From assembly GCA_963719515.1 (NCBI GenBank), contig CAVRCJ010000011.1, forward strand, positions 32,001-96,000: a stretch of DNA of 64,000 nucleotides. Reading direction: 5' to 3'. The DNA is from an uncultured cyanobacterium (GTDB taxonomy: Bacteria > Cyanobacteriota > Cyanobacteriia > CAKZMO01). Shown in pieces: positions 1 to 64,000 of the stretch (positions are counted from its first letter, which is position 1; each line of letters starts with the position of its first letter). The position numbers were made by a program, and so were the translations under genes. Below the pieces are notes generated by a model that saw only the letters and a program-made list of their open reading frames with translations, made no database searches and was not told where the DNA came from.

Positions 1-264
1 TTGAGTTTTTTGGCGAGGTGGAAGTTAGTGCGGGTGAGGGTCGCCCCCGTGAAGCTAGCGTTTTTGAGGGTAGCACCCGTAAAGTCGGCGTCGGTGAGGT
101 TGGCGTTGTGGAAGCTGGTGCCACCCAGGGAGCCGAACCAGACGGCAGCGTCGCGGATGAGGCGATCGCGGGGGTCGCCGTTGAGGGCGCGGCGGCTGAC
201 GAGAACATAGACCCCGATTGTGATTAGGTTGAGTATGACGCTGAGAGCGATCGCCCTTGGATCA

Positions 265-378
265 GCGAAAGCGAAAGCGAAAGCGACAGCGCCAGCGAAA
301 GCGAAAGCGACCTCGATAACGACCTCGCCAACGCCAGCGAAAGCGAAAGCGAAAGCGAAAGCGAAAGCGAAAGCAAAA
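265..378. repeat. (GCGAAA)n hexamer tandem runs encoding Phe-Ala repeats
   Basis: Direct reading; longest run about 338-375. Confidence 0.9.
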
Positions 379-516
379 AGAGCTGCGCCCAGGCTAGCGA
401 GCACACCTCTGACATAGACAACAGCGACTAGAACCAAAAGAAATGTCAACCCGACTAATCCGCCAACGATATTAGTAGCAATGCCTTCACCAAAGGTAGT
501 CACCTTAGGAGCGAAT

Positions 517-640
517 CAATAGTCCGGACACTTTTCTGGACAAGTGCTGAAACCCTCGATTTCTCGTTGGCCAAGCTGCCGTGGAAGAGGCCTGAAACCC
601 GCATTCCACCGTTAGCCATCAAAAACTGTCCGGAGTGTTG
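517..640. mobile_element. 124-bp MITE with 5-bp target duplication
   Basis: Imperfect TIRs CAATAGTCCGGACACTTTT / AAAACTGTCCGGAGTGTTG; CGAAT duplicated at 512-516 and 641-645. Confidence 0.9.
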
Positions 641-1049
641 CGAATAAAGTCTGAGCAAAAATGAAGTAAAAGACATTGGCTAAAAAGCTTGCCAGCCCGA
701 CTAGCATAAGCGCCACCGAGAGCTTTACCACCAGCCACCGCCGCCGCGTCCCGGCCCTCGCCTCTTGCATCGTGGCCTGCGTCAGCGTCGCCCCATCCAG
801 CCGCACCCCCCGCAAATCCGCCCCACTCAAGTCCGCCCCCGACAGATCCGCATTCCGCAAATCCATCCCCCGCAGCAATGCCCCGCTCAAATTCACACGG
901 CGAAATTCCCGCTCGTTCTGGCGGTAGCGGCGGCGGAGTTCTTTAAGGGTGAGAGGAAGGATTGGGCATAGCGCGGGCGGCGGGCAAAAGGCTTTCGGGG
1001 CTGTTTCACGGTCGAGCTTATTATACGAGCGATCTTTCTTCCTCTTGGA

Positions 1050-1112
1050 GATCCCCGGGTTCTTTTTAGGAGGTTGGAGACGGCATCAAACGTGGAGCAG
1101 AACCCGGGGATC
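1050..1112. repeat. REP-like 14-bp perfect inverted repeat with 35-nt spacer
   Basis: GATCCCCGGGTTCT (1050-1063) / AGAACCCGGGGATC (1099-1112). Confidence 0.7.
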
Positions 1113-1255
1113 CGGAGCCGCCTACCACCCGGCGTGCCAAAAAAAATCCCAAATATTTCCCCACTACGGTTGCCACCACCGCCAATAATGCCCTATTGTC
1201 TTGAGCTAGAGCCGTGGTCCCCATGGTTCTAGTCTCCCAAAAATTCGGTCGGGCG

Positions 1256-1431
1256 GAGCTGCGGGTTGGTGCAAACAACCCGTAGCCCCTAATCCCACAA
1301 GACAGAGGTAGCTGTCTCGGTAGGACTGAGGTTGATCATAAGAGATACCCGTGTCATCCCGAGCAAAACACCGTTTTGGGGGGTGGCCGGTTTTTGGGGG
1401 ACTCCAACCCAACACATAAACGGAGTCCCTC
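1256..1431 (+). promoter_or_regulatory. Candidate structured leader RNA, copy A (three hairpins, U tract, RBS-sequestering hairpin)
   Basis: P1 1258-1286, P2 1300-1317, P3 ~1353-1387 then TTTTT; GGGACTCC/GGAGTCCC covers the GGAG; same layout at 34968-35123. Confidence 0.6.
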
Positions 1432-1782
1432 ATGTCATCTCAATTCCATCCGCTGTCCTTGGCTCAAGAGGCGGCACAGCTCGCAGTGCGGCAGCATCTC
1501 GCAGCGCAGGCTGCCCTGCAGTCGCCTCCCCCCACGGAGGCCGCACCGCACATCCCCGCCCTCATCGAGCCAGCGCCCGCGCCGGGGTGTGAGCATCTGC
1601 GTCACATCATCATCGGCTCTCCCGAAGGCGTGCAGGAAGCGATCGCCCGTCTCCATCTGCTGCATTACATCGAGCGGCACTACTGGACGCCCCTCATCAC
1701 CATTGGGGAGCAGGGCCTCCACCTCACCCCCGCCCACGGCCAGGTGCTCAGCTATCTAGTGCAGCAGCGGCCCCTCCGCTAG
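1432..1782 (+). CDS. Small cyanobacterial hypothetical protein (HIIIGSP...LHYIE...WTP family)
   Basis: ORF with RBS; C-terminal half aligns by eye with the 35255-35563 product. Confidence 0.8.
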   Translation: MSSQFHPLSLAQEAAQLAVRQHLAAQAALQSPPPTEAAPHIPALIEPAPAPGCEHLRHIIIGSPEGVQEAIARLHLLHYIERHYWTPLITIGEQGLHLTPAHGQVLSYLVQQRPLR

Positions 1783-1951
1783 CTTGCGCCTAGCGCTGCT
1801 TAACCCGCCCCTGTTGTTGCCAGTACAGTTGATGTCGGCGCAGGGGCGATAGGTGTTCTGCATTCGCTTCGCGAACGTAGTGTAGCTGCCAGCAAAAGGG
1901 CGTTTGAAAAGTGTCGAGTAAAGCCTTATGCTCTGGCTTCACCCCCCTTAG

Positions 1952-2343
1952 CTACTAGACAGGAAGCCCCGCGCTCTACCCGCTAGGGTGAGCGTCGGGA
2001 TGAGAGTCGCGCTAGCCGAAGTGCGCCCGCAAAATGATGCACAGCGGATAGTGCGCTCAGCGCTGAGGCTAGCAGTTGGTATGATAGAGATAGCAAGGTG
2101 ATACACCCCGCAAAGAGTGTGACGGGCCCGTAGGCGAAAGCTGCAAGTCACCCGTTCCTCAGTTTGCAAATGTATCTGCGACACATAGTGCGTATCCTCC
2201 CTCGCGGAGATGAAAATTCAAAACTCTGCCGTGGGGCATCAGGCGGAGTATAAACCTATCTCAGGATATGTCTCGGCAATAGCTGGGAGTCACTGAGGAA
2301 GCCCGCGCTGTACAGCTTGCTGTCAGCGTCGGGAGGATGTCAC
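1952..2343 (+). mobile_element. Non-autonomous IS200/IS605-type element A (392 bp)
   Basis: Subterminal hairpins GCCC(C)GCGCT..AGCGTCGGG at both ends in direct orientation; follows TTAG; ends in TCAC; no TSD; no transposase ORF. Confidence 0.8.
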
Positions 2344-2356
2344 TCCCCCCAGAATT

Positions 2357-2599
2357 GATACCGCTGGCGAATTTCATGTCTTGTTACATCTCGGCTATTT
2401 CCTGCCCCGGAGAAGCCCCCTTTTCTGGTATGGCCCGAAGGGCTTTAAGCCCCCAATTGAGGGGACTTCAGAGAGGTTGGAACTCCTTAAAGTCAATAGC
2501 CGCAAATAGTATGGCCACTGCTCCGGTTCCCCCAGAATTGGGGGTTAGGGGGCCTCGAAAGCGTGCAGCTCGATTACGAAATGTTTCGCCAGCGGTATC
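2357..2599. mobile_element. 243-bp MITE nested in the outer MITE
   Basis: Perfect 15-bp TIR GATACCGCTGGCGAA / TTCGCCAGCGGTATC; internal CCCCCAGAATTGGGGG palindrome. Confidence 0.75.
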
Positions 2600-2717
2600 T
2601 TGGTAAGGGGGGAAACCGCAATTCTCCCTCTTATCAAGGGGGAGATAGAAGGGGTAATGCAGAGCGTTTGCTACTTTTCAAACGCCCTCTTAACAGCGTT
2701 ATGAAACAAATCTTTAG

Positions 2718-3166
2718 CTAGTTCGTGACAGCCCCGCGCTGTATGCGCAGCATCAGCGTCGGGATGTAAGCGAGCGAGTCGAGGTGCGCCCTTGACTGGA
2801 TGCCGAAGGCGGCAATTAAGGGCAGCGCCGAGGCGAGCAAAGGGTACAATTGAACCAAGCTCAAACTATTTCATGGCGGCGGCCTGCTATCCTGACACAA
2901 ACGTACAGCCCTTGGCTGGTGAACAGTGCAAACGGTAGAAAACGTAGCTGGAAATTGAATACTCGTCACTGTCTGGGGTTGGTCATTGCCTGGACATTAA
3001 ACAAATTGCCTGTCGATGGGATCTAATCGGGGTTGCACGGCTTGCTGCGTAACTAGACAGGACCAGATGAAGCAGGAAACCTTCTTGCGCGGCATCCATT
3101 AAATTGTGGTACGTGAGCCAAGAAGCCCGCGCTCTATCTAAAAGATGAGCGTCGGGAGTATGTCAC
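2718..3166 (+). mobile_element. Non-autonomous IS200/IS605-type element B, copy 1 (449 bp)
   Basis: Same end hairpins, TTAG|...TCAC boundaries; near-identical inverted copy at 57241-57689. Confidence 0.9.
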
Positions 3167-3220
3167 CGGCCATGATCTGCGATCGCCTCCTTTAACGCAC
3201 TCCTCCCTTCTGAAATCCCC

Positions 3221-3652
3221 TCAAAGCTTCAGCTTCGCCGCCATCTCATCCAAATCTTCCCGCGTGTACTCCATCCAATCCCGCTCCCGAAACGCCACCC
3301 GCCCGTCCTCCACATAGGCCAAATGCTTGTGCATAATATCCAGCGGGTCATACTGCGGCAGCACGTGCAGATGGGCATGGGGCACCCCAAACCCATGCAC
3401 CACCATCCCCACCCGCAGCGGCTCGTACACCTCTCGAACCTTGCGGCCCACCCGCTGCGCCACCACAATAATCTTCGCCGATAGCTCATCAGTCATGTCG
3501 GTGAAATGGTCAATATGCGCCCTCGGAATTACCAGGCAAGCGCCCCTGTAAACCGGCTGTAGCGGAATGATCGCCATAATCGCGTCATCCTCGTAAACCA
3601 CGCTGGCCGGAGCCTCTCCAGCCGCGATCGCACAAAACGGGCAATTTTCCAT
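3221..3652 (-). CDS. HIT family hydrolase
   Basis: CPFC N-terminus; VPHAHLHVLP histidine triad. Confidence 0.92.
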   Translation of the reverse strand: MENCPFCAIAAGEAPASVVYEDDAIMAIIPLQPVYRGACLVIPRAHIDHFTDMTDELSAKIIVVAQRVGRKVREVYEPLRVGMVVHGFGVPHAHLHVLPQYDPLDIMHKHLAYVEDGRVAFRERDWMEYTREDLDEMAAKLKL

Positions 3653-3721
3653 AGGAGTTGCGGGGCGAAACGGTACGCCTTTATTTATAGCAACTGCCCT
3701 GACCTGTTAGGACAGTTGCGC

Positions 3722-3786
3722 GTTCAGTTGCCTACGCAACGTCGAGGCTCTAGGCAAATTGGACTGTTCTAAGCAACTGAACCAAT
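3722..3786 (+). repeat. ~65-bp dispersed IR-bounded repeat, copy 1
   Basis: GTTCAGTTGCCTA...TAAGCAACTGAAC; inverted diverged copy at 22719-22782. Confidence 0.75.
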
Positions 3787-3962
3787 GTAGTAAGCCCGGA
3801 TAAATCGGGAATGGGAACCTGTGGTCGTGAATTTATATAGGGCGATCGCTACCCGCTGTGCCGCAGTCTAGCCCCCCTATGGCTGCGGGATGCATCTGGC
3901 ATCGCCCCATGCGACTTCAAACGCCACACCAAACCACTCATCCCCCTAGGAGTAGTCATAAA

Positions 3963-5609
3963 ATGTCTTTTACAGACCATTGGCTTGGGAGTCCCAAGCC
4001 TCTCAACATCACTTCCGCGATATCAAAACTCATCAACCGGCTACGGCGGCATCCTGTAGCAGTTCGTCCCCTGCAAATGGCGCTGATCGCCCTCATCTTT
4101 GCCCTGAGCTTCACGGCCCAGGTGAATGCAGAGGAACTGCGCTACGAAGCCGTTTGGAGCTCAGGCACCGGCTCCAACATTGTCACCGAGCCGCTGACTA
4201 GAAGCGCCTTTCTTGAGCGGGGCGGGCAGCTGACCGCCGATGGCCTGCGCCTCATTGATGTCGAGACGGCGGTGCTCAACGGCGATCGCATCTACACCGG
4301 CCTCTGGGTTGGCGGTTCAGGCAGCAATTTTTTTGATGGCCCCATGTCTAGGCCGGCATTCAATCAAGTTCGACAGCAGCGACAAAGGCAGGGCCTTAGG
4401 TTAGTCGACTTTGAGGTTTTTCGCGATGGTGACGGGAACCGGCGCTTCCTCGGCGTGTGGCGCTCGGGTAGCGGCGCAGAGAGTCTGACGCTGCCCCGCA
4501 ATGAAGAAGATTTCATTGCGCTAGGCAAAGAGTTGACCTCAGAGGGTCTGAGGTTGGTCGACGTAGAAATCGAGCGCATCCAGGGCGAGCTGAGATATAA
4601 CGGGCTTTGGCGTGAGGGAACGGGCGCGAATCTGTTCACGCCCCCTCGCCGGATAGCCGCATTCCGTAACTTAAGAGACCAGATGGTGGCAGACGGCCTC
4701 GAGCTGGTCGATGTCGAGAAGGTCGGACGGGGAAGCTTGGCAGGCTATGTCGGGGTTTGGGCCTCTGGAAATGGTGAGAGCAGACTCTCTAGAGCGCGGA
4801 GCTTCAGCAGCTTTACCGACTTTGGCGAGCAGCAGACCGCCGAGGGTATGCGGACTCAGGACCTAGAAATCTTCCGCGTTGCCACCACTAGTCCGCCTCC
4901 CGGCGGCGGCAGCGGCCCCAACGGCAATGCCTCGGTGGAAGACCTGCCTGACCTACCGGCCTGGATTCAGCTCTCGGGCGATGCGAGATTGATCGTCGAC
5001 TTTGGCTCCACAATCGACGGCAACCCCCGCGTGACCCTGCCCGTCGACTTTCTACCAGACTTCTTGCCGACGAAAAATGGAGAGCAGGTGATCCCCGACA
5101 ATTTTTGCGGATTCAACGTCCGCAAAGCAGACTCTTTCTTCTGGCAAACCCAGGCCAACCAAGTGGTCACCGATTTCCCCTACAACGCGGTTGAAGAGGT
5201 GAGCGATTTAGGAAGCGACGCGTTTCTGGGCGGTCTTGAGTTCACGGGTCCTATCGGTCAATGTGCAGGGGAAAACGAACCCTGGCAGTTCTTCCAGCCG
5301 CTAACCCAAACTGGCGGAGACAGCCCTACCCCGAACCTGAAGCTGGTGGTTCAGCTGACCCAGGGATCTGAAATTGAGTTTCTCAACTTCAACATTCACG
5401 CTGGCGAGCCCCTAGACGCCCGGGAGCTGTTCAGCGACGAGGTGTTTAAGAAAATTGAGGCGATCGCTGAAGCCTTTGAGTCCCTTGGGGAAGACAACGG
5501 CTACTGCAGCATCGACAACTACGTTCAGAAGATCTGCAAAGAAGAGGAAGAAGGGGACGCGCCCGTGGGGTCTTGCCCCGTGAGTGACGACTTCTCGTCA
5601 CCGTGCTGA
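3963..5609 (+). CDS. Secreted protein with polyglycine-hydrolase-like (BTRD1-type) tandem repeats and an unknown Cys-containing C-terminal domain
   Basis: Signal-like ALIALIFALSFTAQVNA; five ~50-aa repeats GLRLxDxE...YxGxW; Pro/Gly linker; AGGAG upstream of ATG 3963. Confidence 0.75.
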   Translation: MSFTDHWLGSPKPLNITSAISKLINRLRRHPVAVRPLQMALIALIFALSFTAQVNAEELRYEAVWSSGTGSNIVTEPLTRSAFLERGGQLTADGLRLIDVETAVLNGDRIYTGLWVGGSGSNFFDGPMSRPAFNQVRQQRQRQGLRLVDFEVFRDGDGNRRFLGVWRSGSGAESLTLPRNEEDFIALGKELTSEGLRLVDVEIERIQGELRYNGLWREGTGANLFTPPRRIAAFRNLRDQMVADGLELVDVEKVGRGSLAGYVGVWASGNGESRLSRARSFSSFTDFGEQQTAEGMRTQDLEIFRVATTSPPPGGGSGPNGNASVEDLPDLPAWIQLSGDARLIVDFGSTIDGNPRVTLPVDFLPDFLPTKNGEQVIPDNFCGFNVRKADSFFWQTQANQVVTDFPYNAVEEVSDLGSDAFLGGLEFTGPIGQCAGENEPWQFFQPLTQTGGDSPTPNLKLVVQLTQGSEIEFLNFNIHAGEPLDARELFSDEVFKKIEAIAEAFESLGEDNGYCSIDNYVQKICKEEEEGDAPVGSCPVSDDFSSPC

Positions 5610-6119
5610 TGAGGCAGGCGCACCTGTTTCATCGTTTCCTGTTTCATCGTTTCCTGCTTCATCGCTCCTTGATCTAGCCCTCGGGGCTGGGGTGGCTTGA
5701 ACCTGGTCCTGCAAAAGCTGGAGCTGCCGCTGATTCGACTGGACCGACTCGGTCAGCGCCTCTAGCTCTGTGGGGATATCTTCCCGCAGGGCCTCTAGCC
5801 GCCTGTTGTGGGTTTGCAGCTGGGCTTCTATGGCCTCTAGACGCTCTTGAGCTTCTATGGCGCTGATTTCCGCCTGCTCTAGGTCGCGCTGGGCAATTTG
5901 CTCCTGCACCAGCAGGCGATAGGCCAGCCAGCCGGCCAGCCCAAACGCAATTAACACGGCAACGACCAAGCCTAGAAGCAGCGTCTGCACTAAACCGCGC
6001 GTCCGGGATAGCTTAGTCTGCAGGTGTTCGACCGTGCTCTTGAGGCTGGTGTGTCGCTCCTGCAGCGTCTCTAAAGAGAGCTGGGGGGTGCGGCTGGGAT
6101 TGGAATTAGGGGTAGCCAT
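5598..6119 (-). CDS. Hypothetical single-TM coiled-coil protein
   Basis: One hydrophobic helix flanked by heptad-rich segments. Confidence 0.75.
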   Translation of the reverse strand: MATPNSNPSRTPQLSLETLQERHTSLKSTVEHLQTKLSRTRGLVQTLLLGLVVAVLIAFGLAGWLAYRLLVQEQIAQRDLEQAEISAIEAQERLEAIEAQLQTHNRRLEALREDIPTELEALTESVQSNQRQLQLLQDQVQATPAPRARSRSDEAGNDETGNDETGAPASSAR

Positions 6120-6146
6120 GGCAGGGAAAGGTGTCTCGCGCTCAAA

Positions 6147-7253
6147 CTATAACGACATGGGCGAATCGACGTAGACCGTCGGTTCCGGGACAGCAAAGGT
6201 TAGGTTGTAGGCTCGCAGCTGCTGGGCGATCGCAGAATTCGCGAGCTCTAGCAGCCGCTTGCGCAGCTCTAAAGAGTTTTTGCTGGGGTTTGTAATAAAG
6301 AAAAAGACGCGGGTGCGGCTGCTTCCGCCTTCCGTCACATGCTGCACCCGCGTACTTGCCTTGTCAAAGCCCCAAAAGATCTGGCTTTCTCGCTCTACGA
6401 CCTGGGTCACCAAAGCCTGCTCCTCAACCTCTAACCGTCGGGTAAAGGCGAGAACCAGCATCGCCATGGTTTTCTTCCCCCGGCTAACGTTCTCGATATT
6501 TTTACTGGCCATAGTGGAGTTAGGCACAATCATCATCGTATTTTGGGCAATCAGGCGAATTTTGGTAGACCGCAGCCCCACCGCCTCCACCCGGCCGTAG
6601 ACGTCTTCCCCGTAGGGGTTAAAGTTGACGCGGATGTGCTCCCCAGAGACATAGGGGCGATCGAGGTAGAGTTCTAGGGTGCCAAACAGTCGGCTCAGGG
6701 TTTGCTGGGCCGCAAATGCCACCGCCGCCCCGCTAATGCCTAGGCCAGCCCCTAGCGCTACTAAGTTTACCCGTAGCCCGATGGCAAAAATCACAACCGC
6801 CAGAATAACAATTGCCACATAGATCAACGTCTCGAAGATCAGCACCACTTCACTCACCTCGCCAAACCAGCGGCGCACCAGAGCGATCACCGAGCGATGG
6901 ACGACCTGCCGCGCCACGCGAGAGGCCAACCAGCCCAGAGTGATGGACAGGGCCGAGTAGACGAAAAATCCCAGGAAGCTGTAGACGTCTTCGTACTTCA
7001 CCAGCAGCGTCAGGGCGATCGCCACAAACAGCAGCGCCCCGGCGACCACGATGGAGTCGCGGAAGGGACGGATAAACCGGTTATAGGTCTGGCCATCACC
7101 AATCCCCCAGCGCGCCATCAGGCTCAGCCCGTAGTGCACTAGCCTGACGAACCGCTGGCCCACAAAGGGGGAAGCCACCACCGCTACTGTAAAAATGCCG
7201 AGTCGGCTCAGCAGCTCGATGACGTATCGCCGAATTTCGGGGTCTATCTCCAC
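6147..7253 (-). CDS. MscS family mechanosensitive channel
   Basis: AVAFAAQQTL, GRVEAVGLRSTKIR, IVPNS motifs. Confidence 0.9.
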   Translation of the reverse strand: MEIDPEIRRYVIELLSRLGIFTVAVVASPFVGQRFVRLVHYGLSLMARWGIGDGQTYNRFIRPFRDSIVVAGALLFVAIALTLLVKYEDVYSFLGFFVYSALSITLGWLASRVARQVVHRSVIALVRRWFGEVSEVVLIFETLIYVAIVILAVVIFAIGLRVNLVALGAGLGISGAAVAFAAQQTLSRLFGTLELYLDRPYVSGEHIRVNFNPYGEDVYGRVEAVGLRSTKIRLIAQNTMMIVPNSTMASKNIENVSRGKKTMAMLVLAFTRRLEVEEQALVTQVVERESQIFWGFDKASTRVQHVTEGGSSRTRVFFFITNPSKNSLELRKRLLELANSAIAQQLRAYNLTFAVPEPTVYVDSPMSL

Positions 7254-7296
7254 TCGCCGCCGCTCAAGTCACTAAAGGCACCAAATCGCTGGGTCA

Positions 7297-8316
7297 TCAG
7301 ATCGTCATGGGCTGACTGACGTCAACAACGCTTTCGCTCATGTCAAATTCGACGCCGTAGTCCCGCAGCCGTCTCACCATATTCTCACGGGCCATCTCCA
7401 GTAACCCCTGGCGCAGCTCCATTGATCTCCCGGTTGCCCCCAAAATGAAGAAGGTGACTTGAGCCTGGGTGATACCCTGACCGGCACCGTCTACCGAGTC
7501 TTGGTAGGTGACCTGGGTAAGGCGATGGTCGATGCCGGCAATGTCGCTGGTGCTGCTAAAAATAAGCTGCTCAATCAGCGCTTTCTCCTCGACGTTCATG
7601 TTGCGAAAAAAGGTCAGCGTGACGATGGAAATGACCCGCCGCGCCCCCGTCATGTTTTCGACGCTGATCTGAGCCAAGTTGCTGTTAGGAATCACCACCA
7701 GCGTATTTTTTCCCGACAGACGCACCTTGGTTGAGCGCCATCCCATAGACTCTACTCGCCCGATGGTGCGGTCGGGTAAGCGAATGTAGTCGTCAATCAC
7801 GAAGGGGCGGTCGATAAATAAAACAACGCTCCACAAAATTTGCTCAATCACCTTTTGGGAGGCGAAAGCGATCGCGAACCCGCCGATGCCGAGGCTAGCG
7901 GCTAGGCCAATGAGGTTGACGCGGTGGGCCTGGGCGAAGCAAAAGATCACCACCAAGACGGCGGCGGCTTCGGCCACAAGCTTTCCCAGGGTCAGCAGCT
8001 CGCTGTTGATTTTGCGCTCGTCTCGAATGGCAATCTCTAGCAAGTAGGTGTCGAACAGCTGCGACGACAGCTCGAAGCTAAGGGCCACAACGGCGATCGC
8101 CAGCAGAAGGCTCAGGGGCAGCTCTACTACGCTTAGCCAAGCCGCGTGAGGAACAGTGAGAATAGCGAGGTCAACTGCGATCAGGCCCGTGACCCAAGCC
8201 AAGTCTATTCGGAAGGGCTTGAGTACGTCTTGGTAAAATCTATCGGCGGCGGGAGAGCTGACCCAAGTGGCGATCGCGTCGAACAGCCTTGAATAGGTTG
8301 ACAGGGGAGAAGCCAT
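7297..8316 (-). CDS. MscS family mechanosensitive channel (tandem paralog)
   Basis: AIAFASQ, DRPF, GRVESMGWRSTKVR, IPNS motifs. Confidence 0.9.
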   Translation of the reverse strand: MASPLSTYSRLFDAIATWVSSPAADRFYQDVLKPFRIDLAWVTGLIAVDLAILTVPHAAWLSVVELPLSLLLAIAVVALSFELSSQLFDTYLLEIAIRDERKINSELLTLGKLVAEAAAVLVVIFCFAQAHRVNLIGLAASLGIGGFAIAFASQKVIEQILWSVVLFIDRPFVIDDYIRLPDRTIGRVESMGWRSTKVRLSGKNTLVVIPNSNLAQISVENMTGARRVISIVTLTFFRNMNVEEKALIEQLIFSSTSDIAGIDHRLTQVTYQDSVDGAGQGITQAQVTFFILGATGRSMELRQGLLEMARENMVRRLRDYGVEFDMSESVVDVSQPMTI

Positions 8317-8442
8317 AGCGCAGGGTTAGCCAGATTGCCTTCATTCTAGGCGATCGCTTGAGACCGTATGTCTAACAGCCCGCCGCGCCTTTGGAGGAAA
8401 GACTGCTAGCTCGACGGCGCGCTAGAGGCGATGGCGGGAGGG

Positions 8443-8988
8443 CTACCCCACTCGCCGCGCCTCAGCGCCAAGGCTGCTCTCTTGCTCTAGCTCCCGCAGC
8501 AGCAGGGCGATCGCTTTCCCCGATACCGGCTCTACCCAGTCCGGCGCAATCTCCGCTAAGGGAACCAGCACAAACGCCCGCTCAGCCATTCGGGGGTGGG
8601 GCACCTGCAGCTCAGGCTGGTCAATCACCAAATGGTCATACAGCAGCAAATCGAGATCCAGGGTCCGCGGCCCCCAACGCTCGCGCCGCTGCCGCCCAAA
8701 CTGCTGCTCAGTGGTCAACATCTGCCCCAGCAGCTCAAATGCGGACAGCCTCGTCTCTAGGACCGCGCAGGCGTTGAGATAATCGGGCTGAGGCGGACCA
8801 ACGGCGGCGGTTTGGTAGGCGCTAGACCGGCAGCGTACGGCCACGTCGGGGTGCGAATTTAGCGCCTCAAGAGCACCCGTCAACGTGGCCTGCGAGTCCC
8901 CCAAATTGCTGCCCAGGGCGATCGCGGCCCGGTGAAGGGGGTGCTCAGGCGCTGGTCGCTTAGACCGCAGGGGCTCAGGGACTACCAC
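8443..8988 (-). CDS. folK: 2-amino-4-hydroxy-6-hydroxymethyldihydropteridine diphosphokinase
   Basis: IALGSNLG, WGPRTLDLDLL, PHPRMAERAFVL; start placed at GTG 8988 (uncertain). Confidence 0.93.
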   Translation of the reverse strand: MVVPEPLRSKRPAPEHPLHRAAIALGSNLGDSQATLTGALEALNSHPDVAVRCRSSAYQTAAVGPPQPDYLNACAVLETRLSAFELLGQMLTTEQQFGRQRRERWGPRTLDLDLLLYDHLVIDQPELQVPHPRMAERAFVLVPLAEIAPDWVEPVSGKAIALLLRELEQESSLGAEARRVG

Positions 8989-9221
8989 GTAGGGTCCACC
9001 GCGAGATTTACCGTCAGCTGCGATCGCCCCGCTGGCACCGCGGAAATGCAGGAGCACAGAACTGTCCCGTCCCCTAGCTCCACTTCGCAGGCGTGGCAGG
9101 AGCCCATGAGGCAACCCGTCGGAATCGAGACGCCCGCCCGCTCCGCCACCTGCAGCAGAGGCTCACCGGCTGTAGCCTCTACTGTGATGTCGTCCGGTAA
9201 AAAGTGGACGGCTACGGTCAT
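8982..9221 (-). CDS. 2Fe-2S ferredoxin-like protein
   Basis: GCLMGSCHAC...C cluster motif. Confidence 0.9.
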   Translation of the reverse strand: MTVAVHFLPDDITVEATAGEPLLQVAERAGVSIPTGCLMGSCHACEVELGDGTVLCSCISAVPAGRSQLTVNLAVDPTW

Positions 9222-10735
9222 GCGGGGGACATCGCCTCTAGCTTTTCAAGGATGGGGGAGAGGTCAAGCTGCGCGTCGACGCTGTCGGCAATGCTGTCCA
9301 GCATCACCTCGCGCTGCTCCCGGTAGTTGGGAATACCGGTGGGCAAAGAACTCAGTCCCCGCTGCTTTCTCAGGCGGTTGAGCCAGGTCCGCCGCCAAGG
9401 GCCATTGTCAAAGAGCCCGTGTAGGTAGGTTCCCCAAATCGCCTGGGTTGAGTCGACAATGCCCAGATTTGCGTCGTCAAACACGGCGTTGAAGGTTGGC
9501 TCTTTTCCATCCTCACCGTCAGCCGTCTCAGTCTGCATAATTTGGCTGCGCCCGTGGCGAATTTCATACCCCGCGACAGGAAGCCCCGTTTGAGGATAGC
9601 GGGAGGTGACCAGACGCTGACGGGCAATCTTTTGCCCCGTAATCACGGTTTTTAAGGGGACCAAGTCCAGGCCCCGGTAGCGGCCCTCATGGCCCTCAAC
9701 CCCCTCAGGGTCGGCCAGCATCCGCCCCATAATTTGGAAGCCGCCGCAGAGGCCCAAGATAGTTCCTCCGGCTGCCGCATAGTCTTGAATAGCCTCGGCC
9801 ATACCGGAGCGCTGCAGGGCGATCAGGTCGGCAATTGACGTCTTCGACCCAGGGATAATCAGCGCGTCGGGGTAGCCCAGCGACTCTTTGAGGCCGATGT
9901 AGCGCACGTAGACCGACGGCTCCGCGTCTAAAGGGTCAAAATCGGTGAAGTTGGAGATCCGCGGCAGACGGATGACGCCGATCGTCAGATCTTGGCCTCG
10001 GCTTGCGGTTCTACCGTCTAGAGACAGGGAATCTTCAGCCGGAAAGGGCTGGTCTAGCCAGGGGATGACGCCGAGGACAGGAATACCGGTGCGCTTTTGC
10101 AGCCAGTCAATACCGGGCTGCAGGAGAGACTGGTCTCCGCGAAACTTGTTGATCACGATGCCGCAGATCAGAGCGCGCTCGTCCGGCTCCAGCAGCTCCA
10201 GGGTGCCGACCACATGGGCAAAGGCTCCGCCCCGGTCGATGTCGACGACTAGGATTGTAGGAGCGTTGAGATACTTGGCCACCCGCATATTGGCCAGGTC
10301 ACGGTGCTTCAGGTTAATTTCTGCAGGACTGCCTGCCCCCTCGCACACCAAAACGTCAAAATCGTCCTCTAGCCGATGAATAGACTCTTCCACCGCCTGC
10401 CATGCTGGCTCCAGGAAGCGATCGTAGTACTCGACGGCGTTGACGGTGGCGACGGGGCGACCCTTGATAATCACCTGGGAAGTTTGGTCCCCCTGGGGCT
10501 TGAGCAGCACGGGATTCATATCGATACGAGGAGTCACCCCCGCAGCCCAGGCCTGCACCGCCTGGGCGTGGCCAATCTCTCCCCCCGCGGGGGCGACATA
10601 AGCGTTGAGAGCCATGTTCTGGGCTTTGAACGGGGAGACCTTCCACCCCTTACGGTGCAGAATACGGCAAAGCGCCGTTGTCACAAATGATTTGCCTGCG
10701 TGGGAGGTCGTCCCTACAACCATGATGGCTTTCAT
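9218..10735 (-). CDS. cobQ: Cobyric acid synthase
   Basis: GTTSHAGKS, FKAQNMALN, EGAGSPAEINL, GATase GLCGGFQ and GTYLHG. Confidence 0.97.
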   Translation of the reverse strand: MKAIMVVGTTSHAGKSFVTTALCRILHRKGWKVSPFKAQNMALNAYVAPAGGEIGHAQAVQAWAAGVTPRIDMNPVLLKPQGDQTSQVIIKGRPVATVNAVEYYDRFLEPAWQAVEESIHRLEDDFDVLVCEGAGSPAEINLKHRDLANMRVAKYLNAPTILVVDIDRGGAFAHVVGTLELLEPDERALICGIVINKFRGDQSLLQPGIDWLQKRTGIPVLGVIPWLDQPFPAEDSLSLDGRTASRGQDLTIGVIRLPRISNFTDFDPLDAEPSVYVRYIGLKESLGYPDALIIPGSKTSIADLIALQRSGMAEAIQDYAAAGGTILGLCGGFQIMGRMLADPEGVEGHEGRYRGLDLVPLKTVITGQKIARQRLVTSRYPQTGLPVAGYEIRHGRSQIMQTETADGEDGKEPTFNAVFDDANLGIVDSTQAIWGTYLHGLFDNGPWRRTWLNRLRKQRGLSSLPTGIPNYREQREVMLDSIADSVDAQLDLSPILEKLEAMSPA

Positions 10736-10779
10736 CCAAATCCTCCGGAGATATTGTGTGCAGAGTCGCCGCTACGGAA

Positions 10780-11196
10780 TCACGTCAGCCAGCCGGGTAG
10801 GCGAACCCATCGACTAATACTATTCAAGAGGTAATCCACCCAATACGGAGAATTATCAAATTTTCTCCCCTGGTCCCACCGTTCGATTAGCTTTCGGCCC
10901 AGGGGCGTGAGCCGAAAGCTATCGGTCAACCCTTGGCCGTCGACCTCGCGCCGCAGTAGCCCTGTTTGAATTAGCCACATCAGCTCATTCTCGACCGTCA
11001 GCTCGTTTAGCGATCGCTTTAGGTAGCGGTTGCGCACCCCCAGAGAACCCGCTATTGCCCCTAACGCAACGCTTTGCCACTGCATCACCTCAAACAACCG
11101 GCGGTGAAAAGGAGAGCAGCGAACGGCTCGCTCGGCCCGTCTGAGGATCCGAGGCGTATAGGAGATAGAGCGATGTCCGGAGGGAGCAGGGGTCAT
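10780..11196 (-). CDS. Conserved cyanobacterial protein (Npun_F0494-like)
   Basis: GLLRREVDGQGLTDSFRLTPLG motif. Confidence 0.8.
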   Translation of the reverse strand: MTPAPSGHRSISYTPRILRRAERAVRCSPFHRRLFEVMQWQSVALGAIAGSLGVRNRYLKRSLNELTVENELMWLIQTGLLRREVDGQGLTDSFRLTPLGRKLIERWDQGRKFDNSPYWVDYLLNSISRWVRLPGWLT

Positions 11197-11297
11197 GGGA
11201 ATTGTCGGCTGCAGGAGTTTAACCGAATGTATGCTTATTTTATGAGCATTACCCTAATCGTCACCATCAGTCTAACGAGTCAGCCTCAGCTAATGCC

Positions 11298-13127
11298 ATG
11301 AGCTACTGCTTGAACCCCGCCTGCCCTGCTCCCACGGTTCAGATTGCCGACGCCCGATTTTGCTCACACTGCGGCACGCCGCTACAGTTGGCCCAGCGCT
11401 ACCGGGCCACCGCACCCATCGGAGAAGGGCAGTTTGGTCAGACCTTCCTAGCGGTAGGTGCGGCAGCAAATACGACAATAAGGCGCTGTGTTATCCGTCA
11501 GGTGCCCATCCCGACCCTCGACGGGCCGCCGCTGCAGGCGGAACCTGTCCGCTCCCGCAGCCACGCCTTGCGGGAGCTTAGCTCGCATCCACAGCTGCCG
11601 GCGCTGTTGGCCTGGTTCACGCAGCAGCGGCACTACTACTGGGTTTTCGAGCTGGTTGAGGGGACAGCGTTAGAGGCTCTAGGCTTCGCCCTAAGCCTAG
11701 AGCAGGCGTTGCAGCTGCTGACCGCTACCCTACCCGTGCTGCAGGCTCTCCACACCGCAGGCATTCACCACGGCGACCTCAAACCAGCCAACCTAATTCT
11801 GACCGCTTCTCCCTCTGCTGCCGGGCCGCTTTCCCCACCCCGGCTAGTCGGGGTGGACTTTGGCCGGTCCTATCCGGCTCCGCAAGAGGCCTATAGGTCA
11901 GACCTGCAGAGCTTGGGGCGGCTGTGCGCCTATTTAATGACCCCGCTTCCCCGACCGGCCTGGTCTTCGTTTGAGGGGCAAGCCGCTGCACCGCAAGACC
12001 CCAAACTGCAAGACTCCAGACTGCAAGCGGTGCTAGAGCGCTTGATGGCCGCTGACGATGGCGGCTACGATAGCGCCCACACCGCTGCCGCCGCCGTTGC
12101 TGCGATCGCCCAGGGCAGGGAATATGAGTCGAGCTTCAACGAGGCCCCGACGCTGGTGCCGCAGGGGCGGGCGGCAGAGGCCCTACCGGACGAGGCCTTA
12201 TCGGACGGTCTAGAAGCCCTGACCTCCGATGGTCCCCAGTGGCTCTGCCGCCATACGCTGACAGGCCACGACACCTGGGTCCGCTCCGTGGCCGTGAGCG
12301 CCGACGGGCAGTGGATCATGAGCGGCAGCGGCGATAAAACCGTCAAGGTATGGTCTACCAAGACCGGAGCGCTGCGCCATACCCTGAAGGGCCATAGTGC
12401 CTGGGTGAGGGCGGTGGCTACTCACCCCAATCGGCCTCTGGTCGCCAGCGCTAGCAACGACAAATTGATTCATCTTTGGAATCTGGAAACCGGCCAGCAG
12501 GTTCAGACCCTCAAAGGCCACACCGACTGGATTCGCGCCCTGTGCTTCCTCCCTGGCGATCGCCTCGCCTCAGCCTCCCAAGACAAGACAATTTTGCTGT
12601 GGGATTTGGCCTCTGGAACGGTGATTCGCACCCTGCAGGGCCATCAGCACTGGGTGCTATCTCTGGCGCAGCCCGACGACAGCGTCCTGGTGAGCGGCAG
12701 CCGCGATCGCACCCTCCGCCTGTGGGATCTTGCTTCAGGGCGCTGTCTCCGGGTGCTAACGGGGCACCGAGATGAGGTCACTAGCCTCGTCTACTGCCCC
12801 CATACGGGCCATATTATCAGCGGCAGTACAGACCAGACGATTCGCTACTGGCGCGGGAATACAGGAGACTGTAGCCACACCATCAACTGTTCTGCCAGAA
12901 TCAGCAGCTTGGCCGTCTCCCCCAGCCAAAAGCTGCTCGCCGCTGGCCGCAGCGACAACAGTATTGGCCTTTGGAACGTGAGCGATCGCCGTCCTGCTGG
13001 CCAGCTCGTTGGCCACAGCAACTGGGTGTGGTCAGTCAGCTTCGCCCCTAGCCAGCCGCCCCGACTCGTGAGCGGCAGCTGGGACGGGACTGTTAAGATT
13101 TGGTGCCCGGCGGACACAGCGAGTTAG
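11298..13127 (+). CDS. Ser/Thr kinase-like domain plus WD40 repeats
   Basis: YCLNPAC 4-Cys prefix, GEGQFG, HGDLKPAN, DFG; seven GH...W(D) repeats. Confidence 0.9.
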   Translation: MSYCLNPACPAPTVQIADARFCSHCGTPLQLAQRYRATAPIGEGQFGQTFLAVGAAANTTIRRCVIRQVPIPTLDGPPLQAEPVRSRSHALRELSSHPQLPALLAWFTQQRHYYWVFELVEGTALEALGFALSLEQALQLLTATLPVLQALHTAGIHHGDLKPANLILTASPSAAGPLSPPRLVGVDFGRSYPAPQEAYRSDLQSLGRLCAYLMTPLPRPAWSSFEGQAAAPQDPKLQDSRLQAVLERLMAADDGGYDSAHTAAAAVAAIAQGREYESSFNEAPTLVPQGRAAEALPDEALSDGLEALTSDGPQWLCRHTLTGHDTWVRSVAVSADGQWIMSGSGDKTVKVWSTKTGALRHTLKGHSAWVRAVATHPNRPLVASASNDKLIHLWNLETGQQVQTLKGHTDWIRALCFLPGDRLASASQDKTILLWDLASGTVIRTLQGHQHWVLSLAQPDDSVLVSGSRDRTLRLWDLASGRCLRVLTGHRDEVTSLVYCPHTGHIISGSTDQTIRYWRGNTGDCSHTINCSARISSLAVSPSQKLLAAGRSDNSIGLWNVSDRRPAGQLVGHSNWVWSVSFAPSQPPRLVSGSWDGTVKIWCPADTAS

Positions 13128-13375
13128 CCCTTCGCGTACCTTTGTAGGAAGCGAGGCCCCGTACCTATAGGCGGAGAGCCCCAGCCACCAGCTACTTCCC
13201 ATGCATCGGAAGGGCTCCGCAGCTCCACTATGACGGCTATATATTGCGAAATTTACCCTATTTTGTAAACATATATAACGAAAATGACGTCAAGACAGCA
13301 TGCCGTCTTGACAGCACCTCTGACACCCCTTATTCTGCAAACATACCCGGGTATTTGAATATGTCTAGCCAATAT

Positions 13376-13741
13376 ATGAAGGACAAAAACAAGGTTACGT
13401 TATACATTCCTCCAGAGTTACATCGCCAGCTTAAGATCCAGTCTGCTGTTGATTCTGAGCCGATGTCTGCGATCGCTGAGCGAGCGCTTGTGCTCTACCT
13501 AGAGCATTCAGAGGAATGCAGTCCTAGCCACGGCCATGCCTACCAGGTTCACAGCTGCCCCAAGTGCAGCGCTGACTTTATTCTCCAGAATGGAGAAGCG
13601 GTGGCGATCGCTGGCCGCGGCGGAGCAGACAGCTCAGTAGATATGCTCAGTTCGCAGGTCATTGACGATCTCGACAGTGCGGCGAAAGGGAAAGACTACT
13701 TGACCCAAGAGCACGATCCCGAAGAGCTAGTCCCCTGCTAG
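13376..13741 (+). CDS. Ribbon-helix-helix-like protein upstream of ycf46
   Basis: KVTLYIPPELHRQLKI, CPKC motif. Confidence 0.75.
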   Translation: MKDKNKVTLYIPPELHRQLKIQSAVDSEPMSAIAERALVLYLEHSEECSPSHGHAYQVHSCPKCSADFILQNGEAVAIAGRGGADSSVDMLSSQVIDDLDSAAKGKDYLTQEHDPEELVPC

Positions 13742-13850
13742 CCCGCCTTGCCTGACAGCGCCAACCGTTGTCTAAGCCCAATGCGATTTCATGCAGAGCT
13801 TATTGCTTGCGTCTCGTCTAGTCTCTCTGTCACAACGTATAGGTTTGATC

Positions 13851-15356
13851 ATGAAAGAAGAGCTCAATATATTAGTTCAGGCTCAATATCCTTTGATCTA
13901 CCTGGTGACTTCAGAGGAGGAGCGCGCAGTTAGCACCATTGCCCAGCTCCAGCCGGGCCGTAAGCTATTCGTCTGGACCGTAACTCGCGGCATTATTGAG
14001 CACGATGCCTCTCGTGGAACCGCTCAACCGAGCCATAACACCGTTTCGCCCGAGGCCGCGATTGAGTGGACGGTTCGTCAAAAGGAGGCTGGAATTTACG
14101 TCTTTAAGGACATCCATCCTTTTCTAGATTCCCCTGCAGTGACCCGCTGGCTCCGAGACGCTATTAGCAGCTTCAAAGGCACCCAAAAGACCATCATTCT
14201 GATGTCGCCCGTCCAGCAGGTTCCCATTGAGCTTGAAAAAGAGGTTGTCGTACTCGACTTCCCGCTGCCCACCCTGTCTGAGCTCAACCAAGTCCTCTCC
14301 AAGCAGCTCGACCAGGTCAAAACTCGGCGCATCTCTACCGAAGCTCGAGAAAAGCTTTTGAAGGCGGCTTTAGGGCTGACCCGCGATGAAGCCGAGAAGG
14401 TCTACCGAAAGGCCCAGGTCACTGCAGGGCGACTGACGGACGAAGAAGTCGACGTCGTCTTGTCTGAGAAGAAGCAGCTCATCCGGCGAAACGGCATTCT
14501 TGACTACATCGAAGAAGATGAGACCATCAACTCCGTCGGAGGCCTTGCCGAGCTAAAGCGGTGGCTCCAGCAGCGCTCTGAGGCCTTTACGGAGAGAGCC
14601 CGTGAGTACGGCTTGCCCCAGCCTAAAGGGATGCTTATTTTAGGCGTACCGGGGTGCGGAAAGTCCCTCATTGCCAAAACCACTTCCCGGCTGTGGGGGC
14701 TGCCGCTGCTGCGTCTGGACATGGGCCGAGTGTACGATGGCTCGACTGTGGGACGCTCCGAGGCAAATTTACGCAGTGCCCTCAAAACCGCTGAATCGAT
14801 TTCTCCTGTTATTCTATTCATTGATGAGATAGACAAAGCCTTTGCTGGGTCAGCAGGCTCCGCCGACTCCGACGGCGGCACCTCTAGCCGGATTTTCGGC
14901 TCGTTCCTCACCTGGATGCAGGAAAAAACGTCCCCCGTATTCGTGATGGCCACCGCCAACCGAGTGGAGCGCCTGCCGAGCGAGTTTTTACGCAAAGGAC
15001 GCTTCGACGAAATTTTCTTTGTTGATTTGCCCAACGCCGAAGAGCGAAAAGAGATTTTCAATATTCATCTCTCCAAGCGGCGTCGGGAAGTTGGTCGCTT
15101 TGATATGGACCAATTGGCCAATGTCTGCGATGGATTCTCGGGAGCAGAGATTGAGCAAGCGCTGATTGCCGCGATGTACGATGCGTTTGCCCAAGACCGA
15201 GAGTTCACTCAGCTAGACATCATTGCGGCTATCAAGTCAACATTACCCCTTTCTAGAACGATGAGCGAGCAGGTTACCGCCCTTAGAGAATGGGCCCGGC
15301 AGCGCGCGCGACCTGCTGCTGCATCAGTCGCTGAGTATCAGCGGCTGGAGTTCTAA
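13851..15356 (+). CDS. ycf46: Ycf46-like AAA+ ATPase
   Basis: GVPGCGKS Walker A, LFIDEIDK Walker B, RKGRFDEIFF. Confidence 0.9.
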   Translation: MKEELNILVQAQYPLIYLVTSEEERAVSTIAQLQPGRKLFVWTVTRGIIEHDASRGTAQPSHNTVSPEAAIEWTVRQKEAGIYVFKDIHPFLDSPAVTRWLRDAISSFKGTQKTIILMSPVQQVPIELEKEVVVLDFPLPTLSELNQVLSKQLDQVKTRRISTEAREKLLKAALGLTRDEAEKVYRKAQVTAGRLTDEEVDVVLSEKKQLIRRNGILDYIEEDETINSVGGLAELKRWLQQRSEAFTERAREYGLPQPKGMLILGVPGCGKSLIAKTTSRLWGLPLLRLDMGRVYDGSTVGRSEANLRSALKTAESISPVILFIDEIDKAFAGSAGSADSDGGTSSRIFGSFLTWMQEKTSPVFVMATANRVERLPSEFLRKGRFDEIFFVDLPNAEERKEIFNIHLSKRRREVGRFDMDQLANVCDGFSGAEIEQALIAAMYDAFAQDREFTQLDIIAAIKSTLPLSRTMSEQVTALREWARQRARPAAASVAEYQRLEF

Positions 15357-15507
15357 CAAGCTTTCCTCTATCTCCTCAGTCTGGAGTAGGGGATTGGCTA
15401 GCACCGCTAGCAGCATCAAAACCGATAGCTTGCCCCAACAGGCGCTTACGGTTTGTCCTCTGTCAAACACGTTGTTTCTCTATCTATTTCCTCAGGAGAA
15501 AATACTC

Positions 15508-15861
15508 ATGTCTCACTTTAGCACCCTACGCACCAAGATCACGGACGCCGCTATCCTCAAGTCCTCCTTGTCTGACCTAGGTATCACGGTTAAGTCCAAT
15601 GCCGACGTCCGTGGCTACAACAGCCAGCGCGTCCGGGCTGACATCGTTGCCGTCCTTGATGGTGAGTACGATCTCGGTTGGTCTCTCAACAGCGATGGAT
15701 CCTACGATCTGATTGCTGATCTCTGGGGCGTTGCCAAGAAGCACAACCAGACTGAACTCATCAACTCCATCAACCAGAAGTACGCCGTCAACAAGACGCT
15801 GGCTGACGTCAAGCGTCCTGGTCTGCAAGGCGCGAACGTCAAGCTGGTTATGCAGAAGTAA
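15508..15861 (+). CDS. ycf35: DUF1257/Ycf35-like protein
   Basis: MSHFSTLRTKI start, AGGAG RBS, position after ycf46. Confidence 0.85.
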   Translation: MSHFSTLRTKITDAAILKSSLSDLGITVKSNADVRGYNSQRVRADIVAVLDGEYDLGWSLNSDGSYDLIADLWGVAKKHNQTELINSINQKYAVNKTLADVKRPGLQGANVKLVMQK

Positions 15862-15887
15862 AAAATCTCCTTGAGCGTTCCCAAATT

Positions 15888-15918
15888 TGGGTTGGCCGAT
15901 TGGCCAACCCTTTTTTTT
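15888..15918 (+). terminator. Intrinsic terminator
   Basis: GGGTTGGCC-GATT-GGCCAACCC followed by a T run. Confidence 0.9.
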
Positions 15919-16171
15919 ACGAAGGCAGCTTGACGCGCCGTGGACTAGACAGACCGTAGCCGATCACAGGCCGGAAATTTAGAGCGCATTAAAACGAAAG
16001 CCTGACGTTCGCTGCTTCCCAAAACGGCTCAGTTCCTTTACTCTATACCGTAGGACCGTCTTGAACTTACTTCAATCATTCACATTCGGTGTTGATTGCC
16101 TTCAGATTGCACCAGCCTGTGCCAGGGTGCGCTAGGGTATTCGTCGTCAACCTACAGGTCGTGTACATTTC

Positions 16172-16855
16172 ATGCAGACTGAAGCATTCAGCGAACTTTT
16201 TCCACTGTTTGGCTCTGCTAGTCCAGAAACGCTAGAGTGGCTCCTTTCGATTGCTGTTGAGCATGACTACCCCGCCGACCGGGCCGTCCTCATGGAGGAT
16301 GCTTGGGGAAACGCCGTGTACTTTATCGAAGCGGGATGGCTCAAGGTTCGTCGCCACTCTGGAGATGATGTTGCCGCACTAGCAATTCTAGGTCAGGGCG
16401 ACTTTTTTGGAGAGATGGCGATTTTGGACGAGTCTCCTCGATCAACCGACGTAATTGCCCTATCGTCAGTCAAGCTTCTCAGCGTCTCCGCCCAGCGGTT
16501 TATCCAAACGCTGTTCAAAGATTCTCAGCTTCACCACCGCCTACTGCAGCTGATGGTAAAGCGGCTTCGTCAAACCAACGCCCGCTTCCAGCTGCGTCAC
16601 CAGCCCCCGGCGATTAAGCTGGCCAATACGCTCATTCAGCTCTCGGAGCAGTACGGTTCCCCCACAGAAAACGGAACCAAGATGTTCAACGTGCCGCCAA
16701 AAGATTTAGCCGACGTCACCGATATCGGCCTAGAAGATACTCACAAGATTTTAGAAAAGCTGAGCGACAAGGGTTGGGTCCGAGTTGTTCCGGATGAGCA
16801 GGCGCTGTATATCACTAACGGTAAGCAGCTCACGCACTTGGCGGGTCAGCTTTAG
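16172..16855 (+). CDS. Crp/Fnr family regulator
   Basis: GDFFGEMAIL..PRS cNMP-binding motif; C-terminal HTH. Confidence 0.9.
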   Translation: MQTEAFSELFPLFGSASPETLEWLLSIAVEHDYPADRAVLMEDAWGNAVYFIEAGWLKVRRHSGDDVAALAILGQGDFFGEMAILDESPRSTDVIALSSVKLLSVSAQRFIQTLFKDSQLHHRLLQLMVKRLRQTNARFQLRHQPPAIKLANTLIQLSEQYGSPTENGTKMFNVPPKDLADVTDIGLEDTHKILEKLSDKGWVRVVPDEQALYITNGKQLTHLAGQL

Positions 16856-16967
16856 CCGTAAAGAAGTATTGCTGGTTTCAAACAATATGATTAAGGCGAA
16901 CGGGGCATTGCATCGTAGCGTGGTAGCTTACAGGCACAATACCTTAACTAGATCTTAGGAGCACGGG

Positions 16968-17450
16968 ATGATTCAGCGCACTCCGCCCCCCCCTTCCATT
17001 TCGCCCCGTCAGATGAACCTGCTGCGCGTGGTGTCGTATATGGCTTGGAGTGATGGCGGCCTCGCCGAAGAAGAAGCCGATGTGATGCTCAAGCGGCTCA
17101 GCAACGTTTTTGTAAAAGATGAAACCCAAGCGGCAGACCTACAGGAAGAGCTACGCTCGTATTTGGTCCAAAAGATTCCGCTGCAGGAGCTAGTTCCTAA
17201 ACTGCAGACCCACGAAGAGCGAAAGTTTGTGCTGCGGTTGGGCTACGAAGTGATCCGGGCTAACGTGCGACTGCCCGGGGAAGATGCCGTCAACGAAGAT
17301 GAGGCCGACGCCTACGACACCCTGAAAGCGCTGCTAAGCCTTCCAGAGGGCGAAGTACAGCAGATTGAGGCGGAAGTTGAAGCTGAGGACAACGAGCCAG
17401 GGGAGATCCTGGCGACACTGACCCGAGAGCTGCGCAATTTTGCGGGCTAA
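16968..17450 (+). CDS. TerB-like protein
   Basis: MAWSDGGLAEEE motif. Confidence 0.75.
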   Translation: MIQRTPPPPSISPRQMNLLRVVSYMAWSDGGLAEEEADVMLKRLSNVFVKDETQAADLQEELRSYLVQKIPLQELVPKLQTHEERKFVLRLGYEVIRANVRLPGEDAVNEDEADAYDTLKALLSLPEGEVQQIEAEVEAEDNEPGEILATLTRELRNFAG

Positions 17451-17459
17451 CCCCGACCG

Positions 17460-18419
17460 CTAGCTCATCTCTAGCATGCGCTGAATCGGCCGATAGGCCG
17501 CCACCCGCGTCGTCTCCGGCATTGTGATTTCCGGAGACCTGTTCTTCATTGCCAGATACAGCTTCTCCAGCGTATTGAGCCGCATGTGGGGGCACTCGTT
17601 ACAGGCGCAGTTGTTTGTGGCGGGTGCAGGAATAAAGCGCTTGCCGGGGGCCTGCTTGTCCATCTGGTGGATGATGCCGGGCTCGGTAGCCACAATGAAT
17701 GTAGTAGAGGCGCTGCGCTGCACGTAGTCGAGCAGGGCCGTCGTAGAGCCAATGTAGCTGGCGTGACGGAGGACAGGGGTTTCGCATTCGGGGTGGGCGA
17801 TCACTTCGGCCTGAGGGTGCTCGACCTGGAGCTGAACAATGTGCTTTTCAGAGAAGGTTTCATGGACAATACAGCTGCCTTCCCAGAGCAGCAGATCTCG
17901 CCCGGTTTGAGCCGCCACATAGCGCCCCAGGTTGCGATCTGGGGCAAAGATGATGGGCTGATCTTCAGGAATCTGCTGAATGATTTTGACGGCGTTGGAG
18001 CTGGTGCAAATGATGTCGCTCATTGCCTTAATCTGGGCGGTACAGTTGATGTAAGACACCACGAGATGCTCAGGGTGAGCGGCTTTGAACTGGGCAAACT
18101 GCTCGGGGGGGCAGCTATCGGCCAGTGAGCACCCCGCCTCTAAATCAGGAAGCAGCACCAGCTTGTTGGGGTTGAGAATTTTGGCCGTCTCCGCCATAAA
18201 ATGAACCCCCGCAAACACAATGACCTCTGCATCTGTGGCAGCAGCTTGACGAGACAGGCCCAGCGAATCCCCAATGTAGTCGGCGACGTCCTGAATGTCG
18301 CCCTCTTGATAGTAATGGGCCAGGATGACAGCATTAAGCTCGCGCTTGAGGTCGGCGATCGCGGCAAATAAATCGAGTGGGAGCGCGGGAGTCGGCGGGG
18401 AAGGGGCGGTAGTAAACAC
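17460..18419 (-). CDS. nadA: Quinolinate synthase
   Basis: [26 protein letters not shown]. Confidence 0.97.
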
Positions 18420-18576
18420 GGCGAATCTAAAACCCTTGAACGTGGAGCAATCCGTTACCTCGAATTATAGTAGATTCTACTAAAATTGACAGGGAGCGGC
18501 CTCGCCCTCAAGTTGAGGTGTTTCAGACTCGACAATCTGCCGAATTGTGCAGGGCTTTAGTCCCATCGCGATAGGT

Positions 18577-18606
18577 TTTGGCCCGGTCCGTCTACCGGGC
18601 CAAAAG
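18577..18606. terminator. Bidirectional terminator-like hairpin
   Basis: TTTTGGCCCGGT...ACCGGGCCAAAA. Confidence 0.75.
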
Positions 18607-18615
18607 CGACTATAG

Positions 18616-20088
18616 TCAGGGCGAACTGGGCACGATATCCACTGTCAAGTTATCAAACGATATGGTCTCTATACCCTGGCTGTCCTGCCCGATATAGCCC
18701 TGAGCAGCGCCAGCCTTCGTCATGGTTACCGCATATTGCACCGGGCTAGATTCAAAGCTCAGCCCTATCCCCGCCGTTGCCTGGCTCTTAAACAGGTCAA
18801 CTGCCGTGTCCGTAAATGCGCGTGGGTCGGTCCAGTCGCCCGTGTCAGGATCTTTCCAGCTAAATACATTGTCGGTGGAAGGCGTCGTTGCTTCTGTCCC
18901 AGTGAAAGCCGTCTTGTGCCTGAACCTTGCCTGCTGAGTCAATGGGTCATAGACGTCGCCTTCGGTGAGATACGTCGTGTTGACCCCAGTCACCTCCCAG
19001 GCGTCTCCGCTATCGTCAACGATCGCGTCAGATAGGTCAGAAATAAAGACGCCACCTTCGCCCAGCACCTTCATTTTGACCTCAGGGGTATCCGCATCAG
19101 TCACAATCAATGCCGTATTTTCGTCGACCCCATAGGAGCGAGGCACACCAACTTCAGAGGCAAGGCGAATAATTCGCCCTTGACGCCCCCGCTCACTAAA
19201 GTGGGTGTCGAGCAAGCCGTAGTCAAACAGCCCCAGTCCGCCTAGGGGGTTGTAGTGCAGCTCTCGTACGAAGGGCGGTGACCCAACTAGGCTGATGGGT
19301 TCTTCGCTCAGAGCTTCATAGCTTTCCCCTTCCGTAATCATCGGCGATCGCGTCTGGCTAGTCGTTCCGGCGCTGGTACCAGCGACGATCGCTCCTTGGT
19401 TAAACCTACGGCGAAAGACTTTGAAGGGACGGGTCTTGGTACGCTCGCCGGTGTCTGGGTCTTCATTGAAGAAGGCTTCCGTGATTAACGACTGATCGCC
19501 ACCGCCAAAGATGAACGCATTGCGGCTGCGAATTTGCTTGAGCAGAGCTTTGTTGTTCTGCTTTCGCTCGTAGTTGTCGATGTGGTAGGGAATCCACTCA
19601 ACATCGATTTTGGCATTGGGAAAGCGATCCTTGAGGTAGAGATCGTAGAGGTCTTCAAAATCTTGCACATAGAGCTTACCGTTTTCACGCGCGCGCTTGC
19701 CGCTGGACGACGCTGTGGTGAAAATACCAATTTTGGCATTTTTCACTCCTCCAGCCCGCTTCAAAATGTCGAGGTAGATGGAAACGCCATAGGGGTCTTC
19801 TGTTTCTGGAAACTGCCATCCCCCTCCCACCATGATCAGCGTTTTTGAGGGGAGATCATCGGCGATTGGTTGGGGCGGTGTTGGATCAGGATCAAGATCG
19901 TTAGATGTTGTGACCCCAATAGCCTCTAAACCCCTAAGAACCGCTGACTTTATAACGCTAAGGGGGCTATCGTCCGAAGCTGGTTCATCGTTAGTCAGCG
20001 TATTTGGAAAAAGACCTGACAAGGCTAATAAACCATCGTCTAATAGAGAATCAGCGAATGGCTTCAGGCTGTGGATATCGAGAGGCAT
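18616..20088 (-). CDS. Cyanophycinase-like peptidase S51, long form
   Basis: GGGDQ, GTSAG, DTHFSERGRQGR, GVDENT; start placed at ATG 20088. Confidence 0.88.
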   Translation of the reverse strand: MPLDIHSLKPFADSLLDDGLLALSGLFPNTLTNDEPASDDSPLSVIKSAVLRGLEAIGVTTSNDLDPDPTPPQPIADDLPSKTLIMVGGGWQFPETEDPYGVSIYLDILKRAGGVKNAKIGIFTTASSSGKRARENGKLYVQDFEDLYDLYLKDRFPNAKIDVEWIPYHIDNYERKQNNKALLKQIRSRNAFIFGGGDQSLITEAFFNEDPDTGERTKTRPFKVFRRRFNQGAIVAGTSAGTTSQTRSPMITEGESYEALSEEPISLVGSPPFVRELHYNPLGGLGLFDYGLLDTHFSERGRQGRIIRLASEVGVPRSYGVDENTALIVTDADTPEVKMKVLGEGGVFISDLSDAIVDDSGDAWEVTGVNTTYLTEGDVYDPLTQQARFRHKTAFTGTEATTPSTDNVFSWKDPDTGDWTDPRAFTDTAVDLFKSQATAGIGLSFESSPVQYAVTMTKAGAAQGYIGQDSQGIETISFDNLTVDIVPSSP

Positions 20089-20340
20089 AAGCGTGTGGCC
20101 AAAATTAAGTGTGTGCGGAGTTTGCCCATAGCACCGCCTACCTACGGCGACTGACTTAGCTATGCGATCGCCAAGCAAGTATGGTTAGTGAGTGGCAAAG
20201 GAAGCAGAACCAGCAGGCATCATAGCCTGCGTCAGAATTAGTTTAGAGTTCAGCATGAACTCTAAATCGGAATGGCCTTGGTTCTTCACTGCTGCCGCCG
20301 AGGGACCTACTAGGCGCAGCGCGATCTGCCACTATCTGTT

Positions 20341-20367
20341 AAAAAAGGGAGCAGCTGCTCCCCTTTC
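20341..20367 (-). terminator. Terminator of the 47-aa ORF
   Basis: GGGAGCA-GC-TGCTCCC stem next to an A run (T run on minus strand). Confidence 0.7.
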
Positions 20368-20394
20368 AAGTCTTGGGCTTGTGAATAAAAGACG

Positions 20395-20538
20395 CTATCC
20401 GCGAGTGCGCTGGATGTGGTCCATCACCTGGCGCTTGCGCTCCGAGCTAGAGGCGTTCGCCGATCGCTTCACAAAATCTCCGGAACTACGGGCTAGATGC
20501 TCCATAATCCGCTTCTTACGGTCGTCTGAAGTTGCCAT
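20395..20538 (-). CDS. 47-aa small protein, possibly Norf1-like; not in ORF track
   Basis: MATSDDRKKRIMEHLARSSGDFVKRSANASSSERKRQVMDHIQRTRG; internal duplication RKxx(I/V)M(D/E)H; own terminator. Confidence 0.75.
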   Translation of the reverse strand: MATSDDRKKRIMEHLARSSGDFVKRSANASSSERKRQVMDHIQRTRG

Positions 20539-20712
20539 AAAAGTCGCTGAAAGACTGCCTTGACGTCAATTTAAAGGGCGTACACTTTGAGGAAGTATAG
20601 GCTTCCTCATCAGAGCACTGAAGTGGACCCAGTCCTTTGGACAACTTCGAGGGATCTCTAAGCTCTGAAAAGATGAGATCGCTATATCCTCTTCAAGCAT
20701 TCTAGAGAAGCT

Positions 20713-21522
20713 TCACTCTTCCCAGTAGACCTCCTCTGGAGTGAGGTAGCCTAACGCTTGATGCGGTCGCTCCCGATTGTACCAGTCAAACCATCTTGTG
20801 ACCTCCTGATTTAAGTGATGTCCATCCTCAAACGCCTTCAAGTAGATCAGCTCGTACTTGATAGAACGCCACAGCCGCTCAATGAAGATGTTGTCGTGGC
20901 AGCGACCCCGTCCATCCATGCTGATGGCAATCCCTGCTGCTGTAAGGCGCTCAGTGAATTGGTTTGAAGTAAACTGACTCCCCTGGTCCGAATTAAAGAT
21001 GTCAGGGGTAGCGTAGCGGGCAATGGCTTCCTCAAGCGCCTCTAGACAAAAGCCCACCTCAAGGGTGTTGGAGATGCGCCAGCTGAGCACTTTGCGGCTA
21101 TACCAGTCCATCACAGCGACCAGGTAGAAATGCCCCTTGAGCACCGGCAGGTAGGTGATGTCAGTGCACCAAACCTGATTTGCTTTGGCAACTTCCAGTC
21201 CCCGCAACAGGTAGGGATACACCCGGTGCTCCGGGTTCGCCCTGCTGAGTCTGGGCTTGGGGTAGATGGCCTCGATGCCTAGCTGCCGCATCAACCGCTG
21301 CACCCGCTTGCGGCCCACTGGGTAGCCCTTCTGCCGCAGCACGACCGCCATCCGCCTTGCCCCGTAGAATGGCGTCTCCATGTACTGCTTATCCAAGAGC
21401 AGCAGCAGCGTCAACTCCTCTTCTTGCGGCGCTTGTGGCTGATAGTAGTAGCTAGAGCGAGCAACCCTGAGCAGTTCGCACTGCCGGGCGATACTTAGCT
21501 GTGGGTGCTCTGCTACGACCAT
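20713..21522 (-). CDS. IS3 transposase OrfB (DDE)
   Basis: WCTDITY, NSDQGSQF, DNIFIERLWRSIKYE. Confidence 0.95.
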   Translation of the reverse strand: MVVAEHPQLSIARQCELLRVARSSYYYQPQAPQEEELTLLLLLDKQYMETPFYGARRMAVVLRQKGYPVGRKRVQRLMRQLGIEAIYPKPRLSRANPEHRVYPYLLRGLEVAKANQVWCTDITYLPVLKGHFYLVAVMDWYSRKVLSWRISNTLEVGFCLEALEEAIARYATPDIFNSDQGSQFTSNQFTERLTAAGIAISMDGRGRCHDNIFIERLWRSIKYELIYLKAFEDGHHLNQEVTRWFDWYNRERPHQALGYLTPEEVYWEE

Positions 21523-21833
21523 GGATTTTCGCTCCGCAGGCCCAGCTCTTTGGACTTGCTCGCTAAAAAATCTCGCTCTACCTTCAGCTGCCCTATCTGC
21601 CGGTACAGCTCGTCAATCTGCGCCTGGGCCGTGGCATCAGCTTTCGATGCCGCGCTGCCCTTCTCGAACAGACTGCTTGCTCCTTCCAATAGGCGTCGCT
21701 TCCAGCCGTTGATCACCGTCGGATGCAGCTGATGCTGACTCGCTAGCTCGGCGATCGTCTTCTCAGCCCGATTGGCATCGAGTGCCACTTTGGCCTTGAA
21801 CTGCGCGCTGTATTGTTTTCGTTTGTTGCCCAT
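21513..21833 (-). CDS. IS3 transposase OrfA (HTH)
   Basis: RKQYSAQFKAKVAL, LYRQIGQLKVERDFL; overlaps orfB in the -1 frame. Confidence 0.95.
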   Translation of the reverse strand: MGNKRKQYSAQFKAKVALDANRAEKTIAELASQHQLHPTVINGWKRRLLEGASSLFEKGSAASKADATAQAQIDELYRQIGQLKVERDFLASKSKELGLRSENPWS

Positions 21834-22008
21834 GAACTACTCCTATCATTTGTTGAGTGGTTCAGAGCTTAGCCCCCTGTCCAGTTTTCCGGGTCCATTA
21901 CACACATCCAATTGTAACGCTGACTTTACACAAAACGTATTCACCCCTAGAGGCAATTATGACGGGGGTCATGGCTATATCTCACCGCCATCACGCATTA
22001 TGGGCGCA

Positions 22009-22341
22009 ATGAGTGTGTACATTGATATTGATGACGCCCTGCAGCGGCTTCGACAGCAGCATATAGACATTGTGCTTCTCGACTGGAACGATGGTGGCGA
22101 TCGCAGTTTGGCATTGTGCGAGCAGATTCGGCTGGTGAGCAGCACGTATCTGACTCTGACGACTGTTATTCCAAAGCAAGAGACCAGCTATTACCGAATT
22201 AGAGCTTTGGATGCGGGGGCTGATGTTCGCTACCTGCGCCTGAAGCTTGAGGCCCACAACCCTGAGCGGCTAATCCACACCGTGCGCTATGTCGGCTATG
22301 TCTTACAGAAAGTAAACGACGGTCAATCTAGAACAGTCTAG
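22009..22341 (+). pseudogene. OmpR-family response regulator with internal deletion
   Basis: Receiver DIVLLDW...LDAGAD fused directly to the winged-helix end VRYLRLKLE..LIHTVRYVGY. Confidence 0.7.
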
Positions 22342-22583
22342 AGCCCTGTAATTTGGCGCTTAGTCCGCCGAATTGCGCCGTCTTTCTGAAGACGAAACAA
22401 AGTCCGATAAAAGGCTTCGGGACTAATATCGAGTTCCTCTGCCACAGTCTTGAGAGGTTGCTCAGACGTAATAGTCTGTTCGCTACCCGGCTGTCCAAGG
22501 CTATCTTGCCTATTGGCTTGAGATTCAGCGATTTGCTCCCGCAGATACTCTAGAACGCGCTCTCGCACAGAGCGAATAGTCAA
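22338..22583 (-). pseudogene. Crp-type HTH-only remnant
   Basis: IRSVRERVLEYL, LKTVAEELDISPEAFYRTL; cNMP domain absent. Confidence 0.6.
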
Positions 22584-22718
22584 TAGGGTACCGGTTAACG
22601 TTGCTCTAAACGAGCCTGACTGAGGTCATCTTCGGTAACCCGGTTGAGCAGAGGGTGACTGCTCCCTGAGAAACCCTTAAGAAACGAATTAGCGATCGAA
22701 GAGTTCTCTGAATATTGT

Positions 22719-22782
22719 ATTGGTTCAGCTGCTTAGGGCATCAGAATTGACTGAGAGCCTGACGTTGCGTAGGCAACTGAAC
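22719..22782 (-). repeat. ~65-bp dispersed IR-bounded repeat, copy 2
   Basis: Reverse complement aligns with 3722-3786. Confidence 0.75.
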
Positions 22783-22898
22783 ACACAAACTCAGCTCAGC
22801 TGATCGAGGTCAACTGAGCTGAGCGGTGAGCGATGTTATTGGGCTGAACGCGCTGCAGGCCCCTGCCCACTATGACGTTGGCCTACAGCGCACCAAAG

Positions 22899-23732
22899 CT
22901 ATTTTGAAGACGGCTTGTCGTTGAGCAAGTTAGACACGGATACCCACAGCTCCTGCAGACGCTGCTTAATCTGCCGCTCCCGCTGGGCGGCGGCGCGGCC
23001 TGCGTCACTCATCTTTTGCTCGACGTCAGCCTGCTGCTGAGCAATGTAGTCGTTCGCCCGAATGCTATCTGCGCGCGAGGCGTGGTCAATCTCGACTTTT
23101 GTGCCCTGCTGGTAAGCCCGGTCGTACCATGCCTTGGCCTTATCCAAGTAGCGCTTGATGTTTTCATACCGCATACCCTCTTCTCCGCTCCCTTCCGCGT
23201 CTAGGTTTGCCCGCAAAATTTCTAGCTGGGCCCGCAGTTGGGCGTACCGCTTACGCAATAGGGATGCCTCTGGGCTGTTGCGCACCGCATCGACGGCCTG
23301 GGTGACGGCGCTGTTGATGTCAGAGGGGTCCTGCTGTGCCGTTTCGTGAATGTCGGCGAGGACAATATCCACATCTTCCTGCATCTGAGATTCTTCAGCA
23401 TCAATCTTTGACTGCAGCTCGTCGACCTGCCCCTCGATTTGGGCGATCGCCGCCCGCCGAGCGTCGCTTACCCCTTCCACTGCACCTTCGATAGACGCTT
23501 GAATCTCGTCCTTCGCGTCGACGCCCTGGTCCCTCACCGTCTCAACCACGGTGCCGACAGCGTCTTTGACGAGCAGCCGTAGCTCTCCGGTGCCTTCTTT
23601 CAGTTCGCCAACGGCCTGAGAGACCGCCTCGCGTAGAATATCTCGAATACGCTCTGAGCGCAGCTTGCCTTCTGTCTTAGCCTTGTCCAAATCCGCCTGA
23701 ATGCGGGCCTTCATGTCTGTGTTGTCTGCCAT
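22899..23732 (-). CDS. Conserved hypothetical helical/coiled-coil protein
   Basis: Long ORF with AGGAA RBS; helical composition. Confidence 0.8.
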   Translation of the reverse strand: MADNTDMKARIQADLDKAKTEGKLRSERIRDILREAVSQAVGELKEGTGELRLLVKDAVGTVVETVRDQGVDAKDEIQASIEGAVEGVSDARRAAIAQIEGQVDELQSKIDAEESQMQEDVDIVLADIHETAQQDPSDINSAVTQAVDAVRNSPEASLLRKRYAQLRAQLEILRANLDAEGSGEEGMRYENIKRYLDKAKAWYDRAYQQGTKVEIDHASRADSIRANDYIAQQQADVEQKMSDAGRAAAQRERQIKQRLQELWVSVSNLLNDKPSSK

Positions 23733-24071
23733 GGTGGTGTTCCTAATCGCCTAATTGTTGCTGAGTATTACGGATAGTGCCGCCGCCCATAGCGCCAAAC
23801 GCGACTCGATACCGCGCGATAGCGGAGACCGACATTTGTAGCTCAAAGAATATGCTGTTTCTCCTGAGGTCGTCATGCCTCTAAAGGAGAAACTATTGCA
23901 GAGCCGTCGGGCAATTTTGTCCGGCAGGGCTACCTGTAATCGAACATAGCTAGATCGTAGATCAACCGCACAAAAATCGGGTTCAAGTCGCGTACGGTTT
24001 ACCGGCAAAGAGACTTGAACCCAAGTGATTTATTTGATGATTATGAACGGCTATTGCTAATAGGCAACAGC

Positions 24072-24260
24072 TTAAATTTTGTCAATATTGCGCTTAAGCG
24101 TATCTTTGACGTTCTCTACAGCATGCTGGCCTTCAGCCTGAGCCTGCTTGGCGCGGCCTTCAGCCTTATCTTTCGCATTGCCAGTAACTTCGCCCGCCAT
24201 TTCTTGAGCTTTACCCTCAATATTTTTGGCGGTTGCCTCAACGCGATCTTCAATACCCAT
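24072..24260 (-). CDS. CsbD family stress protein
   Basis: KNIEGKAQEMAGEVTG...EGRAKQ. Confidence 0.9.
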   Translation of the reverse strand: MGIEDRVEATAKNIEGKAQEMAGEVTGNAKDKAEGRAKQAQAEGQHAVENVKDTLKRNIDKI

Positions 24261-24600
24261 GGGGTTTTCCTCCCAGTAATTACTCAGTGTCTGTCAGCGG
24301 CATTGGCCAGTAACTAGCCTAAGAACCATCGCCGGTACGGAGTTTTTTAACCCCGTCGATGCAGCTGAGACTCTAAATATAGCAATGGCGTTCTACCGCA
24401 TCTTACAAATAGCAAAATGACGCTGTTTTTTTCATCGTTCTAGGGATGGAGTTTTACTGAGCGCGTCCCACAAGTACGAGATAGAATCCGCGCTAAGGGC
24501 GGCAATGCCGATACACCAAGGCGTGAACACCGATCCTAAGGCGTGCCCTTTAACTCATAAAATTTGAGTAGCGACAAAAGACAAAGACGATAGAATTCAC

Positions 24601-27222
24601 ATGCAGCCGACAAATCCTAACCAGTTCACGGAAAAAGCGTGGGAAGCGATCGCTCGGGTTCCTGATATGGCGAAACAGGCCCAGCAGCAGCAGATCGAAA
24701 CAGAGCACCTGATGCGATCGCTGCTGGAACAAGAGGGATTGGCCACCAGCGTATTTAATAAAGCCGACGTGCCCGTACAGAAGCTGCGGGACTTCACCGA
24801 GCAGTTCATCGCGGGCAAGCCCAAGGTCTCCGGAGCCTCTTCATCGGTGTACCTCGGGCGATCGCTTGATCAGCTCTTGGACCAGGCGGAAACCTACCGC
24901 AAGTCCTACGACGACGACTATATTTCTATTGAGCACTTACTATTGGGCTACGCCAAAGACGACCACTTTGGCAAGGCGCTGTTCAAAGAGTTCAACCTCA
25001 GTGAGAGGAAGCTCAAGGACGTGATTGACCAAATCCGAGGGAATCAGAAGGTGACGGACCAAAACCCAGAAGGCAAGTACGAAGCGCTGACCAAATATGG
25101 TCGCGACCTCACCCAGTCGGCTCGGGAGGGCAAATTGGACCCGGTGATTGGCCGGGACGATGAGATTCGGCGCACGGTGCAGATTTTGTCTCGCCGCACG
25201 AAGAACAACCCGGTGCTGATCGGTGAGCCCGGCGTGGGTAAGACCGCGATCGCCGAGGGTTTGGCCCAGCGGATCATCAACGGCGACGTGCCGGAGTCCT
25301 TGAAGGACCGCAAGCTGATCGCCCTAGATATGGGGGCGCTGATTGCCGGGGCGAAGTATCGGGGGGAGTTTGAGGAGCGGCTGAAGGCGGTGCTTAAAGA
25401 GGTCACCGACTCCGAAGGCCACATCATTCTGTTCATCGATGAAATTCACACCGTCGTCGGCGCGGGGGCCACCCAGGGAGCCATGGACGCGGGCAACTTG
25501 CTGAAGCCCATGCTGGCGCGGGGCGAGCTACGCTGCATCGGCGCGACAACGCTGGATGAGTACCGCAAGTACATCGAAAAAGACGCCGCCCTAGAGCGCC
25601 GCTTCCAGCAGGTATACATCGACCAGCCTACCATCGAAGATACGATTTCTATTCTGCGGGGGCTGAAGGACCGCTACGAGACCCACCACAACGTGCGCAT
25701 CTCGGACAATGCCCTGATTGCCGCCGCCACGCTCTCGACGCGGTACATCAGCGATCGCTTCTTGCCCGACAAGGCCATCGACCTAGTGGACGAAGCCGCC
25801 GCTAAGCTGAAAATGGAGATCACCTCCAACCCCGAAGAGCTAGACGAGGTCAGCCGCCGCATCCTGCAGATGGAAATGGAGCTGCGATCGCTGCAGCAGG
25901 AAACCGACGCCGGCTCCCTGGAGCGGCGGGAGCGCCTAGAGCGGGATTTGGCCAACAGCAAAGAGGAGCAGGCGGGCCTCAAAGCCCAGTGGCAGGCGGA
26001 AAAAGACATTCTGCAGCACCGCAGCGACCTGAAGCAGCAAATTGACCACATCGTCAATGTGGAGATTCCCGAGGCGGAGCGCAACTACGACCTTAATAAG
26101 GCGGCAGAGCTGCGCTACGGCAAGTTGACCGACCTGCAGCGCCAGCTGGAAGAAACTGAGTCAAAGCTGATGGACGTGCAGGGCACGGGATCGACACTGC
26201 TGCGGGAAGAGGTGACCGAATCGGACATTGCCGAAATCATCTCCAAGTGGACCGGTATCCCGGTGAGCAAGCTCGTCGAATCTGAGATGCAGAAGCTGCT
26301 GCAGCTGGAAGGTGTGCTGCACGAGCGGGTGATTGGCCAGGAAGAGGCGGTGACGGCAGTATCGGACGCCATTCAGCGATCGCGTGCGGGACTCTCGGAC
26401 CCCAACCGCCCCATTGCCAGCTTCATCTTCCTTGGCCCCACGGGCGTGGGTAAAACCGAGCTGGCCAAAGCCCTGGCGAGCTACATGTTCGACACGGAAG
26501 AGGCCATGGTGCGCATCGACATGTCGGAGTACATGGAGAAGCACTCGGTGTCTCGCCTGGTGGGAGCGCCTCCGGGATACGTGGGCTACGACGAGGGCGG
26601 CCAGCTCACCGAGGCCATTCGCCGCCGTCCCTACTCCGTGGTGCTGTTCGACGAAATCGAGAAGGCCCACCCGGATGTGTTCAACATCATGCTGCAAATT
26701 TTGGATGATGGTCGGGTGACCGACTCCCAGGGCCGCACGGTGGACTTCAAGAACAGCGTCATCATCATGACCAGCAACATTGGGTCGCAGTATATTCTGG
26801 ACCTGGCTGGCGACGATGCGCAGTATGACGAGATGCGCAGCCGGGTGATGGCGTCGATGCGCGACAGCTTCCGCCCTGAGTTCTTGAACCGCATCGATGA
26901 GATCATCATCTTCCACAGCCTGAAGAAAGAGCAGCTGCGGGAAATCGTCAGGCTGCAGGTGCAACTGCTGGCGCTCCGGCTGGAGGACCGGAAGATGACT
27001 CTGAAGCTGGACGATTCGGCGCTGACGTTTTTGGCGGAGGTGGGCTACGACCCGGTGTATGGGGCGAGGCCGCTGAAGCGGGCCATTCAGCGGGAGCTGG
27101 AGACGGCGATCGCGAAGTCCATTTTGCGGGGGGATTTCCGTGAGGGGGACACCATCTTTGTGGAGGTGGAGAATGAGCGGCTGGCGTTTAAGCGATTGCC
27201 GGCTGAGGTGGCGACGGTATAG
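24601..27222 (+). CDS. clpB: ATP-dependent chaperone ClpB
   Basis: Two AAA+ modules ([16 protein letters not shown]), coiled-coil M domain, GARPLKR. Confidence 0.98.
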
Positions 27223-27229
27223 GTAGTTT

Positions 27230-27263
27230 AGAGCCCCGGGATTTTCGAAAATCCCGGGGCTCT
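27230..27263. terminator. Hairpin after clpB (repeated at 28188-28221)
   Basis: AGAGCCCCGGGATTTTCGAAAATCCCGGGGCTCT perfect palindrome. Confidence 0.85.
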
Positions 27264-27281
27264 GGGTTTTGGGTGCGATCG

Positions 27282-27872
27282 CTATAGCGCTGCCCGAAAC
27301 TGCTTTGCCGCTTCGAGCCGAGAGGTTTCAGCGACCAAAACACATCGGGCCAGTACTGAGATGTCTAGCGTCTTCAGCTCTGAAATTTCGCTGCGGTCGA
27401 TGGTTTTGTAGCCGCTGTCCCGCAGGCGATAGAGGCTAAAGACACCGTCCTGCCAAAACCAAACCTCGGGCACACCCAAGGCTTGGTACCGCGTTAGCTT
27501 CTCTGGGCCACCGCTGGTCACAATGACTTCAATGACCAGATCGGGCGTCGGTTTTGAGGTGCCGAAGCAGTAGGATTCATCGGCTTGGACGGAGACCTCT
27601 CCTTCGCGCTCTTGGGTCATCGACCCGGTGGGCTCAAACTCGATGCCGTTCTCTAAACAAAATAGCCCAATCAAAAAGCCGATCAGGCGGCTAAGCATTT
27701 CGTGCTCCCGTCCGGGCATGAGAATTTCGATGGTGTTGTTGTGGTAAGCAAGCCGGATGCCAGGAGACTGGGTGAACCCCGAGCGGATTAGAGTGAATTG
27801 TTGCCAGGTGATGCCGGCGTAAACGATGCGCTGATCGGCGGGAGCTTGGCTAGTGGGTGGGGAGAGCGTCAT
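27282..27872 (-). CDS. Uma2 family endonuclease
   Basis: QADESYCF, PDLVIEV, YQALGVPEVWFW. Confidence 0.92.
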   Translation of the reverse strand: MTLSPPTSQAPADQRIVYAGITWQQFTLIRSGFTQSPGIRLAYHNNTIEILMPGREHEMLSRLIGFLIGLFCLENGIEFEPTGSMTQEREGEVSVQADESYCFGTSKPTPDLVIEVIVTSGGPEKLTRYQALGVPEVWFWQDGVFSLYRLRDSGYKTIDRSEISELKTLDISVLARCVLVAETSRLEAAKQFRAAL

Positions 27873-27943
27873 GGATAGATTTGAGTAAGTTGACGCGACG
27901 GAGAATGGGCGCGGTGGCGGGTGGATCTATCTTAGCGATTCGA

Positions 27944-28000
27944 AAGAAGGTCTTCCTAGTAGATCTCAAACGCCGGGAAGTCTGAAATCCCTTCGTAGGA
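27944..28000 (-). pseudogene. 57-bp remnant homologous to the 3' part of gene 29060-29302
   Basis: Aligns with ~29086-29142 (AGAAGGTC..TCTCAAACGC.GGGAAG..TGAAAT.CC....GTAGGA). Confidence 0.75.
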
Positions 28001-28177
28001 TACGGCCCGGTGTACGGGGTGCGGCCTTTGAAGCGGGCCATTCAGCGGGGGCTGGAGACGGCGATCGCGAAGTCCATTTTGCGAGGGGATTTCCGTGAGG
28101 GGGACACCATCTTTGTGGAGGTGGAGAATGAGCGGCTGGCGTTTAAGCGATTGCCGGCTGAGGTTGCGACGGTATAG
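27995..28177 (+). repeat. clpB 3'-end duplication, copy 2 (183 nt, followed by the same hairpin)
   Basis: Co-linear with 27040-27222, scattered substitutions. Confidence 0.95.
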
Positions 28178-28247
28178 GTGATTCTGCAGAGCCCCGGGAT
28201 TTTCAAAAATCCTGGGGCTCTGGCGTTTAGAGTAGTGGACGTGAAAT

Positions 28248-28640
28248 CTACAAGTTCATTCGCTGCCGCTCTGCAATCCGGTCCTTAGTGTTGAACTTCA
28301 GCAAGTGGGCTGTAGTACGTCCTTCGGGCGTTTTCCCAGTAATCTGAGATGCTTCTAGGGCGAAGTGGCTCTCCCAAGTTTGAGTTCGGGGATTGAATAG
28401 GTAGCTAAACGCTTCGGTCTTGGGATCGAACGAACCTAGATCGCTGCCTTTATGCCGGTTGCAGCGCCAGCAGGCATAGGCGAGATTTTCTAGCGTTGTC
28501 TTACCGCCGTGCTTGCGGGCAATCACATGATCAATCTCGTGAGGGTAGAAGCTGAGGCTATTGGGCAAGCGGCAGTATTCGCAGCGATGATCGGCGCGTT
28601 GTTCAATTTGCCGACGCAGCGCTTCAGAAATATAGCTCAC
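28248..28640 (-). CDS. HNH endonuclease (toxin-like)
   Basis: CEYC, EIDHVI, NLAYACWRCNRHKG. Confidence 0.9.
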   Translation of the reverse strand: MSYISEALRRQIEQRADHRCEYCRLPNSLSFYPHEIDHVIARKHGGKTTLENLAYACWRCNRHKGSDLGSFDPKTEAFSYLFNPRTQTWESHFALEASQITGKTPEGRTTAHLLKFNTKDRIAERQRMNL

Positions 28641-28990
28641 GATTCGCTAGCCGCTTCAAGGTAGGGCAGATTTCCCGTTTTGAGCAGGATGATCAGGTGC
28701 TCAATTTGCTCGTATTCGTCTAGCTCTTGGGACTCTTCTGGGGTGATTGTCTCTTCGACGCTGCGAGACATGAGATAGCCAAGACGATCCTGCATCTCTG
28801 GGGTGGGGCGAAATGAGGCGATTTGCTCGGGGGTGGGCTGGCTGACTAGGAAGTCTAGAATGTAGCGATAGGCTTGAGCAGAAAGGGCTGATGGCTGTAG
28901 GCAGCGGCGCAGCAGGTCGGGGAGCTGGTTTTGGATTGGGGCGAGGCGCTCCATTAGCTCGTCTGGAATTTCGATAGTTATTGTGGCCAT
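28637..28990 (-). CDS. Antitoxin-like partner of the HNH gene
   Basis: MATITIEIPDEL N-terminus; 4-nt overlap with HNH gene. Confidence 0.75.
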   Translation of the reverse strand: MATITIEIPDELMERLAPIQNQLPDLLRRCLQPSALSAQAYRYILDFLVSQPTPEQIASFRPTPEMQDRLGYLMSRSVEETITPEESQELDEYEQIEHLIILLKTGNLPYLEAASES

Positions 28991-29059
28991 TGTGCTTGTC
29001 TCCCTAGGGCGATCGCCAATTCTTCTCACTGATGACGCAAGTCTCGAGAAAATAGCGCA

Positions 29060-29302
29060 TCAAAATAGCTCCGATTCCTGAGGCGGGAGAAGGTCCTCCC
29101 GGTAGGTCTCAAACGCTGGGAAGTTTGAAATTCCTTTGTAGGACAAGATTATCTCTGGCCATGTGGATGCTGAATCGGAAGATGGCTGGGTTATCTGACG
29201 CAGTGCTTGGAGAATCAAAGTTTGTAGCGATGTATTGGTTTCTGCTGCTTGGCGAATTAGATTCTGTTCGAGATCTGGCGGTAGATTGATGGTGATTTGC
29301 AT
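29060..29302 (-). CDS. Small antitoxin-like hypothetical protein
   Basis: MQITINLPPDLEQNL RHH-like start. Confidence 0.7.
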   Translation of the reverse strand: MQITINLPPDLEQNLIRQAAETNTSLQTLILQALRQITQPSSDSASTWPEIILSYKGISNFPAFETYREDLLPPQESELF

Positions 29303-29310
29303 GGCTCGAA

Positions 29311-29532
29311 TTAAACCTCAAATAATGAGCGTGGTAGCTGTGATTGTCGGATAATCGATAGCAGCGTACCTGTTTTCAACTGCTTGTGATTGGGTACAGG
29401 GACTGTGATTGTAGTTTCATCCGTGCGTCTTTGCATGATGACATGGCTACCCCGCTGTCGAACTTGCAGAAATCCGTGCTTCTCCAATAGCTTGCAGACT
29501 TCTTTACCGGAGAAGGTTCTAAGCTTACCCAA
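29311..29532 (-). CDS. hicA: HicA family toxin
   Basis: GFLQVRQRGSH, VPNHKQLKTGTLLSI; TTG start. Confidence 0.92.
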   Translation of the reverse strand: MGKLRTFSGKEVCKLLEKHGFLQVRQRGSHVIMQRRTDETTITVPVPNHKQLKTGTLLSIIRQSQLPRSLFEV

Positions 29533-29752
29533 CAGCGACCTCCAAGCGGGTAATGAAGACCTCAGATTTTAGGCGAGCGGCAATTTCTGAAGGATCGGCA
29601 GCTTCGAAGAAGAGTTCGATCGCTTCAATTAAATTATTTCTGGCTTCTTCTACGGTGTCGCCTTGGCTAGCGATGTCTAGTTCAGGGCAGAGCGATACAT
29701 AGCCGTCATCTTCGCGTTCGATGAGTGCGGTGAATTGCTGTGTCTGTTTCAT
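29525..29752 (-). CDS. hicB: HicB family antitoxin
   Basis: YVSLCPELDIASQGDTVEEARNNLIEAI. Confidence 0.92.
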   Translation of the reverse strand: MKQTQQFTALIEREDDGYVSLCPELDIASQGDTVEEARNNLIEAIELFFEAADPSEIAARLKSEVFITRLEVAVG

Positions 29753-29798
29753 GGCTTACCTATATCGGGTTGAGGGCTGTCTTTTCGGTCGTTGAGGG

Positions 29799-30120
29799 CT
29801 AGTTGTTACCCTGCTTTCGCCTTATCTCTATTGCTGATTCTCTAATGGCTTCGGCAATTTCGCGAAAGGCTTCGTCTTGATTGTCCCCGGTGGTGATGGG
29901 CTGGTGGTTTTTGGGTAGGATGTCGAGCTGGCTGAAGGGTTCGCCGATGTAGTCTGTGGGGCGGAGGAGGATGGGGATGGTGTGGGCTTGGCCGGTTTTG
30001 TGGCGCTGGATGGCGGGTAGGATTTCTTGCTGGTAGCAGGTTTCGTCGGCTAGGGCGTCGGGGGTGATGAGGAGCAGGATGATGTCGGCGGTGTGGATCT
30101 GCTGGTGGATGGTCTGAGTG
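29799..30120 (-). pseudogene. C-terminal half of a TIR-domain protein (no start)
   Basis: Translated by hand: ADIILLLITPDALADETCYQQEI...IPILLRPTDYIGEPFSQLDILPKN...DEAFREIAEAIR. Confidence 0.8.
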
Positions 30121-30125
30121 TTTAT

Positions 30126-30449
30126 CTAGCGCGTGTTTTGAGGATTGTGAGCTGATCTGCTTTTGCCAACAGCTCGTCTAGCTCCGATAGCTGCTCAGAG
30201 GAGAGTGAAGATTCCGCGTTTCGGGTAATCTAGCTCATTTAAATGATTTTGTTCGGCTACTGCTAGCTTGCAGCTCGCTAAGGCTGTTAGTTCATCAATA
30301 CTCAGTCCAAATAAGCGATTTTCATCTGGCTCAGATCGCTGGGTAAGTCGAGAATAGGTGCTCCAATCGAGTACGACGCCTACGCGACTATCCTCCGGAT
30401 ACACTGCGTGAACACCATCCCGGTTGGTAATGTACTGAACTTGCTCAGG
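30126..30449 (-). pseudogene. Frameshifted antitoxin-like gene
   Basis: QVQYITN...GVVLDW...LSIDELTALA; continues in another frame as LSELDELLAKADQLTILKTRAR. Confidence 0.65.
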
Positions 30450-30522
30450 TATGGTAGGCCGTACGTACGGCAGGGTATCTTGCTATCGTAGCAAGCCGGA
30501 TAGAGAAATTGTGAGTGCTCCG

Positions 30523-30704
30523 GTGAGCTACAACCCGGTGTACGGGGAGCGGCTATTAAAGCGGGCCATTCAGCGGGAGCTGGAGACGGCGATCGCCATC
30601 TCCATTTTGCGGGGGATTTTTGTGAGGGGGACACCATCTTTGTGGAGGTGGAGAATGAGCGACTAGCGTTTGAGCGGCTTCCGGCTGAGGTGGCGACGGT
30701 GTAG
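30523..30704 (+). repeat. clpB 3'-end duplication, copy 3 (182 nt, more diverged, 1-nt deletion)
   Basis: Co-linear with 27040-27222; same left boundary as copy 2. Confidence 0.93.
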
Positions 30705-30995
30705 ATAGTTAAAAACCACACAAGACCTCAGTCAACGGCAAGACTATCTGTCTTCAATTTGGGCCAGTTATGTATACCCTTGAGTTAGAATCTCAAAGGT
30801 ATTTTTGTACTGACTTCCCGGAGAAGCCGCAGTTTAGTATATGACGAGAAATAAAATCGACAACTGGGGATTCCCGAATATTGAACTTGGGAAACCTCGC
30901 CATAGAATCAATGCTCTGGCTATTTCTAATTGCTAATATTGGCTTAAATGCTTTAATAGCAATTTAAGTTAAATTAGACAGTGAGGATATAGTAA

Positions 30996-32042
30996 GTGTT
31001 TTTATCCAATCGGCATCGCCGAGTTTTAGTCGCCAAACTGAACGTCAGAAATGAGGCAAATACGCCTTCTGATATACCAGCATACGCTTTTGATGACATT
31101 ACAAATATCATTAAAAGTGAAAGAGAAAGCAAATCTACGAAATTTTTATTCCAAGGGGATTCGAAGCAGATCAGAATTAAAGACATCAAAGAATTTAAAA
31201 ACGACAAAGAAATCTATATCTGCTTACTTCTAAGTCTTAGCGATAAAGACGCACCAAATGCGGTATACGAAGAATTTGATAGTGGAGAGGTTAGAAAGTT
31301 TTCAAAAGAAGAAAATGAGGGGAGTTCCACAACATCACATGTCTTAATTGGTCATTCATTAAATGATGCGAATTTATACTATTCAATCTTGATTGAAAAA
31401 GTTCCTATACTAACTACACCTGTTATCAATCGCTATCTAAATTCGCTTCTAAAGAACTCGTCCTTTCTAAAAACGTACAACAAAGAAAATGAGCGGAAAG
31501 CGTACCGTCCAATTTTTGAAATTTTAGGCCGTCAGTCAAATACTCTACGCCGAGCTTTAGAGTTTGGAACTGTTCAAGATATTGAGCTGGTTGCTCATAA
31601 GGAAATACGTCAGGGCTTTGACGAATACCCTTTCTTAAAGGAGCAAAGGGAAGAAATTAAGCTAATTGTACAGGAAAAAGTAAATCCTAGTTTTTTTGAG
31701 GATCTTATTAGAGAATTGAGGGGTAATCAAAGCTACTCAAGCTTTGAACATATGTTCGTACGCATTAAGGATGCTGAAGGAGATATAAGACAATCCGAGA
31801 TAGATCCAGATGTTGATTTCCTGGAGCGTACATTCATTCAGACTGAAATTTTGAGAGGCTTTGATCCTCCGCTTGAGCAAGCTCATTCTAGCATTCGGGA
31901 TGATGTTTTTTGTAAAATGATAAGCCTTATAGGTACACCTCCGAGAAAGGTAGCAGCCGAAAGTGAAAAGCCTAAAAAAGATGCTGGGGAAAATAGTAGC
32001 CCAAACGCCTATACTAAAACCCCTGTCCTATCTACTGATTGA
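30996..32042 (+). CDS. AT-rich hypothetical soluble protein (348 aa)
   Basis: Long ORF, GAGG upstream of GTG; overlaps the downstream TM gene. Confidence 0.85.
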   Translation: MFLSNRHRRVLVAKLNVRNEANTPSDIPAYAFDDITNIIKSERESKSTKFLFQGDSKQIRIKDIKEFKNDKEIYICLLLSLSDKDAPNAVYEEFDSGEVRKFSKEENEGSSTTSHVLIGHSLNDANLYYSILIEKVPILTTPVINRYLNSLLKNSSFLKTYNKENERKAYRPIFEILGRQSNTLRRALEFGTVQDIELVAHKEIRQGFDEYPFLKEQREEIKLIVQEKVNPSFFEDLIRELRGNQSYSSFEHMFVRIKDAEGDIRQSEIDPDVDFLERTFIQTEILRGFDPPLEQAHSSIRDDVFCKMISLIGTPPRKVAAESEKPKKDAGENSSPNAYTKTPVLSTD

Positions 32043-32559
32043 GCACGAAAATCTCTATCAATTTAATTTTGTAATACCCAGTATACTGACATCTACTTTT
32101 GCATTACTTTTTATTGTCCTAGAACCTTATGTAATTATTTTTGGCTCAGGAGGGCTTGTTGAATCAATAAATAGCTCAATAGGAGCTTTAATAGGATTTT
32201 ACATTGCTGCTTTAGCAGCTATTGCTACCTTTGAAAATAAAAGGCTAGATAAAATAATAGTAGGGCGACCAGCAACCTTAACTTACTTCAGTGCCGGCAA
32301 AGAATATACTGAGAAGCTGACTCGGCGTAGGTTTCTGTCATTTTTATTTGGATATTGCTCGTTTACTTCAATTGTTTTATTTGTAGTTGGCACCTTTGCC
32401 AATGCGTTTTATACAGGCGTTAAGCTTTTGGTTCCGCTTCAAGCTCACATGCCATTAACTCTTATATTCGCTTGCGGTTATATCTTTGTTTTCTTCAACC
32501 TTATAATAACTACATTTTTAGGCCTATTCTACCTATCTGATCGTCTTCATCGAGATTGA
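31981..32559 (+). CDS. AT-rich hypothetical 4-TM membrane protein
   Basis: Four hydrophobic stretches; GFYIAALAAIATF and LTRRRFLSFLFGY; start uncertain (31963 or 31981). Confidence 0.85.
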   Translation: MLGKIVAQTPILKPLSYLLIEHENLYQFNFVIPSILTSTFALLFIVLEPYVIIFGSGGLVESINSSIGALIGFYIAALAAIATFENKRLDKIIVGRPATLTYFSAGKEYTEKLTRRRFLSFLFGYCSFTSIVLFVVGTFANAFYTGVKLLVPLQAHMPLTLIFACGYIFVFFNLIITTFLGLFYLSDRLHRD

Positions 32560-32705
32560 GCTATCAACTGCTCAAGCAATCGCGCATTTTATACCCATCA
32601 TCAGCGCCAATACAGATTTTGGTGCCTATGCAATTCAGAGAATCCGGACGTAGATAGAGAAGTCAAAAATTGGCAGTCGACTGGCTTCAATCTCAATGAC
32701 TACGG

Positions 32706-34041
32706 CAGGGTAAGCGCAAGAAAAAAACCGATATAAGATGCTATGGGGGAACGCAGGGACAACCACCATAGGCAGAGACATGACGAGCAAAGGATTTGGT
32801 AAATCTACACCGCCCAATGAAGCGTGCAACCGAGCCCAGGGAGTGCCAGTCTTTGTCGATGGAGACAACAGCGTACAGCAGCAGTGGCTGGGTACCTTTA
32901 GTGAGCTGAAAGACCCACGAGGGCCACAGGGGATAGAGCATCCGTTTTTGAGCATTGTGATGATAGCAATTTTGGCGACTATCGGCGGCGCAAGGGGATG
33001 GGAGGACATCGAAACCTATGGGGAAAGCCACGAGCAGTGGCTGGGGCAGTTTCTTGAATTGCCTAAAGGGGTGCCTAGTGCTGACACCTACAGACGGTTA
33101 TTCGAGCGCATCGAGCCAGAGGCGCTAGAGCGGTGCTTTTTGTTATGGGTGAAGCAGATTGCCCAAGTGACAGGAGCTCAGGTGATTCCGATTGATGGCA
33201 AGAGCGTGCGCGGCTCCTACGACCGAGGCAAAAAGCAGTCGGCATTGCACCTAGTAAGTGCCTGGAGCAGTGAGCACCAGCTGCTGCTAGGGCAAGTGAA
33301 GGTAGAGAGCAAGAGCAATGAGATCACGGCTATTCCAGCGCTATTGGAGCTGCTCGACATCAGTGGGTGTATCATCACGATTGACGCAATGGGCACTCAG
33401 CACGAGATTGCTAAGCAGATTGTTGCCAAAGGCGGGGACTATGTTTTGTGCCTGAAGGCGAACCATCCGACCCTCTCAAAGCAGGTGAGTGACTGGTTCG
33501 ATAAAGCTCAGGCAACGGGATTTGAAGGCATTGAGCACAGCTACGACCGGCGATGTGACGGAGCTCATCAGCGCATTGAGCATCGGCAGGTGTGGGCAGT
33601 GCCTTTGAGTGCGATTGAACCTGTGCATGGTCAAGCCCAGTGGTCAGGGCTGCAAAGCATCGTCATGGTCAAGCGCGTGCGGCACCTGTGGAACAAGACG
33701 ACTCAAGAGACGATGATGTATTTGACCTCACTCCCTTGTGATGCCGTCGCCATTGGCCGGGCAATTCGCACCCATTGGAGTATCGAAAACCAGCTGCACT
33801 GGGTACTCGATGTGACTTTTGGCGAGGATGCTTCTCGCATTCGCTCGGGGCATGCCCCACAGAATATAGCCCTACTGCGGCGCATGGCTATCGGTATGCT
33901 CAACCAGGAAACCTCTAAGAAGCGAAGTCTAAGTCAGAAGGCGAAGCGAGCCTCGATGAGTCCTGACTATATGCTCACAGTCCTCTCCGCCGCACTCTCG
34001 CCATAGCACATTTTTATGATGTTTTTCTTGCGCTTACCCTG
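32706..34041 (+). mobile_element. Complete ISAs1-family element (1336 bp)
   Basis: TIR CAGGGTAAGCGCAAGAAAAA; 10-bp TSD ATGACTACGG at 32696-32705 and 34042-34051. Confidence 0.96.
32738..34006 (+). CDS. ISAs1 transposase
   Basis: IPIDGK, KSNEITAIP, TIDAMG, HWSIENQLHWVLDVTFGED. Confidence 0.96.
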   Translation: MLWGNAGTTTIGRDMTSKGFGKSTPPNEACNRAQGVPVFVDGDNSVQQQWLGTFSELKDPRGPQGIEHPFLSIVMIAILATIGGARGWEDIETYGESHEQWLGQFLELPKGVPSADTYRRLFERIEPEALERCFLLWVKQIAQVTGAQVIPIDGKSVRGSYDRGKKQSALHLVSAWSSEHQLLLGQVKVESKSNEITAIPALLELLDISGCIITIDAMGTQHEIAKQIVAKGGDYVLCLKANHPTLSKQVSDWFDKAQATGFEGIEHSYDRRCDGAHQRIEHRQVWAVPLSAIEPVHGQAQWSGLQSIVMVKRVRHLWNKTTQETMMYLTSLPCDAVAIGRAIRTHWSIENQLHWVLDVTFGEDASRIRSGHAPQNIALLRRMAIGMLNQETSKKRSLSQKAKRASMSPDYMLTVLSAALSP

Positions 34042-34111
34042 ATGACTACGGCGATCTCTATAGCTTTCTCAAGATCAAGTGTTCGCTCAAAAGTCATAGC
34101 ATTTGCTAGTC

Positions 34112-34148
34112 ATGCCGAGGCGATCTCGCTGCGAGATCGCCTCGGCAT
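34112..34148. repeat. Perfect 18-bp-arm palindrome
   Basis: ATGCCGAGGCGATCTCGC-T-GCGAGATCGCCTCGGCAT. Confidence 0.8.
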
Positions 34149-34216
34149 TCTATTCGCCCTCAAACAACAAGCTACAATTCACGTAGTGTCCAGAGAGTTT
34201 CAGGTAAAAGCTCCTC

Positions 34217-34453
34217 ATGATCCAACCTACACTCTTAGAAAAGCTAGAAGCTTTGCCCGAGCACCTTCAGGTCGAAGTGCTCCACTACGTTGAGTTCTTG
34301 CTAGAAAAGAAAGTTAACGGCAAAGCTATCCCTATACATGAATCACCTAAGGCGCAGGACGAAAACCGCTACGGCTATGGCAGCATGGCTGGACAAATTA
34401 CCATGTCAGATGATTTCGATAAGCCTCTAGAAGAATTAGCGGAATACATGTAG
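34217..34453 (+). CDS. DUF2281-like antitoxin
   Basis: LPEHLQVEVLHYVEFL, GSMAGQITMSDDFDKPL. Confidence 0.85.
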   Translation: MIQPTLLEKLEALPEHLQVEVLHYVEFLLEKKVNGKAIPIHESPKAQDENRYGYGSMAGQITMSDDFDKPLEELAEYM

Positions 34454-34454
34454 C

Positions 34455-34601
34455 ATGGCAGCGCTTTTAGATACCCATGTGCTGCTGTGGTACGTGATGG
34501 CTGATGACAGGTTAAGCGATCGCGCTAAATCACTCGTCGACACGCGGTCAGACCTATTTTTCAGTACCGCTAGCCTATGGGAAATTTCAACAAAGATCAG
34601 C
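34455..34601 (+). pseudogene. Truncated PIN/VapC toxin
   Basis: LLDTHVLLW...ASLWEISTKIS, then unrelated sequence. Confidence 0.85.
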
Positions 34602-34799
34602 GGCAAAAATCGCGTAGGGCTGCTTGCGAAGCGCTGCCTTGAGCAGAAAAATCAGCGTCGTGATGATCTCATTATGCTCAGGCGCGCCGCCAGTCATCGG
34701 AACAATTTCTCCAGCGCGGTATTCGCTGCGGGTCTCTGACGCGACCTCCAAAGCAAGGTAGTCTTCAGCCGTGTAGGTTTTACCGGCAGCAATAACCAT
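34587..34799 (-). pseudogene. Truncated Uma2 endonuclease (N-terminal part)
   Basis: YTAEDYLALE..RSEYRAGEIVPMTGG..HN; ends at AADL. Confidence 0.85.
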
Positions 34800-34967
34800 A
34801 GCGTTCCCTGTGTATTGCCCCTCAGCCCCGAGGAGAGCTATCGCTATCCTAGCAAGCTAACGAAAGGGCCATTGACCCAACCGCCCCCCATGCTGTAACG
34901 TGATACGCCATAGCCCTAATACAGCTATACGCCTATGTAACGAACCAACGCAACAAGCCATTATTAC

Positions 34968-35123
34968 GCTCCCTGGAAGTGCAGCAACACGACCAGAGAG
35001 CTAAGCCCCAGCGCTGAAGGAAGCAGCACGGAGGCCTACGAGGCATTATGCCACTCCCGTAGCGCCACCCTGTTTGTCCTGCCCAATTTTTACGGGCACC
35101 AGCGGGGTGGCTTGATTGTTTTT
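34968..35123 (+). promoter_or_regulatory. Candidate structured leader RNA, copy B
   Basis: P1 34968-35001, P2 ~35011-35029, P3 35064-35111 then T-rich; shared motifs with 1256-1395. Confidence 0.6.
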
Positions 35124-35185
35124 GGCCCATCATCGGCGATCGCCGTTCGATCGATAAACCATCGCATCGATACGGCATCGGCACG

Positions 35186-35213
35186 GTAGGGCCATGGCAT
35201 GCCATGGCCCTAC
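35186..35213. repeat. GTAG-type REP palindrome
   Basis: GTAGGGCCATGGCATGCCATGGCCCTAC, perfect 28-bp palindrome. Confidence 0.8.
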
Positions 35214-35254
35214 AAAAATATCGGACCCATCCAAAACAATTCGGGAGAAACCCC

Positions 35255-35563
35255 ATGACCGCGACGAATTACAGCGATCGCTCCAATCAATCCGATCATC
35301 ACCCCAACCCCCCGTACGGGCACAGCACGCTGTGCCCCAACCCAACCAATCGCCCCAATCCCTTTCCCCAGCCTCAAGACCCCAACAACGACGTTCTGCA
35401 AATCATCGCCATCGGCCCCCGCACCACCGTCGACCACTACATGATTCGCCAGCACCAGCTCGGCTACGCAGAACCCAAAGAGTGGAGCCCTCCCCTTCCC
35501 GCCCCCGACGGTATCAACACCATGCGCATCCTCACCAAGCGCTTCCCCAAACGGCGAGACTAG
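35255..35563 (+). CDS. Small hypothetical protein, homolog of 1432-1782
   Basis: LQIIAIGP...HQLGYAEPKEWSPPLP...MRIL; GGGAG RBS before ATG 35255. Confidence 0.8.
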   Translation: MTATNYSDRSNQSDHHPNPPYGHSTLCPNPTNRPNPFPQPQDPNNDVLQIIAIGPRTTVDHYMIRQHQLGYAEPKEWSPPLPAPDGINTMRILTKRFPKRRD

Positions 35564-35634
35564 CCGCGCCTGCGCAATAGCCTGAGCGATCGCTGCCGTG
35601 AAAGAGCGGCGATCGCTCAATCTAAACCGAGAAA

Positions 35635-36777
35635 CTACTGGCCCTGACTAGGCAGATAGCGCTGCAGCAAAGACGACCAATCTGATTCACTCAACTCCTG
35701 CAAAATCTGCTGGTTTAACGATTCTCGCAGGGGGGAATTGTTGGGGAGCGCAAATGCGTACTGACTAGCTTGAATGCCCGTGCTTTCTATCTGAAGACGC
35801 TTTTGAAAATCGTCTTGATTTAGCGTCTGCAGCGTCGTCGCGCCATCTACAAAAGCGTCAATTTCGCCGCTGGCAACCGCTTCTAGGCCCGCTTTGGGAG
35901 CAGAAAAGGTCTGAAACTGAATTTGCTCCTGCTTCAGGTACTGAGCTGCAGTAGAGTTCTCGATGCTGCCCACCTGCATCGACGTCAAATCCTCTATTGG
36001 AAGAGGCTGAATTCCCTCATTAAGCAATAAAACCGAGGTGATTGACGAAGTAAGACTTGCCGTAAGTCCCATCGCCACAAGCATCCAGATCAGGGCTAAA
36101 ATACGCCCCAGAACGGTTTGGGGCGCTTTATCCCCATAGCCAATTGTCGTCATAGTGACGCCAGCCCACCAAAAGCCATCCCAAATGCCTTTGATCGGAG
36201 ACTTGCTGTACATATTCTCGTTGGAGCTCCGCTCAAAAAGCCAGCACAGCAGCCCCACCACAAATAAGATCATAGACAGCCCAAGGCAAATTTTCAGGAA
36301 CTGAGGCGACACGACGGCTTTGACAACTTCCCACAGCCGCTGTCTCCGTTTCGTGGCAATGCCCAACGTCGTGGCGAAGTAGCTCTGAGTAAAGTTCACC
36401 CGCTGCTCCCTAGCGACAGTGGCGGTCATTAGGGCGACGTCTAGGGTGCCGGATTCTAGCTGGGCAACTGCCTGCTCCGGCTGAACTTCGCGCCACTGAT
36501 AGTCAAGGTTGAGTTCGTAGGCCATTTCGCGCCAGAGCTGCACACCAATGCCATCCCAATCGGTATCGCCCTGATTGTTGCTGGATTTGATAACGAAGGG
36601 TGGGGCAGAGAGCAGTCCCACCGTCAGGGTTCGCCCTTCTGAGCCTATTGGACTGGCGGGAGCCGCTTGGGGAGCTTCGCGAGACGCCTCCGGCGTTTGG
36701 GCTACGGTGAACGCTCTAGGAAGAACAAGAAGCAGACAGACTATCAGCGCACTTAACACATAAGATAGAGGCCTCAT
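35635..36777 (-). CDS. GluR0-like ligand-gated K+ channel (split substrate-binding domain plus pore)
   Basis: TMTTIGYGD filter between two SBP half-domains. Confidence 0.88.
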   Translation of the reverse strand: MRPLSYVLSALIVCLLLVLPRAFTVAQTPEASREAPQAAPASPIGSEGRTLTVGLLSAPPFVIKSSNNQGDTDWDGIGVQLWREMAYELNLDYQWREVQPEQAVAQLESGTLDVALMTATVAREQRVNFTQSYFATTLGIATKRRQRLWEVVKAVVSPQFLKICLGLSMILFVVGLLCWLFERSSNENMYSKSPIKGIWDGFWWAGVTMTTIGYGDKAPQTVLGRILALIWMLVAMGLTASLTSSITSVLLLNEGIQPLPIEDLTSMQVGSIENSTAAQYLKQEQIQFQTFSAPKAGLEAVASGEIDAFVDGATTLQTLNQDDFQKRLQIESTGIQASQYAFALPNNSPLRESLNQQILQELSESDWSSLLQRYLPSQGQ

Positions 36778-36980
36778 TCTGCAAGCAATCGCTCGCTGCT
36801 TTCTTGCTCCCATTGCTGCTTAACCGTTCCAGTACGGTTTAACCTTGACTGGTAAAGGTAACGTTCTGCCACCGCCAGAAGAGGGAGACGATGCCTTTGA
36901 AATGCCCATCGACCAGTTACCTGGCCCTGCTTCACCTTGCGCCCGGCAGAGATACGCCTACACTCAAACGGAACAACTCT

Positions 36981-37086
36981 ATGAGCGAATTACAGCCTGC
37001 CGCGATCGCTGCGCTGGAGGCTCCGGCGCGGGCACGTTCGAACTACCCGGAGCCCTTTGCCTCAAGGATGGCGGGGCGAGAAAAGT
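36981..37086 (+). pseudogene. N-terminal remnant of a cupin-domain protein
   Basis: SNYPEPFASRMAGREK motif, then runs into the end of dcd. Confidence 0.6.
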
Positions 37087-37098
37087 TCTACAGCAGGG

Positions 37099-37731
37099 CT
37101 ACACCTTCGCCAACGTCACGGCCTGGGGCTGATCTTGGTACTTACCCCGCCGCTTTTCGTAGCTCACCTCGCAGGGCTCCCCCTCAAAAAACAGCAGCTG
37201 CACGATGCCCTCCCCAGCGTAGATACGGCAGTCGGCGCTAGAGGAATTAGAGAATTCTAAGGTGAGGTGGCCGCGCCACGCCGCCTCTGCCGGGGTCAAG
37301 TTAGCGATAATGCCGCAGCGGGCATAGGTGCTCTTGCCAATGCAGATAACGCTAATATTCTCAGGGACTTCTAGGTGCTCCAGCGCCACCCCGAGCCCGT
37401 AGGAATGGGCCGGTAAAATAAAGAACTCTCCCTGTTCGTCTTGGTGAAGCTCGGTCTGCACCAGATTGTCGGGATTGAAGCATTTGGGGTCGACCACCGT
37501 GCCGGGAATATGGCGGAAGATGCGAAACTCAGCGGGGGAAAGCCGGATGTCGTAGCCATAGGACGACAGGCCGTAGCTGATCACGAGGCGCGACGCTGGG
37601 TCCGGGCTGGGGGCGATCGCCTGCGGCGGCGAGGTTTCCGGCTGCGACAGCCGACGGACTAGAGCGGGCTCGAACGGGCTAATCATCCCAGACTGCGCCA
37701 TCTGAGTGATCCAGGCGTCGTTTTTAATCAT
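37099..37731 (-). CDS. dcd: dCTP deaminase
   Basis: ISYGLSSYGYD, GKSTYARCG, YAGEGIVQ, GKYQ. Confidence 0.95.
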   Translation of the reverse strand: MIKNDAWITQMAQSGMISPFEPALVRRLSQPETSPPQAIAPSPDPASRLVISYGLSSYGYDIRLSPAEFRIFRHIPGTVVDPKCFNPDNLVQTELHQDEQGEFFILPAHSYGLGVALEHLEVPENISVICIGKSTYARCGIIANLTPAEAAWRGHLTLEFSNSSSADCRIYAGEGIVQLLFFEGEPCEVSYEKRRGKYQDQPQAVTLAKV

Positions 37732-37762
37732 GGAGAATTCCCTATCCGTGAACGGTATGACA

Positions 37763-38311
37763 TCAAAAGCGATGGGTACGGCGTAGCTCGGTTACCTGGT
37801 CCGCCACCTGCAGAACCGCCGAGGGCATATCGGGGCCGGTGAGCACAACATCCACATGGGGCGGACGCTGCTTCAGAAATATCAGCAGCTCGTCTACAGG
37901 AATAAAGTTGAACTTGATGGCGAGGCTCAACTCGTCTAGAACCACCAGCGAGTAGCGGCCTTGACGAACCACCGTTTGAGTATGCTGCCAAAGGTGCCGG
38001 AGCGCTTCAACGTCACCTTCGCTCAGCTGGCTATCGAGATGGGAGGCGTCGACGCAGTGGGTAAGGCCGCAGCGGAGCCAATCTAGATGCTGCCCCAGCT
38101 GAACCGGATGCTCGGGGCCTTGAGCAATGCCCCCCTTGAGAAATTGCACCACCAAAACAGGTGCGCCTTGACCCGCTGCCCTCAAAGCTTGAGCCATGAC
38201 GTCGGTAAAGAAGCTGCGGTAGGCGCTGGTGAAGACCTGAATTTGGCCGTCAATCACGTGAAGATGACGCGGAGTAGGGGGGCGATCCAATCGGGAGAGC
38301 TGGGAGACCAT
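37763..38311 (-). CDS. Cob(I)alamin adenosyltransferase-like (CobA/BtuR-type) protein
   Basis: VVQFLKGG, VVLDE, VVLTG, ADQVTE. Confidence 0.8.
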   Translation of the reverse strand: MVSQLSRLDRPPTPRHLHVIDGQIQVFTSAYRSFFTDVMAQALRAAGQGAPVLVVQFLKGGIAQGPEHPVQLGQHLDWLRCGLTHCVDASHLDSQLSEGDVEALRHLWQHTQTVVRQGRYSLVVLDELSLAIKFNFIPVDELLIFLKQRPPHVDVVLTGPDMPSAVLQVADQVTELRRTHRF

Positions 38312-38776
38312 CTTGTGCTTCTAATGACGATAACTCAAAAACGAGGCCGCTTCGGGGATCTTTCGGCGGGGCGGGACAAAGGTAAGTGTAGCGTGCGCCT
38401 CCGCCATTCTACCCGCATCTGACCCCATATCTATTAAAATCCACGGCTTCGTTCTGTCAAGATTACGGCGAAGTGCTGTCGAGAGTTTCACGCGGGCGAT
38501 CGCCCAAGCTGCTGATGCCTATCACCATTTTCCTTTTCTTAAGAGAAGTTTTACAATTCTTAAGCAAGCCTTAAATCCTCCGCATTATCCCCCCCCTTAG
38601 GATTGAATTTCTAGAGAAATTGTCGTTCTATGAGCCATAAGCCCCGAATTCGTCAGCTCAACCTCCTGAGGCGCTGCCGATCAAAATCCTCTACCGCCGT
38701 GCTGTCTAACCGTAAGCGGATAATAGTGGAGAAAGCCTTGAGCTACGGGGTGTGCACTTATTCAAATGGTTTAGTG

Positions 38777-39661
38777 ATGAGAAAGCTACTTAATCCTCGC
38801 TGCGGCCTGTCGCGCGCAGCGGTGATTGCCGTCAGTTTAACTGGGCTAGCTGCTGTGAGCTGCACTCAAGCAGAGCCTGACCCAACTGCGACTGCCCCCC
38901 AAGAGGTTTCGGCGGAGACAGGGACGCTAGAGTTTCGCGCCAACGGCGAAGATTTTGTGCGCCAAGGATTTGTTAGCAAAGACGGCTGGCAGATCGACTT
39001 CGAGCATCTCTACGTCACTCTTTCTGATATCAAGGCCTACCAGAGCGACCCGCCCTACGACCCAAGCTCCGACGATGCCATCAGCGCTAGCCCAGACGCT
39101 GAGGTTCCGCAGGAGATTACGGTTGATTTAGCGGCAGGCGATGAGCAGGCAAAGCCTGTATTGATCGACTCTGTCGCAGCGCCTGCTGGACAGTACAATG
39201 CCCTCTCCTGGACGATGTCTCCGGCAACCTCAGGGCCTGCGGCGGGTAGCACCTTGATGCTGGTGGGGGCGGCCACCAAAGATGGCGAGACGGTTCCCTT
39301 TACCATTCAGCTTGACCCTGAGTACACCTACACCTGCGGCGAGTACGTCGGCGACGCTCGCAAAGGGATTTTAGAGGCGGAAGGACAGGCCGACATGGAG
39401 ACAACGTTTCATTTTGACCACGTTTTTGGCGACGGAGAAGCCGCGGCAAGTGACCCCATTAATACTGGAGCGGTGGGGTTTGAGCCGTTCGCAGCCTTGG
39501 CAAATGGCGGAACCCTGGTGACCGATATGGCGGCTTTAGAGCAAGCCCTATCGCCGCAGGTCTACAGCACTTTAGAAGAGGCTCTCCTTGGGTTAGGGCA
39601 TGTCGGAGAAGGCCACTGTTCCGAAATTTCGGCACATTCTGACCATGGCCAAGAGGGTTAA
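38777..39661 (+). CDS. Lipoprotein, putative metal-binding component (DUF4382-like)
   Basis: Lipobox AAVSC; ANGEDFVRQGF, TFHFDH, GHVGEGHC. Confidence 0.75.
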   Translation: MRKLLNPRCGLSRAAVIAVSLTGLAAVSCTQAEPDPTATAPQEVSAETGTLEFRANGEDFVRQGFVSKDGWQIDFEHLYVTLSDIKAYQSDPPYDPSSDDAISASPDAEVPQEITVDLAAGDEQAKPVLIDSVAAPAGQYNALSWTMSPATSGPAAGSTLMLVGAATKDGETVPFTIQLDPEYTYTCGEYVGDARKGILEAEGQADMETTFHFDHVFGDGEAAASDPINTGAVGFEPFAALANGGTLVTDMAALEQALSPQVYSTLEEALLGLGHVGEGHCSEISAHSDHGQEG

Positions 39662-39778
39662 GTCCAAATCTATTGATATAGACATAGATAGAGTGTGCTG
39701 AACTCAAAACTGCATCACATTGGTCAAGGTTAAGCCTCTGTATCTAGACCTGATAACGCCAACCTCAAACCGCAAACT

Positions 39779-40276
39779 ATGATGAGACAATGTGTCCCTC
39801 TTTTAGCGCTGTTAGCTGCGATCGCCACCTTTAAGCCGCCGGCAGCGATCGCTCACGGCGTCGATCTTGCGGTGGAGCCGCTGCAGTCGCTGCGGGTAAG
39901 GGCGGCCTATGACTCTGGTGAAGCGATGACAAACGCCGCCGTCGTGGTCTACGCCCCGGACAATCCGGCCGAGCCCTGGACCACCGGCACGACCGACGAC
40001 CAGGGGTACTTCACCTTTGTCCCCGATGCGGCGATCGCCGGCAATTGGGACATTCAGGTGAGGCAGGCGGGCCACGGCGATATCGTGTCTGTGCCCCTCT
40101 CCTCGAATTCGGTGGGAGGGGCCGCTAGTGACGTCAACAATGGCTCAGCCGCAGTTCCACTGGCCTCGTCTACCCTGCAGTCACCCCTACAAAAGGGGCT
40201 AATGATTGGCTCAGTTTTTTGGGGCTGTCTGGGCACTGCACTCTTCTTCTCGACTCGGACGCGACAATCGAACTAA
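39779..40276 (+). CDS. Ni/Co ECF auxiliary protein (CbiL/NikL-like)
   Basis: Signal ending AIA|HG, GTTDDQG, AGHG, C-terminal TM. Confidence 0.75.
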   Translation: MMRQCVPLLALLAAIATFKPPAAIAHGVDLAVEPLQSLRVRAAYDSGEAMTNAAVVVYAPDNPAEPWTTGTTDDQGYFTFVPDAAIAGNWDIQVRQAGHGDIVSVPLSSNSVGGAASDVNNGSAAVPLASSTLQSPLQKGLMIGSVFWGCLGTALFFSTRTRQSN

Positions 40277-40290
40277 GGATTTTCTACAGA

Positions 40291-40980
40291 ATGCACATTC
40301 CCGACGGAATTTTGCCCGCTCAAGTTTGCGCTGCTGGTTATGCGATCGCCGCTCCTGTGACCTGGTATTCTCTGCGAAAAATCAACCGCCAGCCTGATCC
40401 GACCGCAGGCATTCCCAAGGCCTCACTGCTAACCGCCGCTTTTTTTGTCGCCTCCTCAATCCACATTCCTCTCCCTCCCACCAGCGTCCACCTAGTCTTC
40501 AACGGCCTGCTAGGAGCGGTGCTGGGGTACTATGCCTTTCCCGCGATTCTAGTAGGTCTGTTTTTTCAGGCGGTGATGCTGGGCCACGGGGGCCTCACCA
40601 CCTTGGGGGTTGACGCCGTGATGATGGGGGTCCCGGCCCTAGTGGCCTATCAGCTGTTCACCTTGAGGCACCGGCTGCGGCGCTCCCTCGGCGATCGCCT
40701 CTCTGACGGCGTTTGCGGCTTTCTGGCGGGGTCGGTGGGATTGGGGCTTGCGGCCCTAATTTTCTTTGGGCTCATCGTGACGACGCTCCCGGCTGAATTT
40801 AATACTCTTACCGAGCGGCAGGCCATCTATGGGCTCACCATTGCTCACCTGCCCCTAGCGCTAATTGAGGGAAGCTTCACGGCCATGCTGGTGCTGTTTT
40901 TGCAGCGCGCCAAGCCGGAAATGCTCCAGGATTATCGACCTTCCCCCAAGTGTGACTTGAGGTCGTGGGTGACCAAGTAG
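40291..40980 (+). CDS. cbiM: Co/Ni ECF transporter S component
   Basis: MHIPDG N-terminus, SVHL, GHGGLTTLG. Confidence 0.93.
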   Translation: MHIPDGILPAQVCAAGYAIAAPVTWYSLRKINRQPDPTAGIPKASLLTAAFFVASSIHIPLPPTSVHLVFNGLLGAVLGYYAFPAILVGLFFQAVMLGHGGLTTLGVDAVMMGVPALVAYQLFTLRHRLRRSLGDRLSDGVCGFLAGSVGLGLAALIFFGLIVTTLPAEFNTLTERQAIYGLTIAHLPLALIEGSFTAMLVLFLQRAKPEMLQDYRPSPKCDLRSWVTK

Positions 40981-41047
40981 GCGCTCAGCATGCGGTGTCC
41001 CACACCCTCCCTACTTCACCCTTGGCCAATTCATCAACGCGATCGCA

Positions 41048-41917
41048 ATGCAAATTCAGATTGACGAATATGCCCATCTCGACTCTTGGATTCATCGCTG
41101 GGATCCTCGCTACAAGCTGGTGGCGATCGCCTGCCTGATTTTTGCCTTTGCCTGGGTCGAGAGCCTGTGGCTGCTGCCGCTCATGGTTGTGATTACCGTA
41201 GGGCTATACGGAAGTTCGCGTCTGCCGGTATCGTTTTTGCGGCAGCGGCTGCGCTATCCCGGCATTTTCCTGCTGGGAATTGTGGTGCTGCTGCCTTGGC
41301 AGGCGGGGGAGACCGTGCTGTGGCAGTGGGGCGTTCTGGCGCTGCGGCAGGAGGGGCTAATGGCAATGGTGCTGATTGCCTGCCGCTTTCTCTGCATCAT
41401 CACCGCAGGGCTAGTGCTGTTGGGCAGCATGTCTTTTTTAACCACCATCAGAACAATGCGCGCCTTGGGTCTCCCGAGGGTGCTGTCAGATATGACCCTG
41501 CTCACCTACCGCTACCTGTTCGAGGTCACCGACAATCTGCGGACCATGCAGCGGGCCATGCGGCTGCGGGGATTTGCCCTAGGACATCAGGCCCAACCTG
41601 CCTCTGAGCGCGCCTCTAAACAGGCGCGAGGACACACCCACAGCCATGGCCCACAAGCCTCCCACCGCCGACTCCCCTCTTTGCGGGACATCAACCGGAT
41701 TGCGTCTTTGACCGGGACGCTGTTCATCCGCAGCTACGAACAGTCAGAGCGTATCTATAGCGCCATGAAGCTGCGGGGCTACGGTAGCCGCTACAAGCCT
41801 CAGCTTGCGGCTATGGCTCCCTCTACCACCGACCTGTCGCCTCGATGGAACGCGATCGCGACGGCGGCTACCATCACGGCGGCGGTGGCGCTCGTGGTGC
41901 TGGAGGTAGCGTTCTAA
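41048..41917 (+). CDS. cbiQ: ECF transporter T component
   Basis: WDPRYKL, AMRLRGF, ERIYSAMKLRGY. Confidence 0.92.
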   Translation: MQIQIDEYAHLDSWIHRWDPRYKLVAIACLIFAFAWVESLWLLPLMVVITVGLYGSSRLPVSFLRQRLRYPGIFLLGIVVLLPWQAGETVLWQWGVLALRQEGLMAMVLIACRFLCIITAGLVLLGSMSFLTTIRTMRALGLPRVLSDMTLLTYRYLFEVTDNLRTMQRAMRLRGFALGHQAQPASERASKQARGHTHSHGPQASHRRLPSLRDINRIASLTGTLFIRSYEQSERIYSAMKLRGYGSRYKPQLAAMAPSTTDLSPRWNAIATAATITAAVALVVLEVAF

Positions 41918-41977
41918 CCCCCCTTTTTCAGAATCCCTGTCGAAACCTGCTGTTGCCTTCACTACTCCATTGCATCT

Positions 41978-42781
41978 ATGACTCAGTCTGACTTCGCGGC
42001 CCCATCTGAATTTATCCCTCAGCCCCGGACGACGCCTACAGTGGCGATCGCGGCCCGTGACCTGTGGTTTTCCTACCCCGACCACACCCCCATCCTTAAG
42101 TCTCTCTCAGTGATGGTGGGTGCAGGGGAGCGCGTCGGGGTGATTGGTCCTAACGGGGCCGGAAAGACGACCTTTTTTATGTCGCTGTGCGGCATCTTGA
42201 CGCCGACCGGCGGGGACGTGACGCTCTTTGATAAGCCTGTTGAGCCCGGAATGTTTCGCCCCGAGGTTGGTCTGGTATTTCAAAACCCAAACGACCAGCT
42301 GTTTTGCGCCTCAGTGCGGGAGGACGTCGCCTTTGGCCCTGAGAATATGGGGCTAGCCCCCGATGAAGTCGCCCCTCGGGTTCACGACGCCCTGCGCATC
42401 ACCGGGATGTCAGACTACGTCGATCGCAGTCCCTATCACTTATCTGGTGGGGAGAAGCGGATGGTGGCGATCGCGGCGGTGCTGGCCATGCAGCCGCGAC
42501 TGGTAATCTACGATGAGCCCTCTGCCAGCTTAGACATGAGGGCGAGACGACGGCTGATTCAGTTCCTACAGCAGGCTCCTGAAACCATGCTGATCTCGTC
42601 CCACGACCTGGAGTTTTTGCTGGAGGTGTGCGATCGCGTCCTGCTGCTGGACGACGGGCAGATTATTGCTGATGGGGAGCCGCAGGAAATCATGGGGAAC
42701 GTGGAGCTGATGCTGGCCCATGGCCTTGAGAAGCCCCATTCCCTAGTGCCCCACGTAGATCCTCACCACGACTTACCGTGA
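41978..42781 (+). CDS. cbiO: ECF transporter ATPase
   Basis: GPNGAGKT, FQNPNDQ, LSGGEK, DEP. Confidence 0.92.
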   Translation: MTQSDFAAPSEFIPQPRTTPTVAIAARDLWFSYPDHTPILKSLSVMVGAGERVGVIGPNGAGKTTFFMSLCGILTPTGGDVTLFDKPVEPGMFRPEVGLVFQNPNDQLFCASVREDVAFGPENMGLAPDEVAPRVHDALRITGMSDYVDRSPYHLSGGEKRMVAIAAVLAMQPRLVIYDEPSASLDMRARRRLIQFLQQAPETMLISSHDLEFLLEVCDRVLLLDDGQIIADGEPQEIMGNVELMLAHGLEKPHSLVPHVDPHHDLP

Positions 42782-43159
42782 CCTTGTGTCTATCGGAAAG
42801 TGAATCGCGTTCGAGTTGGGGGGCTTATTCTCCTCGATTTGTTGGCGCGGGCTAGTGATGGTTTCGTCGAGCATAAAAATCAGCGTGGGCTCGTCTTCGA
42901 CCCTGATAGAATCGGGCTGAGCGTTGGGCAGCTGGAATGTCGAGGTCTGGGCGGGCTGAGTGACCAGAGCTTCGCTACCGGCGGGCAGCGGCGACTCTAG
43001 AGTCACGGTTTCGCCGGGCTCTGAGGCGACTGCGGCTGAGGCGATCGCGGCTGCGGCGATCGCAAGGGCGGTGGCTAGACCAACCCCTAGGGCGGGGACG
43101 GTCCGGATAGGCCAGCTTATAGAGGATTGAAGCGCGGGGGATTGAAGTGTGAGGCGCAT
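42773..43159 (-). CDS. Hypothetical exported protein
   Basis: Signal-like hydrophobic N-terminus. Confidence 0.55.
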   Translation of the reverse strand: MRLTLQSPALQSSISWPIRTVPALGVGLATALAIAAAAIASAAVASEPGETVTLESPLPAGSEALVTQPAQTSTFQLPNAQPDSIRVEDEPTLIFMLDETITSPRQQIEENKPPNSNAIHFPIDTRSR

Positions 43160-43502
43160 GATCGTCAAGGAGTGTAAGGTGTACAGCTCGAGGGGGCAAG
43201 CAAGAGGTTCACTGAACCTACTCTCAACGTAATTTGCTCGCCTTAACTACTGATGAGCGTAGAGTAAATTCTAGGGCTAGAGCATCATTCTTGAGCTGTA
43301 AATTTCTTCGGATGGTCACGAGCGGGCGCTGCTGACCTAAATCACAAGTTCTGTTGAGAGGGCGCGCTGCAGCCCCCCAATTTTGCTCCAGTGCTTTGAG
43401 ATATACTGCTGAAGGCAGCGCTCCTGCAAGGTGTTCTAGAGGGCGCAGCGCTTAACTTTAGAAATTCTTGCTCTAGATCTGCGGTTTCACCTCTCCAGTT
43501 CC

Positions 43503-44372
43503 ATGACTCCAGTCCAAAATATCTTGCACGCGCGCGCTCGTTTGGGTGAAGGTCCAGTTTGGAGCGCCCCCTCATCGCGCCTTTACTGGGTTGATATCTA
43601 CAACCACCGCGTCCACTGGCTGGATCTTGAAACGCAGAAGGCGCAGTTCTACGACGTGGGCTACACGGTAGGGGCGATCGCCACCACCACCGCCAACCGG
43701 CTGATTATGGCTCAGCAGCACCGTCTGGCGTTCCTAGATCCCCAGATGGGACGCATCGATCCTATTCGCGATATTGAGGCAGACCTGCCCCACAATCGCT
43801 TCAACGATGGCAAGTGCGATCCCGCTGGGCGCTTTTGGTTTGGCTCGATGTCGAGCATTGGCCCCCAGGGCAGCCTCTACCGCTACGACCCTGACGGTAC
43901 GCTGCACACCTTGGAAACTGGGCTGACGGTCTCCAACGGGCTGGGCTGGAGCCCCGACCAGCGGAAGTTTTACCTGGCCGACTCGCCGCTCCGGCAAATT
44001 TATGTCTATGACTACGACGTAGCGACGGGCGCGATCGCCAACCGCCGCGTCCATGTTGACCTGACGGCGGAGTCCTTTTTCCCCGATGGTTTAACGGTCG
44101 ACGCTGAGGGCTGCCTTTGGGTGGCGATGTGGGACGGCTGGTGCATCCAGCGATTCGACCCCGCCGGCACATTCATGGAAGCGGTGAATATGCCGGTGCA
44201 GCGGCCCACGTCCTGTACCTTCGGTGGCCCTGACCTAAAAACCCTCTACATCACGTCGGCTTCTGTTGGCCTCAGCGAAGCCGAAATTGAGCAGAGCTTC
44301 TTCTCCGGCGACCTGTTCGCTCTCCATACCGAGACACGGGGGCTCCCCACGTCGGCGTTCCAAGAACCGTGA
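43503..44372 (+). CDS. SMP-30/gluconolactonase family protein
   Basis: LGEGPVW, RFNDGKCD, SNGLGWSPD, PDGL. Confidence 0.93.
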   Translation: MTPVQNILHARARLGEGPVWSAPSSRLYWVDIYNHRVHWLDLETQKAQFYDVGYTVGAIATTTANRLIMAQQHRLAFLDPQMGRIDPIRDIEADLPHNRFNDGKCDPAGRFWFGSMSSIGPQGSLYRYDPDGTLHTLETGLTVSNGLGWSPDQRKFYLADSPLRQIYVYDYDVATGAIANRRVHVDLTAESFFPDGLTVDAEGCLWVAMWDGWCIQRFDPAGTFMEAVNMPVQRPTSCTFGGPDLKTLYITSASVGLSEAEIEQSFFSGDLFALHTETRGLPTSAFQEP

Positions 44373-45352
44373 GTCGGCGACACTCTAGCGCTGATCTCAC
44401 CCTATCGTCTCTCTTAGGCTTAGCGCTAATTGTCGTCGGCATCGGCTGGCTTCCAGCGGTTATGGAAGCTGTTCCTGATGACCGGGCTCCCGTTATGCTG
44501 GACGGCCAAGAGGTGTTGTTCCTAGAGGGAATCGACGGCTTTTCGGCCCAGAGGCGCGCCGACCTCGCCGGCAGCCTGCTGGCTGAAGCGGTGCAACAGA
44601 CCAGCGTAGACGCACCGCCGCTGTGGGTACAGATTTCCCAGCGCGATCGCCTTGTCACGCTCCGGCTCCGGGGCCGACATCTGCTCACCGTCACCGATGC
44701 TGACGCCGTGATGGGGGTGCGAAACCGGAAGCAGGCCGAGATTTGGGCCGGTAGTCTAGAGCCCCGCCATCAGCTGCAGGTGCGCAGCGACCTCTACTAC
44801 CTGCTAGAGGCCAACCTGCGGCGCTACGATATTGAGATCCCCTTCCCGCAGCGGGACATCCGTCTGCGATGGTCGAAGACCGGTCCCGAGGGACCATTGC
44901 CTCAGCTCGACGACATCAGGGCAGCGGCGCAGAAGGACTATAGCCTCCATGACCGCGACGCTTCCCTGGATGACGCCATCCCCACCGACCTGCTAGCTGA
45001 CCTATCGGATTTGGCCGACTGTACGCTGCTCATCCAGCAGCAGGAAAGCTTATCCGAGTCAGAGCTGCGCGAGCTATCCCGAGGAATGCATGGCGTCGTC
45101 GAGCGTCGCGATCGCCGCTACCGACTGCGGCTTTACCGAAACTGCTTCGTGGGCAGCGAGGCGGTGACCTGGCTCGCTCAAACCCAAAAAACCACCCGAG
45201 AGCAGGCGGTCACCATTGGCCAGCAGCTGGTGGAGAACTGCATCATTCACCCTATTGCCGACGAGCACCCGTTTATGGACGACTATTTCTTTTACCGATT
45301 CTACGAGGATTCCCGCAATGAGCCCCAGCGTAAGTCCCAGATTAAGTCCTAA
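44369..45352 (+). pseudogene. MscS-DEP fusion gene with in-frame loss of the channel core
   Basis: Periplasmic N-terminus joined at ~44757 to the MscS tail IEIPFPQRD, then DEP domain CFVGSEAVTWL. Confidence 0.65.
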
Positions 45353-46118
45353 CCCCTCGCCCCCCGACCTGCTCGCCTTCGACTTTGACGGCGTGATTTG
45401 CGACGGCCTGGTGGAGTATTTTCAAACCGCTTGGCGGGCCTACTGCCGGGTGTGGTCCCCCCAGGACAAGACGCCGCCATCGGGTCTGGCAGAACGGTTT
45501 TATCCCCTACGCCCGGTGATTGAAACGGGGTGGGAAATGCCCGTGCTGCTGCGATCGCTTGTGCTAGGCACCGCTGAAGAGCAGATTTTGGCGGACTGGC
45601 CGGCGATCGCTCGGGGGCAGGTTGCCTCAGAGGGGCTAGAGGCCCAATCCCTAGCGGCGGCGCTCGACGGCGTCCGGGACGAGTGGATTCGCGAGGATTT
45701 GGACGACTGGCTCGCCCAGCATCGGTTTTACCCCGGCATGGTGGAGACGCTGGGGCGACTGCTCCAGTCTGATAGAACCCACGTTGTGATTATCACTACG
45801 AAAGAAGGCCGGTTTGCAAAGCAGCTGCTAGAGCGCTCTGGAGTGACGATGCCCGAGGCGCAAATCTTTGGCAAAGAGGTGAAGCGTCCCAAGTATGACA
45901 TCTTGAGAGATTTGATTGAGGAGCATCAGGCCCAGTCGGCGTGGTTTATTGAAGATCGGCTCAAAGCGCTGCTGGCCACGGCCCAGCAGTCTGATCTCCA
46001 GCAGGTGCGGCTGCTGCTGGCGGACTGGGGCTACAACACGGCGGCGGACCGACAGCAGGCAGCTGATCATCCAAAAGTTGAGCTAGTGTCATTACAAGAT
46101 TTCACGGCGGCCCTTTGA
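45318..46118 (+). CDS. HAD family hydrolase
   Basis: FDFDGVICD, IEDR, ADWGYN. Confidence 0.9.
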   Translation: MSPSVSPRLSPNPSPPDLLAFDFDGVICDGLVEYFQTAWRAYCRVWSPQDKTPPSGLAERFYPLRPVIETGWEMPVLLRSLVLGTAEEQILADWPAIARGQVASEGLEAQSLAAALDGVRDEWIREDLDDWLAQHRFYPGMVETLGRLLQSDRTHVVIITTKEGRFAKQLLERSGVTMPEAQIFGKEVKRPKYDILRDLIEEHQAQSAWFIEDRLKALLATAQQSDLQQVRLLLADWGYNTAADRQQAADHPKVELVSLQDFTAAL

Positions 46119-46182
46119 CGATGCTCCCCACCATCACGCCCACCACCTTACAGGGGCCGCGATCGCACCATACATCACCCCC

Positions 46183-46950
46183 ATGCGCCTCACAACTGTC
46201 CTTTCGCTGTTAGCCCTCGGGGCAGGAGCGATCGCCTGCGCCGCATCCCCCGCTGACGACTCGCCCCAGCTAACGGTGGCGGCGGCAGCCAGCACCCAGG
46301 AGGTCATGCAGGCGATTCAGACCGCTTACCAAGCAGAAGCCCCCGTCGCTATCACCTACAGCTTTGGCTCATCCGGTTCTCTAGCCCAGCAAATTGCTCA
46401 AGGAGCTCCGGTAGACGTCTTTCTGTCGGCGTCGCCTCAGTGGATGGACGAGCTAGAAACTCAGGGTCTTGTCAAAGCGCCGCAGGCGCTGCTGCAAAAC
46501 GCCATGGTGCTAGTGACGCCCCTCGCGAAAGTCGGGGTCAGCAGCTTTGAAGACCTGGCCACCGACGCCGTTGCCAGAGTTGCCGTAGGCGAGCCGGAGA
46601 GCGTCCCGGCGGGGCGCTACGCCCGGGAGACCTTGACCGCCATGGCCCTGTGGGAGGCCCTGACGCCCAAGCTAGTGTTCGGTAAAAGCGCGCGGCAGGT
46701 TTTGGCCTATGTGGAGACGGGTAACGTAGACGCGGGGCTGGTGTACGCTACGGACGTGCTTGCGTCAGAGCAGGTTAAGGCGATCGCCACCGCGTCCGCA
46801 GAGACCCATTCTCCTATCGTCTATCCGGTGGCCGTGGTGGTCGGCTCGGGGGCGCGTCAGCCGGAGGTAGCCCAAGACTTTGTTGATTTTTTGGTCACTG
46901 AGGCTGCCGCCGATATCTTTCGCGCCCACGGCTTTGAGTTGGCCCATTAG
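46183..46950 (+). CDS. modA: Molybdate ABC transporter binding protein
   Basis: AAAS, GSSGSLAQQI, VPAGRYA, GLVYATD. Confidence 0.92.
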   Translation: MRLTTVLSLLALGAGAIACAASPADDSPQLTVAAAASTQEVMQAIQTAYQAEAPVAITYSFGSSGSLAQQIAQGAPVDVFLSASPQWMDELETQGLVKAPQALLQNAMVLVTPLAKVGVSSFEDLATDAVARVAVGEPESVPAGRYARETLTAMALWEALTPKLVFGKSARQVLAYVETGNVDAGLVYATDVLASEQVKAIATASAETHSPIVYPVAVVVGSGARQPEVAQDFVDFLVTEAAADIFRAHGFELAH

Positions 46951-46979
46951 TAGAGAGCCGCTGTCTGGAGTAGAGCACT

Positions 46980-47708
46980 ATGCCATTTGAGCTAGAGACC
47001 ATCGTGCCTTGGGGCCGCTCTTTTGATGAATACTGCCAAATGTTCGGCCTCAGCGAATCAAACCTCAGCGAACCAAACCTCAGCGAACCGGAATCCCGTC
47101 GAATTTTGGGCTGCGGTGACGGCCCCGCTAGCTTTAACGCTGAGGCCACGCGGCGAGGATACTCGGTAACCTCTTGCGATCCGCTCTATCGCTTCTCTGC
47201 TGCCGACATTGAGGCGCGCATTCAGACCACCTATGACAAGGTGATGCAGCAGGTCACCGCCAACCAAGACGCCTACCGGTGGCAGACGCTGCGATCGCCT
47301 GCCCACCTGGGCGAGGTGCGGATGGCAGCGATGCGGGAATTTTTGGAGGACTACGAGAAGGGGAAGGCCCAAGGGCGCTACCTCGACGCACAGCTGCCCC
47401 AGCTGCCGTTTGGCCGTCAGTTTGATTTGGCCCTATCGTCTCACCTGCTGTTTACCTATACGGCGCAGCTCTCGGCGGAGTTCCATCTCGCGTCAATTCT
47501 AGAGCTGTGCCGCGTGGCGACAGAGGTGCGTATTTTTCCGCTGGTAGATTTGGCGGGCTGTGCTTCAGCCTATGTAGAGCCCATCACCTCAGCGCTTCAG
47601 CGTAGAGGGTACGCCGTAGCGCAGGTCGAGACGGCGTACGAGTTTCAAAAGGGCGCTCGTACCCTCATGCTCGTCTCGACATCGGGACAATCGGCAGCGT
47701 CTCCCTAG
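46980..47708 (+). CDS. SAM-dependent methyltransferase-like protein
   Basis: WGRSFDEY, ILGCGDGPASFN, SSHLLF. Confidence 0.85.
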   Translation: MPFELETIVPWGRSFDEYCQMFGLSESNLSEPNLSEPESRRILGCGDGPASFNAEATRRGYSVTSCDPLYRFSAADIEARIQTTYDKVMQQVTANQDAYRWQTLRSPAHLGEVRMAAMREFLEDYEKGKAQGRYLDAQLPQLPFGRQFDLALSSHLLFTYTAQLSAEFHLASILELCRVATEVRIFPLVDLAGCASAYVEPITSALQRRGYAVAQVETAYEFQKGARTLMLVSTSGQSAASP

Positions 47709-47891
47709 CAGGGTACAGCAAATGTCCTGATGCATTGGGACATTTGACTAGTGGCCGACACAACGTCACGCTTTCAGCCGATTCTGATGTCCTGAGCAGC
47801 TGAACCAACTCAATCTTAGATCGTCAGCTGTCGGAGCAGCGATCGCCCTGTGATCCCTATAGTGGTAGAGACTAGCTGGTTTTTCCCCACC

Positions 47892-49106
47892 ATGACCCCT
47901 ACTCCTGCGATCGCTTCTCTGACTTGGCCTGAGCTTGAGGCTTTGGCCAAAGACGTCAACCCCGACTCCGTCAACGGCCCCACCAACCCCCAAGCCCGCC
48001 TGCGGCTGTTTGGCCAAACCGAGGCCGACGTGCGGGTTACCCTCTATCGTGATAACCACGCTTGGTGCCCCTACTGCCAAAAGGTGTGGCTTTGGCTTGA
48101 AGAAAAGCGGGTGCCCTACCGCATCGAGAAGGTGACCATGTTTTGCTATGGCAATAAAGAGCGCTGGTACACCCAAAAAGTTCCTTCAGGGATGCTGCCC
48201 GCCCTAGAGCTAGATGGGCAGATGATTACTGAGAGCGACGTCATCTTGATGGCCTTAGAAGAGGCCTTTGGTCCTCTAGTCTTGGGCATGGAAGACCCCA
48301 AAGTGATGCCCCTCCGGCAGCTAGAGCGACAGCTGTTTCGCGCCTGGTGTAGCTGGCTCTGCTACCCAGCGCGGGGGCAGCAAGAGCAGCGTAACCGGCA
48401 GCAGTTTATCGCCGTCGCTAACGAGGTAGAAACCGCCCTTAGCCGCACGTCAGGCCCCTATTTTCTAGAGGACTTTAGCACCGCAGATGTGGTGTTTGTG
48501 CCCTACGTTGAGCGCATGAACGCCAGCCTTTACTACTACAAAGGCTACTCGCTGCGCGAAGAGCACCCCCAACTGCGGGACTGGTTCGATGGCCTAGAAA
48601 CCCGCCCTACCTATCGCGGCACCCAAAGCGACTTTCACACCCATGCCCACGACCTACCGCCCCAGATGGGGGGCTGCTACGAGAACGGCGAGCCCCAGAC
48701 GGTAGCGAGCAAGGCGCGGGTAGACCAAGGGCCATGGATGTCGCTGCCCGACGTAGCCTACCCTGAGCCGGAGACCTCCCGCGCTGAAGCCCTCTATCAG
48801 GTAATCAAGCACCGCGACAGTATTCTCCGCGCTAATCCGTCGGGGCAGAAATTTGACGAACCGCTGCGCTGCGCCTTAACCCGCCTAGCTACGGGAGAGT
48901 CTTGCACCCCTCCGCGCGGCTCAGACCGGGCGCTGAGATATCTGCGCGATCGCATCAACGTGCCTCGGGATATGTCAATTTACGCGGCAAAGCGGCTGCG
49001 AGAGGCGCTAGAAGAGACGGCAGCTTTGGTCGGCGATAGGCAAGGGGAGCCGATTCCGATGAAGCATCGGCGGGATCAAGATCCGGCCCGGTTCGCGATG
49101 CGATAA
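47892..49106 (+). CDS. Glutathione S-transferase family protein
   Basis: [19 protein letters not shown]. Confidence 0.9.
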
Positions 49107-49110
49107 ATAA

Positions 49111-49374
49111 GCTCTAATCGCTTCTCGAGCGGAAGACTTTGTTGCCCGTACGGGAGGCGATGAGTTTGCAGTCTTGTGTGTAGATTGTGACCTTGATACC
49201 GGGACAGAGACCGTCCGAAGTATTGAGACGGACCTGGGCCGGGCTGGCGTAAGCGCTAGCATCGGATTAGCCCTACGAAAGCCCCAGTTGGGCTTGTCTA
49301 AAGCTTGGGAAGAGGCAGAGGCAAACCTGTATTCTCACAAGCGGAGCAAGCGCGCTGCGCGATCGCTTCTGTAA
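49111..49374 (+). pseudogene. GGDEF domain C-terminal remnant
   Basis: DFVARTGGDEFAVL...SASIG...AEANLY; preceded by an in-frame stop. Confidence 0.75.
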
Positions 49375-49378
49375 GGCG

Positions 49379-51097
49379 TTAACGGGGCCGGATGCTCCGG
49401 TAGCGATCGCCCCGAATCTTATCTAGCACATCGTACACCTGCCGCTCACCGACCCCCATCGTCAGCAGCACGTGGGCTCCTAGCTCTAGCGCCGCCTCAA
49501 ACTCCGGCTGTACCACCTCACGCGCGCCCATCTGCGCCAGTAGGTCAATCTCCTTGTCGGTGTGGGAGCGGGCAATCACGTCCAAATCGGGGGCCACCTC
49601 CAGCGATCGCTGCAGCAGCCGCCGGGTACTGCCAGGGTCAGGGAGGGCGATCGCTAGCGCCTTGGCCGTCTCCAAGTGGGCGCGCTCCATCACAGGCTCA
49701 GCGTCCGCGTCGCCAAAGATATAGGGAATGCCCTGCAGCCGCAGCCGCTGCACCGCCGCCTCGCTGTTTTCGATGACCAGCAGCGGATAGCCCTGGCTCC
49801 GCAAGATGTTGACGATCACCTGGCCGACGCGCCCGTACCCCGCCACGACGACATGGTCTCGAATCGCGTCGGGAATTAGCAGATCTTTAGGCTCCGAGAG
49901 CCGCTTGAGATAGCGGGGAAGCGGAATCTTGTCGAGGTGGGGATTAATCAGAGTTGCCGCATTGATCCAGGCGGGAGTGAGGATTAGGGTAATAGCGGTG
50001 GTGCCCAGCAGCAGCAGGTATTGCTGCTCCTCAATTAGACCAGTTTGACGTCCCATCAAGGCCAGCACGAAGGAGAATTCGCCAATTTGGTTAAGGCCAA
50101 AGCTGCTGGTGAGGGCCGTGCGGGGGGAGTAGCCAAAGCTGAGAATAATCGGCAGAATGATGGCCGCTTTCCCAATCATGGCGAGGGAAACCAAGCCAAG
50201 AATTAGGGCAAAATTTTGCACCAAAATGTCGGGGTCAATAAGCATGCCGATGGAGGCAAAAAACAGGCTGGCGAAGGTATCCCGCAAAGGCAGCACTTTG
50301 ACCAGCGCATGGTCAGAATAGTCCACCTCAGACAGCATTAGCCCCGCGACAAACGCGCCCATTTCAATGGATAGCCCTAGGGCCGCAGTCACTAGGGCGA
50401 CGCCCAGGCACAGGGCAATCGTTGTCAGCAAAAATAGCTCGCTGCTCTCGGTAGCCGCCACGGCCCGAATCACCCGAGGCACGACCCACCGCCCAAAGGC
50501 GATCGCCCCCACCAAAAACAGCGAAATCTTCAGCAGCGCCCCCCCCAGCGCGCTCCAAAAGTCCTCCGGCTGATTGAGCGTAGGCAGCAGGGCCAGCATC
50601 ACCCCTAGGGCCAAGTCCTGAGCAATCAGTAGGGCCAGCATGATTTGGCCATGGAGGGTATTGGTTTCGCCCCGCTCTGCTAGAGTCTTGAGCACTACGG
50701 CAGTAGAGGAAAGAGAGAGCACCGCTCCCAAAAAGATGCCCTCTGAAATTCGGTCAACCCAGCCAAAGCCCACGACGGCAGTTGCCACTAGCGCAATGGT
50801 GAGCCCAATCTGCATTAGGCTGCCCTGAAGAGCGATGCGCCGCACCCGGCGAAAGTTGGCGATGGAGAATTCCACACCCAGGGCAAATAGCAAAAACGCC
50901 ACCCCTATTTCCGCTAGGGATTGAATTTGCGTAACGTCGTTGAGTAGCCCTAAACCAAAAGGACCAACCACCGCGCCGCTGATGATGTAGCCCAGTAGGG
51001 CAGGCTGGCGCAGCCGATGAGCTAGATAGCCCCCTGCCGCGGAGGCTCCCAGGACAAGCGTAAAATCTAAAAGAAGGTCATGTCCGGTTGAAGCCAT
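49379..51097 (-). CDS. CPA2 cation:proton antiporter with TrkA-N domain
   Basis: SLSSTAVV, GAFVAG, FFASIG, GYGRVG. Confidence 0.93.
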   Translation of the reverse strand: MASTGHDLLLDFTLVLGASAAGGYLAHRLRQPALLGYIISGAVVGPFGLGLLNDVTQIQSLAEIGVAFLLFALGVEFSIANFRRVRRIALQGSLMQIGLTIALVATAVVGFGWVDRISEGIFLGAVLSLSSTAVVLKTLAERGETNTLHGQIMLALLIAQDLALGVMLALLPTLNQPEDFWSALGGALLKISLFLVGAIAFGRWVVPRVIRAVAATESSELFLLTTIALCLGVALVTAALGLSIEMGAFVAGLMLSEVDYSDHALVKVLPLRDTFASLFFASIGMLIDPDILVQNFALILGLVSLAMIGKAAIILPIILSFGYSPRTALTSSFGLNQIGEFSFVLALMGRQTGLIEEQQYLLLLGTTAITLILTPAWINAATLINPHLDKIPLPRYLKRLSEPKDLLIPDAIRDHVVVAGYGRVGQVIVNILRSQGYPLLVIENSEAAVQRLRLQGIPYIFGDADAEPVMERAHLETAKALAIALPDPGSTRRLLQRSLEVAPDLDVIARSHTDKEIDLLAQMGAREVVQPEFEAALELGAHVLLTMGVGERQVYDVLDKIRGDRYRSIRPR

Positions 51098-51162
51098 AGG
51101 ATCTCTTGAGGAGGGTGACGGTCACACAACGATATCTAACCCGGACTGTAGCGGACCCAACT

Positions 51163-52530
51163 TCACAGCGGTTTTGGTACTTTAGGTACCATCTTAGTCA
51201 ATTGCCAAAATCGCCATGTGAGCGCTCCCGCTGCGATCGCCAACCCCACTGCGAGCCCCCACCACAACCCTACGCCTCCCCAAGCCAGGCTAAACCCAGC
51301 GCCATAGCCTGCTGGAACGCCTACCATCCAATAGGCAAAGCCCCCAATGGCCATCGGGATGCGGGTGTCTTTTAATCCTCTGAGCGCCCCGGCTGCGATG
51401 ACCTGTAGGCCGTCTGCAACCTGGAAGACAGCGCCCACCGTCAGCAGCGTCACCGCCATAGCGATCACCTCTTGGTTGGCTGGGTCTAAGAGGTCGATGT
51501 ATACCGATACAATCTGCCTGGGCAACAGCAAAATGAGCAGTCCCATCAGTCCCATAAAGCCGCCGCCGAGGCATAGGCAGGCGATACCTGCCCACTGCGA
51601 TGCTCGCCAATCACCCCGACCTAGAGCCTGTCCGACGCGCACCGTAGCCGCTTGAGCGATGCCCAAGGGCACCATGAAGGTGGTGGCCACGGTCTGCAGC
51701 GCAATCTGGTGCGCGGCCAACACCAAGACGCCCATCTGCCCTGCAAAGATTGTCATGATGGTAAACAGTCCCGACTCTAGGGCAGAAAGAATGCCTACCG
51801 GAATGCTGATCCGCAGAAGCTCCTGCAGCTTGTCAAACTGTGGCCGGTGTAGGGTTTGTAGAGGCCGATAGGGCCGGTACCGACGGCCTAGGCTATAGAG
51901 CAGCAGCCCTAGGGTCATGGTCCAGTGAATTACGGTGGTGGACCAGCCAATGCCGGACAGGCCCATCGCCGGAAACCCCCACCGTCCTAGGGCAAGGGCT
52001 TCGTCAGCGATCGCGTTTAGGGCGACCCCTCCCAGGGTAACCACCAAAACAATTCTGGGCTGGGATAGGGCAGAGACAAAGCTGCGCAGGGCTACAAAAA
52101 TTAGCGCCGGGGCATAGGCGGCGGCAGTAGCCCTGAGGTAGAGGCTGGCCAAGGGCACCACTTCCGGAGGCTGCCCCAAGAGCCGCAAAAGGGGAGCCGA
52201 ATTCCACATCAGTAGGCTTACGGGAGCAGCGATCGCCAGCGCGAACCAAATGCCCTGATCGAGCCAGCGGCCTGCCCGCTCGGGTTTTCCTGCGCCATGG
52301 GCCTCAGCAATAAAGGGGCTGATCGTCGACACCAGACTCGTACCCACCACAAGAAACTGCAGGTACAGCACGGCTCCCAAGGCACCTGCTGCTAGGGACT
52401 CGCTGCCCAGGCGGCCCATTACCAGGGTGTCAACAAATCCTGTGGCAGCTTGAGCAAGCTGCGCGCCTGCAAGGGGAAGCGCTAGGGACAGGCATCGCCG
52501 CCCCTCTGTGATCAAAGGATGCTGTCCCAT
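51163..52530 (-). CDS. MATE efflux transporter
   Basis: FVDTLVMG, AAHQIA, RVGQALG, GALRGLKDT. Confidence 0.93.
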   Translation of the reverse strand: MGQHPLITEGRRCLSLALPLAGAQLAQAATGFVDTLVMGRLGSESLAAGALGAVLYLQFLVVGTSLVSTISPFIAEAHGAGKPERAGRWLDQGIWFALAIAAPVSLLMWNSAPLLRLLGQPPEVVPLASLYLRATAAAYAPALIFVALRSFVSALSQPRIVLVVTLGGVALNAIADEALALGRWGFPAMGLSGIGWSTTVIHWTMTLGLLLYSLGRRYRPYRPLQTLHRPQFDKLQELLRISIPVGILSALESGLFTIMTIFAGQMGVLVLAAHQIALQTVATTFMVPLGIAQAATVRVGQALGRGDWRASQWAGIACLCLGGGFMGLMGLLILLLPRQIVSVYIDLLDPANQEVIAMAVTLLTVGAVFQVADGLQVIAAGALRGLKDTRIPMAIGGFAYWMVGVPAGYGAGFSLAWGGVGLWWGLAVGLAIAAGALTWRFWQLTKMVPKVPKPL

Positions 52531-52585
52531 TGGGTGTGGCAATATCTCTAGAAGCGGTGGCGGTAGCGCTACCGCCGACTAAACC

Positions 52586-52810
52586 CTAACTTTCGACGGC
52601 CATAGAATCGTCATCGTCCTCGAAGTTATCTTCGTTGCCCATCAGCTCGTTGATCTCAACGTCTTCTTTGGGCACGTCTTGATCTTCTTTGTCTCGCTCC
52701 ATGAGGCGACCCGACTGCTCTAGCCACTCCAGAATTGTGACCTGACGCTCATTGGAAATAACGCCAGCGGGCTGATTACGGGGATAGTCTCGTAGTGCGG
52801 GGTTCTTCAT
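52586..52810 (-). CDS. DUF3134-like protein
   Basis: NPAL..YPRNQPA, ILEWLEQSGRL, acidic tail. Confidence 0.75.
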   Translation of the reverse strand: MKNPALRDYPRNQPAGVISNERQVTILEWLEQSGRLMERDKEDQDVPKEDVEINELMGNEDNFEDDDDSMAVES

Positions 52811-52976
52811 GTTGTTTGCGGTGTAAGACTGTTGTTATAGAGTTCTACGAAGAGGATTTGCACGGCTCTTGTAAAGAGCATTGTGGCAGTACTCTATGGT
52901 AACGCACCCTCAAGGAGATCACCCTACAGAGTCAGTACAATAGGGGCAAGGCCCAACAAGCGTAGGGAAGGCAAAA

Positions 52977-53564
52977 ATGGCGATGAAAGAAGCATTGCTC
53001 GGGGCGATCGCAGGCACAAATCGGGGACTGCTGGCCGACGCTCAAACTCGAGGTGAAATAGAGCGTACCGTGGCTCAGCTCGAAGCCCAATCTCCCACCC
53101 CAGAGCCGCTGCAGTCGAGCCATCTAAACGGGGTTTGGCGGCTCCTCTACACGACCAGTCAAGAGCTCCTGCAAATTGACCGGTTTCCGCTGTTTAAGCT
53201 CGGTCAGATTTATCAGTGCGTGTTCACCGAGACGGCGACGATATACAACATTGCCGAAGTGCCAGGTCTCCCTTACCTAGACGGTATTGTCAGCGTCTCA
53301 GCAAAGTTTACGGCGGTGTCTTCCCAGCGGGTTAACGTTGCGTTTGACCGGGCCGTCTTCGGCTTGCAGAGCTTAATTAATTACCAGTCTCCCGCTAATC
53401 TAGTGGAGCAGATGCGCTCAGGCTCCCTCACCGCGATCGATTTTCCAATTCGCCAGGGGGAGCAGCAGGGCTGGCTAGAGGTCACCTACCTGGACGCCGA
53501 CCTGAGGGTGGGGCGGGGCAATGCCGGTAGCCTTTTTGTGCTCTCTAAGCGGCCGAGGGACTGA
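52977..53564 (+). CDS. PAP/fibrillin family protein
   Basis: NRG, GVWRLLYTT, WLEVTYLDADLRVGRG. Confidence 0.92.
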   Translation: MAMKEALLGAIAGTNRGLLADAQTRGEIERTVAQLEAQSPTPEPLQSSHLNGVWRLLYTTSQELLQIDRFPLFKLGQIYQCVFTETATIYNIAEVPGLPYLDGIVSVSAKFTAVSSQRVNVAFDRAVFGLQSLINYQSPANLVEQMRSGSLTAIDFPIRQGEQQGWLEVTYLDADLRVGRGNAGSLFVLSKRPRD

Positions 53565-53599
53565 GCTGCGCCTGTTCGTTCTAGGACTTCTGCTCTCTT

Positions 53600-53663
53600 C
53601 TAGTAAGCCCAGACTCTAGCAAGCCCAGACTCTAGCAAGCCCAGACTTTAGTAAGCCCAGACT
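53600..53663. repeat. 16-bp tandem repeat x4
   Basis: (C/T)TAG(T/C)AAGCCCAGACT, contiguous. Confidence 0.92.
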
Positions 53664-53669
53664 GCCGCC

Positions 53670-54428
53670 ATGCCCCTCCGGCTCTCCCAAACGCACCTCA
53701 GCGTCCTAACGCTGTGTCCGCGCAAATTTCAGTACCTCTACCTCGACCAAATCGGCGGCATTGCGCCGCCAACCCAGCAGCAAGTTTGGGGAAATCAGTT
53801 TCATCAGCTGATGCAGCAGCAGGATTTGGGACTCCCTCTGATTCAGTCTCCCGATCCTCACCTGGCCCGCTGCGTCACTGCGCTGCAGGCCGCCGCGCCC
53901 CACCTATTCGACCGTACGCTAGACCGGCAGAGCGAGTATCGTCTCGGACTGAGGCTGGGCAGTCACGTTCTCGTCGCCGTCTGCGATCGCCTCGTGGTGC
54001 AGAGCGATCGCGCTACCCTCTATGACTGGAAGACCTACGCCCGGCCCCTTTCTTCTCAGCAGCTGGCTCAGAGTTGGCAAACGCGGCTTTACCTGTACGT
54101 TTTGGCGGAAGCGGGGCCATATTCCCCGAGCGCTCTGTCAATGGTCTACTGGTTTGTGCGTCTTACCCCAGACCACCCAGCGCCACAGTCGGTGACGCTG
54201 CCCTACAGCGCCGAGCAGCACCAGCGCACCCACGCTGAACTCACCCGGCTCGTTCAGCAACTTGACCAGTGGCTAGAGCGCTACGACCAGCAGTCCCTGC
54301 CTCAGCTGCCCCTGACATCACCCCACTGCACCACCTGCCCTTTCGCGCTGTGCTGCGATCGCCTCCCTCAGCAGCGTCAGGCCCAGCGTCTGCTGTCGAT
54401 TGACGAGGTGGAAGAGGTGCCGCTCTAG
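53670..54428 (+). CDS. PD-(D/E)XK nuclease superfamily protein (RecB/Cas4-like)
   Basis: CPR, G..FH, YDWKT, QTRLY, C-terminal CxxC...C. Confidence 0.85.
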   Translation: MPLRLSQTHLSVLTLCPRKFQYLYLDQIGGIAPPTQQQVWGNQFHQLMQQQDLGLPLIQSPDPHLARCVTALQAAAPHLFDRTLDRQSEYRLGLRLGSHVLVAVCDRLVVQSDRATLYDWKTYARPLSSQQLAQSWQTRLYLYVLAEAGPYSPSALSMVYWFVRLTPDHPAPQSVTLPYSAEQHQRTHAELTRLVQQLDQWLERYDQQSLPQLPLTSPHCTTCPFALCCDRLPQQRQAQRLLSIDEVEEVPL

Positions 54429-54629
54429 TTCACCCTTTGAGGGTCTGCAATGTGAAAATCTACATGAGAATTGTAAAAAAATATGTTGAAAATCTTAAGA
54501 AATATTGCTAGATTGCAGTAAGAGCCCCTTTAAAGTTGGCAAGCAAAGGTTTTCTATCAAAGAGAAAATCGACGTCCCAACTCGATTCCGGCTCAAAGTT
54601 TTCTCACACACTCATACCCTATCTGCACT

Positions 54630-55001
54630 ATGGTCAATACTGCTAATCCGTTTCCCCTGCCTCCAGGGGTTAAGCCCAAGGTTCGTGTCTATGACCTTAA
54701 AGCCCGTCTAGATTGGGGAGAGCCTGCACTGACAATCCTGGACGTCCGCGATCGCCATCAGTTTAATCAAGAGCACATTATGGGCGCAATTTCCATGCCC
54801 GCTGATGAGCTCAAGGGACAGGTGAAGGCGCTGGAGATGAGCCGCGATATCTACCTCTACGGCGAGACAGACGACGAGACGGCGGTTGCCGCGATCGCAC
54901 TGCGCGAAGTGGGCTACGCTAACGTAGCCGAGCTGCGGGGCGGCTTGGCGGCCTGGAAAGCCGTTGGATATCCGTCTGAGTCGATTGAACCTGCCCGGTA
55001 A
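54630..55001 (+). CDS. Rhodanese-like protein
   Basis: ILDVR..FNQEHIMGA, LRGGLAAW. Confidence 0.9.
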   Translation: MVNTANPFPLPPGVKPKVRVYDLKARLDWGEPALTILDVRDRHQFNQEHIMGAISMPADELKGQVKALEMSRDIYLYGETDDETAVAAIALREVGYANVAELRGGLAAWKAVGYPSESIEPAR

Positions 55002-55066
55002 GCGGCGTCTACAGCTCAGACAAACTAGGTCAGCGGGTGAGTAAGGGGGACAGCATGCCTATCCCC

Positions 55067-57136
55067 CTATTCTTCGATGCGCCAGACGCCGATGGTCGTA
55101 CTCCCCTTGCCGCCCGCGATAATTTGCCAATAGGGATTGCCTGACCGGGCTACGAGGGCGTCAATTAAGGTACCGTCCCAGGGTATCGAATAGCCTAGCT
55201 CTTGGTGCTTCAGGCTCCACACGTTGATCGTCATATCGGCGCTGCTGCTCACCAGGGTTTGGCCATCAGGGCTAACCGCAATAGCGTTGACGTACCCCTG
55301 ATGCCCTGTGAGTCGTCCTGCGGACGTCTGGTCCGCTAGGTTCCACAGGGCAATATCGCGATCTGCGCCGGCGCTGGCCAAAAGCTCGCCATCGGGGGAA
55401 ATGGTGATGTCGTTGATGTATGCCTTGTGATGTGACAGCGACGTCGATTCTTTGGTCTCGATGTCCCAAAGGCGAATGGTTTTGTCCGCCGAGCCGCTAA
55501 TCAACGTGTTGCCGTCGGGCGTAAAGGCGATCGCGTTGACGTAGCTGTAATGTCCTTCTAAAACGTCCAGCGACTCACCCGTGTTTAGGGTCCACAGCCG
55601 AATAGTGTTGTCGGCACTGGCGCTACCGAGAACCCGGCCATCGGGAGTTACTTTGAGGTCGTTGATGGCGCTGCGATGGCCTGTCAACGTCTTGACTAAT
55701 TCTCCGGTGCGGGCGTCCCAAACGCTGATATCGCCGCTAGTGCCGCCGCTGATGATGTAGCGTCCGTCTGGGCTAAAGGTCACCGCCTGAACCCGATTGC
55801 CCTCGTGCCAAAGCGATCGCTGCTCTTGTCCCGTTTGCCAATTCCAGAGCTTGACGGTTTGGTCATCGCTGGCGCTGGCCAGCAGGGTCTGGTCGGGGTT
55901 GAGGGCGAGATCGTTGATTTTGGCACTATGCCCGGTGAAGGTCGCCATGCTGGTATAAGGCGCTTGAGCCTGGCTTGGGGGCGACCCTATGGTCCAAGGC
56001 CAGCGCTGAACCGCAACCCCCGCTACGCAGAGCCCCGCAGCGCCTAAGGCGACCAGCCAGAGCGAGGGGCGCTGGCGGCGCTGCAAAACCGTATTTTGGT
56101 TTTTCAGGCTGGGGTGGGGCGCGGCTTGGGGCGGCTCAGTGATGCTAGACTCTGGCTGGGCTGAGCCATCGGGATGGGAGGCGTTTGAGCCTGTGCCCTG
56201 CGAAGCAACGGGGCGGGCGGGATCCACCGCTATTTGGGCCAGGCGCTGATGCAGCGCCTGGGTATCTTCGGGGCGATCGATGGCGCGAGCCGCCGTCAAA
56301 TCGTCAATTAGATCTGCGAGATCGGACGGAACGTGGGGCGCATAGGGCCGCCAGCTGAATTGATTGGTGAGGGCGTCGTAAATGTCCGGCTCCATAGGCC
56401 GCTGTCCGGTCAGCAAGAACATAAACGTGCAGCCCAAAGCATAGAAATCTGACTGCGGTACGGCCCTGCCTCGCTCCTGCTCTGGGGGGGTGTATCCAGT
56501 AGAACTTACCCGAGTTATGCCGCCGTTTTCTTCTAGACGCGCAAAGTAGGTGCAGGTCATTTCGCGGGCGGCCCCGAAGTCTACCAGTACCAGCTCGCCG
56601 CTGGATCTGAGCATGATGTTTTCGGGCTTGATATCCCGATGAAAATAGCTGTGCTGATGCACTAAGTGTAGGATTTCGACAAGCTGCGTGAGCCAGTCAA
56701 GCGCCAGCACAGCATTGATAGGATGGCTGCCCTGCTGCTGCATCCACTCTCGCAGGTTAGGCCCGTCAATTTTTTCCATGACGATGCAGTGCAGCGTCGG
56801 ACCACCGGACGCTGGACAAAACTGGAAGCAGCCCGTCTCCTCAATATGGGGAATGCCCGGGTGCTGTAGCTGACTCAGCACTCGGGCCTCCTGCTCAAAT
56901 AGCTCCACGACTTTAGCACTGTCGTTGTGAGTTTCTTTGAGCACCTTTAGGAGCTTGGGAACGTCCTGCTCAAAGGCTTCGTAGACGGTGCCAAACCCGC
57001 TGTGGTCGCTTAGCAGCCGCATGATGCGGTAGCGGTCCTGCAAGATCAAAGCCGCACCACACCGCTGACAAACCTGCTGAGTTTGGTTATCAGGGTGGTT
57101 CGGCTCCGGGCAGTGGGGGTTGATGCACAGACTCAT
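55067..57136 (-). CDS. Ser/Thr protein kinase with TM segment and WD40 repeats
   Basis: LCINPHC prefix, HRDIKPEN, DFG, YTPPEQ; WD40 repeats. Confidence 0.93.
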   Translation of the reverse strand: MSLCINPHCPEPNHPDNQTQQVCQRCGAALILQDRYRIMRLLSDHSGFGTVYEAFEQDVPKLLKVLKETHNDSAKVVELFEQEARVLSQLQHPGIPHIEETGCFQFCPASGGPTLHCIVMEKIDGPNLREWMQQQGSHPINAVLALDWLTQLVEILHLVHQHSYFHRDIKPENIMLRSSGELVLVDFGAAREMTCTYFARLEENGGITRVSSTGYTPPEQERGRAVPQSDFYALGCTFMFLLTGQRPMEPDIYDALTNQFSWRPYAPHVPSDLADLIDDLTAARAIDRPEDTQALHQRLAQIAVDPARPVASQGTGSNASHPDGSAQPESSITEPPQAAPHPSLKNQNTVLQRRQRPSLWLVALGAAGLCVAGVAVQRWPWTIGSPPSQAQAPYTSMATFTGHSAKINDLALNPDQTLLASASDDQTVKLWNWQTGQEQRSLWHEGNRVQAVTFSPDGRYIISGGTSGDISVWDARTGELVKTLTGHRSAINDLKVTPDGRVLGSASADNTIRLWTLNTGESLDVLEGHYSYVNAIAFTPDGNTLISGSADKTIRLWDIETKESTSLSHHKAYINDITISPDGELLASAGADRDIALWNLADQTSAGRLTGHQGYVNAIAVSPDGQTLVSSSADMTINVWSLKHQELGYSIPWDGTLIDALVARSGNPYWQIIAGGKGSTTIGVWRIEE

Positions 57137-57240
57137 GTAATATCGACAGCGGTACGGGGTGGGCAGCCTTGGGCTACCCGTATTTTATCTGAGCCCGTCT
57201 CCACTAGCGGTAAGGCGACATGCCTTGTCACATAGCCTTC

Positions 57241-57689
57241 GTGACATACTCCCGACGCTCATCTTTTAGATAGAGCGCGGGCTTCTTGGCTCACGCACCA
57301 CAATTTAATGGATGCCGCGCAAGAAGGTTTCCTGCTTCATCTGGTCCTGTCTAGTTACGCAGCAAGCCGTGCAACCCCGATTAGATCCCATCGACAGGCG
57401 ATTTGTTTAATGTCCAGGCAATGACCAACCTCAGACAGTGACGAGTATTCAATTTCCAGCTACGTTTTCTACCGTCTGCACTGTTCACCAGCCAAGGGCT
57501 GTACGTTTGTGTCAGGATAGCAGGCCGCCGCCATGAAATAGTTTGAGCTTGGTTCAATTGTACCCTTTGCTCGCCTCGGCGCTGCCCTTAATTGCCGCCT
57601 TCGGCATCCAGTCAAGGGCGCACCTCGACTCGCTCGCTTACATCCCGACGCTGATGCTGCGCATACAGCGCGGGGCTTTCACGAACTAG
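57241..57689 (-). mobile_element. Non-autonomous IS200/IS605-type element B, copy 2
   Basis: Reverse complement of 2718-3166 with about five substitutions; inserted after TTAG. Confidence 0.92.
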
Positions 57690-58379
57690 CTAAAAGGCGA
57701 AGTCGGAGCGTAGGGACACCGCCAGATCGCGGCTCGGCTCGACAACCACCACTTCTACCTCCTCATCACCCCCGCCAAATACCAGAATGCCAAGCGCACC
57801 TAAGCCCGCTCCCCCTAGCACTTCGAGGATGTCAATGTCCCCAATAATCTCAGCTAGCACTGCGGCGGCGGCGGCGCCAATCACAGCGCCCTTAATGAAG
57901 TCGGGGTCTTTACCTTCAGTAATCACCTCGGTGCGGGTTACCGGGCCAGACACTGCGTCAATGTCGTAGCTCTGGCCATTGGGAAGCGCAACGCGCTCAG
58001 AGACGAACTGAGTTCCCGGCGTATCGCCCTCTAGGGGTCGCAGTTCGCCCTCAAGCGTGCTCCCAACGGGAATAATCACGGTTCCCGCCCTTGAGCGAAT
58101 ATCCTGGGTCACCGTTAGGGAGAGGGGGGCCGTCTCATCGGGCAAGACGACAATTCGCTCTACAGAATTGCCCTCGTCGTCAACCCCCTCGTAGACCGTC
58201 TCGATGGGCGTCCCCGTCGGTAGCATTACCCGAGCTGAGTCAAACAGCTGGCTCACTCTGACCGGAGAGCGTAGGGATTGGGCTGCGGCAGGCTGCGCCA
58301 TTAAAGGAGCGATCGCGGTTGAGGATACTCCCGCCGCCACTAAAACTGCCGTCATCGATCGCCAATAGGCTGTAAGCAC
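57690..58379 (-). CDS. Exported cyanobacterial protein with glycine-zipper segment
   Basis: Signal peptide; GAVIGAAAAAVLAEIIGD. Confidence 0.75.
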   Translation of the reverse strand: MLTAYWRSMTAVLVAAGVSSTAIAPLMAQPAAAQSLRSPVRVSQLFDSARVMLPTGTPIETVYEGVDDEGNSVERIVVLPDETAPLSLTVTQDIRSRAGTVIIPVGSTLEGELRPLEGDTPGTQFVSERVALPNGQSYDIDAVSGPVTRTEVITEGKDPDFIKGAVIGAAAAAVLAEIIGDIDILEVLGGAGLGALGILVFGGGDEEVEVVVVEPSRDLAVSLRSDFAF

Positions 58380-58595
58380 GGCGAACCTCCTTGCGTTGTC
58401 GTAAAAAATAAGAGCCTTGGCCTAGGTGCGAGCAGTGCGACACACCAGCCGCGACGTCCCTAGACCTTACTTAACCCTTATAGAAGATTTTGCAGCAGCC
58501 TATAGAGGGCCTTGGTCCAGAGCCTCAGCCGTCCCTACCCTTATGCCACCTCAGAAAACTACGCTTTCCCCGCGTGAAGCGAGCTACAAAGCTCG

Positions 58596-59078
58596 TTACG
58601 CCGCCGGAAACTCCGCCGCTAGCGCATCGTCTTGCTCGTCTGCAAGCGTGGCCACAATTGTGATGTTGCGGGAGATTTCTTCTGGCGAGAGATCCACCAC
58701 GGTTCGCATTGTCGAGATGGCTACGCGATCGCCTTGGTCGCTGTTGAGAATGCAAAAGCAGGCTTCGAAGGTGCTAGACCAGTTCATCTCCAGCAGCTTC
58801 CGCATGAGCTTTGACTCCTCCTGTACCGGTAGAGGCAGGACGTCTGACCACACGGTGAAGGTATCGTCGTCTGTCGTGCCGGTGAGCTGCACAAAAACAT
58901 CGACGCTGCCATACTTAAACGTCCAGGTATGCCCCCCTTCGATGCGGCGAACCATAGCGCTGTCGTCTTGCTCCAGGCTACTGATGATAGTTTCGATCAT
59001 GACGACAAGGTCGTCGGGCGTTCTATCGTCTTCCATGTCGGGCTTGGTCGTCATTTCGGCGTCGGCGTTGTATGTCAT
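58596..59078 (-). CDS. YbjN-like domain protein
   Basis: WTFKYGSVDVFV, LLEMNW, ADEQDDAL. Confidence 0.8.
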   Translation of the reverse strand: MTYNADAEMTTKPDMEDDRTPDDLVVMIETIISSLEQDDSAMVRRIEGGHTWTFKYGSVDVFVQLTGTTDDDTFTVWSDVLPLPVQEESKLMRKLLEMNWSSTFEACFCILNSDQGDRVAISTMRTVVDLSPEEISRNITIVATLADEQDDALAAEFPAA

Positions 59079-59198
59079 CGTTGGGAAGTGAAGATCAAAA
59101 GCACCTCCGTCAGTATAACCCTCTGCCGGAGAGCGTCTAAAGTGCCGCAGCTAAAATTCAGTATTCGAAATGCCGTCTCTCAAAGCCTGCATCCTGGT

Positions 59199-59234
59199 GA
59201 AAAAAAATCCCCGACCAAAAGCTGGTCAGGGATT
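59199..59234 (-). terminator. Intrinsic terminator downstream of tatC
   Basis: AATCCCCGACCA..TGGTCAGGGATT stem with a T run on the minus strand. Confidence 0.7.
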
Positions 59235-59350
59235 GAATCAGGGTGCATCTACCACTTCACTATTCCAGGAGAGTAGGGGCGGTCAGGACAAAACGTAAGC
59301 TGTTCGTTTTGTTCAGGGCCAAAGGGTGCGGCATGTCACCCTGGCAGTCG

Positions 59351-60169
59351 TCAATTTGACAGGAGCGATCGCGGGCGAGTGAACAATATCACCAGTCCGA
59401 CACCGCCGAAATATAGCCCCAACACCGCCCCTGCCAACAGGCTTTGGGTGATTGGGTCCGTCGATGGCGTGAGGACAGCCCCCAGCACAACCGCCCCCAA
59501 CAGCACAAACCGCCACCCCGCCAGCATCTGCTTCGCTGAGACAATCTTGAGCGTTCCCAGAAGCAGCTGCACGATGGGAATTTGAAACGCTAGCCCGGTG
59601 CTAAACAGCAGCAGCAGGACAAACTCGAAGTAGCGGTCGATGGACCACAGCTGCTCGACCACGTCGGCCCCATAGCTAATGAAAAAGCTGAGCGCTGCTG
59701 GAATGAGAGCAATGTAGGCAAACCCCAGCCCCGCAAAAAACAGCACGCTAGACCCCATCACAATGGGACCGATGAGGCGACGCTCTCGGCGCGTTAGCCC
59801 CGGCAGTACAAAGCGAATGATGTGATAAAGAATGATGGGGCTAGCCAGCAGTATGCCGCTGTACCCCGCGACCTTCACGGAGACAAAGAAATATTCGCCG
59901 GGGGAAAGCTGTAGAAACTTTGCGCCTTGAGCCGGAACTTCCAGCAGTTCCACAATGCGGTTGACAAACGCAAAGCAGCCCACAACCGAAATCACAACGG
60001 CAATCAGCGCGTAAAAAATCCGCTGGCGCAGCTCCTCAAGATGGTCGAAGAGCGACATCTCGGCGTCTTCAGGAAGTTCGCTCCAGTAATCACCGTTGCT
60101 GTCCGTTTGGGATGCGATCGCATCTGACGGTTCTGCTGACGTTTGCTTGAGGTCGGATGAAAGCGGCAT
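59351..60169 (-). CDS. tatC: Twin-arginine translocase subunit TatC
   Basis: [29 protein letters not shown]. Confidence 0.96.
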
Positions 60170-60253
60170 AGTCTGAGCAGGGTTGATAAGGGATTTGGGT
60201 TGAAGGGGACTTAGAGCGCCCCGATTGAGCGCGGCTTCAGGAAGGCGACTAGA

Positions 60254-61177
60254 TTACTCACCGGCTGCGTCGACCCCGCTAGGCTGAGGGACCTCCTCGC
60301 CTGAGGTCTCGCTGGAGTCCTCGCCAGCGGGGATAGCCCCAGGGGTTGGCTCTGGGCTATCGGTGGCTGTACTGCTGGGAGTAGCCGTGGCAGCATCTGC
60401 CGCCGCCAGTCGATTGATTTCGTCTTTGTAATCGGGGGGTGCTAGTTCAGCCGCTTTAGTGAACAAGGGCTGGGCCTCGACAGTGCGGCTTTGGGCCTGA
60501 AGCACAAGGGCTTTACTCAGCGGCGGGCGAAAGTCTTCGGGATGGCTGGCGATCGCTTCATCATACAGCGCCATAGCCTCGTCGTCTTGGTCCATCTCGA
60601 CGTAAACCTGACCCAGCAGCAGCTGCACTGCCGCGACGTCGACGCTATCGGGCTGAACCAGATTGGTGTCATCTGCCGTCTGCAGCGTGTCCTGCAATAG
60701 GCCCACCGCCGCCTGAGGGCGCTCCTCCTCTAGCAAAAGAGCCACCAGCCCCTGCAGCGCGTTCATATCGCCCGGACTTGTCGAGAGCACCTCCCGATAC
60801 ACCTGGGCTGCTCCGTCGCGATCGCCCGTCTGCTGACGCGCTTGGGCAAGCAGCACCTGATACTCCGTTTGCTCTGGATTAAGTTCGGCCAGCTTTTCCA
60901 GCGGCTCAATGGCCGCCTCCAAATTTCCAAGCTGAATTTGAGTTTGCAGCAGTCCCTGCAGCGCCGTTTGGTTATCTGGCTCCCGCTCAAGGACAAGCTC
61001 GTAGCCCCTGGCCTGAGCTTCTAGATCGTTTTGCTCAGCCGTATTGACTGCATCTGCGGTTGACTCTGTCTGCTGCTGAAAGAAAGACCCAAACGGCAGC
61101 GCGGCAATCCCAATGAAAGCGAGTACGGCAACCAGCAAAACAATGTTAACGAACCAGCGTTTGCGCTTGTCAAACAC
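60254..61177 (-). CDS. TPR repeat protein
   Basis: N-terminal TM; repeated TPR helices. Confidence 0.88.
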   Translation of the reverse strand: MFDKRKRWFVNIVLLVAVLAFIGIAALPFGSFFQQQTESTADAVNTAEQNDLEAQARGYELVLEREPDNQTALQGLLQTQIQLGNLEAAIEPLEKLAELNPEQTEYQVLLAQARQQTGDRDGAAQVYREVLSTSPGDMNALQGLVALLLEEERPQAAVGLLQDTLQTADDTNLVQPDSVDVAAVQLLLGQVYVEMDQDDEAMALYDEAIASHPEDFRPPLSKALVLQAQSRTVEAQPLFTKAAELAPPDYKDEINRLAAADAATATPSSTATDSPEPTPGAIPAGEDSSETSGEEVPQPSGVDAAGE

Positions 61178-61437
61178 GCCTTAACCTCCCAAACTCTACT
61201 GCCATTATGAAGTGGATTGGTGAGAATGGGGCCGATTTAGCCGCGAGCTACGGTGAGCTTAAGCCATGAAGTTATGGTGAAAAGTACCTGAGGTCAGGTA
61301 TTTCAGATGTATAAACGAAAAGTAAGATGCAGCAACTGCCAATGAGTCAAGGTACTGACTCAGTTGCCACATTTCGTCACTCATCCATCCCAACAGAGGC
61401 CGCATGACGAATGCTAACCTAGTGGGTATCTCGATTT

Positions 61438-62919
61438 GTGACGAGTGGTAAGGGAGGCCAGGATTCGTTGGAAGGAAAAGACGACAATTCCCCAAAGGAT
61501 GGCTTTCAAAGTCGACCCGATGGTGCTGCATCTGAAAAAGATGCCCAGCAGATGTCCGATACGTCTGTTCAGGATTCAGCGGACGTTGAGATGAACCAGC
61601 ACTCACAAACGACGAGCGATATGACGGTTTCGAAATCAGTAGAGGTCGAACAGCAGCGGTCAGAACAAGCGCTACCGCCCTTGGACAAAGCGGTGCAGCC
61701 TCAGGCCATGGGCGCAGAGCCCAGCGCAACCGAAATTGCCGAGACTAGTATGCCCACGGCCACCGATGCGTCAGAGGCCAGTATCTCAAAATCAAGCACG
61801 GCTGATTTAGACAGCGAGGCAGCTTTGCGCCAAGTTCCCATTCCTCCAGCTAGTGAACCCCTGCAGTACCGGGCCATTGGTCTGATACGGGGCGTTTACG
61901 AACCCTCAGAGGAGCAGTTTACTCGCGGAAATATCACCACCGAAGATGAGATTCCCATTGACGCTGTTCTGCTCGGACGCGTCATGAGTCTGGTCAAAAA
62001 GCACATCGACCTGACTCAGCCTCACCTGTGGGTGGTCTATCCACGCACGCGACCCAACAATAGCGATCTGCATGCTCAGATCGTCGGGATTTGGGAGCCA
62101 GAAAACCTCAATCAAGTCGACTAGGATGACGATAGCTTCGAAGACAGCGCTGATGACGATGCCGAATTCGGCGCTGATGATGCCGACCTGGGCGACGTCG
62201 TCGCTGGTAATTGGGGCGCTGATGACGATGATTTAGAGGGCCGTACCAGCAGCGCGGCAGCGGATGAGGCGTCGGCAGCGCTAGGCCAACCCATGGGCCA
62301 AGCGCCAGAACCGACGGCGGACTACAGCGCCGATGAAGGCCCGTCAACCCTGACCGGAGGATCTGACGAGCCGCCTCACGCCACAGATTCGGTGGAGGGG
62401 GACGAAGCCGCCGAGGCAGGCTCTAGAGCAGCTGTTCCGCAAGCCCCTAAGAAACCGACGCCTAGCGCCCCGTTGGAGTCCTCAGAAAATTCTAGCGGCA
62501 CGGATGACACACAGGACGACGGCTACTTCTCGATTCGAGGGGAGGTGATCCGACAGGCTCGCGGCGGCCAAGATCTGACGATTAAAATTTGTCAAGCTCC
62601 CCGTAAAGGAGAAAGTCGCGGCCGGGCCTTTAAGCTGCTGCTGAGGGGAACCGTCAACCGCCGCGCAGTAGGCTCGTTCTGGGATATGCACGTCCAGCGT
62701 CAGGGCAACGACCTCGTCATCCAAGAGGCAATCTTTATCAAAGACATGCCGCCAACGAAGCGGCGAGGGCGGAGTGGTCCGCCTCGCCGCGGACAAAGTG
62801 GCCCGCCTAGGCGGCGTCAAGATCGGCCCACGCCCGCCGTGCAAAGACAGGGGGCAGCGCCCGCTCGCCCGGTGCCCAAACCCGTCAAGCGGCAAAATCA
62901 CTCTACGCCCACCGAATAA
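61438..62919 (+). pseudogene. Conserved cyanobacterial protein gene split by one in-frame TAG (62122-62124)
   Basis: ORFs 61438-62124 and 62293-62919 share a frame; 62125-62292 is open and encodes an acidic linker. Confidence 0.7.
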
Positions 62920-62939
62920 AGTCAGGCCTATTGGCTCCG

Positions 62940-64000
62940 TTAGCTCCCCGTAGTCTTGCCCCCCCAGCTCTCTTGGGCCATAAACGCCCGGTCTTTTGGG
63001 AGGGGTGCTACAGGCTGGCTGAGGTAAAATTCACCCAGCTCAATTTGGGCCTTGAGCGCTTCAGAGATCTGTTGAGAATAGGCCAAGCTGGCTAGAGGGG
63101 CGCTGCGGACAACGCGTCCGTCAATCATAATTTTGCCGGACTTGAGCTGCCGGTAGCTGACGAGTCCAAACGTGGGACGCACCCGCCTGGGAATCGAGAA
63201 GTCCACCACGGGGGCGACAATGTCTTCATCCTGGACGGCGCAGCGGGTCACCACCTGCTCGTTGAGCACCGGTAGCGCCACCCCTACCCCAAGCATCAGC
63301 GACGGACCGTAGCCGCGCAGATAGCAGCCTCGGACCCACCGGGGCGACATTTGCTTGGCATCCCCAACCAGGGCAACGGTCGCCGCTGGGCCGATGGGCG
63401 TTCGGTTGGGCAGGCGGCGCTGCACGGGAAAGTGCTGTGTCCCTTCCCAAGTGACATATCCCTCTGCCCCACCCAGCCAAATACGGCTGCCGATGCCGAT
63501 CAGGTCAAGATCGGGGTCGTTCCACAGGGGGGAAATGGCGCCTGGGTTAGAGTACACCGCGTTGCCCAAGCGCGGCTGCAGCGGGCCTAAGTAGGTGAAT
63601 AGCGGGCGATCGCCCCCGTTTACGCCAACGATAAAATTTTGGTAGAGGTTGCGCGGGTTGAAGAGATAGAACTGGTTGATGGAGCTGCGGGTGATGGTGG
63701 TTTCTAGGGAGGCGCGGGGATAGCAGTCTGTCATCTGCCCGATGGCGCGCAGCTGGACGGACTTGTCGGCCACCAAGTCGGCAATCACGTGGCCGCCGCC
63801 GCGCTCTTTCCCCTCGTCACTATCCAGCGCATCCCCAGAGCGCGACCCTTCGGCCATTTGAGTGGCCCCTAAGTACAGGTCCACTGCGCCAAAGCCCGAA
63901 TAGGCCAGCACGCCGTCCAGCCAGCACTGACGAATTTTTATGGGGGGGTCGGTGTGGCCCAGGTTGATGATTGCCCCAGAAGATTCCATGGGCTCGAAGG
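62940..64000 (-). CDS. DUF39 homocysteine-biosynthesis sulfur-incorporation protein (5' end outside window)
   Basis: PMESSGA..NLGH, AVDLYLGAT, GGGHVI, NPRNLYQN. Confidence 0.88.
   Translation of the reverse strand, partial: FEPMESSGAIINLGHTDPPIKIRQCWLDGVLAYSGFGAVDLYLGATQMAEGSRSGDALDSDEGKERGGGHVIADLVADKSVQLRAIGQMTDCYPRASLETTITRSSINQFYLFNPRNLYQNFIVGVNGGDRPLFTYLGPLQPRLGNAVYSNPGAISPLWNDPDLDLIGIGSRIWLGGAEGYVTWEGTQHFPVQRRLPNRTPIGPAATVALVGDAKQMSPRWVRGCYLRGYGPSLMLGVGVALPVLNEQVVTRCAVQDEDIVAPVVDFSIPRRVRPTFGLVSYRQLKSGKIMIDGRVVRSAPLASLAYSQQISEALKAQIELGEFYLSQPVAPLPKDRAFMAQESWGGKTTGS

Follow-up and report, generated by a model that had tools for sequence, protein, structure and literature searches.

A dispersed cyanobacterial cassette family with a two-hairpin leader, a candidate cis-antisense RNA and a small soluble protein

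In the genome of an uncultured cyanobacterium, a window of 64,000 nucleotides contains two distant small open reading frames (1432-1782 and 35255-35563, here copies A and B), each preceded by a leader that differs in sequence from the other and seems to fold in the same way. This raises the question of what such a leader does, and what kind of gene it controls. The original prediction took the two frames for homologs with a common protein core, and both points were borne out: the proteins share 13/37 identities (pairwise E 3e-4), and one profile iterated on this genome matches both (E 2.8e-47 and 5.4e-18). The order of elements is also the same in both leaders (P1, CTAA linker, P2, P3), and these fold better than their shuffles (z -3.9 for A, -2.9 for B). 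The number of copies, given as two, was far too low. A search with an nhmmer P1-P2 DNA profile returned 70 matches, of which 66 were kept after removal of two reverse-strand duplicates and two weak, unrelated matches, and a covariance model found 69 (E<=0.01); the iterated protein profile detected 81 frames, which merged into 77 loci. As expected for a motif linked to this protein family, a family ORF lies downstream of 64 of the 66 leaders, and 59 of these 64 ORFs keep an open frame over 85 codons or more. No Rfam family reached its cut-off for the leader, which agrees with the failure to assign it to a named family before; over the whole window, NsiR1 was the only match at gathering score (59200-59254, minus strand).

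Together, these elements make up a cassette of about 610 bp, composed of a sigma-70 promoter, a leader of about 220 nt and an ORF of 80-125 aa (Table 1). The sense promoter pattern was found in 65/66 copies, against 18% in the background, and DNA similarity between copies spans the -35 box (window position 1170) to the stop codon (1782), where the homology of copy A to other copies stops. The protein is present in at least 25 of the 201 genomes of the phylum, with up to 22 candidates scored per genome, and the family forms 317 clusters at 50% identity. Matches to the RNA model were found in 13 of 151 genomes, and a family ORF comes next in 18 of the 25 matches in other genomes. Cassette relatives occur in other cyanobacterial families, and the named relatives of both proteins are cyanobacterial hypothetical proteins. 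Members are also carried by 12 plasmids, in one case with parG on one side and a replication gene on the other, in another case ahead of an integrase; by eye, the leader is absent from two Nostocales plasmid copies. A single-protein query of phage collections gave no match. No account of the family was found in the literature open to search (subscription journals and bioRxiv supplements lay beyond reach), and four linker motifs hit eight rows in an sRNA table of Nostoc PCC 7120 (PMC4734099 Table S3), none of them leader-like by eye.

Table 1. Features of copies A and B in the window, and family members that lack a leader.
Feature	Position	Strand	Remark
Copy A sense promoter	1170..1199 (-35 1170-1175, -10 1194-1199)	+	left edge of inter-copy homology
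Copy A P0, mRNA 5' hairpin	1207..1232	+	P0 class: sense strand stabler in 36/52
Copy A segment X	1232..1250	+	predicted partner of Y in nascent mRNA (ON state)
Copy A P1	1255..1289	+	variable loop 1, 1269-1275
Copy A P2 core	1301..1316	+	variable loop 2, 1306-1311
Copy A predicted antisense RNA	1237..1327	-	~90 nt, putative ends
Copy A antisense -10 box TATGAT	1335..1340	-	-35 not evident
Copy A P3	1353..1387	+	
Copy A segment Y	1389..1405	+	U tract and anti-Shine-Dalgarno
Copy A segment Z	1422..1430	+	Shine-Dalgarno; predicted to pair with Y in OFF state
Copy A ORF	1432..1782	+	116 aa; Pro-rich variable N-terminus, ~65-aa beta-alpha-beta core
Copy B sense promoter	34872..34899	+	
Copy B P1	34968..35001	+	variable loop 1, 34982-34987
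Copy B P2 core	35012..35028	+	variable loop 2, 35017-35023
Copy B predicted antisense RNA	34946..35037	-	full-length sub-threshold SymR match 35037-34965
Copy B antisense -10-like box CATAAT	35044..35049	-	fails strict TAnnnT test
Copy B P3	35064..35111	+	
Palindromic insert in copy B leader	35131..35213	.	leader ~296 nt vs median 218
Copy B ORF	35255..35563	+	102 aa, second subfamily
Leaderless members beside HTH genes	G000 C5:122423-122716, C14:59749-60045; L003-L006, L008, L010; L108		

The central point of the original prediction, that differing stems still pair, was confirmed by covariation over 64 copies: 17 of 19 pairs vary on both sides, and 87.7% of P1/P2 cells are paired on the plus strand versus 30-44% in slid controls, with kinship among the copies inflating the shuffle test for covariation. 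The mismatches, however, were not evenly distributed, as 108 of the 1254 plus-strand cells are A·C and 20 are G·U. An A·C mismatch on the plus strand is a G·U pair on the minus strand, and there 94.4% of the cells are paired (44 copies, compared with the 64 used for the plus strand). The minus strand is the stabler one in 61/66 copies. When this was resolved by region in the 52 of 66 copies with a callable promoter and start, the minus-strand advantage was present in 49/52 copies for P1-P2, in 13/52 for P0 and in 23/52 for P3 to the ATG. The predicted antisense RNAs of A and B each fold into a pair of long hairpins plus a small one, which is U-rich in A, and reach z -5.0 (-41.3 vs -36.4 kcal/mol for the sense strand) and z -4.8 (-44.7 vs -29.4 kcal/mol), respectively.

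The sequence GAGG..AT(C/T)AT, previously regarded as a leader motif, reads as a minus-strand -10 box. An antisense TAnnnT was found 8-28 nt beyond P2 in 52/66 copies, compared with 17 in shuffled windows and 26 on the sense strand, for a range that was picked after the motif had been noticed. Of 25 loci in other genomes, 13 of them belonging to one genus, 21 have the box at a distance of 14-16 nt, and it falls outside the span of the model with which these loci were found. The strict box is absent in 14/66 copies, including copy B, and no antisense -35 was evident. In addition, the best three of the four matches of the Rfam SymR model (RF01809) in the genome are antisense to family leaders, at 38.9, 33.4 and 25.8 bits against a gathering score of 61; the second of these is copy B, matched end to end, while copy A has no match. 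Judged from sequence, it is thus very probable that a cis-antisense RNA controls the translation of the family ORFs. Among the options listed earlier, this supports antisense control of a type I toxin-antitoxin-like module, on the strength of the strand asymmetry, the antisense -10 box, the variable loops described below and the sub-threshold SymR match, while a metabolite riboswitch is unlikely and an attenuator gained no support as the conserved output; for the C4/icd form, no repeated targets on the sense strand were found in the genome.

The loops themselves turned out to be the opposite of what was first thought. The P1 apex and the AGG(T/A)AG loop of P2, described as conserved, vary more than any other positions in the family, so that their likeness between A and B is largely coincidence. 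Over the 66 copies, with a few placed out of register by the loop parser, all 66 P1 loops and 60 P2 loops are distinct, as are all 66 loop pairs. Across 20 disjoint pairs selected for similar leaders, 142/274 sites (52%) differ in the P1/P2 loops, 123/627 (20%) in other hairpin loops and 194/2264 (9%) in stems. Likewise, when 14 disjoint pairs drawn from three genomes are compared, 95/195 loop sites (49%) versus 77/578 four-fold sites (13%) differ, a contrast inflated by picking these pairs for low synonymous divergence; in 14 leader-chosen pairs, the pooled pS is 0.38, near the loop divergence. In a sister species, the closest relative has retained the leader, but both of its loops have changed. 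Against strict uniqueness, one pair among the 13 copies of G017 shares both loops.

Such variety could also arise if the antisense RNA is real and the loops are merely free and hypermutable through hairpin-loop inversions, with the copies cross-repressing as one regulon. A cis-antisense RNA mirrors any change in a loop, which makes the change costless, and one loop and its exact reverse complement do occur in one genus. Loop variety therefore seems to come partly from inversion, pointing to a possible mutational hot spot, and the pooled pS also agrees with this explanation; no exact loop inversions were found within this genome. However, change is 2.6 times lower in the leader's other hairpin loops, and even the closest copies of equal loop length differ at 2/14 sites among 945 comparisons, which makes this explanation quite unlikely. 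Alternatively, the two variable loops, each of 6-7 nt and set in a constant frame, look like guide RNAs and could be directed at foreign nucleic acid, for instance RNA of phages or plasmids. The hairpins could also act as single-stranded DNA (in the manner of attC sites, retrons or HUH elements), for which the minus-strand G·T pairs would be suited as well. A search with paired 7+7-mers for 43 copies gave the self peak only: at spacings of 0-100 nt no paired target turned up in the genome, nor was there one within 1.5 kb (a 6-mer version was saturated and uninformative). As the fixed -10 box points to transcription, and neither reverse transcriptases nor recombinases recur beside the copies, we consider a guide or single-stranded DNA function very unlikely. 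With no paired target elsewhere, the cis partner remains as the target of the loops, and the loops probably give control that is specific to each copy.

How pairing at P1 and P2 could affect translation is suggested by the remainder of the leader, in which segment Y is predicted to pair with either X or Z. In the 43 of 52 copies with a callable Y, X:Y pairing averages -16.0 kcal/mol, compared with -9.1 when X is shuffled and -12.6 when it is taken from other copies, and the X:Y helix forms in 39/43 copies when the RNA is cut after Y. The hairpin proposed to bury the GGAG of copy A (1398-1405/1422-1429) was predicted as claimed. In contrast, P3 and its U tract, proposed as a transcript end near 1395, were not called as a terminator, and at least 7/43 copies have no U tract; the conserved output is predicted to be a hairpin over the ribosome-binding site rather than transcription termination. 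In the full leader at equilibrium, Y and Z are paired with or without a block on the antisense region (accessibility down in 9/52 copies and up in none). Because Z is buried in both cases, the switch must be kinetic, and in this model the ON state would last only briefly, while the leader is being transcribed. If the sense strand acted by itself, as a metabolite riboswitch or an attenuator, the alternative X:Y and Y:Z pairings and the conserved linker would be accounted for; with P1-P2 tuned to the minus strand and neither a terminator call nor an Rfam riboswitch, this is highly improbable, and a metabolite riboswitch would be expected to conserve its loop and junction bases, whereas here the loops are the least conserved part.

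The ORFs are under purifying selection (dN/dS 0.23 in 14 pairs). At 102-116 aa, with a highest 19-residue hydropathy of 0.58-0.83 and no membrane segment, the proteins of A and B are not short hydrophobic type I toxin peptides. The core was modelled at pLDDT 89.5 as strand-helix-strand (beta-alpha-beta). SymE has an AbrB-like fold; the best Z of the core model, 4.3, was to unrelated ferredoxin-like chains. VIA-align gave MinE as its best match for a first model (Z 4.4), with 4.3 as the best value and 3.6 for MinE in the second; as these top scores are tied, generic ferredoxin-like halves, we do not claim a MinE-like division inhibitor. Foldseek returned nothing at E<=0.001, with no DNA-binding or recombinase fold recognised, searches of the PDB by sequence reached E 0.69-1.6 at best, and the ESM Atlas yielded unnamed cyanobacterial clusters only (score 0.82-0.85). 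Neither A nor B matched a Pfam family at E<=1; Pfam, NCBIfam and PHROGs, queried with single proteins and with 75 members, gave nothing in common and no toxin family, and no transposase was matched in Pfam or NCBIfam. Some members without a leader lie head-to-head with XRE/Cro-type HTH genes (Table 1): two in this genome by resemblance, one on a Scytonema plasmid (L108) and six (L003-L006, L008, L010) in one other genus; Pfam confirmed the HTH for the two genes checked. Two separate routes of repression, through the leader or through an HTH protein, suggest that free expression may be costly. Several ORFs of subfamily A (e.g., G000 C1:327202-327642 and C18:27964-28422) have an in-frame insert of about nine codons at a fixed place that other copies lack, similar to a small dispersed repeat.

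Taken together, these features would fit the following sequence of events. The sense promoter would transcribe the leader, and X would capture Y, leaving the ribosome-binding site Z briefly free. An antisense RNA of about 90 nt would touch the two leader loops first and then cover P2, P1 and X; once X is covered, Y would fold onto Z and translation would stop. The protein would hence appear only where the matching antisense RNA is lacking, as on arrival in a new cell, on loss of the copy or on shut-off of transcription. A new copy that shares its loops with a resident would be silenced in trans and dispensable, so that new loop pairs would be favoured. We give about even chances to the reading that these are self-contained cassettes in which a growth-inhibiting protein is silenced by its own antisense RNA, in a type I toxin-antitoxin-like manner. 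Its weakest step is that the protein is a toxin, which we infer only; most frames are intact, which speaks against it, and the modelled fold would not obviously give the stored translatable mRNA needed for classical post-segregational killing. More doubtful is an extended version, with some 66 mutually orthogonal antisense lock-and-key pairs on one chromosome, evolving under diversifying selection and each guarding a novel soluble toxin. The cassettes would then spread selfishly without a transposase, each new loop pair being an independent addiction or drive element in polyploid filamentous cyanobacteria, and the SymR-like RNA device would serve other small-gene families as well.

The same antisense lock could instead control a factor for establishment or mobility that is produced as a burst when the cassette enters a cell, with new loops escaping resident repression as in plasmid incompatibility groups. 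A kinetic switch fits such a burst, and homology bounded by the -35 box and the stop codon, with mostly unrelated flanks, fits a mobile unit, as do the plasmid-borne members with their parG, replication gene and integrase neighbours. HIP1 was found within 100 nt upstream of 36/64 copies (13% background) and downstream of 19/64 (13-14% background), with an upstream control that is not matched for intergenic DNA. Two copies of G158 (L027, L030) begin, by eye, just past the 3' end of an apparent integron-integrase-like gene. Loop changes are reported to make ColE1 origins compatible (PMC9458437). Still, no terminal repeats or target duplications were seen by eye in the flanks of nine close pairs, and the 124 nearest ORFs of 62 copies contained no Rep family and no recurring partner, mobile gene, reverse transcriptase or recombinase. 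Rather, they were mixed, including housekeeping, defence-like and IS genes and three psbA (psbA-type genes adjoin L036, L037 and L064). As the protein also has no recognised DNA-binding or recombinase fold, we regard an establishment factor as unlikely, and retain the growth inhibitor as the preferred reading. With neither terminal inverted repeats nor target duplications seen in these flanks and no transposase match, the cassette does not qualify as an insertion sequence or MITE, and with no Rep family among the same 124 ORFs it does not qualify as an antisense-controlled plasmid replicon.

Several known systems share parts of this design. The C4 RNA of P1 and the CI RNA of P4, with icd and kil, carry two loop-borne specificity elements that control a small gene; these RNAs originate in the sense transcript and depend on repeated targets. 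For the family, no such targets were found in the genome, and there is no Rfam C4 match and no match in the phage collections searched. In IncI/IncB plasmids, the Inc RNA blocks a long-range activating pairing, and CopA/CopT and pT181 are other antisense systems of plasmid copy control. Unlike these, the cassette is chromosomal and dispersed, without a linked replication gene or origin. Specificity in hairpin loops is described for ColE1 RNAI/RNAII in PMC9458437. According to PMC5416894, AapA/IsoA of Helicobacter pylori has two stem-loops in the 5' UTR that make loop-loop contact, occurs in several copies per genome, and each IsoA represses its cognate mRNA only, two loops setting the specificity of AapA1/IsoA1. 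The two leader stem-loops and the predicted loop-set specificity of the family resemble this arrangement. However, AapA1 is described there as a 30-aa peptide that is activated by 3' processing and whose duplex masks the ribosome-binding site directly, whereas the family protein has no membrane segment and the copy number is far higher.

SymE/SymR of Escherichia coli resembles the family in its RNA, a two-hairpin cis-antisense RNA of similar size, and the SymR model has full-length matches, far below cut-off, in three family copies. In PMC4147584, SymE is described as a type I toxin of 113 aa that is not hydrophobic; like the family protein, it is soluble and of about 110 aa; it is named there with RalR as an exception to the short hydrophobic peptides. 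The same source places SymR over the ribosome-binding site and start codon. The predicted family RNA, in contrast, ends about 100 nt upstream (1327-1237 in copy A, with the start at 1432) and would act through X, Y and Z. Further differences are the 66 copies with distinct loops and a protein without a Pfam match at E<=1; with no Pfam family for A or B and no NCBIfam family common to 75 members, membership of the SymE family was rejected. In Microcystis, MsoT1/MsoA1 was reported in 2025 as another candidate cyanobacterial type I pair; it differs in being described as SrnB-like in phenotype (PMC12390103). On these comparisons, the family does not qualify as SymE/SymR, C4, a riboswitch class or an insertion sequence.

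Loops are known to set cognate specificity in plasmid groups and among a few paralogues (AapA/IsoA); in this family, if true, they would do so across 66 copies in one genome, and since loop changes can be counted, one could test directly whether RNA specificity diversifies under pressure from cross-talk between paralogues. If true, the finding would also add a large antisense-controlled family to the cyanobacteria, along with a protein family without an assigned function, and would provide a ready set of orthogonal translation switches.

The surroundings of the two window copies show several further features. Upstream of copy A, a pentapeptide-repeat gene on the minus strand (3-962) appears split into two frames. 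On the 3' side of copy A, positions 1948-2345 contain what we take to be an IS200/IS605-type end or HEARO-like repeat, which also lies upstream of G000 C1:181918, where it has split another copy between leader and ORF. Upstream of copy B (32738-34799) are a transposase frame that resembles ISAs1, a Uma2 fragment, and a DUF2281/PIN pair in which the PIN frame is short. The palindromic, REP-like insert in the leader of copy B lies between P3 and the ribosome-binding site, as it does in the copy at G000 C11:490090, and related palindromes come after other family copies. Finally, the two-hairpin RNA model also matched in front of unrelated small ORFs without a Pfam match, at L121/L129 (G029:C2) and L122 (G035:C2). 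At L122, a Shine-Dalgarno sequence and start lie directly 3' of the second hairpin, which is the geometry of SymR, and a tyrosine integrase gene is found nearby.
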